From Calothrix sp. MO_167.B12 (GTDB lineage Bacteria > Cyanobacteriota > Cyanobacteriia > Cyanobacteriales > Nostocaceae): a DNA stretch of 11,916 bases. A program made the translations under genes and the position numbers. The stretch lies in contig JASJCJ010000244.1 of the NCBI GenBank assembly GCA_030066045.1, positions 1 through 11,916 on the forward strand, written 5' to 3'. The notes under the pieces were generated by a model. It had not been told where the DNA came from. It saw nothing but the letters and a program-made list of their open reading frames with translations, and ran no database searches. Positions 1 through 11,916 of this stretch are shown one piece after another. Numbering within the stretch: the stretch's first letter is position 1; every line of letters starts with the position of its first letter.

Positions 1-270
1 TACACATCTCAAGTTTGTCCTCAATGCAATGCCCACACTGGAAAAAAACAGTTAAAAGACAGGATTCATTTTTGTCAGTCATGCGGCTACACAACACATC
101 GAGATGTAGCAGCAGCACAAGTGATTCGCAATCGAGGGGTCAACGCGCTGGGACGCAGCGTGGAGCAAATTGCCTGTGGAGACGTTCTGACGGGGACTGG
201 TGACAGTCTAGTTAAGAGTCTAAGAAGCAGGAAAAAGGATGCACAGGTACGGATTTATCCTGCCTGGTAA
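1..270 (+). CDS. tnpB: 3' fragment of an IS200/IS605-family TnpB (OrfB) RNA-guided nuclease: C-terminal RuvC-III/zinc-finger region; gene continues upstream of the window
   Basis: Frame-1 translation YTSQVCPQCNAHTGKKQLKDRIHFCQSCGYTTHRDVAAAQVIRNRG... shows the CxxC...CxxC zinc finger and the HxD-x-AA RuvC-III motif typical of TnpB C-termini. Stop TAA at 268-270. The ORF is open to position 1. Confidence 0.75.
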   Translation, partial: YTSQVCPQCNAHTGKKQLKDRIHFCQSCGYTTHRDVAAAQVIRNRGVNALGRSVEQIACGDVLTGTGDSLVKSLRSRKKDAQVRIYPAW

Positions 271-420
271 TATCCTTTGAGAATCCCTGCGGATTTATCC
301 CAGGGAGTACGTCAATAATCAATGACTGTACATTAACCGGAATATTGCAGGTATCTTTTGTAGTCCCATGATGAGATAGTTTAAATTATGTATAGCTGCA
401 TACATCCATATAGCCTTTAA
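1..420 (+). mobile_element. Right end of an IS200/IS605-family element (tnpB 3' end plus subterminal structured region, candidate omega-RNA scaffold)
   Basis: TnpB C-terminus followed by an 11-nt direct repeat cggatttatcc (250-260 and 290-300) and a palindrome tatgtatagctgcatacat (~388-406). Subterminal hairpins downstream of tnpB are characteristic of IS605 right ends. Confidence 0.5.
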
Positions 421-1524
421 TTGATTGCACAAAAGAGATATTTGATTGTTATGAAATCTGTTACATCGATCTTTCCTGCACCAAAATCTCACTCTAATGG
501 TTCAAAACTAGATTTGATTAAACAGAGTATTGCTAATAAAGCAATGCCAATTTTATTGGTTTTATTATTACTAACTACTACAGCTTGTGGTGGTCAGAAT
601 TCTAAAATTAATAAATTAGAATCTGAGAAAAATGTAACTGAATTAGTATCTTTACTACAAAAGCAAGATTCTCTATCGCCACAGGCTGCTGAAGCACTGG
701 GTAATATTGGAGATAAGCAAGCTGTACAACCATTAATTACAGCTCTCGGTAATGAGGATAAAGCTATTCGTGAAAATGCGACTACAGCTTTAGGAAAAAT
801 TAAAGATACCCGTGCAGTCAAACCATTACTTACAACTTTAAAAGACAAAGTACCTAAAGTTAGAAATGCAGCCCAAACAGCATTAGCAGAAATTGCTAAA
901 ACTGATTCCAAGGTACTACAATCTTTAATGCCAGGATTGAAACAAATGAATCTTCCTTTGAGGGGAGTATTTACCAAAATTGGTACTCCGGCTGTGAATC
1001 CATTAATCAATGCACTCAAAGATAGTAATCCTGTGATGCGTTTAAATGCTGCTGCTATCTTAGGAAATATTGGCGATCGTAAAGCAATTGAACCCCTAAA
1101 ACAGAATTTAACTGATTGGTATTCCAACAAGTTTGTAGGACAAGCTTTAACAAAATTAAATTGGGAACCACAATCAGACGAGGATAAAATTCATTTCTTA
1201 GTTGCTCAGAAAAAAGGTGAGGAATTAAGACAAGATTGGGACATAACCAAAAAAGTTTTACTCCAAGATATTCAGTCAAAAAACTATCGCCAAATTCAAA
1301 ATGGTCTCTATGCATTTATTAATATTGGCGACAAAGATATTGTCAATGAACTAGTGAAAATTCTCGATACCAAAGGAAATAAAACTATGGCATTGGCTTA
1401 TCTAAATAGCCGTGAAGAGAACTTAGAAAATGCAGCGAGAAAATGGGCAAAACAACGTGGTTTTAGAATTGTAAAAGCGAAGAAAAACCAAACTGTACAA
1501 CCAGTAAAATGGGGTTCTTGGTAA
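421..1524 (+). CDS. HEAT-repeat protein (PBS lyase HEAT-like repeats), probably secreted or lipoprotein. ATG starts at 451 or 544 are more likely than the TTG at 421
   Basis: Repeated AxxALGxIGDxxAVxPLIxALxD modules (AAEALGNIGDKQAVQPLITALGNED, ATTALGKIKDTRAVKPLLTTLKD, AAAILGNIGDRKAIEPL). Hydrophobic MPILLVLLLLTTTACGG segment consistent with a signal peptide and lipobox-like Cys. Confidence 0.8.
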   Translation: MIAQKRYLIVMKSVTSIFPAPKSHSNGSKLDLIKQSIANKAMPILLVLLLLTTTACGGQNSKINKLESEKNVTELVSLLQKQDSLSPQAAEALGNIGDKQAVQPLITALGNEDKAIRENATTALGKIKDTRAVKPLLTTLKDKVPKVRNAAQTALAEIAKTDSKVLQSLMPGLKQMNLPLRGVFTKIGTPAVNPLINALKDSNPVMRLNAAAILGNIGDRKAIEPLKQNLTDWYSNKFVGQALTKLNWEPQSDEDKIHFLVAQKKGEELRQDWDITKKVLLQDIQSKNYRQIQNGLYAFINIGDKDIVNELVKILDTKGNKTMALAYLNSREENLENAARKWAKQRGFRIVKAKKNQTVQPVKWGSW

Positions 1525-1574
1525 ACTGAATACAAGTAAACATATTATTGTGAGTTATAGCTATAGCCAGCCAA

Positions 1575-1643
1575 GTTAGGACGTTTTTCAGTTGACAGTT
1601 GACAGTTGACAGTCCTTGAGTCGAATAATACTGTCCTAACCAA
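1575..1643. repeat. Small inverted-repeat-flanked element (gttaggac ... gtcctaac) enclosing a tandem heptamer (gttgaca)x3
   Basis: 8-bp perfect terminal inverted repeat at 1575-1582 and 1636-1643. Three overlapping TTGACA heptamer units at 1592-1612. Confidence 0.4.
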
Positions 1644-1734
1644 TATGTCCATTGCTATACATTACCATCCCCCCTTGGGAGCATCACCACAAATATAGTG
1701 TTTTTTGCTTGAGTCAGTTCAGATACACAATCAA

Positions 1735-1975
1735 ACCTCATCCCAGCTAAAGCCACCCCTCTCCTTAATAAAGCCACTATGTACACACAAACTATCGAAT
1801 TTCCAATAGTAAGAAAGCAAACCTCACCCTGACAAAAGCATACATCCCTCTCCTTAATAAGGAGAGGGAAAGATTTTTGCATCGCAAAAAGCGAGGGTGA
1901 GGTAATAATTTCATCGATTGGAGAGATGTGTACAACACGGTAGCCTTAATAAGGAGAGAGATTGAGGGTGAGGTC
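1735..1975. repeat. Cluster of nested palindromic short repeats (cyanobacterial dispersed-repeat / MITE-like)
   Basis: Motif (c)cctctccttaataa at 1756-1771, 1846-1860 and partially 1944-1954. The copy at 1846-1868 forms a perfect 10-bp stem (ccctctcctt/aaggagaggg) with a 3-nt loop. Nested hairpin tttttgcatcgcaaaaa (1874-1890). Outer inverted repeat cctcaccctg (1822-1831) / gagggtgagg (1893-1902), plus a third gagggtgagg at 1964-1973. Confidence 0.5.
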
Positions 1976-2167
1976 TTATCTTAGATTTAATTACGCCACC
2001 TACTTACCCGTAATAAATGTGAAATTAGTCTGAAATAAATTATTAGACTAATTAATCAAAAAATGTTTGGTGTGGATAAGTCAAATTATCCATTAAAATA
2101 CTTAATTTTTAGTTTTGTTTATTCTACTAAATTGCTAAAATAAAATTAGAGAATTGGTGGTAAAATC

Positions 2168-2752
2168 ATGTTGAATACAAACATAAGTTCTCTAACTAAA
2201 AAAAATTGGATCATCAAATTGGCTTTTTCCCTAGGAATTGCCGGTATCAGTCTCCTGATGAGTTTTCCTGTCTTAGCCAAATACTATCCACGCTACGCTC
2301 TTTTTCAACCCAGTGCCTATACAAGATATCCCTATCGGAGTTCTGAGAGTAATATTGCAAATACCCTTGTTGAAGATAGTAAATTTAGCAATTTTGTTTA
2401 TGAATTGAAAACAGTAGGTCTTCTCAAAGAACTCCAAAAGAAGGGTAATTTCACAGTTTTTGCTCCAACTAATAATGCTTTTAATGCTTTACCTGAAGAT
2501 GTATTTCAACGATATAGCCAAACAGAAAAACGCATCCGAGTGCTAAAGTATCATTTAGTTGCTGGAGAAATTACTCCTAAACAGGTAGATAGCGGCTCAA
2601 TCACAACCTTTGAAGGTAATAAGGTGAAAATAATTGTGAATGACGATAGTTCTGTAAAGATAAATGATGCTAACGGCAAACATCCTTCTACCCTCACGAA
2701 AAATGGTGTGATTATTGAAATTAACAAGGTGCTTCTTTACCCTGGGTTCTAA
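2168..2752 (+). CDS. Fasciclin (FAS1) domain protein with an N-terminal signal/anchor
   Basis: NFTVFAPTNNAFNALPEDV ... LKYHLVAGEI ... TTFEGNKVKI ... NGVIIEINKVLL matches the conserved FAS1 H1/H2 motifs (TVFAPTNxAF...LP; NGVIHxIDxVLLP). N-terminal hydrophobic stretch IIKLAFSLGIAGISLLMSFPVLA. Confidence 0.85.
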   Translation: MLNTNISSLTKKNWIIKLAFSLGIAGISLLMSFPVLAKYYPRYALFQPSAYTRYPYRSSESNIANTLVEDSKFSNFVYELKTVGLLKELQKKGNFTVFAPTNNAFNALPEDVFQRYSQTEKRIRVLKYHLVAGEITPKQVDSGSITTFEGNKVKIIVNDDSSVKINDANGKHPSTLTKNGVIIEINKVLLYPGF

Positions 2753-2928
2753 TCTTGATGTCTATTTTCAAAACCAATTTGACCGGAAGCATCCCCAATG
2801 TTTAAATTTGTAGTGCGGGCCCCAATGTCAAAGGGAGCATTAAACTAGCATCCAAAAGCCAATCACAACAGCCAGACAGCGTAATTGAGCAGGAGATACC
2901 CCAGACGCAGCCCAATTTCTCAGAAGGG

Positions 2929-3114
2929 ATGGACGGAATAATTAGGAAAGCGGCAGAAATCAAAGCACAGGGCTTGGCGATGCCAGATTTGGTAACACTG
3001 CAATTGGCAGGGCAGATGACCTTTGATGATTTACCAGATGACTTAAAAGAGAAAGTTACCGCAGTAAAGGAAGCAGCCAGTACAAAGATGATTGTCCAAC
3101 TTGGGAGGGGGTGA
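2929..3114 (+). CDS. Small hypothetical protein (61 aa) in a locally GC-richer island. Coding status is uncertain
   Basis: ORF MDGIIRKAAEIKAQGLAMPDLVTLQLAGQMTFDDLPDDLKEKVTAVKEAAS... has helical, non-repetitive composition. The frame is open from 2806 with no earlier ATG. The overlapping minus-strand ORF (2802-3140) looks like low-complexity junk. Confidence 0.25.
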   Translation: MDGIIRKAAEIKAQGLAMPDLVTLQLAGQMTFDDLPDDLKEKVTAVKEAASTKMIVQLGRG

Positions 3115-3367
3115 AGAGCACTCAAGATTCTGCCAAACAACAGAAACTAGGGGTTTGGGGTGGAAATCATCAGGAACCTTGGGCTTATAGAAAGGAGAAG
3201 AGGAGTAAGTGATGAAAGCTTTTGTGTACTCTTAGGAGCGAAGTGATCGAAAATTTGCGAGCTACTGAATGTCAATCAAAAAAATACATTGCTACACTGG
3301 AGGGTATAGTTCCGTAATTTTTACTATGACTTTATCGCAATTCAGTGTATAAATTGTATTAAAAAAC

Positions 3368-3570
3368 ATGAGTTTATCTGGTCAGCAGCGTAAAAGACTA
3401 CAAGATTTACAAGACAACATTGCCAAAGACGAAAAATTGCTCAAGGATTTTGAGGATGCATTGCGCTACGAGAAAGACCCTCGTGTCATAGCAGGATATC
3501 GCCGGGAGATTGAGCGACAGAGAGAGTCAATCACTCGCTACGAATCCGAAATGCGAGAACTACAACAAAA
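3368..3570 (+). other. Copy 1 of the shared N-terminal coiled-coil module (domain-level annotation)
   Basis: 3423-3531 is ~95% identical at nucleotide level to 8090-8198. Confidence 0.7.
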
Positions 3571-4255
3571 ATTGACAAGGGAACCATCTACTCAAATGCG
3601 AATGCAGGAGTTGGATGACAATACTAAACCTCTGTATGTTCTCTCAATACCCGTTACGAATCATAAAGAAGAGGAAAATCAAGATACAAAAATTAACTAT
3701 CCAATTGATAGCAAAGACAAGACACAACACTCGTCAAATCCTACAGATACTGAAGTAGAAACATATATCGAAAGAGGTATTGACTATACTCAACTACAAG
3801 AGTATATATCATCAGGTAAATGGAAGAAAGCTGACCAGGAAACAACTAGAGTTATGCTTGAAGTAGCTAACAGGCAAGAAGAAGGTTGGCTACGAAGTAA
3901 GGATATTGAACAGTTATCCTGCTCAGAACTCTGCAGAATAGACCAACTCTGGGTTAAATACAGCAACGGTCGGTTTGGTTTTAGTGTGCAAAGGCATATC
4001 TGGCTTAGCCTTGGTGGTCAACCAGGTAAATTCAATTTCACTGTCTTCTGTAAGTTTGGCAATCGCGTAGGTTGGCGAGTTAACAATGACTGGTTAGAAC
4101 AATACGATCAATTCACCTTTGCCTCTGATGCTCCAAAGGGACATCTCCCATCTTTGAGATTACCAGGTTCGGAGAAGGAAGCTAATTGGTGGGATTTGTG
4201 GCAGAAAAGCTTCAGAGGCTTGTTGCTTCGCATGGAAGATTGCTCATTAAGTTAA
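3368..4255 (+). CDS. Two-domain protein: N-terminal ~60-aa coiled-coil module (shared with the 8048 and 8738 genes), S/T/D-rich linker, and a C-terminal GUN4 (tetrapyrrole-binding) domain
   Basis: C-terminal region WKKADQETTRVMLEVA...SCSELCRIDQLWVKYSNGRFGFSVQRHIWLSLGG...VGWRVNNDW...FASDAPKGHLPSL matches the GUN4 core signature (W..AD..T...L..........PC.DL..ID.LW...S.G.FGFSVQ..IW...GG...W.....W...L.F...AP.GHLP). N-terminal KDEKLLKDFEDALRYEKDPRVIAGYRREIERQRESI is repeated in neighbouring genes. Confidence 0.85.
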   Translation: MSLSGQQRKRLQDLQDNIAKDEKLLKDFEDALRYEKDPRVIAGYRREIERQRESITRYESEMRELQQKLTREPSTQMRMQELDDNTKPLYVLSIPVTNHKEEENQDTKINYPIDSKDKTQHSSNPTDTEVETYIERGIDYTQLQEYISSGKWKKADQETTRVMLEVANRQEEGWLRSKDIEQLSCSELCRIDQLWVKYSNGRFGFSVQRHIWLSLGGQPGKFNFTVFCKFGNRVGWRVNNDWLEQYDQFTFASDAPKGHLPSLRLPGSEKEANWWDLWQKSFRGLLLRMEDCSLS

Positions 4256-4580
4256 GTTTCAATCTCAGTAATAAATAAGCTAATTAAATATAAGCATAGT
4301 CATTATATACATATAACTGATATGTTTCAGGTGCATCTATGGCAAGTTTTACAAGTAAGTTCCGAGGATAGGGATCTGGCGGCAACAAAGCATAAAAACG
4401 TTGAAGTCACCACATAGATAGGATTTCCGCCTTAGATCAATTCGGGTGTTCGGGGAAGTGAAGTTTCAATAAGTATCTTAGGTTCACAAAAAATTGATAG
4501 AAAACACGGAATATTGTGGTTGACATTGGTAGATATAAGTAAGTAGGGATGCAATAAAAATAAATACATAACTAAATCCG

Positions 4581-7529
4581 ATGAAATACTTAACAGTTTA
4601 CTTAAGATTAGCTATATTAATAGGTTGTGGGACAATAAATGCTGCTTTCGCTACAGGAAATACCAAAGCACAAACATTAGTGGCACCACAAGCTTCAACA
4701 GTAGTATTCAGCGAAATTTCAACTACAGCTAAATCACTAAAGATTAACCAACAGAGTCTATCTCATCAAAGTATACAACTAATGGCAATTCCCCAGAGTC
4801 AACCTTATATATTGGCTCAAGCAAGTAAAGGTGGAGAGAATGGAATCATTTGGATAGTTTTGTTAAGTGGAGTTGCGATCGCAGGAATCACGATTGTTTG
4901 CCAGAAAGGGGTGATTGTGATTGGTAAGAACGAAGTTGGCATTGTCTACAAAAAATTTGCCCCTTTTCGCGGTTCTCTCCCTGCCGATAAACTGATTGCC
5001 CTGAATGGAGAAGCGGGTTATCAAGCTGATACTCTTTCATCTGGTTTGCATCTCTGGTATTGGTCCTGGATGTACCAAATTCGTAAGGAACCAGCGATTG
5101 ACATTCCCCATGGGGAAATTGGTCTTGTCATTGCTAAAGATGGGCAACCAATCCCCCGCCAACGAATGTTAGGTAAAGTGATTGATGAGTGTAAAGATTT
5201 TCAAGATGGACATGGGTTTTTAAAGCACGGGGGTCAAAAAGGTAAGCAAATGGCTATCCTGACTACAGGAAGCTACCGTATTAACACTGAATTATTTACT
5301 GTGATTACTGCCGCCAATGCCACTAAGCATGGAATGAAGCCCGAGCAATTGAAAGTATATAAAGTGGAACCTAACAAAGTTGGTATTGTTACTACATATG
5401 ATGGTAAGCCAATTGAAGGTGAAATTGCTGGTTCAATTATTCATGATAATGAAAACTTCGTAAATGGAGAGAAGTTTATTAATGGGGGTGGGCAACAAGG
5501 CTTACAAGAAGAGTTGCTTCCTGTAGGTGAATGGAACTTAAATCCCTGGTTTGTGCAGGTTAAGCAAGTACCAGTGACAGAAATTCCCAATGGCTATGTT
5601 GGAATTATTAAATCCTATGTGGGAAAAACTCCTGAAAAGATTACTGGCACTGCTTCTTATCAAGGTGATTTGGTTGAAGATGGGTACAAAGGGATTTGGA
5701 AAACTCCCCTACGACCTGGCAAGTATGCTATTAACACAGAGGTGCAAAAAATAGAGCAAATACCTACTGATAATATTGTGCTGAAATGGTCAAACCAAAC
5801 CCAGTCTAAATACTATAGACATCTGCCTGCATTGAAGGTGCAAGATCAAGATGGATTTAAATTTGATGTAGAGGTAACACAGTTCATTCGCGTGAATCCC
5901 GAAGATGCCCCCAAGATGCTTTGCAGTGTAGGTTCCATAGATCAGCTAATAGACGAAGTTTTAAAGCCAACGGTCAGCCATTACTTTCTCACTGCTGCCC
6001 AATATTATGAGGCACTGGAATTTCAGAATAATCGTACTGACTTACAAGAAAGCGCGAAACAGGCTATCAAAACAGCCCTCAGTATTCACAATGTTCAAGC
6101 AATTGACACGTTGATTGGTGAAATTGACTTGCCCGATAAGTTAACTGAACATTTGATACAACGCAAGATTGCTCAGCAGGAAAAGGAAAAACTGAAAGTG
6201 GAAACATCATTAGAAGAGGAACGCCAAAATCATATTATAGCCAAGGAGACGGCACAAACAAGGGTTGAGGTAACTAAACATCAACTGAAGAGGGAGATTT
6301 TTGAACTAAATCGTCAAGAGAAACTAAACCAACAAAAAGCACAACAAGAGTTGAAGCGGCTGGCTCGTGAATCTGAAATAGAGGCGCGTCGTAGGCAAGC
6401 AGAAGTAGATGCACTATCTAAGCGACTGATAAGTCAAGTGGATATAGAAGACCTTCGCAAGAGAAAAGAGATAGAAGCAGACTTGAAGCAACTCCTGGGA
6501 GAAGCTGATGTAGATGTACTTGCCAAGACGCTGGAAGTCCTCGGTTCAGAAACATACACAGATATAGAAAAGAGCAAGATATTGGCAGAGGCACTGGGCA
6601 ATATCAAGGTGCCATTGGTACCGCAGACAATAAATTCTTTTGGCACTAGTCCTTATGGATCAATGGATTTCTTACAAGCAAATCCCCTTGGGTTGATGGT
6701 AACGCAGTTATTGCAGCAAGTAAGTCAGCAAAATCCCAACCAGCAACTTAGCAGTTCACCGTCAACACCTGTACTTCCTCAAACCCAGGTTAATTGTCCC
6801 AAGTGTGGATCTAAAAATCCAGAAACCAACAATTTCTGTAATAAATGTGGCACTGGACTAAATCAGCAGCTTTTCACTCACTCTCTATCTGAACCACGTT
6901 GCCCAGTTGTACTGCTTCTCGATACATCCAGTTCTATGTCGAGTGAATGTATCAATCAATTAATTGAAGGGATCGTTACTTTTCAACAGGAGTTAATGCA
7001 AGATACTGTAGCTTCCCGTAGTATTGAAGTAGCTATGATAACATTCGGTGACTCTGCCCAGGTAGTCCAAGACTTTACAATTGTTGAAAGTTTATCACCA
7101 CCTAAGCTTGTAGCAAATGGTATAAGTGCTATGGGTCAGGGGATTGAATTAGCGCTCAACGAGCTGGAGAGTCGCAAAGTTACTTACAAAAACAATGGCA
7201 TTCAGGAGCATCCAGCTTGGATGTTCTTGGTTGCAGGTAGTACTCCTAGCGACAATTGGAAAAATGCAGCAAGAAGTCTCAGAGAAGCTTTTGACAATAG
7301 CAAATTAATTTTCTTTACAGCAGTGGCTGTTCAAGGTGCAAACATGGATATTCTCAATCACATTGCTCCCAGCGATCCACCAGTAATGCTTAATGAATTG
7401 AAGTTTCAGGAATTGTTCCACTGGCTAGCTGATTCTCTAAAGAGAGTTTCCAGTAGCAAAGTAGGTAGCAGTACTAAGCTTCCACCCATCACACAGTGGG
7501 CAAGGATAGATGGGCTTTATCGGCAATAA
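4581..7529 (+). CDS. Large membrane protein: flotillin/YqiK-like SPFH (band 7) domain + long coiled coil + C4 zinc ribbon + C-terminal TerY-like von Willebrand A (vWA) domain. Alternative start ATG at 4782
   Basis: TM helix IIWIVLLSGVAIAGITIV, then an extended SPFH-like region (GIVYKKFAPF...GLHLWYW...IPHGEIGLVIAKDG... through ...SVGSIDQLIDEVLKPTVSHYFLTAAQYYEALEF...). E/R/Q/K-rich heptad coiled coil (LEEERQNHIIAKETAQTRVEV...EIEARRRQAEVDALSKR). CPKCGSKNPETNNFCNKCG zinc ribbon (6795-6851). vWA with MIDAS motif VVLLLDTSSSM...ITFGDSAQVV...GISAMGQGIELA...MFLVAGSTPSD (6900-~7390). Confidence 0.85.
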   Translation: MKYLTVYLRLAILIGCGTINAAFATGNTKAQTLVAPQASTVVFSEISTTAKSLKINQQSLSHQSIQLMAIPQSQPYILAQASKGGENGIIWIVLLSGVAIAGITIVCQKGVIVIGKNEVGIVYKKFAPFRGSLPADKLIALNGEAGYQADTLSSGLHLWYWSWMYQIRKEPAIDIPHGEIGLVIAKDGQPIPRQRMLGKVIDECKDFQDGHGFLKHGGQKGKQMAILTTGSYRINTELFTVITAANATKHGMKPEQLKVYKVEPNKVGIVTTYDGKPIEGEIAGSIIHDNENFVNGEKFINGGGQQGLQEELLPVGEWNLNPWFVQVKQVPVTEIPNGYVGIIKSYVGKTPEKITGTASYQGDLVEDGYKGIWKTPLRPGKYAINTEVQKIEQIPTDNIVLKWSNQTQSKYYRHLPALKVQDQDGFKFDVEVTQFIRVNPEDAPKMLCSVGSIDQLIDEVLKPTVSHYFLTAAQYYEALEFQNNRTDLQESAKQAIKTALSIHNVQAIDTLIGEIDLPDKLTEHLIQRKIAQQEKEKLKVETSLEEERQNHIIAKETAQTRVEVTKHQLKREIFELNRQEKLNQQKAQQELKRLARESEIEARRRQAEVDALSKRLISQVDIEDLRKRKEIEADLKQLLGEADVDVLAKTLEVLGSETYTDIEKSKILAEALGNIKVPLVPQTINSFGTSPYGSMDFLQANPLGLMVTQLLQQVSQQNPNQQLSSSPSTPVLPQTQVNCPKCGSKNPETNNFCNKCGTGLNQQLFTHSLSEPRCPVVLLLDTSSSMSSECINQLIEGIVTFQQELMQDTVASRSIEVAMITFGDSAQVVQDFTIVESLSPPKLVANGISAMGQGIELALNELESRKVTYKNNGIQEHPAWMFLVAGSTPSDNWKNAARSLREAFDNSKLIFFTAVAVQGANMDILNHIAPSDPPVMLNELKFQELFHWLADSLKRVSSSKVGSSTKLPPITQWARIDGLYRQ
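4875..4882. repeat. HIP1 octamer GCGATCGC (cyanobacterial highly iterated palindrome)
   Basis: Exact GCGATCGC. A second exact copy lies at 11788-11795, and a 7/8 copy at 1074-1081. Confidence 0.6.
6900..7390 (+). other. vWA domain (TerY-like, intact MIDAS DxSxS) within the 982-aa protein
   Basis: LLLDTSSSM ... FGDSAQ ... AxGxTxxG-like GISAMGQG ... VAGSTPSD spacing typical of vWA folds, immediately preceded by a zinc ribbon as in TerY-family vWA proteins. Confidence 0.7.
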
Positions 7530-7885
7530 AAGTCATGCCTGTGGAACATTCGTCTGAAAATCGATTTTCCCTATTTTACTCTTTAGCGGCTATTTGCCGC
7601 TCACGAAAATTTGGGTTTAGCGTACAAAAGCAAATCTATTGTGACGTGGGTGGCAAGCCAGGAAAATATAGCTGGGAAACGTTCGTTAGCTTTGCAGAGC
7701 AAGTGGAGTGGAAAGTAGGGGACAAATGGCTGGGCTATGATGAACTGTGTTGGGACTTACGAGGAGTACGTGGACACATACCCCTGTGGGTTACTGGAGG
7801 ACTAGCAGTTGATGCGGATACAAGGGTAGTAGTGTGTGGATGGGCAGTGGGGTTGTTCTCTCGCACAGAGACTTGTAGACTCTAA
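7496..7885 (+). CDS. GUN4-like domain protein, N-terminally truncated relative to a full GUN4 core (stand-alone fragment or remnant). Likely start is ATG 7535, 5 nt after the upstream stop. The GTG at 7496 overlaps the upstream gene
   Basis: RKFGFSVQKQIYCDVGGKPGKYSWETFVSFAEQVEWKVGDKWLGYDELCWDLRGVRGHIPLW aligns with the second half of the GUN4 domain of the 3368 gene (GRFGFSVQRHIWLSLGGQPGKFNF...VGWRVNNDWL...FASDAPKGHLPSL). Confidence 0.6.
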   Translation: MGKDRWALSAIKVMPVEHSSENRFSLFYSLAAICRSRKFGFSVQKQIYCDVGGKPGKYSWETFVSFAEQVEWKVGDKWLGYDELCWDLRGVRGHIPLWVTGGLAVDADTRVVVCGWAVGLFSRTETCRL

Positions 7886-8047
7886 CAGATAACCAATACA
7901 ACCTTTTATAAATATTTGATTTTTTACTAGAAAGTGTCCCCAGGAGGGGGAAGTAAATATCTGAGAAGCGTGATTTTTAAATATCCATAGTCAACTTCAC
8001 CAATCAATTTCACTTTTTCTCTGTCTAGGAAGTAGGAAGCCAGCTCC

Positions 8048-8734
8048 ATGACTAACCAAAGACTAAAAGATTTGGAAGATAGCATTACCAAAGACGAAAA
8101 ATTGCTCAAAGATTTTGAGGATGCATTGCGCTACGAGACAAACCCTCGTGTCATAGCAGGATATCGCCAGGAGATTGAGCGACAGAAAGAGTCAATCGCT
8201 AGTCACAAATCTGAGTATGTTGAACTGAAACAGGAATTAGCTGGGGAACCATCTGCTCAAATACAACTGCAAAAAGTAGAGAACCAATTGCAGCAGATGG
8301 ATAATAAAATAAACATTTTACTTAGTGGTCAGGTTGCTATTTATGCAGATATCAATGATATGCGTCTAGCCCTGTTAAAACGCTACGATGCCTCGGAACG
8401 AACCATAATTGGTGCTATTGCCCAGCAGTTAAATCAAAATCAATTAGTTTTGACACAACAGTTGTTGGATGCAGTAGAAAACAATCAAGTATCAGAACCA
8501 CAAATGCAACAGATGTTGGCAGTATTAGAAGATAAAATTCCTTCTCTACCTCCTAGTCAATTAGCCGCTATAGAGATTATAAAAGACCCCCAGTTTGATG
8601 CTAAACATAAACTAAAAGTAAGTCTACCAATTATACCAATGCTTGTAGAGTATGAAGGTGAATTAGAGTTAGGAAGTGGTTTTAATATCAAGTCTGCTTG
8701 GGAACATTTGGTAGCGAAGTTACGAAGGAAATAA
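8048..8734 (+). CDS. Protein with the shared N-terminal coiled-coil module fused to an uncharacterised all-helical Q/L-rich C-terminal domain
   Basis: N-terminus KDEKLLKDFEDALRYETNPRVIAGYRQEIERQKESI is near-identical to 3368-gene residues 20-55. The C-terminal ~150 aa have no motif I recognise. Confidence 0.75.
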   Translation: MTNQRLKDLEDSITKDEKLLKDFEDALRYETNPRVIAGYRQEIERQKESIASHKSEYVELKQELAGEPSAQIQLQKVENQLQQMDNKINILLSGQVAIYADINDMRLALLKRYDASERTIIGAIAQQLNQNQLVLTQQLLDAVENNQVSEPQMQQMLAVLEDKIPSLPPSQLAAIEIIKDPQFDAKHKLKVSLPIIPMLVEYEGELELGSGFNIKSAWEHLVAKLRRK

Positions 8735-8737
8735 GCT

Positions 8738-8998
8738 ATGTCTGATTGGCTTCAATACCTCCAACAACAAAAGAACAAAGATTTATCTCTATTAAAATAA
8801 TTAGAAGATAAGCTGCGCTATGAAGATAATCCACGTCAAAAACTGAGGTGGAAAGTTAAAATTGAAGAAATCAAGCAGAAAATAAAAAATGAACTCGACG
8901 ACGAGCAAACAGAACAAATCCGTGGCGGCATATTGCTAGGCTTTTTTAGGATAAAGAAAAAATCTGATAAGAAAGTACAGCACTTTGCAGATAAATGA
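8738..8998 (+). pseudogene. Third, diverged copy of the N-terminal module as a short stand-alone gene interrupted by an in-frame TAA (8798-8800). Either a pseudogene or a sequencing/readthrough case
   Basis: ATG at 8738 lies 3 nt after the upstream stop (translational coupling). MSDWLQYLQQQKNKDLSLLK-stop-LEDKLRYEDNPRQKLRWKVKIEEIKQKIKNEL... The module motif (LLK.[FL]ED.LRYE.[DN]PR) spans the stop codon in the same frame. Ends with TGA at 8996-8998. Confidence 0.5.
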
Positions 8999-9060
8999 GG
9001 TACAGACAAATTTTATAAAACTCTTGTGGTACGGGCATCTCTGCCCGTCTAAATGTACCT
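8997..9060. terminator. Nested hairpin between convergent genes (possible bidirectional terminator or small structured RNA)
   Basis: Outer inverted repeat gaggtaca (8997-9004) / tgtacctc (9053-9060). Inner GC-rich hairpin acgggca-tctc-tgcccgt (~9031-9048). No clean U-tract directly after the stem on either strand. Confidence 0.3.
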
Positions 9061-9121
9061 CATAAAGATGAAATATGCTGTAAATTAGTCGGCGTGGAAA
9101 AATCGTTACATTTGCACCTCC

Positions 9122-9343
9122 TCAACTCTCACCAATTCCATGACCCTGCTCAATTTGTGCAAGATACCCCAATTCCACTGGTGTAAAAGCCACTGGTCGC
9201 TCTAAAAGACTCAGTATTTCCACCTCAAACGGGTCTAGGTCACACTGCCTCAGTTTTGATATGCGATAAGCCGGAGGCTTGACGCTTCGCGTATCGCACA
9301 CAGTACGAGGGTGAGCAGTACTCACCCTAAAATTTACCCGCAT
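9122..9343 (-). CDS. Hypothetical 73-aa protein immediately downstream of (co-directional with) the CHAT gene. Coding status uncertain
   Basis: ORF MRVNFRVSTAHPRTVCDTRSVKPPAYRISKLRQCDLDPFEVEILSLLERPVAFTPVELGYLAQIEQGHGIGES. Its start is 13 nt from the CHAT gene stop. Locally GC-richer than the flanks. No recognisable motif. Confidence 0.3.
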   Translation of the reverse strand: MRVNFRVSTAHPRTVCDTRSVKPPAYRISKLRQCDLDPFEVEILSLLERPVAFTPVELGYLAQIEQGHGIGES

Positions 9344-9355
9344 ACAATCTTCTTT

Positions 9356-10400
9356 CTATTGCCAATTTCCCACCAACACATAGGGCGCCCAAAAGTGAGG
9401 GTGATTATACTTTTCATCTGTCAACAGAGTTAGCTGTGCTTGTTGCAATACTTGAGCTTTATTGTTCTGAGTGGTTTTAGCTTCACCTAACTGACGATAA
9501 AATTCACTCATGATTTTAGCAGTACTTTCATCTGCTACAGGCCAAAGTGTCGCTAAGGTGCTACGCGCTCCTGCTCGCACCGCTACCCCAGCTAATCCCA
9601 AAGTAGCTCTTTTGTCTCCACTAGCAGTCTCACAGGCACTGAGAACTAATAATTCAATGGCTCTGGGTTGATTCAGGGTTTTATCTCGCAGTAAATTATC
9701 CAATTGCTTGACATTAATACGTCTATCCCAGGAGAGTATAAAAGTATCCTCTGCTTTAGAACTAAACTTGGCATGGGTAGCTAGATGAACTATGGGAAAA
9801 CGAAAATCACTAATCTCTTGTTGTACAGTGTTAGTGGTAAATTTCTTATTTAGAAGTGGTTGACCAGATAATCCAATTTTCTGGATTTGTTCTAGTTCCG
9901 ATGGTACATTAGGTAATGGGTTAAAACCTTGATGTGCGGGTAAGTCTTTGCGAATTTCACTGAGTCCTGCTGTTAAAGCTTTGAAATTTATTGCTGTTAG
10001 TGGTTTTGGGTTTACCAACTGTAAACCAGGTGTCAAGGCAATGGCATACTTTTCTAATAGATACTGCTTGCCATCGTGCAGAACAGCCATAGGAATATTC
10101 CGCAAGTCTCCATCTAAAACAAAAGCTACAGTCTTGACTTTACTATTTGCCAACTGTTTTTCTACTGGTCTAATTAACCAATTATACAGCTTTTGGTATT
10201 TGGGCAAAAAATATTTCTCTCTACTTATAGGTTTTAAAAGAGAACCCTGTACTTCCCCTACAGTATTTTCCAACTCTGATTGAGAAATTTTAGTACTGTA
10301 AAGCTGGGGAGGTTGATTAGGTAAACTGAGCAGAATTTCTAACCTATCTTTCAAGATAATTGGATAAATAACTGCTGCGTTTTTATCAATTTGATCGATT
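9356..10400 (-). other. CHAT peptidase domain portion of the TPR-CHAT protein (domain-level annotation)
   Basis: His and Cys catalytic motifs as above. AVIYPIIL...VAFVLDGDLRNIPMAVL upstream is typical of CHAT domains. Confidence 0.7.
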
Positions 10401-11916
10401 TGTTGGGGTTTTGCGTCTACACAGGCTTCTCGGAAAAAGTTGTTGATTTCTGCTAATTGCAAAGATTCAATTACATTACGGGCTTGAGTTAGTAATTTAT
10501 GACTTTCTTTCTCTTTTCCTGCGGTTTTTAAGAAACGAGCATATTCTAAATCTAATTGAACCAACTGGCGATATATTGGTTCAACATTATCCCGGAAAGC
10601 AAACTGTACCTCTGGGTTGACTGCGACTAAATCACCTCGTAATGATTGTAGGGAATCATAGGCTTTGGTATAGGCAGCAATAGCATCAGGAATATCGTTT
10701 TGGGCTTTACGTATGCGTCCCAACTGCCAGAAAAACTGGTAGGCGATGTGTGGTGATTCCAAATTTGAAGCTAAACTCAAAGCCTGTTTAGTCAATTGTT
10801 CTGCTTGGGATAAATTCTGCCTGGAACTACTCAGTTCATAGAGTCTACCGCGAAATCCTAATGCATAAGCTTGTGCCGCTTTATCTTCAAAACTCCTAGC
10901 TTGTGCTAATGCTTGGACTAAAATACTGTCAATTTCGTTAAAACTTGGTAGTTGAGAATTACCAGTGAGATTAAAATTTTCGGTTTGAGCTAATTTGACC
11001 AAACTTTGGGCAAAGTTTATTTGTAGGTAAACTGTTGTGCGACTGGGAGGCAAACTATTGAATTGAGACTTGATATCTTGCCATAATTGTGATGCCTCTA
11101 AAGTTTTTTTCCGTTTTAGTAACAAGCTGAGTTGATTCAATTTTGCTTGTTGTCTGGTGGTTGGAGATGTAGACAGCTTAATTACATGACTGTAAGAATC
11201 CAAAGCAGTTTGTTGATAATTCTGCCTTTGACGACGAATGGTTTCGCTTTCAGCCAAGGCTTGGGCTGTGTTACCCAGGGCGAGATAAACAGCAGCCTCT
11301 TGTTGGGGATAATTCAATTTTTGAACTACTTTTAAACTAGTTTCCAAGACCATTTTGGACTGTTCTAATTGACCTACAGATTGCAGTATGTTACCCAAAC
11401 TTGTCAATCCTAATACTACAGTAATAGGGGGAGAACTAGTTTCAATTTGTTGCAGCTTTGTGGTTAATTCTTCTGAAGTTAACCTGCCTAACTCTTGACA
11501 ATTTTCTAATTGTAATTGTGTCTTTAAGGCTTCAAGTACAGTATTACAAGCACGGGGATAAAAACCCAAATCTTGCATTGCTTGTGCTTGATTAATTTTA
11601 CTTTGAGTAACCTGGGAAGAATTTTTAATTTGGCTATAGATTTTCGTAGATTCTTGCCATGTCTGTAAAGCATCTGCCGACTGTCCAATTTCCCGTTGCA
11701 AGTATCCCTGAATATCTAAAGAGTTAGCCAAAATTCTCAACTGTTCTTGCTTCTGGGGTTGGGTTTTGAGTATTTTTAAACTATCTGCGATCGCATTTTT
11801 TGCTGATTCCCACTTGCCTAGTTTTTGATAAGTTAGGGACAGATTACTCAATGCCATTGCTTGGTTTAAGCTATCCTGTTGGGCAGCATAAGCTGCCGCC
11901 GTATCTTTCCATACAA
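9356..11916 (-). CDS. TPR-repeat + C-terminal CHAT (caspase-like HetF-associated with TPRs) protease-domain protein. 5' end (N-terminus) lies beyond the window edge
   Basis: Minus-strand ORF stays open past 11857 to the window edge (…VWKDTAAAYAAQQDSLNQAMALSNLSLTYQKLGKWESAKNAIA). Multiple TPR-like helical repeats. CHAT core near the C-terminus with catalytic dyad context HLATHAKF (rc at ~9763-9790) and LVLSACETASG (rc at ~9609-9637), followed by LGLAGVAVRAGARSTLATLWPV. Confidence 0.85.
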   Translation of the reverse strand, partial: VWKDTAAAYAAQQDSLNQAMALSNLSLTYQKLGKWESAKNAIADSLKILKTQPQKQEQLRILANSLDIQGYLQREIGQSADALQTWQESTKIYSQIKNSSQVTQSKINQAQAMQDLGFYPRACNTVLEALKTQLQLENCQELGRLTSEELTTKLQQIETSSPPITVVLGLTSLGNILQSVGQLEQSKMVLETSLKVVQKLNYPQQEAAVYLALGNTAQALAESETIRRQRQNYQQTALDSYSHVIKLSTSPTTRQQAKLNQLSLLLKRKKTLEASQLWQDIKSQFNSLPPSRTTVYLQINFAQSLVKLAQTENFNLTGNSQLPSFNEIDSILVQALAQARSFEDKAAQAYALGFRGRLYELSSSRQNLSQAEQLTKQALSLASNLESPHIAYQFFWQLGRIRKAQNDIPDAIAAYTKAYDSLQSLRGDLVAVNPEVQFAFRDNVEPIYRQLVQLDLEYARFLKTAGKEKESHKLLTQARNVIESLQLAEINNFFREACVDAKPQQIDQIDKNAAVIYPIILKDRLEILLSLPNQPPQLYSTKISQSELENTVGEVQGSLLKPISREKYFLPKYQKLYNWLIRPVEKQLANSKVKTVAFVLDGDLRNIPMAVLHDGKQYLLEKYAIALTPGLQLVNPKPLTAINFKALTAGLSEIRKDLPAHQGFNPLPNVPSELEQIQKIGLSGQPLLNKKFTTNTVQQEISDFRFPIVHLATHAKFSSKAEDTFILSWDRRINVKQLDNLLRDKTLNQPRAIELLVLSACETASGDKRATLGLAGVAVRAGARSTLATLWPVADESTAKIMSEFYRQLGEAKTTQNNKAQVLQQAQLTLLTDEKYNHPHFWAPYVLVGNWQ
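11788..11795. repeat. HIP1 octamer GCGATCGC
   Basis: Exact GCGATCGC inside the TPR-CHAT gene. Confidence 0.6.

What the first reader, a model, noticed from the sequence alone, without database searches (positions are those of the whole stretch)
3368..11916. Candidate uncharacterised multi-component system: shared adaptor module + GUN4 sensor domains + SPFH/zinc-ribbon/vWA membrane scaffold + TPR-CHAT protease
Within ~8.5 kb, three genes carry the same ~60-aa N-terminal coiled-coil module fused to different C-termini (GUN4 domain, unknown helical domain, or nothing). A second GUN4 domain is translationally coupled to a giant flotillin-like/zinc-ribbon/vWA protein, and a TPR-CHAT caspase-like protease sits on the opposite strand. 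Gene spacings of 3-5 nt (7529/7535, 8734/8738) indicate operonic coupling. This combination (homotypic adaptor-like domains, ligand-binding sensor domains, vWA/MIDAS interaction module, caspase-like effector) is the design logic of the bacterial conflict and programmed-cell-death systems described for multicellular cyanobacteria and actinobacteria (established knowledge: CHAT, vWA-based and effector-associated-domain systems). I do not recognise this specific gene set as a named system. Linking the GUN4 domains to such a module would suggest porphyrin/tetrapyrrole-sensing control of a protease or membrane-scaffold response, which is inference.
Basis: partly seen in the sequence, partly recalled or inferred. 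Interest (0 to 1): 0.8.

Follow-up and report, generated by a model that had tools for sequence, protein, structure and literature searches.

The report
Inserted GUN4–flotillin/vWA adaptor gene island
A 6.6-kb insertion in a Calothrix genome joins two recurrent cyanobacterial cassettes: a tetrapyrrole-binding GUN4 protein paired with a membrane flotillin-vWA scaffold, and a constant helical protein paired with a variable partner through a shared, undescribed coiled-coil adaptor. They look like cell-suicide/antiviral modules. The neighbouring CHAT protease belongs to a different operon.

Summary
The domain calls hold: GUN4, SPFH/Band_7 + zinc ribbon + vWA, and TPR-CHAT. The ~65-aa module is real.

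The "second GUN4" (7535-7885) is only the C-terminal half of the domain. The "third module" (8738-8998) has an in-frame TAA at codon 21.

CHAT is not part of the system. In 3/3 orthologous loci it closes a ShlB-TPS-CHAT operon, and the fasciclin gene lies 81-165 nt beyond its stop. In this window, 6.6 kb (2753-9355) are inserted between those two genes.

The insert combines two conserved units:
- **GUN4 gene upstream of an SPFH-vWA gene.** This holds in 10/10 other loci, against 0/62 for SPFH-only paralogues. The GUN4 N-terminus varies: EAD1, EAD8, caspase or the module.
- **Gene A (228 aa, module + helical domain) followed by gene B.** B starts 3 nt downstream and carries a B-type module plus a variable domain (NACHT, NB-ARC, TIR, FGS, PBP, TPR, GUN4). 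This pair occurs in 44 loci.

The module has no Pfam or NCBIfam model and behaves like an effector-associated adaptor. This is a new variant of the Kaur/Aravind conflict systems, partly decayed in this genome. Its function is inferred, not shown.

The parts
2168..2752 (+). Fasciclin-domain gene. It is the left flank marker and not part of the system.
   Evidence: Pfam Fasciclin 2e-25. It is 56-61% identical to the fasciclin genes that lie 81-165 nt beyond the stop of the orthologous CHAT genes in L061-L063.
2753..9355 (.). Inserted accessory island of 6.6 kb between two genes that are direct convergent neighbours in related genomes.
   Evidence: In L061, L062 and L063 the fasciclin and CHAT stops are 165, 125 and 81 nt apart, and no module, GUN4, SPFH or A gene is present. 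In this window they are 6603 nt apart.
3368..4255 (+). Gene for a 295-aa module-GUN4 protein. It has an A-type coiled-coil hairpin module (aa 3-74, nt 3374-3589) and a GUN4 domain (aa 133-294, nt 3764-4249).
   Evidence: Pfam GUN4 1.1e-44. The module scores 98 bits against the A-type profile and 51 against the B-type. GUN4 structures 1Z3X and 1Y6I match at E 1e-21 to 1e-19.
3392..3405 (+). Junction of a ~293-nt deletion that removed an EAD1-like domain from the GUN4 gene.
   Evidence: L066 is 92.5% identical to window 3392-6782. Its protein is EAD1-like + module + GUN4 (397 aa). Window 3339-3405 and 3392-6782 match L066 4455-4520 and 4813-8205, overlapping by 14 nt.
4581..7529 (+). Gene for a 982-aa membrane SPFH/flotillin-like protein. 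Features: TM helix aa 89-110 (nt 4845-4910); Band_7 aa 334-545 (nt 5580-6215); ~97-aa continuous helix aa 521-617; zinc ribbon aa 739-760 (nt 6795-6860); TerY/YegL-like vWA aa 776-931 (nt 6906-7373) with MIDAS DxSxS at nt 6921-6935.
   Evidence: Pfam. AF2 gives confident segments only for SPFH, the long helix and vWA. D781, S783 and S785 are invariant. A JGI source names homologues 'YegL/YqiK'. The vWA is close to the stand-alone vWA of L007 that sits next to PP2C and a kinase.
7535..7885 (+). Truncated GUN4 ORF (116 aa), probably a gene remnant.
   Evidence: Only GUN4 profile positions 70-125/141 are present. It is ~35% identical to every other GUN4 examined. It is absent after SPFH-vWA in all other loci.
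8048..8734 (+). Gene A, a 228-aa all-helical 'constant' protein. A-type module aa 1-69 (nt 8048-8254) and conserved C-domain aa 73-228 (nt 8264-8731).
   Evidence: 50 related loci were found in cyanobacterial genomes. AF2 gives pLDDT 88.7 with a helical hairpin H2-29/H33-65. There is no Pfam, NCBIfam or PADLOC hit. NCBI names it 'hypothetical protein'.
8738..8998 (+). Remnant of gene B. It keeps the B-type module only, with an in-frame TAA at 8798-8800, and lacks the variable C-terminal domain.
   Evidence: Translation. It scores 57 bits against the B-type profile and 42 against the A-type. It keeps the same 3-nt spacing after A as 37 of the 44 intact A-B pairs.
8976..9082 (.). Long imperfect palindrome at the end of the gene B remnant. 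It could be a terminator or a breakpoint structure.
   Evidence: Inverted repeat I1. The fold has z = -4.55. It is not repeated in other loci.
9356..11916 (-). TPR-CHAT gene (928 aa in the source contig). It is the right flank marker and the last gene of a TPS-CHAT operon. It is not part of the system.
   Evidence: Pfam CHAT 2.5e-57. A TPS protein lies upstream in the source contig. The order ShlB-TPS-CHAT-(fasciclin) is seen in L061-L063.

Best explanation
Region 2753-9355 is an accessory island inserted between fasciclin and a ShlB-TPS-CHAT operon. It carries two mobile cassettes of the conflict/apoptosis-like class described for multicellular bacteria.

**Cassette 1: a GUN4 protein gene followed by an SPFH-zinc ribbon-vWA gene.** I infer that the SPFH part forms a membrane-anchored oligomeric flotillin/HflK-like assembly that displays many C-terminal MIDAS vWA domains. 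I infer that this platform engages the GUN4 protein. The tetrapyrrole-binding domain would act as a sensor of porphyrin or photosynthetic status, or as a photosensitising effector. The variable N-terminus of the GUN4 protein (EAD1, EAD8, caspase or the coiled-coil module) would plug it into other components.

**Cassette 2: gene A followed by translationally coupled gene B.** A has a helical hairpin module plus a conserved helical domain. B has a paralogous hairpin plus a variable sensor, switch or effector domain. I infer that the two hairpins pair, for example as a four-helix bundle, and so couple the variable partner to the constant one. This is the logic of effector-associated domains.

**Link between the cassettes.** The GUN4 protein here carries an A-type module, so it should be recruited to A.

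**State of this copy.** It is partly decayed. B is a pseudogene, the GUN4 gene has lost its EAD1, and a half GUN4 ORF remains.

**Shown:** domain content, the insertion, the conserved gene pairs, and the combinatorial fusions of the module.
**Inferred:** every physical interaction and the defence or suicide role.
For: - **Insertion.**
- **GUN4->SPFH-vWA pair.** It is found in L004, L005, L007, L008, L010, L064, L065, L066, L067 and L087. These represent about 9 lineages at 70% identity or less. The result is 10/10 against 0/62 SPFH-only paralogues with at least 1 kb of upstream sequence, Fisher p = 2e-12.
- **Variable GUN4 N-termini.** They are EAD1, EAD8, caspase or the module.
- **A->B pair.** 44 loci have it, 37 of them with exactly 3 nt between the genes.
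- **B C-terminal domains.** PBP/ANF_receptor, HEAT+Clp_N, NACHT+NCH2, NB-ARC+TPR, AAA_16, FGE-sulfatase, TIR, TPR, DUF2326 and GUN4.
- **Module and whole A unit fused to other domains.** TIR, DUF4062, STAND ATPases, EAD7, cyclase, receiver, PNPase and caspase.
- **Module fold.** It is a confident helical hairpin.
- **Adjacent modules resemble each other.** Own-partner score is 89.6 against 83.6 for other loci, reached by 4 of 5000 permutations. In L031 the GUN4 module and the neighbouring A module are 83% identical, against 41-45% to this window's modules. Within the window the two copies are 89% identical at DNA level.
- **A is nearby only when GUN4 carries the module.** 3/3 against 0/7, p = 0.008.
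- **Mobile or conflict contexts.** Tn7-like genes, ParAB, TraG, relaxase, integrase, conjugative plasmids, iSTAND/EAD8 neighbours, and TerY-like vWA + kinase + PP2C.
- **Literature.** GUN4 and Band7 are listed as effector-position domains, and the EAD principle is described (PMC7159879, PMC8195603).
Against: - There is no experimental datum for any component.
- No NTPase or peptidase 'core' lies in the window, so if this is a regulated conflict system its switch is elsewhere or absent.
- Gene B is dead here and EAD1 is deleted, so this copy may be inactive.
- The own-partner similarity effect is small and could reflect lineage composition.
- L008 and L010 are related, so the 3/3 against 0/7 association rests on few independent events.
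- The full-length SPFH-vWA model is poor (pLDDT 56), so the cage-with-vWA picture rests on knowledge of other SPFH proteins.
- Promoter and terminator scans were uninformative.
- No relatives of A were found on viral contigs, and PADLOC recognises nothing but the GUN4 domain.
Confidence: 0.55

Rival explanations
1. One reading: one multi-component system in which the TPR-CHAT protease is the effector of the adaptor, GUN4 and SPFH-vWA genes.
For: CHAT is adjacent and convergent in the window. A paralogous TPS-CHAT pair lies directly upstream of A-B in the sister MAG L011. A CHAT gene lies in the large EAD8/iSTAND neighbourhood of L007.
Against: Three of three orthologous CHAT genes (59-67% identity) sit in ShlB-TPS-CHAT operons with fasciclin immediately downstream and none of the other genes. 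CHAT is absent from 53 of 55 A-B or SPFH-vWA loci, using an iterated profile of moderate sensitivity. The L011 CHAT is only 40% identical and in the opposite relative orientation. The window CHAT protein carries no module or EAD.
Confidence: 0.03
2. A housekeeping role. The GUN4->SPFH-vWA pair would be a thylakoid or plasma-membrane microdomain scaffold for tetrapyrrole or chlorophyll trafficking or quality control. This is analogous to GUN4 with Mg-chelatase, whose ChlD subunit has a vWA/integrin-I domain. It would not be a conflict system.
For: The GUN4 domain is close to bona fide Gun4 structures. ChlD's vWA-type domain links the Mg-chelatase subunits (PMC6604950, listed). SPFH proteins generally organise membrane complexes (established knowledge). 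The pair is strictly conserved.
Against: The distribution is sporadic and the genomic locations differ even between close relatives: the window against L066, which is 92.5% identical and next to hisIE. The pair is carried next to Tn7-like, conjugative, integrase and plasmid genes. The GUN4 N-termini are caspase or EAD adaptors. The pair is embedded in iSTAND/EAD8 and TerY-like vWA-kinase-PP2C neighbourhoods.
Confidence: 0.15
3. Decayed junk. The island is a non-functional accumulation of fragments left by recombination between paralogous cassettes, and nothing in it works as a system in this organism.
For: Gene B is a pseudogene. The second GUN4 is half a domain. EAD1 was lost by deletion. A 157-nt repeat at 89% identity marks recent recombination. 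A palindrome sits at the break.
Against: Three long ORFs (295, 982 and 228 aa) are intact. The 982-aa and 295-aa genes are 92.5% identical to L066 without disruption. Gene A is 86% identical at DNA level to that of L011. This suggests the genes are being maintained.
Confidence: 0.2
4. A-B is the middle-component and effector pair of an ABC-three-component (Lamassu-like) system whose ATPase gene is missing here.
For: An AAA_21/AAA_15 ABC-type ATPase gene lies directly upstream of A in a Tolypothrix conjugative plasmid (L146) and in L051, and homologues lie elsewhere in L029 and L024. The 210-aa class of B gives a weak CTD10 (ABC-3C) hit, and one B carries DUF2326.
Against: The ATPase is present in only a handful of about 50 loci, and no upstream gene is constant. 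The CTD10 hits are below Pfam's cut-off (21 against 28 bits). PADLOC finds no Lamassu component in A. The ATPases lack long coiled-coil arms (257-362 aa).
Confidence: 0.05

Closest known systems
Effector-associated domains (EAD1-EAD11, bDLDs) of the VMAP/iSTAND/GAP1 conflict systems (Kaur, Burroughs, Iyer, Aravind, eLife 2020 and 2021)
   Same: The module is small, alpha-helical and non-enzymatic. One copy sits on a constant protein and another on variable effector or sensor proteins encoded by the adjacent gene. The fusion partners overlap: TIR, caspase, STAND, FGS, GUN4, PNPase and receiver. Adjacent copies tend to resemble each other. In L066 it sits between EAD1 and GUN4, and in other proteins next to EAD7.
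   Different: It has no sequence match to any Pfam EAD model. The constant partner (A) is a 228-aa helical protein, not a VMAP, iSTAND, Ubl or GAP1 core. The A and B copies form two distinct subfamilies, so pairing may be heterotypic. No MoxR, vWA-VMAP or GTPase core is obligatorily linked.
EACC1-caspase two-gene system (System 4 of Kaur et al. 2020)
   Same: A two-gene layout, with a small constant 5' gene followed by a 3' gene whose product has a highly variable region.
   Different: EACC1 is a single-TM domain and its partner has a constant caspase. A is soluble and all-helical, B has no constant enzymatic domain, and the link is a shared hairpin module.
vWA proteins with Band7 domains, and GUN4 as effector-position domains, in VMAP ternary systems (Kaur et al. 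2020)
   Same: vWA + Band7/SPFH and GUN4 occur in cyanobacterial conflict-system neighbourhoods. L007 shows the pair inside an iSTAND/EAD8 locus.
   Different: In this window there is no MoxR ATPase and no VMAP. The domain order is SPFH then zinc ribbon then vWA. The vWA is TerY/YegL-like. I found no description of the strict GUN4->SPFH-vWA gene pair in the papers searched.
TerY-P triad (TerY-type vWA + PP2C phosphatase + Ser/Thr kinase; Anantharaman, Iyer, Aravind 2012, recalled from memory)
   Same: The C-terminal vWA is close to stand-alone vWA proteins that sit next to PP2C and kinase genes in L007, L064 and L065. In L064 the kinase is itself fused to GUN4.
   Different: The window has no kinase or phosphatase, and the vWA is fused to a flotillin-like protein.
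Bacterial flotillin-like SPFH proteins (YqiK, FloT, HflK/C)
   Same: An N-terminal membrane anchor, an SPFH core and a long coiled-coil helix.
   Different: It has an extra ~220-aa beta-rich region before the Band_7 core and a C-terminal zinc ribbon + vWA. It is always preceded by a GUN4 gene, unlike the 62 SPFH-only paralogues examined.
Gun4 / Mg-chelatase (ChlH-ChlI-ChlD)
   Same: The GUN4 porphyrin-binding domain co-occurs with a MIDAS vWA domain.
   Different: There are no chelatase subunits. The GUN4 is fused to adaptors or caspases. The context is mobile.

Membership tests
GUN4 family (PF05419) | Full-length GUN4 tetrapyrrole-binding domain above Pfam's gathering score | tested here: met
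   The 295-aa protein scores 152.5 bits against a cut-off of 29.2 and covers profile positions 3-125/141. It matches Gun4 structures 1Z3X and 1Y6I. The 116-aa ORF passes the score (53 bits) but covers only positions 70-125, so it is a fragment.
GUN4 family (PF05419) | Porphyrin binding and stimulation of Mg-chelatase | not testable with these tools
   This needs biochemistry.
SPFH/Band 7 (flotillin-like) | Band_7 domain with an N-terminal membrane anchor and a C-terminal coiled coil | tested here: met
   Band_7 scores 81.5 bits against 23.6. AF2 shows a TM helix at 89-110 and a continuous helix at 521-617.
vWA (MIDAS type, TerY/YegL-like) | VWA domain with a DxSxS MIDAS motif | tested here: met
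   VWA scores 32.7 bits against 23.8. D781, S783 and S785 are invariant in 9 homologues. The vWA segment has pLDDT 85-93.
TerY-P triad | vWA gene accompanied by PP2C phosphatase and Ser/Thr kinase genes | tested here: not met
   There is no kinase or PP2C in the window. They are present next to homologues in L007, L064 and L065.
VMAP / iSTAND ternary systems | MoxR AAA+ ATPase + vWA protein + VMAP or iSTAND third component in one neighbourhood | tested here: not met
   No AAA+/MoxR, VMAP or iSTAND domain is in the window or in the rest of the 20-kb source contig. L007 does have iSTAND, AAA and EAD8 genes.
Effector-associated domains (EADs) | Sequence membership in a described EAD family | tested here: not met
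   The module has no Pfam EAD hit even at E up to 10. The L066 and L004 GUN4 proteins carry a separate EAD1.
Effector-associated domains (EADs) | Small non-enzymatic (mostly alpha-helical) domain | tested here: met
   It is a ~65-aa helical hairpin with pLDDT of about 90 or more.
Effector-associated domains (EADs) | One copy on a constant component and further copies on variable effector or signalling proteins, often encoded by the adjacent gene | tested here: met
   A-B pairs occur in 44 loci. The partner domains are variable. The constant component is not one of the described cores.
Effector-associated domains (EADs) | Copies in adjacent genes are more alike than copies from other loci | tested here: inconclusive
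   The overall effect is weak but significant: 89.6 against 83.6, reached by 4 of 5000 permutations. It is clear in L031, at 83% against 41-45%. In the window the GUN4 module is no closer to its own A (69%) than to the A of L011 (66%), except at DNA level (89%).
Effector-associated domains (EADs) | Homotypic physical interaction | not testable with these tools
   This needs multimer modelling or binding assays.
ShlB-TPS-CHAT operon (for the CHAT gene only) | CHAT gene preceded by TPS-domain gene(s) and a ShlB/POTRA transporter gene on the same strand | tested here: met
   A TPS protein (1692 aa) and a further 1326-aa ORF lie upstream in the source contig. The order ShlB-TPS-CHAT is seen in L062 and L063, and TPSx3-CHAT in L061. 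ShlB itself is not seen within the 20-kb source contig.
PD-T4-6 (PADLOC) | Ser/Thr kinase protein matching the whole profile | tested here: not met
   Only profile positions 297-431/450, the GUN4-like part, match, and no kinase is present.
ABC-3C / Lamassu | SMC-like ABC ATPase + middle component + effector with a CTD | tested here: not met
   There is no ATPase in the window. An ABC-type ATPase lies directly upstream of A only in L146 and L051, with homologues elsewhere in L029 and L024. The CTD10 hits are below the cut-off. PADLOC gives no hit for A.

The most novel reading that the evidence does not exclude
The GUN4->SPFH-vWA pair is a light-dependent abortive-infection or suicide device. 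A flotillin-like membrane assembly decorated with vWA domains captures the GUN4 protein. On a trigger relayed through the coiled-coil or EAD adaptors, GUN4 loads free protoporphyrin and generates singlet oxygen at the membrane. GUN4-PPIX is reported to be a singlet-oxygen generator (Tarahi Tabrizi et al. 2016, cited in PMC8967248).

Separately, the A-B hairpin module would be a new, widespread heterotypic adaptor family. It would wire sensors (NACHT, NB-ARC, FGS, PBP) to a constant executioner protein in filamentous cyanobacteria.
Probability: 0.1. Interest if true: 0.85.

Novelty: new variant of a known kind. Interest (0 to 1): 0.55.

Why it matters
The analysis separates a chance neighbour (CHAT) from two real, recurrent cassettes.

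It defines an adaptor module and a 228-aa constant protein that have no Pfam or NCBIfam model. Both are present in dozens of cyanobacterial genomes and on conjugative plasmids.

It also shows a strict gene pairing between a tetrapyrrole-binding domain and a flotillin-vWA membrane protein. If that pairing is functional, it would link pigment or photosynthetic status, or photodynamic killing, to bacterial programmed-death or immune circuitry.

All of this is directly testable with the intact three-gene cassette of Moorena or the L066-type pair.

Tried and rejected
- **PADLOC.** The only hits were the GUN4 part of a PD-T4-6 profile and a generic TPR. PD-T4-6 models are kinase-based and are reported on core kinases, so this is not evidence of defence.
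- **Pfam and NCBIfam on the module and A.** Only coiled-coil noise appeared.
- **Foldseek of the A model against PDB.** Nothing scored below E = 0.8. The only high-probability matches (prob 0.8-0.99) were local ~50-85-residue helical-hairpin or coiled-coil matches, for example encapsulated ferritins.
- **AF2 of the full SPFH-vWA protein.** The mean pLDDT was 56, so I did not use it for fold search.
- **Promoter and terminator scan.** It found fewer sites than in shuffled sequence.
- **Rfam and tRNA scans.** They found nothing.
- **Viral contigs.** No relative of A was found.
- **Word-indexed search with the module alone.** It returned only 3 hits. The exhaustive profile search was needed.
- **Idea that the module replaced EAD1.** I rejected this. 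L066 shows EAD1 + module + GUN4, and the window lost EAD1 by deletion.
- **Idea that a C-terminal '...R.E.C' motif marks SPFH-linked GUN4s.** I rejected this. Similar tails occur in unlinked GUN4 paralogues.
- **A constant third gene next to A-B.** None was found.
- **The palindrome as a repeated mobile element.** It was not found in other loci.

Full report
**Source and gene content**

The window matches a metagenome-assembled Calothrix sp. MO_167.B12 contig. The SPFH protein is 100% identical to an NCBI/ENA entry, and the same genes lie on ENA scaffold_1440.

The ORFs and domain calls are as follows:
- HEAT-repeat protein, 421-1524.
- Fasciclin, 2168-2752.
- A 295-aa protein, 3368-4255, with a full GUN4 domain.
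- A 982-aa protein, 4581-7529, with Band_7, a zinc ribbon and VWA.
- A 116-aa ORF, 7535-7885, that matches only GUN4 profile positions 70-125 of 141.
- A 228-aa protein, 8048-8734, with no family hit.
- A TPR-CHAT protein on the minus strand from 9356 to beyond the window end. It is 928 aa in the contig.

The module is interrupted by TAA at 8798-8800, there is no downstream start, and the public record calls no gene there.

**The module**

The N-termini of the 295-aa and 228-aa proteins are 59-69% identical. Their DNA is 89% identical over 157 nt. No Pfam or NCBIfam model covers the module.

An exhaustive profile search found 396 cluster representatives at E <= 1e-3. Among the top 148, the module co-occurs with the following:
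- TIR, EAD7 and DUF4062.
- STAND-type ATPases (NACHT, NB-ARC, AAA_16, AAA_22).
- GUN4, PNP_UDP_1, receiver, FGE-sulfatase, caspase and CHASE2.

Seventy-seven of the top 150 hits carry the whole 228-aa unit, meaning the module plus its C-domain. This unit is often the constant C-terminal part of larger proteins. Their N-termini are STAND ATPases, DUF4062, a nucleotide cyclase, a receiver, or EAD7-containing ATPases.

AlphaFold2 models the 228-aa protein as all-helical with pLDDT 88.7. The module forms an antiparallel hairpin, H2-29 and H33-65. Foldseek finds no significant solved relative.

**The A-B cassette**

A genome scan with the 228-aa family ('A') returned 50 loci. All but one weak hit are cyanobacterial.

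In 44 loci, counting the two Moorena-type loci, A is followed by a gene 'B'. B's product begins with a more divergent copy of the same hairpin. The spacing is exactly 3 nt in 37 cases, the same spacing as at 8734/8738 in the window.

B's C-terminal part varies:
- Periplasmic-binding-protein/ANF-receptor domains.
- HEAT + Clp_N.
- NACHT + NCH2, NB-ARC + TPR, and AAA_16.
- FGE-sulfatase (FGS), TIR, TPR and DUF2326.
- A 210-aa class with a sub-threshold CTD10 hit.
- GUN4.

No third gene holds a constant position. A few loci, including a Tolypothrix conjugative plasmid, have an AAA_21/AAA_15 ATPase upstream and a vWA protein downstream.

The window's fragment at 8738 is of the B type, at 57 against 42 bits. 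The 295-aa and 228-aa proteins carry the A type, at 98 against about 53 bits. The window therefore holds an intact A and a dead B.

**The GUN4->SPFH-vWA pair**

The SPFH + vWA architecture is common in cyanobacteria. Every context I could read has a GUN4 gene just upstream on the same strand:

| Locus | GUN4 protein upstream |
|---|---|
| L004 (70% orthologue) | EAD1-GUN4 |
| L005 | caspase-GUN4, preceded by Pepco |
| L007 | EAD8-GUN4, inside an EAD8/iSTAND/caspase/trypsin neighbourhood |
| L008, L010 (Moorena) | A, then B(module-GUN4), then SPFH-vWA |
| L064 (Microcystis) | Pepco and caspase-GUN4; a vWA-PP2C-kinase-GUN4 triad lies downstream |
| L065 (Okeania) | GUN4 protein (316 aa), no module |
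| L066 | EAD1-like + module + GUN4 (397 aa) |
| L067 | GUN4 protein (546 aa), no module |
| L087 | GUN4 protein (238 aa), no module |

As a control, 62 SPFH-only paralogues from the same scan had at least 1 kb of upstream sequence, and none had an adjacent GUN4 gene. That is 10/10 against 0/62, p = 2e-12. Some of the ten loci are related, so I count about nine lineages.

A lies near the pair only when the GUN4 protein carries the module. This holds for the window, L008 and L010, against 0 of 7 loci without the module, p = 0.008. In Stigonema (L031), a module-GUN4 gene sits directly upstream of A, and their modules are 83% identical.

**History of the window copy**

L066 is 92.5% identical to window 3392-6782. 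Its GUN4 protein is EAD1-like + module + GUN4. The window lost about 293 nt, the EAD1 part, at a 14-nt overlap (3392-3405). L066 lies next to hisIE, not next to fasciclin and CHAT, so the pair has moved.

**CHAT**

Orthologues of the CHAT protein (59-67% identity) in Chlorogloeopsis, Mastigocladopsis and Chroococcidiopsis all sit at the end of ShlB/POTRA-TPS-CHAT arrays. A convergent fasciclin gene lies 165, 125 and 81 nt after the CHAT stop. Those fasciclin proteins are 56-61% identical to the window's. The loci contain no module, GUN4, SPFH or A gene.

In the source contig a TPS protein precedes CHAT as well. So 2753-9355 is an insertion between fasciclin and CHAT, and CHAT is a bystander.

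An iterated CHAT profile found CHAT in only L011 and L007 among the 55 A-B or SPFH-vWA loci. The L011 CHAT is a 40%-identical paralogue, again preceded by a TPS gene.

**Mechanism (inferred)**

The published EAD principle defines coupling adaptors as follows. They are small helical domains, present once on a constant component and again on variable effectors encoded nearby, and adjacent copies are the most alike (PMC7159879).

The module meets the architectural criteria. It partly meets the similarity criterion. It is not a member of any described EAD family.

I therefore propose three things:
- The A and B hairpins pair and couple a variable sensor or switch (B) to a constant partner (A). A can itself be fused to effectors.
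- The module on the GUN4 protein docks it to A.
- The SPFH-vWA protein provides a membrane-anchored multimeric platform. This rests on the TM helix, the SPFH core, a ~97-residue helix and a confident vWA with an intact MIDAS, plus general knowledge of SPFH assemblies.

Whether GUN4 senses tetrapyrroles or acts as a photosensitiser is open. GUN4-PPIX generating singlet oxygen is reported in the literature cited in PMC8967248.

The contexts favour a conflict role over housekeeping: Tn7-like genes, ParAB, TraG, relaxase, integrase, conjugative plasmids, iSTAND/EAD8, and vWA-kinase-PP2C.

**Comparison with what is known**

Kaur et al. list GUN4 as a cyanobacteria-specific domain in effector position, and Band7-like domains on vWA proteins. 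I found no description of the GUN4->SPFH-vWA pair or of the A-B cassette in the papers searched. Pfam, NCBIfam and PADLOC have no model for the module or for A.

The window lacks MoxR, VMAP, iSTAND, kinase and PP2C, so it is not a member of the ternary systems or of the TerY-P triad.

**Verdict**

This is a new variant of a known kind of system, partly decayed in this genome.

Noticed in passing
window 2168-2752 and 9356-11916; L061-L063: The synteny ShlB/POTRA -> TPS protein(s) -> TPR-CHAT, with a convergent fasciclin gene 81-165 nt downstream, is conserved from Chroococcidiopsis to Nostocales. This suggests that the CHAT protein works with a two-partner secretion system.
   Followed up: partly
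L064 13952-17332 (Microcystis aeruginosa contig): Downstream of the caspase-GUN4 / SPFH-vWA pair lies a TerY-like vWA, a PP2C phosphatase and a Ser/Thr kinase fused to a second GUN4 domain, followed by an integrase gene. A similar vWA + kinase (+PP2C) set lies in L007 and L065.
   Followed up: partly
L146 4721-9576 (Tolypothrix sp. PCC 7601 conjugative plasmid NZ_CP064884.1); also L024, L025, L029: An AAA_21/AAA_15 ABC-type ATPase, then A, then B (TPR) 3 nt downstream, then a 752-aa vWA protein. This is a second, independent association of A-B with a vWA protein. RefSeq annotates A and B as hypothetical proteins.
   Followed up: partly
L008 478-19085 (and L009): The A / B(GUN4) / SPFH-vWA trio sits between Tn7-like genes (TnsA, TnsB, TniB, TniQ/TnsD) with ParA/ParB on one side, and a TraG-like coupling protein plus a DO-GTPase-containing gene set on the other. 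The same downstream set follows the trio in Moorena producens (L010).
   Followed up: no
L011 6839-9366 (Calothrix sp. MO_192.B10): Two tandem B genes, each with a B-type module plus an FGE-sulfatase (FGS) domain, follow A. FGS domains are frequent targets of diversity-generating retroelements according to the literature.
   Followed up: no
L032 7199-7624 and L037 6512-6922: In two loci A is longer (286-317 aa). The gene overlapping its stop by 4 nt encodes a protein that looks like a PIN/VapC toxin by eye (not tested), instead of a B gene.
   Followed up: no
window 8976-9082: A 107-nt imperfect palindrome overlaps the end of the gene B remnant (RNA fold z = -4.55). It has an inner GC-rich hairpin, ACGGGCA-tctc-TGCCCGT, at 9031-9048. 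It is not found in other fetched loci.
   Followed up: partly
window 2753-3367: The left part of the island holds a 61-aa ORF (2929-3114, called in the public record, no family). A different frame ends ...QKLGVWGGNHQEPWAYRKEKRSK, which resembles the C-terminal end of thermonuclease-type proteins from memory. It may be another gene remnant.
   Followed up: no
window 9122-9343 (-): A 73-aa ORF lies 13 nt after the CHAT stop. It is called as a gene in the public record but has no Pfam or NCBIfam hit. It lies inside the inserted segment.
   Followed up: no
window 4581-4880: The SPFH-vWA ORF starts with a signal-peptide-like stretch and about 85 poorly conserved residues before the TM helix. The Moorena homologues start at the SPFH region, so the true start codon may be further downstream.
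   Followed up: no
L066 3-3266: In the closest relative of the GUN4/SPFH-vWA pair, the upstream neighbours are hisIE and a 1087-aa ORF (cut at the contig start) that looks like a TIR protein with WD40-type repeats (by eye, not tested). This is another conflict-type gene.
   Followed up: no

What the first reader, a model, noticed from the sequence alone, without database searches (positions are those of the whole stretch)
3423..3531. Near-identical ~110-nt cassette encoding a coiled-coil N-terminal module shared by two genes 4.6 kb apart (second copy 8090-8198, third degenerate copy ~8801-8900)
The segment ccaaagacgaaaaattgctcaa...gagtcaatc at 3423-3531 recurs at 8090-8198 with only a handful of mismatches. 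The flanking codons are diverged, and the downstream domains are unrelated (GUN4 versus a Q/L-rich helical domain). A third copy (8801-8900) is recognisable only at protein level (LEDKLRYEDNPR vs FEDALRYEKDPR). This pattern indicates recent gene conversion or domain shuffling of a module, typical of rapidly diversifying adaptor domains (death-domain-like logic). The module may mediate homotypic association between the three proteins, which is inference.
Basis: seen in the sequence. Interest (0 to 1): 0.7.

Follow-up and report, generated by a model that had tools for sequence, protein, structure and literature searches.

The report
Shared helical-hairpin adaptor kept alike by gene conversion
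Two neighbouring cyanobacterial genes share a nearly identical ~110-base stretch because a short gene-conversion event homogenised a two-helix adaptor domain that has no entry in the domain libraries searched, is widespread, and tags immune or cell-death-type proteins in filamentous bacteria.

Summary
Window 3393-3549 repeats at 8058-8214 (157 nt, 89%), and the core 3423-3531 has 5 mismatches in 109 nt. The second copy starts at 8088, not 8090.

The repeat encodes a ~65-70-aa two-helix hairpin, here called MOD, with the signature LLKxYEDALRYEDDPRR. Pfam, NCBIfam and PADLOC have no model for it. It occurs in at least 336 protein clusters, at N-terminal, internal or C-terminal positions. Its fusion partners include TIR, caspase, STAND NTPases, PNP, FGE-sulfatase, receiver, GUN4, EAD1 and EAD7.

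- **Gene B** (MOD + a 155-aa 'Bc' domain) is the standard form of a large family of uncharacterised cyanobacterial proteins.
- **Copy C** belongs to a diverged subtype, MOD2. MOD2 normally heads the gene directly downstream of MOD-Bc, fused to TIR, an NLR-type NTPase, FGE-sulfatase or GUN4. Here C is a pseudogene, with an in-frame TAA and no effector part.
- **Gene A** is MOD-GUN4. Its ortholog in a related metagenome carries an extra N-terminal EAD1, which A has lost.

In the core, synonymous divergence between A and B is 0.044, against 0.52 and 1.04 in the flanks (p=0.0005). This indicates a short conversion tract, probably B to A.

The adaptor role rests on comparative genomics and is not shown experimentally. 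I rate this a new member of the known effector-associated-domain kind.

The parts
3368..4255 (+). Gene A, 295 aa: MOD hairpin + linker + GUN4 domain. Identical to database protein P0003.
   Evidence: ORF; GUN4 PF05419 E=1.1e-44, residues 135-263; module HMM 3371-3598, E=4e-31; exact match P0003.
3392..3598 (+). MOD (helical-hairpin module) coding region in gene A. Position 3392 is also the junction of the EAD1 deletion relative to the L008 ortholog.
3422..3532 (+). Gene-conversion tract, copy in A (37 codons; 6 differences from B, only 1 synonymous).
   Evidence: dS 0.044 vs 0.52/1.04 in flanks; Fisher p=0.0005; site patterns.
3770..4156 (+). GUN4 (tetrapyrrole-binding) domain of gene A.
   Evidence: Pfam PF05419, residues 135-263; PADLOC PD-T4-6 model matches this part only.
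8048..8734 (+). Gene B, 228 aa: MOD + Bc domain, the standard member of the MOD-Bc family (NCBI MDJ0800609.1, hypothetical protein, Calothrix sp. MO_167.B12).
   Evidence: AF2 model pLDDT 90.6, all-alpha.
8048..8263 (+). MOD coding region in gene B (helices 2-29 and 33-65, turn at the TNP/DPR motif).
   Evidence: Module HMM E=5e-33; AF2.
8087..8197 (+). Gene-conversion tract, copy in B.
   Evidence: In register with 3422-3532 at offset 4665.
8279..8725 (+). Bc domain of gene B: ~155-aa helical domain ending in the conserved HKLKVxxPIIPxxLxYEGExELxSGxNxKxAW motif.
   Evidence: Local HMM E=7e-56; alignment A5.
8738..8998 (+). Copy C: pseudogene of the conserved downstream partner (MOD2-effector). 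ATG at 8738 is 3 nt after B's stop. In-frame TAA at 8798-8800. MOD2 remnant at 8801-8917. Effector part missing.
   Evidence: The stop aligns with a Glu/Gln codon in intact MOD2 genes of L029, L032 and L027. Nucleotide similarity to Calothrix PCC 7507 runs from 8054 to 8883 and then ends.
7536..7885 (+). GUN4 C-terminal fragment (116 aa, matches GUN4 profile positions 54-125 only); probably a gene remnant between the vWA gene and gene B.
   Evidence: Pfam E=3.7e-14; gene call in L007; 34% identity to A's GUN4.
4581..7529 (+). Context gene: SPFH/Band7 + zinc ribbon + vWA protein (982 aa), syntenic with gene A in L008.
   Evidence: Pfam; 92.5% nt synteny 3392-6782 with L008.
9356..11857 (-). Context gene: TPR + CHAT (caspase-like) protein, cut by the window end (928 aa on the source contig). 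A CHAT gene also neighbours the B ortholog in L027.
   Evidence: Pfam CHAT E=2.5e-57.

Best explanation
The repeat is the coding sequence of a conserved ~65-70-residue helix-turn-helix hairpin domain, here called MOD, with the signature RLxDLxDNIxxDxxLLKxYEDALRYEDDPRRxxxYxREIExxRES. MOD is a mobile adaptor module in the NLR/TIR/caspase/EAD 'conflict-system' network of filamentous cyanobacteria, and it also occurs in Chloroflexota. The basic unit is a two-gene cassette. Gene 1 encodes MOD fused to a constant ~155-aa helical domain (Bc), as in window gene B. Gene 2 starts 0-20 nt downstream (about 100 nt in one locus) and encodes a diverged MOD2 hairpin fused to a variable effector or sensor: TIR, NB-ARC or NACHT NTPase, FGE-sulfatase, or TM-GUN4. 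In other genomes some of the same domain classes (TIR, P-loop ATPases) are fused directly in front of MOD-Bc. The inferred mechanism is that hairpins of two proteins pack together, most simply as a four-helix bundle, and so couple the variable protein to the constant MOD-Bc protein. This replaces a covalent link. In this window the original partner, copy C, is dead: it has a nonsense codon and has lost its effector. A second MOD protein lies 4.6 kb upstream: gene A, MOD-GUN4, derived from an EAD1-MOD-GUN4 ancestor by deletion of EAD1. A short gene-conversion tract of about 110 nt, probably copied from B into A, has made the central part of the two hairpins nearly identical at nucleotide level. 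This would keep or create matching interaction surfaces between the GUN4 sensor protein and MOD-Bc. Shown: the repeat, the domain family and its architectures, the cassette, the pseudogene state of C, the EAD1 loss, and the conversion signature. Inferred: physical hairpin-hairpin binding, the role of Bc, and a defence or cell-death function.
Against: No experiment or complex prediction shows that hairpins bind each other. The single-sequence AF2 model of the tandem protein P0046 was not informative on packing (pTM 0.40). MOD co-occurs with recognised adaptors in the same polypeptide (EAD1-MOD-GUN4, EAD7-MOD-Bc), which fits equally well with MOD being a stalk or oligomerisation element. In most cassettes the two copies (MOD and MOD2) are only 13-36% identical, so 'adjacent copies are each other's closest relatives' does not hold in general. 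The window has no NTPase, and its own MOD2 partner is a pseudogene, so the local system may be decaying rather than functional. The direction of conversion is not fully resolved: the four-sequence comparison alone pointed A to B, and L031/L032 carry an A-like 3' flank, which indicates further exchanges. The counts in the core are small (1 synonymous and 5 non-synonymous differences).
Confidence: 0.66

Rival explanations
1. MOD is a generic coiled-coil stalk or self-oligomerisation element and not a partner-specific adaptor. Coupling between proteins would be done by the true EADs (EAD1, EAD7) or by Bc, and the A/B identity would have no consequence for interaction.
Against: The sequence signature is unusually strict for a spacer: 10 positions are at least 90% conserved across 67 sequences that are 32-67% identical to gene A's module, including charged surface positions and the DPR turn. 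MOD/MOD2 gene pairing is conserved with 0-20 nt spacing in most loci. The split-versus-fused pattern points to the hairpin itself as the link.
Confidence: 0.2
2. There was no gene conversion. The near-identity would reflect very strong purifying selection on the most conserved motif plus codon bias in an AT-rich genome.
For: The core coincides with the most conserved protein motif of the family. The A-A' ortholog comparison also shows low divergence in the core (3 of 111).
Against: Selection on the protein does not freeze synonymous sites: there is 1 synonymous difference over 23 sites in the core against 11 over 21 in the flanks (p=0.0005). Other family members with the same residues use different codons. 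Core and flank give different trees. No RNA structure is conserved.
Confidence: 0.06
3. Recent domain shuffling: gene A acquired its module de novo from B by a fusion event, and the identity is that of a young duplicate, not a converted older paralog.
For: The similarity starts abruptly at 3392, where A also differs structurally from its ortholog through loss of EAD1. A's first ten module codons are closer to B-type sequences (5-6 of 30) than to A' (8 of 30).
Against: A and B are homologous across about 215 nt, but the flanks are at paralog-level divergence (dS 0.5-1.0), so an older homologous module was already present. The L008 ortholog has the same MOD-GUN4 arrangement behind EAD1. The 3' flank tree is ((A,A'),(B,B')).
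Confidence: 0.06
4. The identical stretch is a nucleotide-level element embedded in both genes, such as an mRNA hairpin or regulatory site, or it is an assembly artefact of the MAG.
For: Both copies fold into the same predicted stem-loop (z = -1.1 and -2.3), and all A/B differences are compatible with it.
Against: There are no Rfam hits. RNAalifold finds 0 conserved pairs in 19 copies. The z-scores are weak. An independent metagenome (L008) carries the same A core within 92.5%-identical flanks, and independent B orthologs (L031, L032) carry the B core.
Confidence: 0.02

Closest known systems
Effector-associated domains (EAD1-EAD11/12) of Kaur, Burroughs, Iyer & Aravind 2020/2021 (PMC7159879, PMC8195603)
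   Same: Small, non-enzymatic, all-alpha module. One copy sits on a constant component and further copies on variable effector or signalling proteins, often in adjacent genes. The same effectors are directly fused in other genomes. It occurs in multicellular cyanobacteria and Chloroflexota. It shares polypeptides with EAD1, EAD7, TCAD9, TIR, caspase, FGS, GUN4 and STAND NTPases.
   Different: No match to any Pfam EAD model at E<=0.1, and hhalign against EAD7 gives probability 0.3%. It is a long two-helix hairpin, not a compact bundle. The paired copies are diverged subtypes (MOD/MOD2). The constant partner is the Bc domain, not VMAP, iSTAND, GAP1 or Ubl.
EACC1/EACC2 two-gene systems (constant component + variable effector gene; same papers)
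   Same: Two collinear genes, one constant small protein and one highly variable partner, in the same organisms.
   Different: EACC1 is a single-TM domain and EACC2 is alpha+beta followed by a caspase. Bc is a soluble helical domain, and here the link between the two genes is a shared hairpin.
Bell/BASS-NLR gene pairs (Dyrka et al. 2020, bioRxiv 10.1101/2020.01.06.895854) and fungal HET-S/NWD2
   Same: A small helical protein encoded immediately upstream of, and collinear with, an NB-ARC or NACHT NLR that carries a matching motif at its N-terminus. Both have 'all-in-one' fused variants and the same phyla.
   Different: BASS motifs are beta-forming amyloid signalling motifs (paired stretches of 15 aa or more) at the C-terminus of the Bell protein. 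MOD is a 65-aa alpha-hairpin at the N-terminus of both proteins, and MOD2 partners are not only NLRs.
Death-fold adaptors (DD/DED/CARD/PYD) and bacterial bDLDs
   Same: Functional analogy: homotypic helical adaptors that recruit caspases, TIR domains and NLRs.
Short-tract gene conversion and concerted evolution of linked bacterial paralogs
   Same: A sharp-edged block of identity with homogenised synonymous sites inside older, diverged paralogs, and discordant trees for tract and flank.
   Different: Here the tract is confined to the most conserved part of an interaction module shared by otherwise unrelated genes.

Membership tests
Effector-associated domain (EAD) class, Kaur et al. 2020 | Small domain without enzymatic features, mostly all-alpha | tested here: met
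   About 65-70 aa, two helices, AF2 pLDDT >90; no catalytic family hit.
Effector-associated domain (EAD) class, Kaur et al. 2020 | One copy on a core/constant component, further copies on effector or signalling domains, often in the adjacent gene | tested here: met
   MOD-Bc followed by MOD2-TIR, -NTPase, -FGS or -GUN4 in about 13 loci. The constant component is Bc, not one of the published cores.
Effector-associated domain (EAD) class, Kaur et al. 2020 | The same effector domains are directly fused to the core component in other genomes | tested here: met
   TIR-MOD-Bc, AAA-MOD-Bc and REC-MOD-Bc versus split versions.
Effector-associated domain (EAD) class, Kaur et al. 2020 | Copies in adjacent genes are each other's closest relatives | tested here: inconclusive
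   True for A/B in the window (81% nt over the module, 95% in the core). Not true for MOD/MOD2 pairs elsewhere (13-36% aa identity).
Effector-associated domain (EAD) class, Kaur et al. 2020 | Sequence membership in one of the described families EAD1-EAD11 | tested here: not met
   No Pfam hit on the module at E<=0.1; hhalign MOD vs EAD7 probability 0.3%. Only EAD7 was tested profile-to-profile.
Effector-associated domain (EAD) class, Kaur et al. 2020 | Homotypic physical interaction between copies | not testable with these tools
   No multimer prediction or experiment was available; the P0046 tandem model was uninformative.
Death-like superfamily | Six-helix bundle fold | tested here: not met
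Bell/BASS-NLR amyloid signalling pairs | Collinear, closely spaced effector gene + NLR gene sharing a motif | tested here: met
   L012, L017, L019/L021 and L031: MOD-Bc then MOD2-NB-ARC, -NACHT or P-loop NTPase, with 3-20 nt spacers. Not met in the window itself, where C is a pseudogene.
Bell/BASS-NLR amyloid signalling pairs | The shared motif is a short beta/amyloid-forming sequence at the effector C-terminus | tested here: not met
   The shared element is a 65-aa alpha-hairpin at the N-terminus of both proteins.
GUN4 (PF05419), C-terminal domain of gene A | Match to the Pfam model above the gathering threshold | tested here: met
   152.5 bits against a cutoff of 29.2.
Gene-conversion tract | Homogenised synonymous sites limited to a block inside diverged paralogs | tested here: met
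   dS 0.044 vs 0.52/1.04, p=0.0005.
Gene-conversion tract | Tract and flank give different phylogenies when orthologs are included | tested here: met
   Flank: ((A,A'),(B,B')) at 20 sites. Core: A/A' nest beside window B. The direction (B to A favoured) is not fully resolved.

The most novel reading that the evidence does not exclude
MOD-Bc plus MOD2-effector is a previously undescribed, widespread two-gene immune or cell-death signalling system of multicellular bacteria. An alpha-helical hairpin heterodimer would do the job that amyloid BASS motifs or Death folds do elsewhere, and Bc would be a new executioner or hub domain. In this locus a gene-conversion event would have retargeted a tetrapyrrole-sensing GUN4 protein onto that hub after the original partner died.
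Probability: 0.35. Interest if true: 0.72.

Novelty: new member of a known kind. Interest (0 to 1): 0.52.

Why it matters
The finding adds a large, uncatalogued adaptor family and a constant partner domain to the bacterial NLR/TIR/caspase 'apoptosis-like' network. There are at least 336 module clusters and at least 319 MOD-Bc clusters, all labelled hypothetical. It gives a simple, testable cassette: Calothrix PCC 7507 MOD-Bc + MOD2-TIR. It also provides a clear case in which a 110-nt gene-conversion tract homogenises only the putative interaction surface of two otherwise unrelated genes. That is the micro-evolutionary process expected if adaptor pairs must stay matched. A profile of this module would let annotation pipelines connect many 'hypothetical' cyanobacterial proteins to conflict systems.

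Tried and rejected
- **Family libraries:** Pfam, NCBIfam and PADLOC on the module gave only coiled-coil noise (GAS, Rad50, GrpE). PD-T4-6 matches the GUN4 part only.
- **Word-indexed protein search:** with the short module, alone or as a 67-sequence profile, it returned only 2 and 12 short proteins and said nothing about architectures.
- **First genome scan:** with full-length A it found only GUN4 relatives that lack the module.
- **Relationship to EAD7:** hhalign of MOD against EAD7 showed none.
- **AFDB fold search:** the library was unavailable.
- **RNA-element idea:** Rfam gave nothing, fold z-scores were -1.1 and -2.3, and RNAalifold found 0 pairs. Rejected.
- **Viral contig scan for phage-borne decoys:** none found.
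- **Promoter and terminator scans:** counts at chance level.
- **L016 paralogs as a second case of module-limited conversion:** they are whole-unit duplicates, 80% identical over 627 nt. Rejected.
- **AF2 of the natural tandem P0046 without an alignment:** helices were confident but packing was not interpretable.
- **A-to-B conversion direction:** the four-sequence test suggested it, but two more B orthologs showed that B' is the outlier.

Full report
**1. Observation**

The window has one outstanding direct repeat, 3393-3549 vs 8058-8214 (157 nt, 89% identity, spacing 4665). A weaker in-register extension runs 3557-3606 vs 8222-8271 (76%). All other repeat families are 36 nt or shorter.

Identity is 0.90-0.97 over about 3413-3532, falls to 0.5-0.8 on either side, and reaches background upstream of B's start codon and beyond about 3620.

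The repeat lies at the 5' ends of two same-strand ORFs:
- Gene A, 3368-4255, 295 aa, with a C-terminal GUN4 domain (PF05419, E=1e-44).
- Gene B, 8048-8734, 228 aa, with no Pfam domain.

The third copy is real at protein level. However, the ORF starting at ATG 8738, 3 nt after B's stop, hits an in-frame TAA at 8798-8800, just before the LEDKLRYEDNPR motif. No alternative start rescues it.

**2. What the module is**

Pfam, NCBIfam and PADLOC recognise nothing in the shared ~70 residues. An exhaustive HMMER search of 1.84 billion representatives with a four-sequence profile found 336 clusters at E<=1e-3 and 167 at E<=1e-10.

In the best 150 hits the module is N-terminal in 77, internal in 43, C-terminal in 7 and essentially alone in 23. 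The regions outside the module fall into 55 unrelated clusters.

Pfam on these proteins gives these partners:
- EAD7 (8 proteins), TIR_2/TIR (7 and 5), DUF4062 (6).
- STAND/AAA NTPases: AAA_16, ATPase_2, NACHT, NB-ARC, nSTAND3, KAP.
- GUN4, PNP_UDP_1, Response_reg, FGE-sulfatase, Peptidase_C14, EAD1, CHASE2, a nucleotide cyclase, ParA and TCAD9.

Examples:
- EAD7-MOD-PNP (P0113, Chloroflexota).
- MOD-NACHT-FGS-GUN4 (P0085).
- REC-MOD-caspase (P0063).
- TIR-MOD-Bc (P0147).

The signature is RLxDLxDNIxxDxxLLKxYEDALRYEDDPRRxxxYxREIExxRES.

An AlphaFold2 model of gene B built with 26 homologs is confident (pLDDT 90.6). The module forms helices 2-29 and 33-65, with the turn at the conserved xDPR motif. 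A third long helix and a small helical domain follow.

**3. Gene B is the standard family member, and copy C is its conserved partner**

In 79 of the 150 hits the module is followed directly by a ~155-aa domain homologous to the rest of gene B. I call this domain Bc; it ends in HKLKVxxPIIPxxLxYEGExELxSGxNxKxAW. Architecture counts are MOD-X 37, MOD-Bc 34, X-MOD-Bc 32, MOD alone 29, X-MOD-X 7, X-MOD 5, X-MOD-Bc-X 4, MOD-Bc-X 1 and MOD-MOD-X 1.

A search with the full-length family finds at least 319 clusters at E<=1e-10. They come from Anabaena, Moorena, Symploca, Nostoc, Scytonema, Tolypothrix, Microcoleus, Calothrix and others. All are labelled hypothetical, and none has a Pfam domain on the MOD-Bc unit. 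Gene B itself is MDJ0800609.1 of Calothrix sp. MO_167.B12.

In metagenome and genome loci, the MOD-Bc gene is followed by an ORF that starts with a diverged hairpin, MOD2. The gap is 0-20 nt in most loci and about 100 nt in L027. MOD2 scores E=1e-8 to 1e-18 against the module profile, compared with about 1e-30 for MOD. MOD2 is fused to a variable C-terminal part:
- NB-ARC in L017, and NB-ARC plus TPR in L012.
- NACHT in L019 and L021.
- A P-loop NTPase in L031.
- TIR in Calothrix PCC 7507 (L029).
- Two FGE-sulfatase genes in Calothrix MO_192.B10 (L027).
- TM helices plus GUN4 in L009.

Loci where a domain is already fused in front of MOD-Bc (AAA-MOD-Bc in L014, REC-MOD-Bc in L022) lack the MOD2 gene.

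Window copy C aligns with these MOD2 N-termini. For example, C reads RQKLRWKVKIEEIKQKI and PCC 7507 reads RRKLRLNDDIEEIKQKI. C's TAA sits where the others have Glu or Gln. Nucleotide similarity to PCC 7507 runs from B through C to 8883 and then stops. Copy C is therefore a pseudogene of the MOD2-effector partner, with a nonsense mutation and its effector part lost.

**4. Gene A and its history**

A metagenome contig, L008, is 92.5% identical to window 3392-6782. Its ortholog of gene A (A') is 397 aa: EAD1 (PF19955, E=4.5e-30) + MOD + GUN4.

Window A keeps the first seven codons (MSLSGQQ) but lacks the next ~102 codons. The junction lies in a 12-nt direct repeat, AAAAAACTRCAA. The simplest reading is that EAD1 was deleted in the window lineage.

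**5. Gene conversion**

Nei-Gojobori estimates for A vs B:

| Segment | dS | dN |
|---|---|---|
| Core 3422-3532 (37 codons) | 0.044 | 0.059 |
| 5' module codons (3392-3421) | 0.52 | 0.18 |
| 3' module codons (3533-3607) | 1.04 | 0.36 |

Synonymous differences are 1 over about 23 sites in the core, against 11 over about 21 sites in the flanks (Fisher p=0.0005). The orthologous A-A' background is dS 0.117, so the paralogs are more alike in the core than the orthologs are elsewhere.

Other family members encode the same residues with different codons (alignment). Protein-level selection therefore cannot explain the identity.

With B' (L027) added, the 3' flank gives ((A,A'),(B,B')) at 20 sites, whereas the core has 14 sites with A=A'=B and B' different. 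Taken alone, this suggested A-to-B conversion.

Two closer B orthologs (L031, L032) change that reading. They share B's core (7-8 differences in 111 nt). A is 6 differences from window B but 12 from each of them. B' is 18-22 from every other sequence.

A's core therefore nests beside window B, which favours B-to-A conversion before the A/A' split, with B' as an outlier. L031 and L032 have an A-like 3' flank, and A's first ten module codons are closer to B-type sequences than to A'. The history thus involves several exchanges, and the direction is not fully settled.

**6. Rivals examined**

- **RNA element.** Both copies give the same predicted stem-loop, but the z-scores are weak (-1.1 and -2.3). 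Rfam finds nothing, and RNAalifold finds no conserved pair in 19 copies.
- **Assembly artefact.** This is unlikely, because independent metagenomes carry the A core (L008) and the B core (L031, L032).
- **De novo shuffling.** This is unlikely, because the flanks are homologous at paralog-level divergence and A' has the same arrangement.
- **Generic coiled-coil stalk.** This reading cannot be excluded, because MOD co-occurs with EAD1 or EAD7 in single polypeptides.

**7. Mechanism (inferred)**

The pattern matches the published EAD principle (PMC7159879) in three respects:
- One copy sits on a constant component and others on variable effectors encoded next door.
- The same effector classes are fused directly in other genomes.
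- The partner repertoire is the same.

It also parallels the Bell/BASS-NLR gene pairs (bioRxiv 10.1101/2020.01.06.895854).

I propose that hairpins from two proteins pack into a helical bundle and so couple MOD2-tagged effectors or NLRs to MOD-Bc. In this locus the cognate partner C has decayed. The MOD-GUN4 protein A carries a hairpin core copied from B, so it is the likely current partner of B.

The neighbouring SPFH-Zn-ribbon-vWA gene is syntenic with A in L008. A TPR-CHAT gene is also adjacent to the B ortholog in L027. Both belong to the same type of system, but their functional link to A and B was not tested.

**8. Novelty and score**

The kind of system is known: adaptor-coupled conflict systems of multicellular bacteria. 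This particular hairpin family, the Bc domain and the MOD-Bc/MOD2 cassette are absent from Pfam, NCBIfam and PADLOC. I found no description of them in the two Kaur et al. papers by text search, but I could not check their supplementary alignments.

I rate it a new member of a known kind, with interest 0.52.

Noticed in passing
window 3368-3405 vs L008 4618-4961: Gene A has lost a ~102-codon EAD1 domain (PF19955, E=4.5e-30 in the L008 ortholog). It keeps the first 7 codons, and the junction lies in a 12-nt direct repeat AAAAAACTRCAA. The B-like stretch of A begins exactly at this junction (3392), so deletion and conversion may have been one event.
   Followed up: partly
window 8738-8998: Copy C is a pseudogene. 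It has an in-frame TAA at 8798-8800 where intact MOD2 genes have Glu or Gln, only about 65 codons follow, and there is no effector domain. A read-level check of the stop codon was not possible.
   Followed up: yes
L009, L011, L012, L017, L018, L019, L021, L023, L024, L027, L029, L031, L032: A conserved two-gene cassette: a MOD-Bc gene followed, within 0-20 nt in most loci, by a MOD2-X gene, where X is NB-ARC, NACHT, a P-loop NTPase, TIR, FGE-sulfatase or TM-GUN4. Loci with X fused in front of MOD-Bc lack the second gene.
   Followed up: yes
window 7536-7885: A 116-aa ORF encodes only the C-terminal half of a GUN4 domain (profile positions 54-125 of 141), directly after the vWA gene. It is probably the remnant of another GUN4 gene, and it is called as a gene in the ENA assembly.
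   Followed up: partly
P0046 (356 aa, database protein): A natural tandem MOD-MOD-GUN4 protein, which would be a fused version of the proposed hairpin pairing. The single-sequence AF2 model gave confident helices with turns at both DPR-type motifs, but the packing was not interpretable (pTM 0.40).
   Followed up: partly
L027 10011-10223 (B ortholog of Calothrix MO_192.B10): This ortholog's module core is 18-22 differences (of 111 nt) from every other A or B sequence, although its flanks are normal (9 of 75 from B). Its own core may have been replaced from yet another paralog.
   Followed up: no
L031 and L032 module 3' flank (codons 50-62): These B orthologs read SITRYKYEMKELQQ, which resembles gene A (SITRYESEMRELQQ) more than window B (SIASHKSEYVELKQ). 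This suggests a longer or different exchange tract in those lineages.
   Followed up: no
window 3436-3517 and 8101-8182 (+ strand mRNA): Both copies give an identical predicted imperfect stem-loop (about -28 kcal/mol; z -1.1 and -2.3), and all A/B substitutions are compatible with it. It is not conserved in 19 family members.
   Followed up: yes
window 4581-7529: A 982-aa protein with an N-terminal hydrophobic segment, SPFH/Band7, a coiled coil, a zinc ribbon and a vWA domain. It is syntenic with gene A in L008. Band7-vWA proteins are described as scaffolding components of VMAP ternary systems, but no MoxR or VMAP gene is in the window.
   Followed up: no
window 9356-11916 (- strand) and L027 6651-9320: A TPR-CHAT gene and TPS-domain giant genes flank the B gene in both Calothrix MAGs, but in opposite orientation. 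The rearrangement breakpoint lies near the truncated 3' end of copy C.
   Followed up: partly
L016 1-6864: One locus encodes a large caspase...MOD-TCAD9...EAD7 protein, a MOD-Bc-TM protein and an EAD7-MOD-Bc-TM protein. MOD and EAD7 are both duplicated across neighbouring genes, and Bc can carry C-terminal transmembrane extensions.
   Followed up: partly

What the first reader, a model, noticed from the sequence alone, without database searches (positions are those of the whole stretch)
3790..4200. GUN4 porphyrin-binding domain in a non-canonical fusion (coiled-coil module + linker + GUN4), with a second GUN4 paralogue in the same locus
Canonical GUN4 regulates Mg-chelatase and binds protoporphyrin IX/Mg-Proto. 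Here the GUN4 core (FGFSVQ...APKGHLP) is fused to the shared N-terminal module instead of the usual GUN4 N-terminal helical domain. A second partial GUN4 domain (7496-7885) sits immediately after the vWA gene. These are probably tetrapyrrole-sensing domains recruited as sensors or effectors in another pathway.
Basis: partly seen in the sequence, partly recalled or inferred. Interest (0 to 1): 0.65.

Follow-up and report, generated by a model that had tools for sequence, protein, structure and literature searches.

The report
Adaptor-linked GUN4 paralogue beside Band7–vWA gene
The GUN4 domain is real, but it is a non-housekeeping GUN4 paralogue of an already described cyanobacterial class, attached by a small helical adaptor to a conserved GUN4/Band7–vWA gene module, and the "second GUN4" is a truncated remnant.

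Summary
The 295-aa protein (3368-4255) has a GUN4 domain (Pfam E=1e-44, nt 3770-4156) and no GUN4_N domain. Its N-terminal ~60-aa helical hairpin (CC) recurs in the 228-aa protein at 8048-8734 (84% nt identity). The second GUN4 (7535-7885) is only the 3' half of a domain.

The closest homologue (88% identity) is EAD1+CC+GUN4; the window gene has lost the EAD1 segment in frame. This GUN4 clade lay directly upstream of a Band7(SPFH)-vWA gene in all 8 contexts examined. Its adaptors vary (EAD1, CC or both), and so do the downstream partners (DO-GTPases, or vWA-PP2C-kinase-GUN4).

The 228-aa protein is the constant partner of a two-gene cassette. In 27 of 32 genome loci it is followed by a CC-X gene, where X is FGE-sulfatase, TIR, a STAND NTPase, a periplasmic-binding domain, HEAT/ClpN or GUN4.

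The hydrophobic palm of the pocket is kept (13/14 positions). The orthologue-specific LxNxLR motif, including Arg214, is not.

GUN4 as a sensor or effector in cyanobacterial conflict systems is already published (Kaur et al. 2020, 2021). I could not find the CC/228-aa adaptor pair or the fixed GUN4-Band7-vWA pairing described. The window locus looks reduced. No function was tested.

The parts
3368..4255 (+). CC-GUN4 gene (295 aa). It is 100% identical to a 'GUN4 domain-containing protein' of the Calothrix sp. MO_167.B12 MAG.
3368..3403 (+). Residues 1-12 (MSLSGQQRKRLQ), the residual N-terminus of a lost EAD1 domain. The deletion junction lies here.
   Evidence: P0002 (88% identity, 397 aa) carries EAD1 (PF19955, E=4.5e-30) at residues 1-86. 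blastn shows that L002 has 306 extra nt here. In L002 that segment is flanked by the 12-nt direct repeat AAAAAACT(A/G)CAA.
3386..3571 (+). CC module, a ~60-aa two-helix hairpin adaptor (residues ~7-68) of the p228-like type.
   Evidence: hmmsearch with a CC profile built from A1 gives E=2.7e-30. It is 84% nt identical to 8058-8271. The homologous hairpin in p228 is modelled as helices 2-29 and 33-63 with pLDDT 81-94.
3572..3769 (+). Polar, low-complexity linker (residues 69-134).
   Evidence: No family match. dN/dS against L002 is 0.67.
3770..4156 (+). GUN4 core domain (residues 135-263).
   Evidence: Pfam E=1.1e-44. PDB Gun4 structures match at E=1e-19 to 1e-21. 13 of 14 'greasy palm' positions stay hydrophobic.
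4157..4252 (+). Clade-specific C-terminal tail (SLRLPGSEKEANWWDLWQKSFRGLLLRMEDCSLS). It replaces the LxNxLR loop and the alpha7/alpha8 helices of canonical Gun4.
4581..7529 (+). Band7/SPFH - coiled coil - zinc ribbon - vWA protein (982 aa). It has an N-terminal hydrophobic segment that I read as a signal or membrane anchor (by eye, no predictor run). Band_7 lies at about nt 5580-6215, the Zn ribbon at 6795-6860 and vWA at 6906-7373, with the MIDAS motif DTSSS intact. It is the conserved partner of this GUN4 clade.
   Evidence: Pfam: Band_7 E=1e-22, VWA E=1e-7, Zn_Ribbon_1 E=3e-6. It is 40% identical over almost its full length to the Moorena homologue. It lies next to the GUN4 gene in 8 of 8 contexts.
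7535..7885 (+). 5'-truncated GUN4 half-domain (116 aa; the ORF is open from 7496). It is probably the 3' remnant of a terminal X-GUN4 gene, such as a kinase-, caspase- or TIR-GUN4.
   Evidence: Pfam covers profile positions 54-125 only. It has no relative closer than 39-60% identity, and homology starts at about residue 23. Its nearest relatives are multi-GUN4, caspase-GUN4 and TIR-GUN4 proteins. Its tail GLFSRTETCRL matches the LFSRVETCKL type. In L042 the operon ends with a Pkinase-GUN4 gene; L044 reaches the preceding PP2C gene before the locus ends.
8048..8734 (+). p228, a constant ~230-aa all-alpha protein with no Pfam or NCBIfam match. Its CC module lies at about nt 8048-8236. It is the first gene of the 'p228 -> CC-X' cassette in other cyanobacteria.
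9356..11857 (-). TPR-CHAT (caspase-like) protein, convergent with p228 (928 aa in the full contig). It is listed as a neighbour only; no link to the module is established.
   Evidence: Pfam CHAT E=2.5e-57. A 42%-identical CHAT gene also lies next to p228 in Calothrix MO_192.B10 (L003), but in none of the other genome loci (L004-L034) screened.

Best explanation
The 295-aa protein is a GUN4 paralogue, not the Mg-chelatase cofactor. It belongs to a specific clade that works with a Band7/SPFH-vWA scaffold protein, here apparently membrane-anchored.

The GUN4 domain is a small-molecule-binding module, most plausibly for a tetrapyrrole-like hydrophobic ligand. It is tethered by exchangeable N-terminal homotypic adaptors to other components. 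The adaptors are EAD1, a ~60-aa helical hairpin (CC), or both. In the window, the CC hairpin pairs it with the constant 228-aa protein that carries the same hairpin.

In fuller versions of the operon, the module feeds an NTP- or phosphorylation-dependent switch. That switch is either three DO-GTPase-like proteins plus partners, or vWA-PP2C-kinase-GUN4. This organisation is typical of the regulated conflict/programmed-cell-death systems of multicellular bacteria.

The window locus is a rearranged, reduced derivative. EAD1 has been deleted in frame, the terminal GUN4-bearing gene is cut down to a half-domain, and no NTPase or kinase core is adjacent.

Shown: the domains, the shared module, the deletion, and the conserved gene pair and cassette. 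Inferred: ligand binding, adaptor-adaptor pairing, the Band7-vWA interaction, and the conflict function.
For: GUN4 domain and absence of GUN4_N.

Nearest relatives. The hit list shows EAD1-GUN4, EAD7-GUN4, kinase-, caspase-, TIR-, CHAT- and trypsin-GUN4 architectures.

EAD1 deletion. P0002/L002 is 92.5% nt identical over 3.4 kb and has an extra 306-nt EAD1 segment flanked by a 12-nt direct repeat.

Conserved GUN4 -> Band7-vWA pair. It is present in the window, L002, L035, L037 (Moorena producens), L038, L041, L042 and L044. GUN4 domains are 55-91% identical to the window's, and the Band7-vWA proteins are orthologous.

Downstream partners. These are weak to borderline DO-GTPase1/2 matches (E=6e-7 to 6e-3) in L037, and vWA-PP2C in L042 and L044, followed by Pkinase-GUN4 in L042; L044 ends within the PP2C gene.

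CC adaptor. The p228 family is 53-86% identical across many genera. In 27 of 32 genome loci it is followed 3-4 nt downstream by a gene whose first ~60 residues are the CC module, fused to Peripla_BP_6, FGE-sulfatase, TIR, NACHT/NB-ARC, HEAT/ClpN, TPR or GUN4. No other neighbour is conserved.

Selection. dN/dS of 0.36 (GUN4 domain) and 0.43 (Band7-vWA) against L002 argue against free decay.

Literature. GUN4 is a cyanobacteria-specific predicted sensor/effector in VMAP-ternary, iSTAND2/TERNS3, TRADD-N and NACHT systems. The EAD coupling principle is established, and Band7 is listed among the domains fused to vWA components (PMC7159879; PMC8195603; bioRxiv 2022.07.19.500537).
Against: No experiment bears on any component.

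The key ligand-contact motif of true Gun4 is absent: LxNxLR, with Asn211 aligning to Arg264 and Arg214 to Gly267 in an ungapped extension. Tetrapyrrole binding is therefore not assured.

The window lacks MoxR, VMAP, DO-GTPase, GAP1, kinase and PP2C genes, so no recognised core system is present locally.

The Band7-vWA protein carries neither the CC nor the EAD1 adaptor, so how GUN4 would engage it is unknown.

Adjacent p228/CC-X pairs are not generally more similar to each other than non-adjacent ones (38% vs 34%). There is thus no co-evolution signal for a CC-CC interaction.

p228 has only a generic three-helix-bundle fold.

PADLOC has no model for p228 or for the Band7-vWA protein.
Confidence: 0.55

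Rival explanations
1. The locus is a decaying remnant. The CC-GUN4 gene (EAD1 lost), the GUN4 half-domain and the displaced p228 gene are leftovers of a once complete system and no longer have a coordinated function.
For: EAD1 has been deleted in frame. The second GUN4 is truncated, with a 22-residue unrelated N-terminus. The gene order is rearranged compared with p228 -> CC-GUN4 -> Band7-vWA in L035, L037 and L038. No GTPase, kinase or PP2C partner is nearby. dN/dS values are fairly high, at 0.36-0.67.
Against: All three full-length ORFs are intact. dN/dS stays below 1 for the GUN4 domain, Band7-vWA and p228. CC-GUN4 architectures without EAD1 exist independently in Moorena and in metagenomes (P0009, P0024, P0026), so EAD1 loss yields a known working architecture. 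The vWA MIDAS motif is intact.
Confidence: 0.2
2. The GUN4 domain is the effector rather than the sensor. Once released or concentrated at the Band7-vWA scaffold, it would bind free porphyrins or Mg-porphyrins. That would either block chlorophyll and haem supply or act as a light-driven singlet-oxygen generator that kills the infected cell.
For: GUN4 occupies the variable position that TIR, FGE-sulfatase and STAND domains occupy in other CC-X genes. Kaur et al. list it among effector-position domains. The hydrophobic palm of the pocket is conserved. That GUN4-bound protoporphyrin can photosensitise is from my own knowledge of the plant GUN4 literature and was not checked here.
Against: Arg214 and Asn211 are not conserved. 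The same variable position also holds clearly sensory domains such as Peripla_BP_6 and HEAT/TPR. The literature favours a sensor role. GUN4-like domains also occur in the non-phototroph Streptomyces clavuligerus.
Confidence: 0.15
3. It is the housekeeping Gun4 (Mg-chelatase cofactor) of this organism with an unusual N-terminus.
For: It has a significant GUN4 domain, about 39% identical to solved Gun4 cores. I could not confirm a second, canonical gun4 in this MAG.
Against: There is no GUN4_N domain. The LxNxLR motif that marks orthologues is absent (PMC10156173). The nearest relatives are all multidomain paralogues. The closest homologue sits in a different upstream context, after hisIE, so the gene lies in a variable region. 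The adjacency is to Band7-vWA, not to chlorophyll genes.
Confidence: 0.03
4. It is part of a known anti-phage system, PD-T4-6, as the PADLOC hit suggests.
For: PADLOC model PDLC04062 'PD-T4-6' matches with E=2.4e-44.
Against: The match covers only model positions 297-431, which are the GUN4 part. PDLC04062 is one of about 26 PD-T4-6 sub-models for Ser/Thr-kinase clusters, and it aligns end to end with cyanobacterial kinase-GUN4 proteins. The window protein has no kinase domain. Elsewhere, PD-T4-6 calls hit a kinase gene present in every Streptococcus thermophilus genome analysed (PMC11514479).
Confidence: 0.02

Closest known systems
EAD1-GUN4 and other adaptor- or effector-fused GUN4 paralogues of cyanobacterial conflict systems (Kaur, Burroughs, Iyer & Aravind 2020, eLife, PMC7159879; Kaur et al. 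2021, PMC8195603)
   Same: A GUN4 core without GUN4_N, preceded by a small alpha-helical non-enzymatic adaptor that recurs in a neighbouring gene. It is found in filamentous cyanobacteria and linked to vWA-containing operons. The closest homologue actually carries Pfam EAD1.
   Different: The window protein has lost EAD1 and relies on a different adaptor, the CC hairpin. I found no mention of this adaptor in those papers, and it has no Pfam or NCBIfam model. The associated vWA protein is Band7-(ZnR)-vWA without MoxR or VMAP.
Canonical Gun4 / Ycf53 (Synechocystis sll0558, PDB 1Y6I/4XKB; T. elongatus 1Z3X)
   Same: The same domain family, about 39% identical. The FGFSVQ and GHLP motifs are kept, as are 13 of 14 hydrophobic 'palm' residues and Trp129/Leu130 of the alpha2/alpha3 loop.
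   Different: There is no GUN4_N helical domain. LxNxLR is replaced by SLRLPG (Asn211 to Arg, Arg214 to Gly). The C-terminal tail differs. The genomic context is unrelated to chlorophyll synthesis.
EACC1/EACC2-type 'constant component + variable partner' two-gene systems (Kaur 2020, 2021)
   Same: p228 is a constant first gene followed by a gene with a highly variable domain set (TIR, STAND, FGS and others), in multicellular bacteria.
   Different: p228 is a soluble all-alpha protein, not a TM (EACC1) or alpha+beta (EACC2) module. The variable partner has no constant caspase domain. The two genes share an N-terminal hairpin.
TerY-P triad-like operons (vWA + PP2C phosphatase + Ser/Thr kinase) and DO-GTPase systems
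   Same: Related loci continue with vWA-PP2C-(kinase-GUN4) (L042, L044) or with three DO-GTPase-like genes (L037).
   Different: None of these genes is present in the window or in the rest of its 20-kb contig as far as it was read. The name 'TerY-P triad' is from my own knowledge and was not checked against a paper here.

Membership tests
GUN4 domain superfamily (Pfam PF05419) | Score above the Pfam gathering threshold over most of the model | tested here: met
   152.5 bits against a 29.2 cut-off, profile positions 3-125 of 141. The fragment at 7535-7885 scores 53.5 bits but covers only positions 54-125.
GUN4 domain superfamily (Pfam PF05419) | Hydrophobic 'cupped-hand' palm residues of SynGUN4 (F105, L116, V135, F138, L143, I146, W150, F160, V162, L166, W167, F174, L177, W178) | tested here: met
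   13 of 14 align to hydrophobic residues. W178 aligns to G231, next to an 8-residue insertion (residue list from PMC1084334).
Gun4 orthologue (Mg-chelatase cofactor) | N-terminal GUN4_N helical domain | tested here: not met
   No such hit at E<=0.1. The N-terminus is a CC hairpin plus linker.
Gun4 orthologue (Mg-chelatase cofactor) | LxNxLR motif (Leu209, Asn211, Leu213, Arg214); Arg214 is essential for porphyrin binding | tested here: not met
   The window has GHLP-SLRLPG: L209 aligns to S, N211 to R264, and R214 to G267 by ungapped extension. The motif definition is from PMC10156173 and PMC1084334. A substitute arginine (R264, or R289 in the tail) cannot be excluded without a structure.
Gun4 orthologue (Mg-chelatase cofactor) | Binds ChlH and stimulates Mg-chelatase; is the single conserved copy in the genome | not testable with these tools
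   This needs biochemistry and the full MAG, and only the 20-kb contig was accessible.
EAD-coupled effector/sensor (Kaur et al. 2020) | A small non-enzymatic terminal adaptor with a second copy in a neighbouring gene | tested here: met
   The CC module occurs at 3386-3571 and at 8048-8236, 84% nt identical.
EAD-coupled effector/sensor (Kaur et al. 2020) | The same adaptor is fused to diverse effector or signalling domains across genomes | tested here: met
   CC-X genes have X = FGE-sulfatase, TIR, NACHT, NB-ARC-TPR, Peripla_BP_6, HEAT/ClpN or GUN4.
EAD-coupled effector/sensor (Kaur et al. 2020) | The cognate adaptor is also fused to a core-system component (vWA/VMAP/GAP1/iSTAND) | tested here: not met
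   The CC partner is p228, which has no recognised core domain. Band7-vWA has no CC or EAD1 match.
EAD-coupled effector/sensor (Kaur et al. 2020) | Match to a named EAD model (EAD1, PF19955) | tested here: not met
   There is no hit in the window protein even at E<=10. Only 12 residual residues remain. The closest homologue, P0002, has EAD1 at E=4.5e-30.
vWA-MoxR-VMAP ternary system | Adjacent MoxR AAA+ ATPase and VMAP genes | tested here: not met
   Neither appears among the window genes or in the contig as read.
DO-GTPase/GAP1 system | DO-GTPase gene(s) plus GAP1 | tested here: not met
   Absent from the window. Weak to borderline DO-GTPase1/2 matches occur only in the related loci L037 and probably L035 and L038.
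PD-T4-6 anti-phage system | Ser/Thr kinase domain | tested here: not met
   The PADLOC hit covers only the GUN4 part of sub-model PDLC04062.

The most novel reading that the evidence does not exclude
The ~60-aa hairpin and the constant 228-aa protein define a previously undescribed adaptor-based 'constant + variable' two-gene cassette of filamentous cyanobacteria. The GUN4 clade that is always paired with Band7-vWA is a ligand-gated trigger acting at a membrane microdomain scaffold, for example sensing phage- or stress-induced release of pigment intermediates. A conserved acidic C-terminal tail might engage the vWA MIDAS site.
Probability: 0.3. Interest if true: 0.65.

Novelty: new variant of a known kind. 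Interest (0 to 1): 0.45.

Why it matters
GUN4 is the only tetrapyrrole-binding fold specific to oxygenic phototrophs. Its many paralogues are predicted, but never shown, to link pigment status to cell-death or immunity modules. This locus points to two tractable experimental systems. One is a GUN4 clade with a fixed partner, Band7-vWA. The other is a simple two-gene cassette, p228 + CC-X, whose shared hairpin can be tested directly for pairing. If the predictions hold, they would show how photosynthetic multicellular bacteria couple metabolic or infection signals to regulated responses, and they would add a new adaptor to the EAD/Death-like repertoire. If they do not, the finding remains one more member of a catalogued paralogue class, sitting in a partly eroded locus.

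Tried and rejected
1. PADLOC 'PD-T4-6' hit. Rejected as evidence of defence. It is the GUN4 portion of one kinase-GUN4 sub-model among about 26.

2. Profile search with 28 type-B CC modules against the 5.8-billion-protein set. It returned only four short fragments, so there is no wider census of CC-X architectures.

4. Test for co-variation between adjacent p228 and CC-X hairpins. There is no general signal (38% vs 34%). Only the window, L025 and L035 GUN4 genes carry a near-copy of the neighbouring p228 hairpin (69-84%).

5. Conserved small ORF upstream of the GUN4 gene, including the weak ParG-like hit in L042. Not conserved.

6. Rfam scan and promoter/terminator scans. Nothing above background.

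7. Search for other conserved neighbours of p228. None found.

8. Search of the text of the two Kaur et al. papers (terms: coiled, hairpin, two-gene, SPFH, Band7), plus a library-wide search for p228 accession numbers. No description found. Their domain tables were not available as text, so absence is not proven.

9. Canonical gun4 in the same genome. This could not be tested.

10. CHAT protease as a partner. It is adjacent to p228 only in two Calothrix MAGs, so I did not include it in the system.
Full report
**Origin and gene content.** The window is part of a 20-kb scaffold of a Calothrix sp. MO_167.B12 metagenome-assembled genome. Its genes, in order, are:
- a HEAT-repeat protein (421-1524)
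- a fasciclin protein (2168-2752)
- the 295-aa protein of the finding (3368-4255)
- a 982-aa Band7/SPFH - zinc ribbon - vWA protein (4581-7529)
- a short GUN4-like ORF (7535-7885; open from 7496)
- a 228-aa protein with no family match, here called p228 (8048-8734)
- a convergent TPR-CHAT gene (9356-11857, minus strand)

**Check of the observation.** The GUN4 call is solid. Pfam GUN4 matches with E=1.1e-44 over residues 135-263, which is nt 3770-4156. Solved Gun4/GUN4 structures from Thermosynechococcus, Synechocystis, Chlamydomonas and Arabidopsis match at E=3.5e-21 to 1.6e-13, with about 39% identity over the core. No GUN4_N domain is found.

The N-terminal module is truly shared with p228. 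The two copies are 84% identical at DNA level over 215 nt and 69% identical at protein level over the module.

The second GUN4 is real but incomplete. It covers only profile positions 54-125 of 141. Its first ~22 residues resemble nothing, and its best relatives in 1.8 billion representative proteins are only 39-60% identical. It is a 5'-truncated half-domain that begins six bases after the vWA stop codon.

**What the 295-aa protein is.** Its closest homologue, P0002, is 88% identical and 397 aa long. Its architecture is EAD1 (PF19955, E=4.5e-30) + the same hairpin + linker + GUN4. The two loci are 92.5% identical over 3.4 kb of DNA, except that the window lacks 306 nt encoding EAD1. In L002 this segment is bracketed by the 12-nt direct repeat AAAAAACT(A/G)CAA, and the window keeps one copy. 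The window protein still begins with the EAD1 N-terminus, MSLSGQQRKRLQ. I infer an in-frame deletion in the window lineage.

Other relatives are EAD1-GUN4 without the hairpin (P0005, P0022, P0025) or hairpin-GUN4 without EAD1 (P0009, P0024, P0026). The adaptors are therefore interchangeable. More distant hits are the well-known kinase-, caspase-, TIR-, CHAT- and trypsin-GUN4 proteins.

**Conserved partner.** I examined 8 genomic contexts of this GUN4 clade. In all 8 the gene directly downstream encodes a Band_7-vWA protein. The contexts are the window, L002, L035, L037 (Moorena producens), L038, L041 (a TARA ocean-metagenome contig), L042 and L044. The window protein is 40% identical to the Moorena one over almost its full length.

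What follows the pair differs between loci:
- In L037, and apparently in L035 and L038, there are three DO-GTPase-like proteins, two unknown proteins and a vWA protein.
- In L042 and L044 there is a small vWA protein followed by a PP2C phosphatase. L042 then ends with a kinase-GUN4 gene; L044 stops within the PP2C gene.

The second arrangement gives a simple explanation for the window's half-GUN4. It would be the 3' end of a terminal X-GUN4 gene left behind by a deletion. Consistent with this, its tail GLFSRTETCRL is of the type seen in kinase- and caspase-fused GUN4 domains. This is an inference.

**The shared hairpin and p228.** p228 belongs to a ~230-aa family that is 53-86% identical across Nostoc, Calothrix, Scytonema, Tolypothrix, Moorena, Symploca, Dolichospermum, Timaviella and others. 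It has no Pfam or NCBIfam model.

In 27 of 32 loci from one-genome-per-species contigs, p228 is followed 3-4 nt later by a gene whose first ~60 residues are the same kind of hairpin. The rest of that gene varies:

| Variable part (X) | Number of genes |
|---|---|
| Peripla_BP_6 | 6 |
| FGE-sulfatase | 5 |
| TIR | 4 |
| HEAT with or without ClpN | 3-4 |
| STAND NTPases (NACHT, NB-ARC-TPR, AAA_16) | 3 |
| GUN4 | 3 |
| TPR | 1 |
| No recognisable domain | some |

No other neighbour is conserved. In L035, L037 and L038 the cassette p228 -> CC-GUN4 sits directly in front of Band7-vWA. In the window, p228 lies after the module instead.

The hairpins of CC-X genes form a distinct subtype, 30-40% identical to that of p228. 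Adjacent pairs are not generally more alike than non-adjacent ones. The exceptions are the window, L025 and L035, where the GUN4 gene carries a near-copy of the neighbouring p228 hairpin.

This layout matches the 'effector-associated domain' coupling principle and the constant/variable organisation that Kaur et al. described for conflict systems of multicellular bacteria. I did not find this hairpin or p228 in their text.

**Pocket residues.** I used the HMMER alignment to Synechocystis Gun4 and the residue lists of Verdecia et al..
- 13 of 14 'greasy palm' positions remain hydrophobic, and Trp129/Leu130 are kept.
- The alpha6/alpha7 loop motif LxNxLR is not kept. Rockwell and Lagarias use this motif to separate orthologues from paralogues. 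Leu209 aligns to Ser, Asn211 to Arg264, and by ungapped extension Arg214 aligns to Gly267 and Arg217 to Lys270.
- Instead, the clade has its own tail, SLRLPG...FLSR(x)E(x)C. Most paralogues end in (F/L)(L/F)SRVETC(K/R)L or LLSRRDL.

The fold, and probably a hydrophobic ligand cleft, are therefore retained. The canonical porphyrin/bilin contacts are not. GUN4-like domains also occur in a TIR protein on the Streptomyces clavuligerus megaplasmid. That argues against a role strictly tied to chlorophyll.

**Mechanism.** My best reading (confidence about 0.55) has four elements:
- a ligand-binding GUN4 paralogue
- tethered by homotypic helical adaptors (the CC hairpin to p228; ancestrally also EAD1 to another partner)
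- working with an oligomerising Band7-vWA scaffold that appears to be membrane-anchored
- feeding, in complete operons, a GTPase or kinase/phosphatase switch

This fits the published prediction that GUN4 domains monitor pigment status in immunity or cell-death systems.

The window version is reduced and rearranged. Its genes are still intact and under moderate constraint: dN/dS is 0.36 for the GUN4 domain, 0.43 for Band7-vWA and 0.31 for p228.

The rivals are a functionless remnant (0.2), GUN4 as an effector rather than a sensor (0.15), housekeeping Gun4 (0.03) and the PD-T4-6 defence system (0.02). The last is excluded because the PADLOC hit covers only the GUN4 portion of a kinase-GUN4 sub-model.

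**Novelty and verdict.** Non-canonical GUN4 fusions and their assignment to conflict systems are already in the literature (PMC1262709, PMC5756287, PMC7159879, PMC8195603). As far as I could check, three things are new:
- the CC hairpin/p228 adaptor pair
- the invariant GUN4-Band7-vWA pairing
- the specific history of this locus (EAD1 deletion, truncated terminal GUN4)

I rate it a new variant of a known kind, with interest 0.45. The main untested points are whether a canonical gun4 exists elsewhere in the MAG, what ligand the domain binds, and whether the hairpins interact.

Noticed in passing
window 8048-8734; loci L003-L034: The 228-aa protein is the constant first gene of a widespread cyanobacterial two-gene cassette. 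The second gene starts 3-4 nt downstream with a related ~60-aa helical hairpin. It carries a variable domain: FGE-sulfatase, TIR, NACHT/NB-ARC, Peripla_BP_6, HEAT/ClpN or GUN4. Neither the protein nor the hairpin has a Pfam or NCBIfam model.
   Followed up: yes
window 3368-3405 vs L002 4618-4960: The window gene lacks the 306-nt EAD1-coding segment present in its 92.5%-identical relative. In that relative a 12-nt direct repeat, AAAAAACT(A/G)CAA, flanks the segment. This suggests an in-frame deletion by short-repeat recombination.
   Followed up: yes
L042 8990-13204; L044 6408-11681: Some Band7-vWA partners of this GUN4 clade are giant proteins (1404 and 1757 aa) with three to four tandem SPFH-like segments. 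They are followed by a separate small vWA protein and a PP2C phosphatase, and in L042 by a kinase-GUN4 gene.
   Followed up: partly
L037 13569-16323 (Moorena producens): Three consecutive small GTPase-like genes, with weak to borderline Pfam DO-GTPase1/2 matches, follow p228 -> CC-GUN4 -> Band7-vWA. Two unannotated proteins (674 and 364 aa) and a vWA protein come next. This may be a cyanobacterial DO-GTPase-type system with an unrecognised GAP1 equivalent.
   Followed up: partly
window 9356-11857 (-) and L003 2938-5358 (+): A TPR-CHAT (caspase-like) gene lies next to p228 in two Calothrix MAGs (42% identity), in different orientations. It is not next to p228 in any of the other genome loci (L004-L034) screened. 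Beyond the window, the contig continues with a large TPS/PPC (haemagglutinin-like) gene.
   Followed up: partly
PADLOC model PDLC04062, matched by window 3368-4255 and 7535-7885: One of about 26 'PD-T4-6' sub-models is in effect a kinase-GUN4 profile. Any GUN4 domain, with or without a kinase, scores E<1e-40 against it. This is a likely source of false 'defence system' calls in cyanobacteria.
   Followed up: yes
C-termini of GUN4 paralogues (e.g. window 4220-4252 and 7850-7882): Most paralogue GUN4 domains end in a conserved tail, (F/L)(L/F)SR(V/I)ETC(K/R)L or LLSRRDL, preceded by a Gly/Trp-rich stretch of variable length. Canonical Gun4 has nothing like it. The invariant Arg, the acidic residue and the Cys are unexplained.
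   Followed up: partly
plasmid hits H14-H20 (Streptomyces clavuligerus megaplasmid): A TIR-domain protein of a non-photosynthetic actinomycete contains a GUN4-like domain (31% identity, E=1e-12). The domain is therefore not confined to cyanobacteria and plastids.
   Followed up: no
window 421-1524 and 2168-2752: A HEAT-repeat (PBS-lyase-type) protein with an N-terminal hydrophobic segment and a fasciclin-domain protein lie upstream. The closest relative of the GUN4 locus (L002) has hisIE there instead, so the left boundary of the module is near 3100-3360.
   Followed up: no

Follow-up and report, generated by a model that had tools for sequence, protein, structure and literature searches.

An undescribed cyanobacterial family of membrane-anchored, vault-shell-like SPFH scaffolds with a TerY/YegL-type vWA domain at the C-terminus

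The stretch of DNA analyzed here (hereafter, the window; 11,916 nucleotides, positions 1 to 11,916 of the forward strand of contig JASJCJ010000244.1) comes from the metagenome-assembled genome of Calothrix sp. MO_167.B12 (GCA_030066045.1). It contains an ATG-initiated gene for a protein of 982 amino acids (4581..7529 including the stop codon, forward strand), preceded by a gene for a GUN4-domain protein and followed by a truncated GUN4 open reading frame, a gene for a conserved 228-aa protein and, on the opposite strand, a gene for a TPR-CHAT protein. Pfam searches, the identity to YegL and an AF2 model agree with what had been proposed from the letters alone for the 982-aa product, namely that an SPFH scaffold and a TerY/YegL-type vWA domain are joined in one membrane-anchored polypeptide.

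The open reading frame is a genuine gene. A homologue search retrieved an annotated 'SPFH domain-containing protein [Calothrix sp. MO_167.B12]' identical to its product, and the fusion, which the sequence-only reading had singled out as a non-textbook architecture, is real but not unique because it recurs in at least 29 protein clusters from filamentous and colonial cyanobacteria. The distribution of the family is patchy, with enrichment in filamentous forms, the number of beta repeats varies strongly among the loci, and some members already carry the JGI label 'YegL/YqiK'. A vWA-alignment scan of genome contigs, which used one narrow pattern, yielded 6 loci, and it was complemented by a metagenome scan. 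Given that the source is a metagenome-assembled genome and that the truncated GUN4 open reading frame just downstream speaks of local rearrangement, one could suspect that the open reading frame is an artefact of assembly or annotation, or that it is a fusion in decay without function as a single polypeptide. This explanation is already effectively refuted: the SPFH and vWA parts are collinear in an uninterrupted frame in at least 29 clusters and in 14 independent loci that span different genera and studies, with the SPFH/vWA junction unsplit in these 14 loci; the family alignment contains many invariant positions; and AF2 confidence is high in every folded part. Literature searches on SPFH and vWA in cyanobacteria, SPFH in phage defence, GUN4 with vWA and the mechanism of PD-T4-6 retrieved no description of an SPFH-vWA/GUN4 module, and a PADLOC scan of the 982-aa protein gave no match. 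The SPFH-vWA proteins are an undescribed cyanobacterial family of membrane-anchored, vault-shell-like scaffolds with a TerY/YegL-type C-terminus.

The protein begins with a signal-peptide-like hydrophobic segment (residues 1-24, MKYLTVYLRLAILIGCGTINAAFA; 4581..4652, forward strand) that is kept in 7 loci, followed by a conserved spacer of ~60 residues, predicted to be extracytoplasmic, and a transmembrane helix (residues 88-109; 4842..4907, forward strand; Kyte-Doolittle peak of 2.6 at residues 88-90, AF2 helix at 89-109). Between the two candidate starts that had been named, 4581 and 4782, the former is supported because the signal-like segment, the spacer and the transmembrane helix are all conserved and the initial MK is aligned across 7 loci that represent at least four genera. 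A lipoprotein reading of LIGC (residues 13-16) was discarded given that the cysteine is not conserved in the 7 loci. We infer a single-pass protein, the large C-terminal part of which would lie in the cytoplasm.

The AF2 model reaches pLDDT values above 90 across residues 110-530 and 770-975. Residues ~100-520 had been assigned as a whole to a flotillin/YqiK-like SPFH domain. The SPFH/Band 7 core is indeed present (residues 336-516; 5586..6128, forward strand) and opens with a beta unit, after which comes the alpha/beta domain, with a Pfam Band_7 (PF01145) match at 334-545 (E 1e-22, 81.5 bits against a cut-off of 23.6); the succession of this alpha/beta fold and a long coiled-coil helix is the one by which the SPFH/Band 7 superfamily is recognized. 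[quoted passage not shown] The coiled coil proposed earlier is borne out by a long helical stalk (residues 519-673; 6135..6599, forward strand; AF2 helices at 519-613 and 625-673), which Foldseek alignments place collinear with the cap-helix of MVP and with the coiled-coil region of SPFH proteins.

In the Foldseek search, MVP accounted for the top 8 matches (E 7e-13 to 2e-10, ~700 aligned columns) and was the best match for residues 110 to ~800, with low TM-scores (0.11-0.21) that are due to the elongated chains. Repeats, shoulder and cap-helix follow one another collinearly as in MVP, whereas flotillin (9l3g, 9bq2) ranked 26th or lower, below MVP, prohibitin, erlin and HflK/C. The label 'YqiK-like' was dropped as well because the best BLASTP match to E. 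coli YqiK had an E-value of 0.23 and covered only low-complexity coiled coil. In fold and domain order, the scaffold is nearer to MVP than to flotillin or YqiK. The likeness to MVP is one of fold and domain order only, a sequence match at the Pfam level being absent: neither Vault nor MVP_shoulder matched the whole protein at E<=0.01 or residues 1-340 at E<=10, and a sequence search of the PDB gave nothing beyond a marginal match to prohibitin (E 0.05). Compared with MVP, the SPFH-vWA protein has 3-4 repeats instead of 9 and adds the signal-like segment, the transmembrane helix and the C-terminal vWA domain; true bacterial homologues of MVP, with more than 50% identity to the eukaryotic protein, have been reported as a separate set in a preprint (10.1101/872010). 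The succession of SPFH alpha/beta domain and long helix is the one seen in the vault shell protein and also in prohibitin, HflK/C and erlin, which form cages. Relative to the cage-forming SPFH proteins (prohibitin, erlin, HflK/C, stomatin, flotillin and QmcA), the N-terminal beta unit is amplified here, a globular vWA domain is appended after a long linker, and a GUN4-domain partner takes the place of a partner of the NfeD or FtsH type, none of which is present.

The linker (residues 674-768, ~95 residues) is modeled with low confidence and contains a zinc ribbon (CPKC...CNKC, residues 739-760; 6795..6860, forward strand) that matches Pfam Zn_Ribbon_1 with 27.3 bits at a cut-off of 25; the sole NCBIfam match, of 17 bits, is between this zinc ribbon and the N-terminus of a PP2C model. 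The ribbon is thus present as predicted but is not a feature of the family, as it was found in only 1 of the 26 fusion homologues, the Calothrix protein itself, and is missing even from a 70%-identical homologue (P0002). The pairing of a zinc ribbon with vWA had been considered characteristic of TerY; this is not established because, in the TerY-P triads, which consist of a vWA protein, a PP2C phosphatase and a kinase, the zinc ribbon is located on the kinase rather than on the vWA protein (PMC11090510).

The vWA domain (residues 773-975; 6897..7505, forward strand; Pfam VWA at 776-931, E 1e-7) shares 41% identity across 176 residues with E. coli YegL (E 3e-45) and is therefore of the TerY type, in keeping with the original assignment; it is also ~30% identical (E 4e-12) to TerY of IncHI2 ter clusters, the vWA genes of which adjoin terW, a TerD-family gene and a TerY-C gene. 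The motifs PRxPxxLLLDxSxSM and PTD..W are common to the Calothrix domain and YegL/TerY, and stand-alone cyanobacterial YegL-like proteins show up to 59% identity to the fused domain. The fused domain appears to be derived from the YegL/TerY vWA that stands alone in the TerY-P triads and here is joined to a scaffold. Its MIDAS had been described as intact but is only partial: D781, S783 and S785 of the DxSxS motif (nt 6921-6935) are kept, whereas Ser849 replaces the threonine and the aspartate of the 'TDG' motif in strand beta-4 is missing, with AGS at residues 886-888. The same aspartate is absent from all 29 fused vWA domains analyzed and present in 112 of 120 stand-alone relatives (these came from a vWA-only homologue search that yielded stand-alone YegL-like proteins and no fusions), the triad vWA proteins among those that keep it. 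Such systematic loss points to functional divergence of the fused domain and, because the aspartate is part of the canonical MIDAS, makes metal-dependent ligand binding uncertain.

The gene upstream of the Calothrix fusion (3368..4255, forward strand) encodes a 295-aa protein with a GUN4-paralogue domain (residues 135-263, nt 3770-4156; Pfam GUN4 E 1e-44). It lies 325 nt from the SPFH-vWA gene, compared with ~20 nt in most other loci, so that co-transcription of the two genes is not assured; a scan of 3200-9400 for promoters and terminators found sites no more common than in shuffled sequence. The N-terminal part of the protein is a helical EAD9-like adaptor (approximately residues 5-86; 3380-3625, forward strand), and the protein has no enzyme domain. 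The adaptor is homologous (phmmer E 1e-27) to the N-terminus of the conserved 228-aa protein (8048..8734, forward strand), which is encoded two genes downstream of the SPFH-vWA gene and has a conserved C-terminal domain without a Pfam model. We refer to the adaptor as 'EAD9-like' only because the connection to EAD9 rests on an hhalign match (95% probability) between the adaptor profile and one Pfam-EAD9-positive protein, the partner from Dolichospermum (locus L019), which alone matched Pfam EAD9 in a scan of 45 members of the 228-aa family and three partners, with no match among the family members. The family of the 228-aa protein comprises ~305 clusters, and the gene that follows each member begins with the same EAD9-like domain; in loci L005 and L008, a 69%-identical protein is encoded before the GUN4 and SPFH-vWA genes. 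The 228-aa protein is therefore likely to be a third component. In the 116-aa open reading frame immediately downstream of the fusion (7535..7885, forward strand), the GUN4 domain is reduced to its C-terminal half (positions 70-125 of the 141 in the Pfam GUN4 profile; also detected with phmmer), and this open reading frame is probably a remnant of a rearrangement. The TPR-CHAT (caspase-like) protein on the reverse strand (9356..11857; 928 aa in the full contig; Pfam CHAT E 2.5e-57) might be an effector that acts in trans. In other loci, caspase or CHAT is fused directly to the GUN4 partner; in a sister metagenome-assembled genome without an SPFH-vWA gene, however, the same CHAT and TPS set adjoins a homologue of the 228-aa protein.

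Genomic context comparison ties the fusion to GUN4. In 13 of 14 loci (the window, L001, L003, L005, L008, L013-L017 and L023-L025), the nearest gene upstream of the fusion encodes a GUN4-domain protein, whereas the ~76 SPFH-only loci from the same scan gave no GUN4 matches; in the exception, L051, an IS605 tnpB occupies the GUN4 position next to a caspase protein. The earlier guess that the module might recruit its neighbours thus pointed in the right direction. The N-terminus of the partner varies: EAD1 in L001, L013 and L023, caspase in L003, L024 and L025, PIN plus caspase in L015, TIR plus CHAT in L014, and the EAD9-like adaptor in the window, L005 and L008. Some loci are in mobile-element settings (relaxase in L001; Tn7-like genes, parAB and traG in L005), and L005 and L008 have DO-GTPase operons downstream. 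GUN4 is also linked to each half of the fusion separately. In the TerY-P triads that adjoin the fusion gene in L012-L014 and L025, the kinase carries GUN4 at its C-terminus, a connection to vWA that is independent of SPFH, and L021 and L022 link GUN4 to SPFH without vWA, the latter with NB-ARC adjoining the SPFH paralogue. Because GUN4 is associated with SPFH alone and with vWA alone, the physical contact could be on either part. In the kinases of cyanobacterial TerY-P triads, GUN4 occupies the sensor position, and the C-terminal part of the PADLOC model of PD-T4-6, a defence kinase, is matched by GUN4 as well.

Several of these loci lend themselves to a different interpretation, in which the SPFH-vWA protein is a membrane-tethered branch of TerY-P phospho-signalling, the vWA domain being a substrate or partner of a kinase-GUN4 protein and PP2C encoded elsewhere, the SPFH part doing no more than holding the switch at the membrane, and the GUN4 protein encoded upstream competing with or mimicking the GUN4 of the kinase. 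Complete triads (vWA, PP2C and Pkinase-GUN4) directly follow the fusion gene in L012, L013, L014 and L025, a stand-alone vWA adjoins it in L015 and L017, and in L021 a kinase-GUN4 gene is directly upstream of an SPFH-ZnR paralogue; moreover, the closest relatives of the fused vWA domain are the stand-alone YegL-like proteins of cyanobacterial triads. We nevertheless consider both the signalling role and the purely localizing role of SPFH unlikely. The PP2C and Ser/Thr kinase operon partners that define a TerY-P triad are absent from the 20-kb Calothrix contig and from L001, L003, L005 and L008, the fused domain has lost the 'TDG' aspartate that the triad vWA proteins keep, and what the GUN4 partners bear at the N-terminus are not signalling enzymes but effectors of death or immunity.

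Another possibility is suggested by pigment metabolism. The ChlD subunit of Mg-chelatase ends in a vWA domain, and the enzyme is activated by GUN4. With this echo in mind, one might picture a housekeeping microdomain scaffold for pigment or tetrapyrrole metabolism, in which a GUN4 paralogue delivers or senses porphyrins and the SPFH assembly organizes domains of the thylakoid or plasma membrane. On both counts, this appears quite improbable. The LxNxLR motif with which GUN4 binds bilins (PMC10156173) was not found in the GUN4 partners, which are paralogues with TIR, caspase, CHAT, PIN or EAD at the N-terminus; patchy distribution, occasional mobile-element loci and variable repeat number are atypical of housekeeping genes; and the nearby photosynthesis genes are on the opposite strand and not conserved across the loci.

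The reading that we favor, to which we give an even chance, is that the protein forms an oligomeric scaffold at the membrane on which adaptors and effectors with a GUN4 tag dock, as part of a conflict or immunity system related to the TerY-P triads. The components already listed for conflict systems of cyanobacteria and actinobacteria include GUN4 and Band7-like domains (PMC7159879), and PMC11090510 cites reports that TerY-P modules whose kinase bears an OB-fold act as stand-alone antiphage systems. With the EAD-coupled conflict systems of multicellular bacteria (Kaur, Burroughs, Iyer and Aravind 2020, PMC7159879; Kaur et al. 2021, PMC8195603), the loci have in common the EAD1/EAD9-type adaptors, the caspase/CHAT, TIR and PIN effectors, GUN4 (a cyanobacteria-only module), vWA and Band7-like scaffolds; as in those systems, the same effector-associated adaptor is found on two components of the Calothrix locus, the GUN4 protein and the 228-aa protein. 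In the actinobacterial vWA-MoxR-VMAP ternary systems (PMC7159879; PMC8195603), which also include cNMP cyclase and HAD, a Band7-like domain is C-terminal to vWA, whereas here SPFH is N-terminal and vWA is of the YegL type. Neither MoxR nor VMAP nor a STAND NTPase is encoded in the window, and the contig lacks an NTPase core (STAND, MoxR or GTPase); with no NTPase, kinase or phosphatase nearby, the Calothrix version is without the kind of regulated core that described conflict systems typically have. We did not find the GUN4 and SPFH-vWA dyad in the main text of PMC7159879 or PMC8195603 or in one supplementary file of PMC7159879, and our literature search found no report of an experimental role of the family in defence or cell death.

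Under the favored reading, the SPFH-vWA protein would oligomerize into a membrane ring or cage, by analogy with all solved SPFH assemblies, with many flexibly tethered vWA domains at the apex of the cage. The constant GUN4 domain of the partner would dock on this scaffold through the vWA domain, the SPFH part or both, and the variable N-terminus would bring in adaptors (EAD1 or EAD9-like) or effectors (caspase, PIN or TIR-CHAT); in Calothrix, the partner carries the EAD9-like adaptor that matches the 228-aa protein. Together, these genes would constitute a membrane-based conflict module of multicellular cyanobacteria with a role in immunity or programmed cell death. A more specific and rather doubtful version holds that, in filamentous cyanobacteria, the TerY-derived vWA domains of a membrane-anchored, vault-like SPFH cage, with a MIDAS that is incomplete by design, capture the GUN4 domains of caspase, TIR, PIN and EAD proteins and restrain the effectors at the membrane until an envelope or infection signal arrives. 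If true, prokaryotes would have a type of immune or cell-death system that has not been described before, and with it a structural analogue of the vault shell.

If the favored reading is right, SPFH cages would be platforms not only for chaperones and proteases but also for the docking of immune or cell-death effectors, and the TerY/YegL vWA, a widespread domain with an obscure mechanism, would gain a candidate binding partner in the GUN4-paralogue domain. A bacterial membrane-bound protein with a vault-like domain order could, in addition, inform the function of the vault shell.

The ORF at window 4581..7529 (+) is uninterrupted, with 982 codons and an ATG start, and its product is identical to the deposited 'MAG: SPFH domain-containing protein [Calothrix sp. 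MO_167.B12]', which marks the window as cyanobacterial DNA. Pfam searches detect Band_7 (residues 334-545, E 1e-22), Zn_Ribbon_1 (residues 739-760, 27.3 bits, cut-off 25) and VWA (residues 776-931, E 1e-7). In an AlphaFold2 model based on 103 homologues, pLDDT exceeds 90 at residues 110-530 and 770-975; residues 89-109 form a TM helix, and 519-613 and 625-673 are long helices. Residues 1-91 and 674-768, zinc ribbon included, are unstructured or uncertain. The SPFH, helical, zinc-ribbon and vWA parts are thus present where the sequence-only reading had placed them. Among the best 120 database matches, Band_7 and VWA occur together in at least 29 clusters, from Calothrix, Microcystis, Iningainema, Crocosphaera, Okeania, Moorena and Symploca, with some members carrying the JGI label 'YegL / YqiK'. 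That the ORF is an artefact is extremely improbable, given that the frame is continuous across the SPFH/vWA junction in 14 independent loci, and we regard the fusion as real. An Okeania homologue (L017, 7566-8039 and 8000-11323) seems to be split into two overlapping frames near the N-terminal repeats; the split lies away from the junction, and either a frameshift or an error in sequencing could account for it.

Residues 1-110 start with a hydrophobic, signal-peptide-like stretch, continue with a spacer of ~60 residues with a repeated QTL...TA.SL...L.HQ pattern and end in the TM helix. Because this arrangement is kept in homologues from Calothrix-like, Stigonema, Symploca and Iningainema loci, and the homologues all open with MK in the same alignment column, the start at 4581 is favoured over that at 4782. 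A lipoprotein reading of the 'LIGC' motif was dropped since the Cys is not conserved. We infer that the spacer is outside and everything past residue 109 cytoplasmic, in agreement with the zinc ribbon and with the signal-less products of the partner genes discussed below. Members of a subgroup from Moorena and metagenome contigs (e.g., homologues P0037 and P0080) lack the TM segment entirely.

Residues 110-405 consist of four tandem beta-rich units of 70-85 residues each, with the pattern P.G.VGIV..DG.P....G...F..GG..G.Q..L..G.Y.IN (unit-versus-unit E-values of 8e-12 for r2 and r3, 2e-5 for r2 and r4, and 2e-4 for r1 and r3), the fourth unit being the start of the Band_7 match. Homologues of 1,400-1,800 residues contain up to about 11 such units. 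The label 'flotillin/YqiK-like' proposed from the sequence does not hold, E. coli YqiK giving no significant match (BLASTP, E 0.23); 'SPFH protein with vault-like domain order' is the accurate description. The Pfam Vault model has no match in the protein, and the elongated shape of the chains keeps TM-scores to the major vault protein (MVP) low; we therefore claim resemblance to MVP rather than membership. A preprint reports the genuine bacterial homologues of MVP as a separate set (10.1101/872010).

The zinc ribbon is not a trait of the family: among the 26 fusion homologues examined, CxxC...CxxC is found in the window protein only, and P0002, which is 70% identical to it, lacks the ribbon. 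The architecture, supposedly tripartite, has in fact two parts and an optional insert. In a few vWA-less paralogues, a zinc ribbon is placed after the helix. The notion that pairing of a zinc ribbon with a vWA domain is characteristic of TerY is unsupported because in TerY-P triads (vWA, PP2C phosphatase and Ser/Thr kinase) the ribbon is on the kinase (PMC11090510), and in NCBIfam the zinc-ribbon region weakly matches the N-terminal end of a PP2C model.

The vWA domain itself is indeed TerY-type. Over 176 residues, the region 770-982 shares 41% identity with E. coli YegL (E 3e-45), whose vWA gene adjoins pphC (PP2C) and lies near yegI (kinase). In a tblastn search against plasmids, vWA genes of more than 2,000 enterobacterial plasmids matched at ~30% identity; in an IncHI2 example, they lie among terW, TerD-family, TerY-C, PP2C and kinase genes. 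Cyanobacterial stand-alone YegL-like proteins (217-227 residues) reach 59% identity to the fused vWA. These matches together confirm the assignment. The MIDAS, taken to be intact, is not: when the domain is aligned with YegL, a Calothrix plasmid vWA and two TerY proteins, D781-x-S783-x-S785 is kept, but Ser849 replaces Thr and the beta-4 'TDG' Asp is lost, the query reading AGS. The Asp is missing in all 29 SPFH-fused vWA domains (IGS, TGS, AGS, IGG, TAS and similar), whereas TDG is retained in 112 of the 120 stand-alone relatives. Its loss is a defining trait of the fused family.

The strongest finding lies outside the coordinates covered by the sequence-only reading. In 13 of the 14 fusion loci (the window, L001, L003, L005, L008, L013-L017 and L023-L025), the gene directly upstream of the fusion gene, and in the same orientation, has a GUN4 domain, mostly at a distance of only ~20 nt; as a control, ~76 SPFH-only loci in the same metagenome scan had no GUN4 gene within 6 kb. 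The sole exception, L051, has an IS605 tnpB in the GUN4 position and an adjoining caspase-domain gene. In the window, this partner gene (3368..4255 (+), 295 aa) is 325 nt upstream, and a scan of 3200-9400 for promoters and terminators gave sites no more frequent than in shuffled sequence. In the partners, a constant GUN4 domain forms the C-terminal part, and the N-terminus varies: EAD1 (L001, L013 and L023, the last being the closest relative, 87% identical), Peptidase_C14 caspase (L003, L024, L025), PIN plus caspase (L015), TIR plus CHAT (L014) or an EAD9-like helical domain (window, L005, L008).

A housekeeping role of the SPFH-vWA protein, in pigment or membrane domains, appears improbable. 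The LxNxLR bilin-binding motif of true GUN4 (PMC10156173) is absent from the partner GUN4 domains, which share a C-terminal tail of their own (GHLPSL..PG...W..W..SF..L.R.E[TD]C), and several loci have mobile-element or conflict-system contexts. The L005 module is flanked by Tn7-like tnsABC, parAB and a traG-like gene; in L005 and L008, an operon with DO-GTPase-like genes follows the module, with a faint vWA_2 protein added in L008 (flanking regions L005 1-6038 and 11269-17085; L008 10720-18354).

A third component of the module is likely, on comparative grounds, to be the 228-aa protein encoded at window 8048-8734 (+), which is 69% identical to the product directly upstream of GUN4 and SPFH-vWA in the Moorena producens loci L005 (6462-7157) and L008. 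The 228-231-aa family comprises ~305 clusters across cyanobacteria (55-86% identity, no Pfam model; further members in L018, L019, L103 and L104 at about 7001-8690) and has a conserved C-terminal pattern (...LPI.P.LVEYEGE.ELGSGFNIKSAW..LV.KLRRK). Its first ~60-85 residues in the window protein are homologous to the N-terminus of the window GUN4 protein (E 1e-27); hhalign matches them, with 95% probability, to the same end of a Dolichospermum protein scoring above the Pfam EAD9 threshold. In all loci looked at, the family member heads an operon, and the gene after it begins with the same EAD9-like domain, followed by diverse architectures: TIR in Calothrix PCC 7507, EAD9-TPR and then a vWA protein in Dolichospermum, two FGE-sulfatase/FGS proteins in a sister Calothrix MAG, an 861-residue protein, and the GUN4 partner in L005 and L008. 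The sharing of one adaptor by two components follows the logic of effector-associated domains (PMC7159879). The window has a rearranged order: EAD9-like-GUN4, SPFH-vWA, a truncated GUN4 ORF and the 228-aa gene. The truncated ORF (7535-7885 (+), 116 aa) starts 6 nt past the SPFH-vWA stop codon, covers only the C-terminal half of GUN4 (Pfam profile positions 70-125 of 141) without the conserved partner tail, and looks like a remnant of rearrangement or duplication.

Farther along, at window 9356-11857 (-) and on past the end of the window (L002 8044-16065), a 928-aa TPR-CHAT protein precedes a TPS/PPC-domain protein of 1,692 aa. In the sister Calothrix MAG (L103), the CHAT and TPS set, with DUF928 and CHASE2 genes, adjoins the 228-aa homologue in the opposite relative orientation; as SPFH-vWA is lacking there, TPR-CHAT cannot be tied to the module. 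Upstream, a HEAT/PBS-lyase-like repeat protein (421-1524 (+)) and a fasciclin-domain protein (2168-2752 (+)) showed no conserved link to the module in other loci.

Complete TerY-P triads, made up of a stand-alone vWA with TDG, PP2C and Pkinase, are encoded just downstream of the fusion gene in L012 (6451-9697), L013 (12442-15784), L014 (12480-15906) and L025 (11949-15329). Two conserved genes intervene (L013 10663-12452; L014 10854-12466; L012 4630-6437), one for a coiled-coil protein of ~340 aa and one for a protein of ~250 aa that has a weak OmpA-like match. In these four triads the kinase has a GUN4 domain at its C-terminus, a position elsewhere occupied by a zinc ribbon or OB fold (PMC11090510), and the PADLOC model of the defence kinase PD-T4-6 has a GUN4 match at its C-terminal end; GUN4 paralogues are therefore tied to YegL-type vWA without SPFH. 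The SPFH-GUN4 link likewise occurs without vWA, in Brasilonema (Pkinase-GUN4 ahead of SPFH-ZnR) and in Nostoc (GUN4 ahead of an SPFH paralogue, beside an NB-ARC/EAD8/trypsin set). That the SPFH-vWA protein is mainly a membrane-tethered arm of TerY-P phospho-signalling is possible, if rather unlikely; the window's contig is devoid of NTPase, kinase and phosphatase genes.

That absence is also a weak point of the reading we propose, to which we assign roughly an even chance, namely that the SPFH-vWA protein is a conflict-system scaffold with GUN4-linked effectors or adaptors; so are the adaptor-only partner in the window and its 325-nt distance. By analogy with all solved SPFH proteins and MVP, the scaffold would oligomerise into a membrane-attached ring or cage, at whose apex a flexible linker would display the vWA domain in many copies. 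Docking of the GUN4-paralogue domain on the vWA and/or the SPFH wall might bring in caspase, TIR or PIN effectors, or alternatively EAD adaptors that would recruit further proteins, e.g., the 228-aa protein in the window. Kaur et al. (PMC7159879) listed GUN4 as a module confined to cyanobacteria, and Band7-like domains among the scaffolds. In their actinobacterial vWA-MoxR-VMAP systems, however, Band7 lies on the C-terminal side of the vWA, together with cyclase and HAD domains, whereas here the vault-like SPFH is N-terminal, the vWA is YegL-type and GUN4 is the pairing partner, an arrangement for which we found no description in the open-access literature. We regard the family as a variation on known kinds, SPFH scaffolds, TerY-type vWA and EAD-coupled conflict systems, that appears to be new.

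What the first reader, a model, noticed from the sequence alone, without database searches (positions are those of the whole stretch)
7478..7885. Truncated GUN4 domain abutting/overlapping the 3' end of the vWA gene: remnant, split gene, or -1 frameshift fusion?
The GUN4-like ORF lacks roughly the first third of a GUN4 core. Its reading frame opens at 7478 (after a TAA at 7475-7477), inside the last 17 codons of the 982-aa gene, in the -1 frame relative to it. Either it starts at ATG 7535 (5 nt after the upstream stop, tight coupling) and is a minimal or degenerate GUN4, or an ancestral vWA-GUN4 fusion has been broken. No obvious X_XXY_YYZ slippery heptamer is visible in 7478-7529, so programmed frameshifting is unlikely but not excluded.
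Basis: inference. Interest (0 to 1): 0.5.

Follow-up and report, generated by a model that had tools for sequence, protein, structure and literature searches.

The report
Leftover half of a GUN4 gene
The short GUN4-like reading frame after the vWA gene is most likely the stranded rear half of a once-separate GUN4-domain gene, left at a rearrangement junction in a cyanobacterial defence-gene island; it is neither a broken vWA-GUN4 fusion nor a frameshift product, so it is an ordinary gene remnant.

Summary
The coordinates hold: TAA at 7475-7477, the -1 frame opens at 7478, the vWA stop is at 7527-7529, and ATG 7535 starts a 116-codon ORF ending at 7885 with a significant Pfam GUN4 hit.

GUN4 homology starts only at nt 7601 (KFGFSVQ). 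This corresponds to helix alpha5 of Synechocystis GUN4, so helices alpha1-alpha4 (nearly half the 8-helix core) are absent. They are not encoded in any frame on 17.4 kb of the contig.

The vWA protein ends at its family's natural C-terminus. No vWA-GUN4 fusion appears among 120 SPFH homologues or 150 GUN4 relatives. There is no slippery heptamer and no stable downstream RNA structure.

In all nine vWA-type loci, GUN4 is a separate gene upstream of the SPFH-vWA gene. In none of the eight related loci does a GUN4 gene directly follow it.

The ORF fills a 380-nt orphan segment (7531-7910) between two synteny blocks. The same locus also holds a nonsense-bearing adaptor pseudogene and an inverted CHAT gene.

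No relative shares the truncated architecture. Against the remnant reading, the retained half is undegraded and has an ATG 5 nt after the upstream stop. A functional half-domain therefore stays a minority possibility.

The parts
7601..7885 (+). Retained C-terminal half of a GUN4 domain, equivalent to helices alpha5-alpha8 plus the alpha6/alpha7 loop. It carries the motifs KFGFSVQKQI, VEW, GHIP and LFSRTETCRL. The stop codon is at 7883-7885.
   Evidence: Pfam GUN4 E = 3.2e-14. My own GUN4 profile matches positions 75-166 at 89 bits. The alignment runs from N155 of 1Y6I and G164 of 1Z3X. Helix assignment follows Verdecia 2005, PMC1084334. The score sits at the 73rd percentile of the C-halves of 100 intact domains.
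7535..7600 (+). A 22-codon leader (MPVEHSSENRFSLFYSLAAICR) with no GUN4 homology. Its ATG lies 5 nt after the vWA stop, with no Shine-Dalgarno-like motif. A GC hairpin (AGCGGC-TATTT-GCCGCT, 7585-7601) sits at its 3' edge.
   Evidence: The sequence is. The region upstream of the homology start scores -0.8 bits against the GUN4 profile, no better than shuffles. Nearly all of the 150 best relatives align only from residue 21-28. Upstream contexts are and the fold.
7478..7534 (+). Open -1 frame overlapping the last 17 codons of the vWA gene. There is no evidence that it is translated in this frame.
   Evidence: Searches show the frame. There is no slippery heptamer. The overlapped stretch encodes the conserved C-terminal tail of the vWA family.
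7531..7910 (.). Orphan segment between two synteny blocks. It contains essentially only the 116-codon ORF.
   Evidence: DNA similarity to L002 (82% nt) ends at window 7530, which is L002 7430, one base past the vWA stop codon. Similarity to L167 (86% nt) starts at about 7911.
4581..7529 (+). Complete SPFH/Band-7, zinc-ribbon and vWA gene (982 aa).
   Evidence: Pfam Band_7 1e-22, Zn_Ribbon_1 and VWA. The closest homologue is 70% identical and 970 aa. The protein ends at the family's usual C-terminus.
3368..4255 (+). Full-length helical-adaptor plus GUN4 gene (295 aa). This is the conserved upstream partner of the SPFH-vWA gene.
   Evidence: Pfam GUN4 1.1e-44, profile positions 3-125. It aligns to residues 88-211 of 1Y6I. 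A GUN4 gene lies directly upstream in 9 of 9 vWA-type loci and 0 of 76 SPFH-only loci.
8048..8734 (+). Conserved 228-aa component with the same N-terminal helical adaptor. In Moorena it is the first gene of the three-gene operon.
   Evidence: It is 64% identical over 76 aa to the N-terminus of the 295-aa protein. The search returned 305 relatives; the 120 listed are 52-86% identical. Operon order comes from L170 and L171.
8738..8990 (+). Pseudogene fragment: a third copy of the adaptor, with an in-frame TAA at 8798-8800 and no downstream domain.
   Evidence: tblastn and translation are. Similarity to L169 (82% nt over window 8025-8889) runs from the 228-aa gene into the 5' end of the adaptor-nSTAND1-WD40 gene that follows it there. 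Homologues have GAA, CAG, AAA or GAT at the stop position.
3393..3606 (+). Direct repeat with 8058-8271: 157 nt at 89% identity plus 50 nt at 76%. It is the adaptor-coding 5' end shared by the 295-aa and 228-aa genes.
   Evidence: the repeat finder families D1 and D2.
9356..11857 (-). CHAT-TPR gene, inverted relative to the sister genome.
   Evidence: Pfam CHAT 2.5e-57. In L167 the CHAT and 228-aa genes are co-oriented. The blastn matches between the window and L167 run in reversed orientation.

Best explanation
The 116-codon ORF is the stranded 3' part (about 285 nt, helices alpha5-alpha8) of a formerly separate GUN4-domain effector gene.

A rearrangement in a recombination-prone defence-gene island joined two blocks. 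One is the block [adaptor-GUN4][SPFH-Zn ribbon-vWA]. The other is the block that begins with the conserved 228-aa gene. The 5' part of the old GUN4 gene, including helices alpha1-alpha4, was lost in the process.

Shown here:
- the missing half of the domain;
- the absence of that half anywhere on the contig;
- the position of the ORF between two synteny blocks;
- the lack of any equivalent gene in related loci;
- other rearrangement scars in the same locus.

Inferred:
- The fragment no longer works as a GUN4 domain, because four of the eight helices that build the hydrophobic porphyrin-binding 'palm' are gone.
- It is probably still transcribed by read-through from the vWA gene.
- It may be translated by reinitiation at ATG 7535, giving a half-domain with no established role.
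- The event is recent, because the retained half is undamaged.
For: Truncation:
- Homology starts at nt 7601, which is N155 of Synechocystis GUN4.
- Helices alpha1-alpha4 carry the palm residues F105, L116, V135, F138, L143, I146 and W150, plus the alpha2/alpha3 loop that brackets the porphyrin (PMC1084334).

Not a split gene:
- No N-terminal half is found in any frame of the window (tblastn at E up to 10).
- None is found on 17.4 kb of the contig (profile search).

Unique:
- The word-index search of 5.8 billion proteins found only the protein itself and one full-length 161-aa GUN4 at 45% identity.
- The exhaustive search of 1.84 billion representatives gave a best identity of about 55-60%, to proteins that retain most or all of the N-terminal half, and no hit sharing the 22-residue leader.

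Synteny:
- The closest SPFH-vWA locus (L002, 70% aa and 82% nt identity) loses similarity to the window at the vWA stop codon and has no GUN4 downstream.
- Similarity to the sister genome L167 starts at about 7911.

Conserved arrangement:
- GUN4 is a separate gene upstream of SPFH-vWA in 9 of 9 vWA-type loci.
- In Moorena the operon order is [230-aa][adaptor-GUN4][SPFH-vWA].
- In none of the eight related loci does a GUN4 gene directly follow the vWA gene.

Other scars in the same locus:
- an adaptor pseudogene with a nonsense codon and no effector domain;
- a CHAT gene inverted relative to L167;
- an adaptor swap and an 89% nt repeat.

Comparable fragments elsewhere:
- Among 117 GUN4 places in the related loci, 5 others away from contig ends are N-truncated, at different points (profile positions 48, 50, 55, 71 and 73).
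- One of these is cut by an in-frame stop, and two have no ATG upstream of the retained domain.
Against: - The retained 94 codons have no stop or frameshift. They keep the family motifs and score at the 73rd percentile of intact C-halves. There is therefore no positive sign of decay.
- An ATG lies 5 nt after the upstream stop. That is the geometry of translational coupling.
- The ORF has a coding-like GC profile by codon position, 0.55/0.46/0.41.
- The ORF fills the orphan segment almost exactly.
- The donor gene and the order of events could not be reconstructed.
- Both structure predictions were too weak to say whether the half-domain could fold: mean pLDDT was 55 for the fragment and 58 for the full-domain control.
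Confidence: 0.7

Rival explanations
1. A functional mini-GUN4. The 116-aa protein would be made by termination-reinitiation at ATG 7535. It would act with the SPFH-vWA protein or the 228-aa component, for example as a partner-binding or competing half-domain, without binding porphyrin in the canonical way.
For: The retained half is intact, with a normal family score. The ATG lies 5 nt after the stop. The consensus scan found no terminator-like or promoter-like site in 7200-8200, so co-transcription with neighbouring genes is plausible. GUN4 domains are consistently linked to this vWA type.
Against: No relative anywhere shares the architecture or the leader. The closest orthologous locus lacks it. 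Four of the eight core helices and half of the hydrophobic palm are missing. The locus already has a full-length GUN4 partner upstream. There is no Shine-Dalgarno motif.
Confidence: 0.2
2. A broken vWA-GUN4 fusion, or a programmed -1 frameshift that extends the vWA protein into the GUN4 frame.
For: The -1 frame is open over the last 17 codons of the vWA gene.
Against: There is no slippery heptamer. The downstream RNA fold is no better than shuffled sequence, z = -0.68. The vWA protein ends at the family's normal C-terminus. No fusion appears among 120 SPFH homologues or 150 GUN4 relatives. The N-terminal half of GUN4 is missing in every frame.
Confidence: 0.02
3. An assembly chimera. The metagenome assembler would have wrongly joined the vWA gene to an unrelated GUN4 fragment.
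For: The source is a metagenome-assembled genome. The independent Logan contig ends only 17 nt into the vWA gene.
Against: The Logan contig from run SRR11343838 is 100% identical over 7513-8919. It includes 17 nt of the vWA 3' end, the whole ORF, the junction to the 228-aa gene and the pseudogene. A truncated GUN4 with no upstream half would still need explaining.
Confidence: 0.04

Closest known systems
GUN4 core domain (Pfam PF05419; Synechocystis GUN4, PDB 1Y6I; Thermosynechococcus GUN4, PDB 1Z3X)
   Same: There is significant sequence similarity over the FGFSVQ helix (alpha5), alpha6, the alpha6/alpha7 loop with GH(L/I)P, and the C-terminal helices.
   Different: It lacks alpha1-alpha4, about 61 of roughly 140 core residues. 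The position aligned to the essential Arg214 appears to be Gly, although the alignment is uncertain in that loop. It sits in a defence-type island, not next to chlorophyll biosynthesis genes.
Cyanobacterial GUN4 domains fused to caspase, kinase, TIR or adaptor domains in NTP-dependent conflict systems (Kaur, Burroughs, Iyer and Aravind 2020, PMC7159879; Kaur et al. 2021, PMC8195603)
   Same: The nearest relatives are of this kind: caspase-GUN4 arrays and adaptor-GUN4. The neighbourhood holds CHAT, an adaptor-sharing gene set and a Band-7-vWA protein. Adjacent adaptor copies are the most alike, as that paper describes.
   Different: Here only half a domain remains, with no N-terminal effector or adaptor. 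The window's adaptor gives no Pfam EAD1 hit, whereas the L002 and L009 orthologues carry EAD1.
Truncated 'orphan' cassettes left by recombination in polymorphic toxin, Rhs and CDI loci (from general knowledge; not tested here)
   Same: It is a 3' gene fragment beside intact paralogues in a locus with repeated 5' modules and variable 3' modules.
   Different: No homology arm is shown that would let the fragment be swapped back into the main gene. It is only 34% identical to the local full-length GUN4.
Programmed -1 ribosomal frameshift sites (dnaX type; from general knowledge)
   Same: An overlapping -1 frame lies at the end of a gene.
   Different: There is no slippery heptamer, no stimulatory structure and no conserved trans-frame product.

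Membership tests
GUN4 domain (PF05419) | Profile match above the curated threshold | tested here: met
   53.7 bits against a gathering score of 29.2, E = 3.2e-14.
GUN4 domain (PF05419) | Complete eight-helix 'cupped hand' core (alpha1-alpha8) | tested here: not met
   Homology starts at SynGUN4 N155, just before alpha5. Helix positions come from PMC1084334. The upstream residues score like shuffled sequence. No N-terminal half is found elsewhere.
GUN4 domain (PF05419) | Porphyrin-binding arginine (Arg214 of SynGUN4) after the GHLPLL motif | tested here: inconclusive
   By register from GHIPLW the equivalent position is Gly, read from the sequence and the alignment. The loop alignment is unreliable, and PMC1084334 reports GUN4 paralogues that differ at this position.
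GUN4 domain (PF05419) | Porphyrin binding or Mg-chelatase stimulation | not testable with these tools
   This needs biochemistry.
Programmed -1 frameshift fusion | Slippery X_XXY_YYZ heptamer in the zero frame within the overlap | tested here: not met
   None between 7440 and 7529.
Programmed -1 frameshift fusion | Stable downstream RNA structure | tested here: not met
   For 7500-7620 the z-score is -0.68, and 50 of 200 shuffles fold at least as well.
Programmed -1 frameshift fusion | Fused architecture present as a single ORF in relatives | tested here: not met
   No GUN4 in 120 SPFH homologues, and no vWA or SPFH in 150 GUN4 relatives.
Gene remnant / pseudogene | Truncated relative to all family members, with the missing part not encoded nearby | tested here: met
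Gene remnant / pseudogene | Absent from the equivalent position in related loci | tested here: met
   No GUN4 gene directly follows SPFH-vWA in L002, L003, L007, L008, L009, L012, L170 or L171.
Gene remnant / pseudogene | Disabling mutations or relaxed conservation in the retained part | tested here: not met
   No stops or frameshifts. The profile score is at the 73rd percentile of intact C-halves.
Gene remnant / pseudogene | Loss of a usable start codon | tested here: not met
   ATG 7535 is present, 5 nt after the upstream stop.
Adaptor-coupled conflict systems (Kaur et al. 2020) | The same adaptor domain on several adjacent genes, with adjacent copies the most similar | tested here: met
   Three copies at 3368-, 8048- and 8738-. 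Two of them are 89% identical at the DNA level. The principle is quoted.
Adaptor-coupled conflict systems (Kaur et al. 2020) | Adaptor recognisable as a catalogued EAD (Pfam EAD1) | tested here: not met
   No EAD hit at E up to 1 for the window's adaptor. EAD1 is present in the L002 and L009 orthologues.

The most novel reading that the evidence does not exclude
The half-GUN4 is kept on purpose. It would be translated by reinitiation right after the vWA gene and would act as a trans-acting half-domain, for example competing with the full adaptor-GUN4 protein for the SPFH-vWA scaffold.

Alternatively, the segment 7531-8889 (half-GUN4, 228-aa gene, adaptor stub) is a movable or variable cassette. 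The independent Logan contig ends 17 and 30 nt beyond the two breakpoints. That would fit branching of the assembly graph at both ends.
Probability: 0.1. Interest if true: 0.45.

Novelty: new member of a known kind. Interest (0 to 1): 0.2.

Why it matters
For the finding itself, little is at stake. It corrects an annotation, because 'GUN4 domain-containing protein' overstates a half-domain. It also removes two more exciting readings, a fusion and a frameshift.

The surroundings are more useful.

- A GUN4-domain gene is invariably paired with the vWA-bearing form of a cyanobacterial SPFH protein: 9 of 9 loci against 0 of 76 SPFH-only loci.
- In Moorena (two loci) both genes follow a widespread, unnamed ~230-aa protein that shares an N-terminal adaptor with them.
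- The window shows this module being reshuffled through an adaptor swap, an inversion and two stranded fragments. That illustrates how such defence-type islands turn over.

Tried and rejected
- **First genome-contig scan.** The single 982-aa protein as query found no relatives. The repeat with an alignment worked.
- **Origin from a kinase-GUN4 gene.** This is the last gene of the longer L007/L009 operons. I considered that a deletion from the vWA stop into that gene produced the fragment. The fragment is no closer to kinase-GUN4 domains (41-42%) than to others, and its nearest relatives (52-57%) are adaptor-GUN4 or stand-alone GUN4 proteins.
- **Recent copy of the local 295-aa GUN4.** Rejected: identity is only 34%.
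- **Two halves of one gene.** The fragment and the adaptor stub at 8738-8990 could be halves of a single adaptor-GUN4 gene permuted around the 228-aa gene. This cannot be tested. By DNA similarity the stub sits at the 5' end of the STAND NTPase gene that follows the 228-aa gene in L169. Helices alpha1-alpha4 are in neither piece.
- **Structure prediction.** Both the fragment and a full-domain control came out at low confidence, with mean pLDDT of 55 and 58 from 8-row alignments. No fold search was run and no conclusion was drawn.
- **Plasmid collection search.** It gave only distant GUN4 genes at no more than 41% identity.
- **Look-up of the 73-aa ORF at 9125-9343.** This was meant to find alternative contexts. 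It returned only the same contig.
- **Promoter and terminator scan of 7200-8200.** It found nothing, so it cannot say how the 228-aa gene is transcribed.


Full report
**Observation**

- A TAA lies at 7475-7477 and the frame opens at 7478.
- The 982-aa gene (4581-7529) stops at TAA 7527-7529.
- ATG 7535 follows 5 nt later and the ORF ends at 7885.
- The ORF is in the -1 frame relative to the vWA gene and overlaps its last 17 codons.

Pfam calls GUN4 (PF05419) at E = 3.2e-14, profile positions 48-125 of 141. The upstream gene is SPFH/Band-7 + zinc ribbon + vWA.

The sequence comes from a metagenome-assembled Calothrix sp. MO_167.B12. The gene caller already called a 116-aa 'GUN4 domain-containing protein' from ATG 7535. 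An independently assembled Logan contig (L173) is 100% identical to window 7513-8919, so the ORF and its junctions are reproducible.

**How much of GUN4 is there**

Less is present than the Pfam coordinates suggest.
- An exhaustive HMMER search of 1.84 billion representatives gave 837 hits. Nearly all of the best 150 align from query residue 21-28 onward, at the motif KFGFSVQ.
- Against a GUN4 profile I built from nine full domains, the ORF matches positions 75-166 of 168.
- The 44 residues before and just into that point score -0.8 bits. Shuffled versions reach 3.6 bits.

Against solved structures, the match starts at N155 of Synechocystis GUN4 (1Y6I) and G164 of the Thermosynechococcus protein (1Z3X). 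The window's full-length 295-aa GUN4 protein aligns from residue 88 and 95 respectively.

The structure paper (PMC1084334) describes the core as eight helices.
- Helices alpha1-alpha4 form the 'thumb, index and middle finger'. They carry palm residues F105, L116, V135, F138, L143, I146 and W150.
- Helix alpha5 carries F160.

So the ORF keeps alpha5-alpha8 and the alpha6/alpha7 loop, and lacks alpha1-alpha4. That is roughly 45-50% of the core, not a third.

The missing half is not hidden in another frame. tblastn with six GUN4 queries that reach further into the N-terminal half, at E up to 10, found nothing upstream of 7577 except the separate 295-aa gene. A profile search of all six frames of 17.4 kb of the contig found none.

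**Fusion and frameshift**

Neither reading holds.
- The vWA protein ends at the same alignment column as 12 of 20 homologues. Its final residues carry the family's conserved tail.
- None of the 120 best SPFH homologues has a GUN4 domain, by precomputed Pfam or by my profile. None of 150 GUN4 relatives has this vWA or SPFH domain.
- There is no X_XXY_YYZ heptamer in the overlap.
- The RNA from 7500 to 7620 folds no better than shuffles, z = -0.68.
- A single indel cannot explain about 70 missing codons.

**What related loci show**

I compared 86 loci around SPFH homologues, 80 loci around GUN4 relatives, and loci around homologues of the 228-aa neighbour.

Wherever the SPFH protein carries the C-terminal vWA domain, a GUN4-domain gene lies immediately upstream on the same strand. 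This holds for the window, L002, L003, L007, L008, L009, L012, L170 and L171. The upstream gene varies:
- EAD1-GUN4 in L002 and L009;
- caspase-GUN4 in L003;
- TIR-CHAT-GUN4 in L007;
- helical adaptor-GUN4 in the window and Moorena.

None of the 76 SPFH-only loci has such a neighbour. The Fisher exact test gives p = 2e-12.

None of the eight related loci has a GUN4 gene directly after the vWA gene. L007 and L009 have a kinase-GUN4 gene five genes further on, after a stand-alone vWA and a PP2C phosphatase. So does the fusion idea.

**Where the fragment sits**

DNA similarity to L002, the closest SPFH-vWA locus (70% aa, 82-85% nt), runs through both genes and ends at window 7530, one base past the stop codon.

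Similarity to L167, from the sister MAG Calothrix sp. MO_192.B10 (86% nt), begins at about 7911. It covers the 228-aa gene and its upstream region.

The 380 nt in between (7531-7910) match neither block and contain only this ORF.

The 228-aa protein belongs to a widespread, unnamed cyanobacterial family.
- In Moorena the order is [230-aa][adaptor-GUN4][SPFH-vWA].
- In L167 the gene follows CHAT-TPR and precedes two FGE-sulfatase-domain genes.
- In L169 it precedes an adaptor-nSTAND1-WD40 NTPase.

The window's order is permuted relative to Moorena and carries further scars.
- A third adaptor copy at 8738-8990 has TAA where homologues have sense codons, and has no domain behind it.
- The CHAT gene is inverted relative to L167.
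- The adaptor of the 295-aa gene has been exchanged. Its flanks match L002's EAD1-GUN4 gene at 85-90% nt. Its adaptor region instead matches the neighbouring 228-aa gene at 89% nt.

This fits the published observation that adaptor copies in adjacent genes are each other's closest relatives (PMC7159879).

**Is it a family of short GUN4s?**

It is not.
- The word-index search found only the protein itself and one full-length 161-aa GUN4, which shares the C-terminal LFSRTETCRL.
- The nearest relatives by the exhaustive search are 52-57% identical and retain most or all of the N-terminal half. One is an adaptor-GUN4.
- The fragment is only 34% identical to the local 295-aa GUN4, so it is not a recent local copy.

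Among 117 GUN4 places in the collected loci, 104 start within the first 20 profile positions. Away from contig ends, five others are N-truncated.
- Their start points all differ: profile positions 48, 50, 55, 71 and 73.
- L112 is cut by an in-frame stop.
- L109 and L135 have no ATG upstream of the retained domain.
- L135 abuts the 3' end of an unrelated gene, much like this case.

This is the pattern of sporadic breakage, not of a conserved short form.

**What argues the other way**

- The retained half is in good condition, with no stops or frameshifts.
- The motifs FGFSVQ, GH(I)P and LFSRxETCxL are all present.
- Its profile score of 89.6 bits sits at the 73rd percentile of the same region cut from 100 intact domains.
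- The ATG sits where a translationally coupled gene would start.
- The consensus scan found no terminator-like site in 7200-8200.

So the fragment is probably transcribed and may be translated. Either the rearrangement is recent or the piece is retained for some reason.

Structure prediction did not help. Mean pLDDT was 55 for the fragment and 58 for a full-domain control with the same shallow alignment.

**Verdict**

The ORF is best read as the stranded 3' half of a formerly separate GUN4-domain effector gene. It lies at a junction between two rearranged blocks of an adaptor-coupled defence-type island of the kind catalogued by Kaur et al. (PMC7159879, PMC8195603).

My confidence estimates are:
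- remnant: about 0.7;
- functional half-domain: about 0.2;
- fusion or frameshift: about 0.02;
- assembly error: about 0.04.

The finding itself is ordinary. The conserved pairing of GUN4 with the vWA-bearing SPFH protein, and the unnamed 230-aa partner, are the more interesting by-products.

Noticed in passing
window 3368-7529; loci L002, L003, L007, L008, L009, L012, L170, L171: A GUN4-domain gene always sits directly upstream of the vWA-bearing form of this SPFH protein: 9 of 9 loci against 0 of 76 SPFH-only loci, Fisher p = 2e-12. The part fused to GUN4 varies (EAD1, caspase, TIR-CHAT, helical adaptor). I did not find this dyad described in the two Kaur et al. papers I searched.
   Followed up: partly
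window 8048-8734; L167, L169, L170, L171: The 228-aa ORF belongs to a widespread cyanobacterial family of about 230 aa (the 120 listed relatives are 52-86% identical) with no Pfam or NCBIfam model. It precedes variable genes that share its N-terminal helical adaptor: GUN4 + SPFH-vWA, FGE-sulfatase domains, or an nSTAND1-WD40 NTPase. It behaves like a constant component.
   Followed up: partly
window 3393-3606 and 8058-8271: A direct repeat (157 nt at 89% plus 50 nt at 76%) encodes the shared adaptor of the 295-aa and 228-aa genes. The rest of the 295-aa gene is 85-90% nt identical to L002's EAD1-GUN4 gene. The adaptor was therefore swapped, probably by gene conversion from the neighbouring gene.
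   Followed up: partly
window 8738-8990: A third adaptor copy starts one codon after the 228-aa stop. It has an in-frame TAA at 8798-8800 where homologues have GAA, CAG, AAA or GAT, and no domain behind it. It occupies the position of the adaptor-STAND NTPase gene in L169, so the window's locus may have lost its NTPase.
   Followed up: partly
window 9356-11857 versus L167 6651-9320: The CHAT-TPR gene is inverted relative to the sister Calothrix MAG, where the CHAT and 228-aa genes are co-oriented.
   Followed up: partly
L173 = window 7513-8919: The independent Logan contig ends 17 nt and 30 nt beyond the two breakpoints at 7530 and 8889. Both distances are short (17 and 30 nt), which might reflect branching of the assembly graph at those points. 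That would mean strain heterogeneity or a movable segment.
   Followed up: no
window 7585-7601: A GC-rich hairpin (AGCGGC-TATTT-GCCGCT) lies right at the point where GUN4 homology begins. It could be a relic of a terminator or a recombination site.
   Followed up: no
window 1754-1961; L167 9354-9381: The small palindromic element CCCTCTCCTTAATAAGGAGAGGG occurs three times about 90 nt apart in the window. It occurs once in L167 just after the CHAT gene, in the CHAT-228 intergenic region that is rearranged between the two genomes.
   Followed up: no
L135 1270-1695; L112 101-799; L144 3120-4173: Other broken GUN4 genes turned up. In L135 a C-terminal half abuts and overlaps the 3' end of an unrelated 457-aa gene, with no ATG upstream of the retained part. 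In L112 the domain is cut by an in-frame stop. In L144 a truncated kinase is followed out of frame by GUN4 lacking alpha1-alpha2.
   Followed up: partly
L007 and L009, 10-15.6 kb; L008 8972-10076: Longer versions of the module continue with a stand-alone vWA, a PP2C phosphatase and a kinase-GUN4 gene. From memory this resembles the TerY-P triad (vWA, PP2C, Ser/Thr kinase).
   Followed up: no
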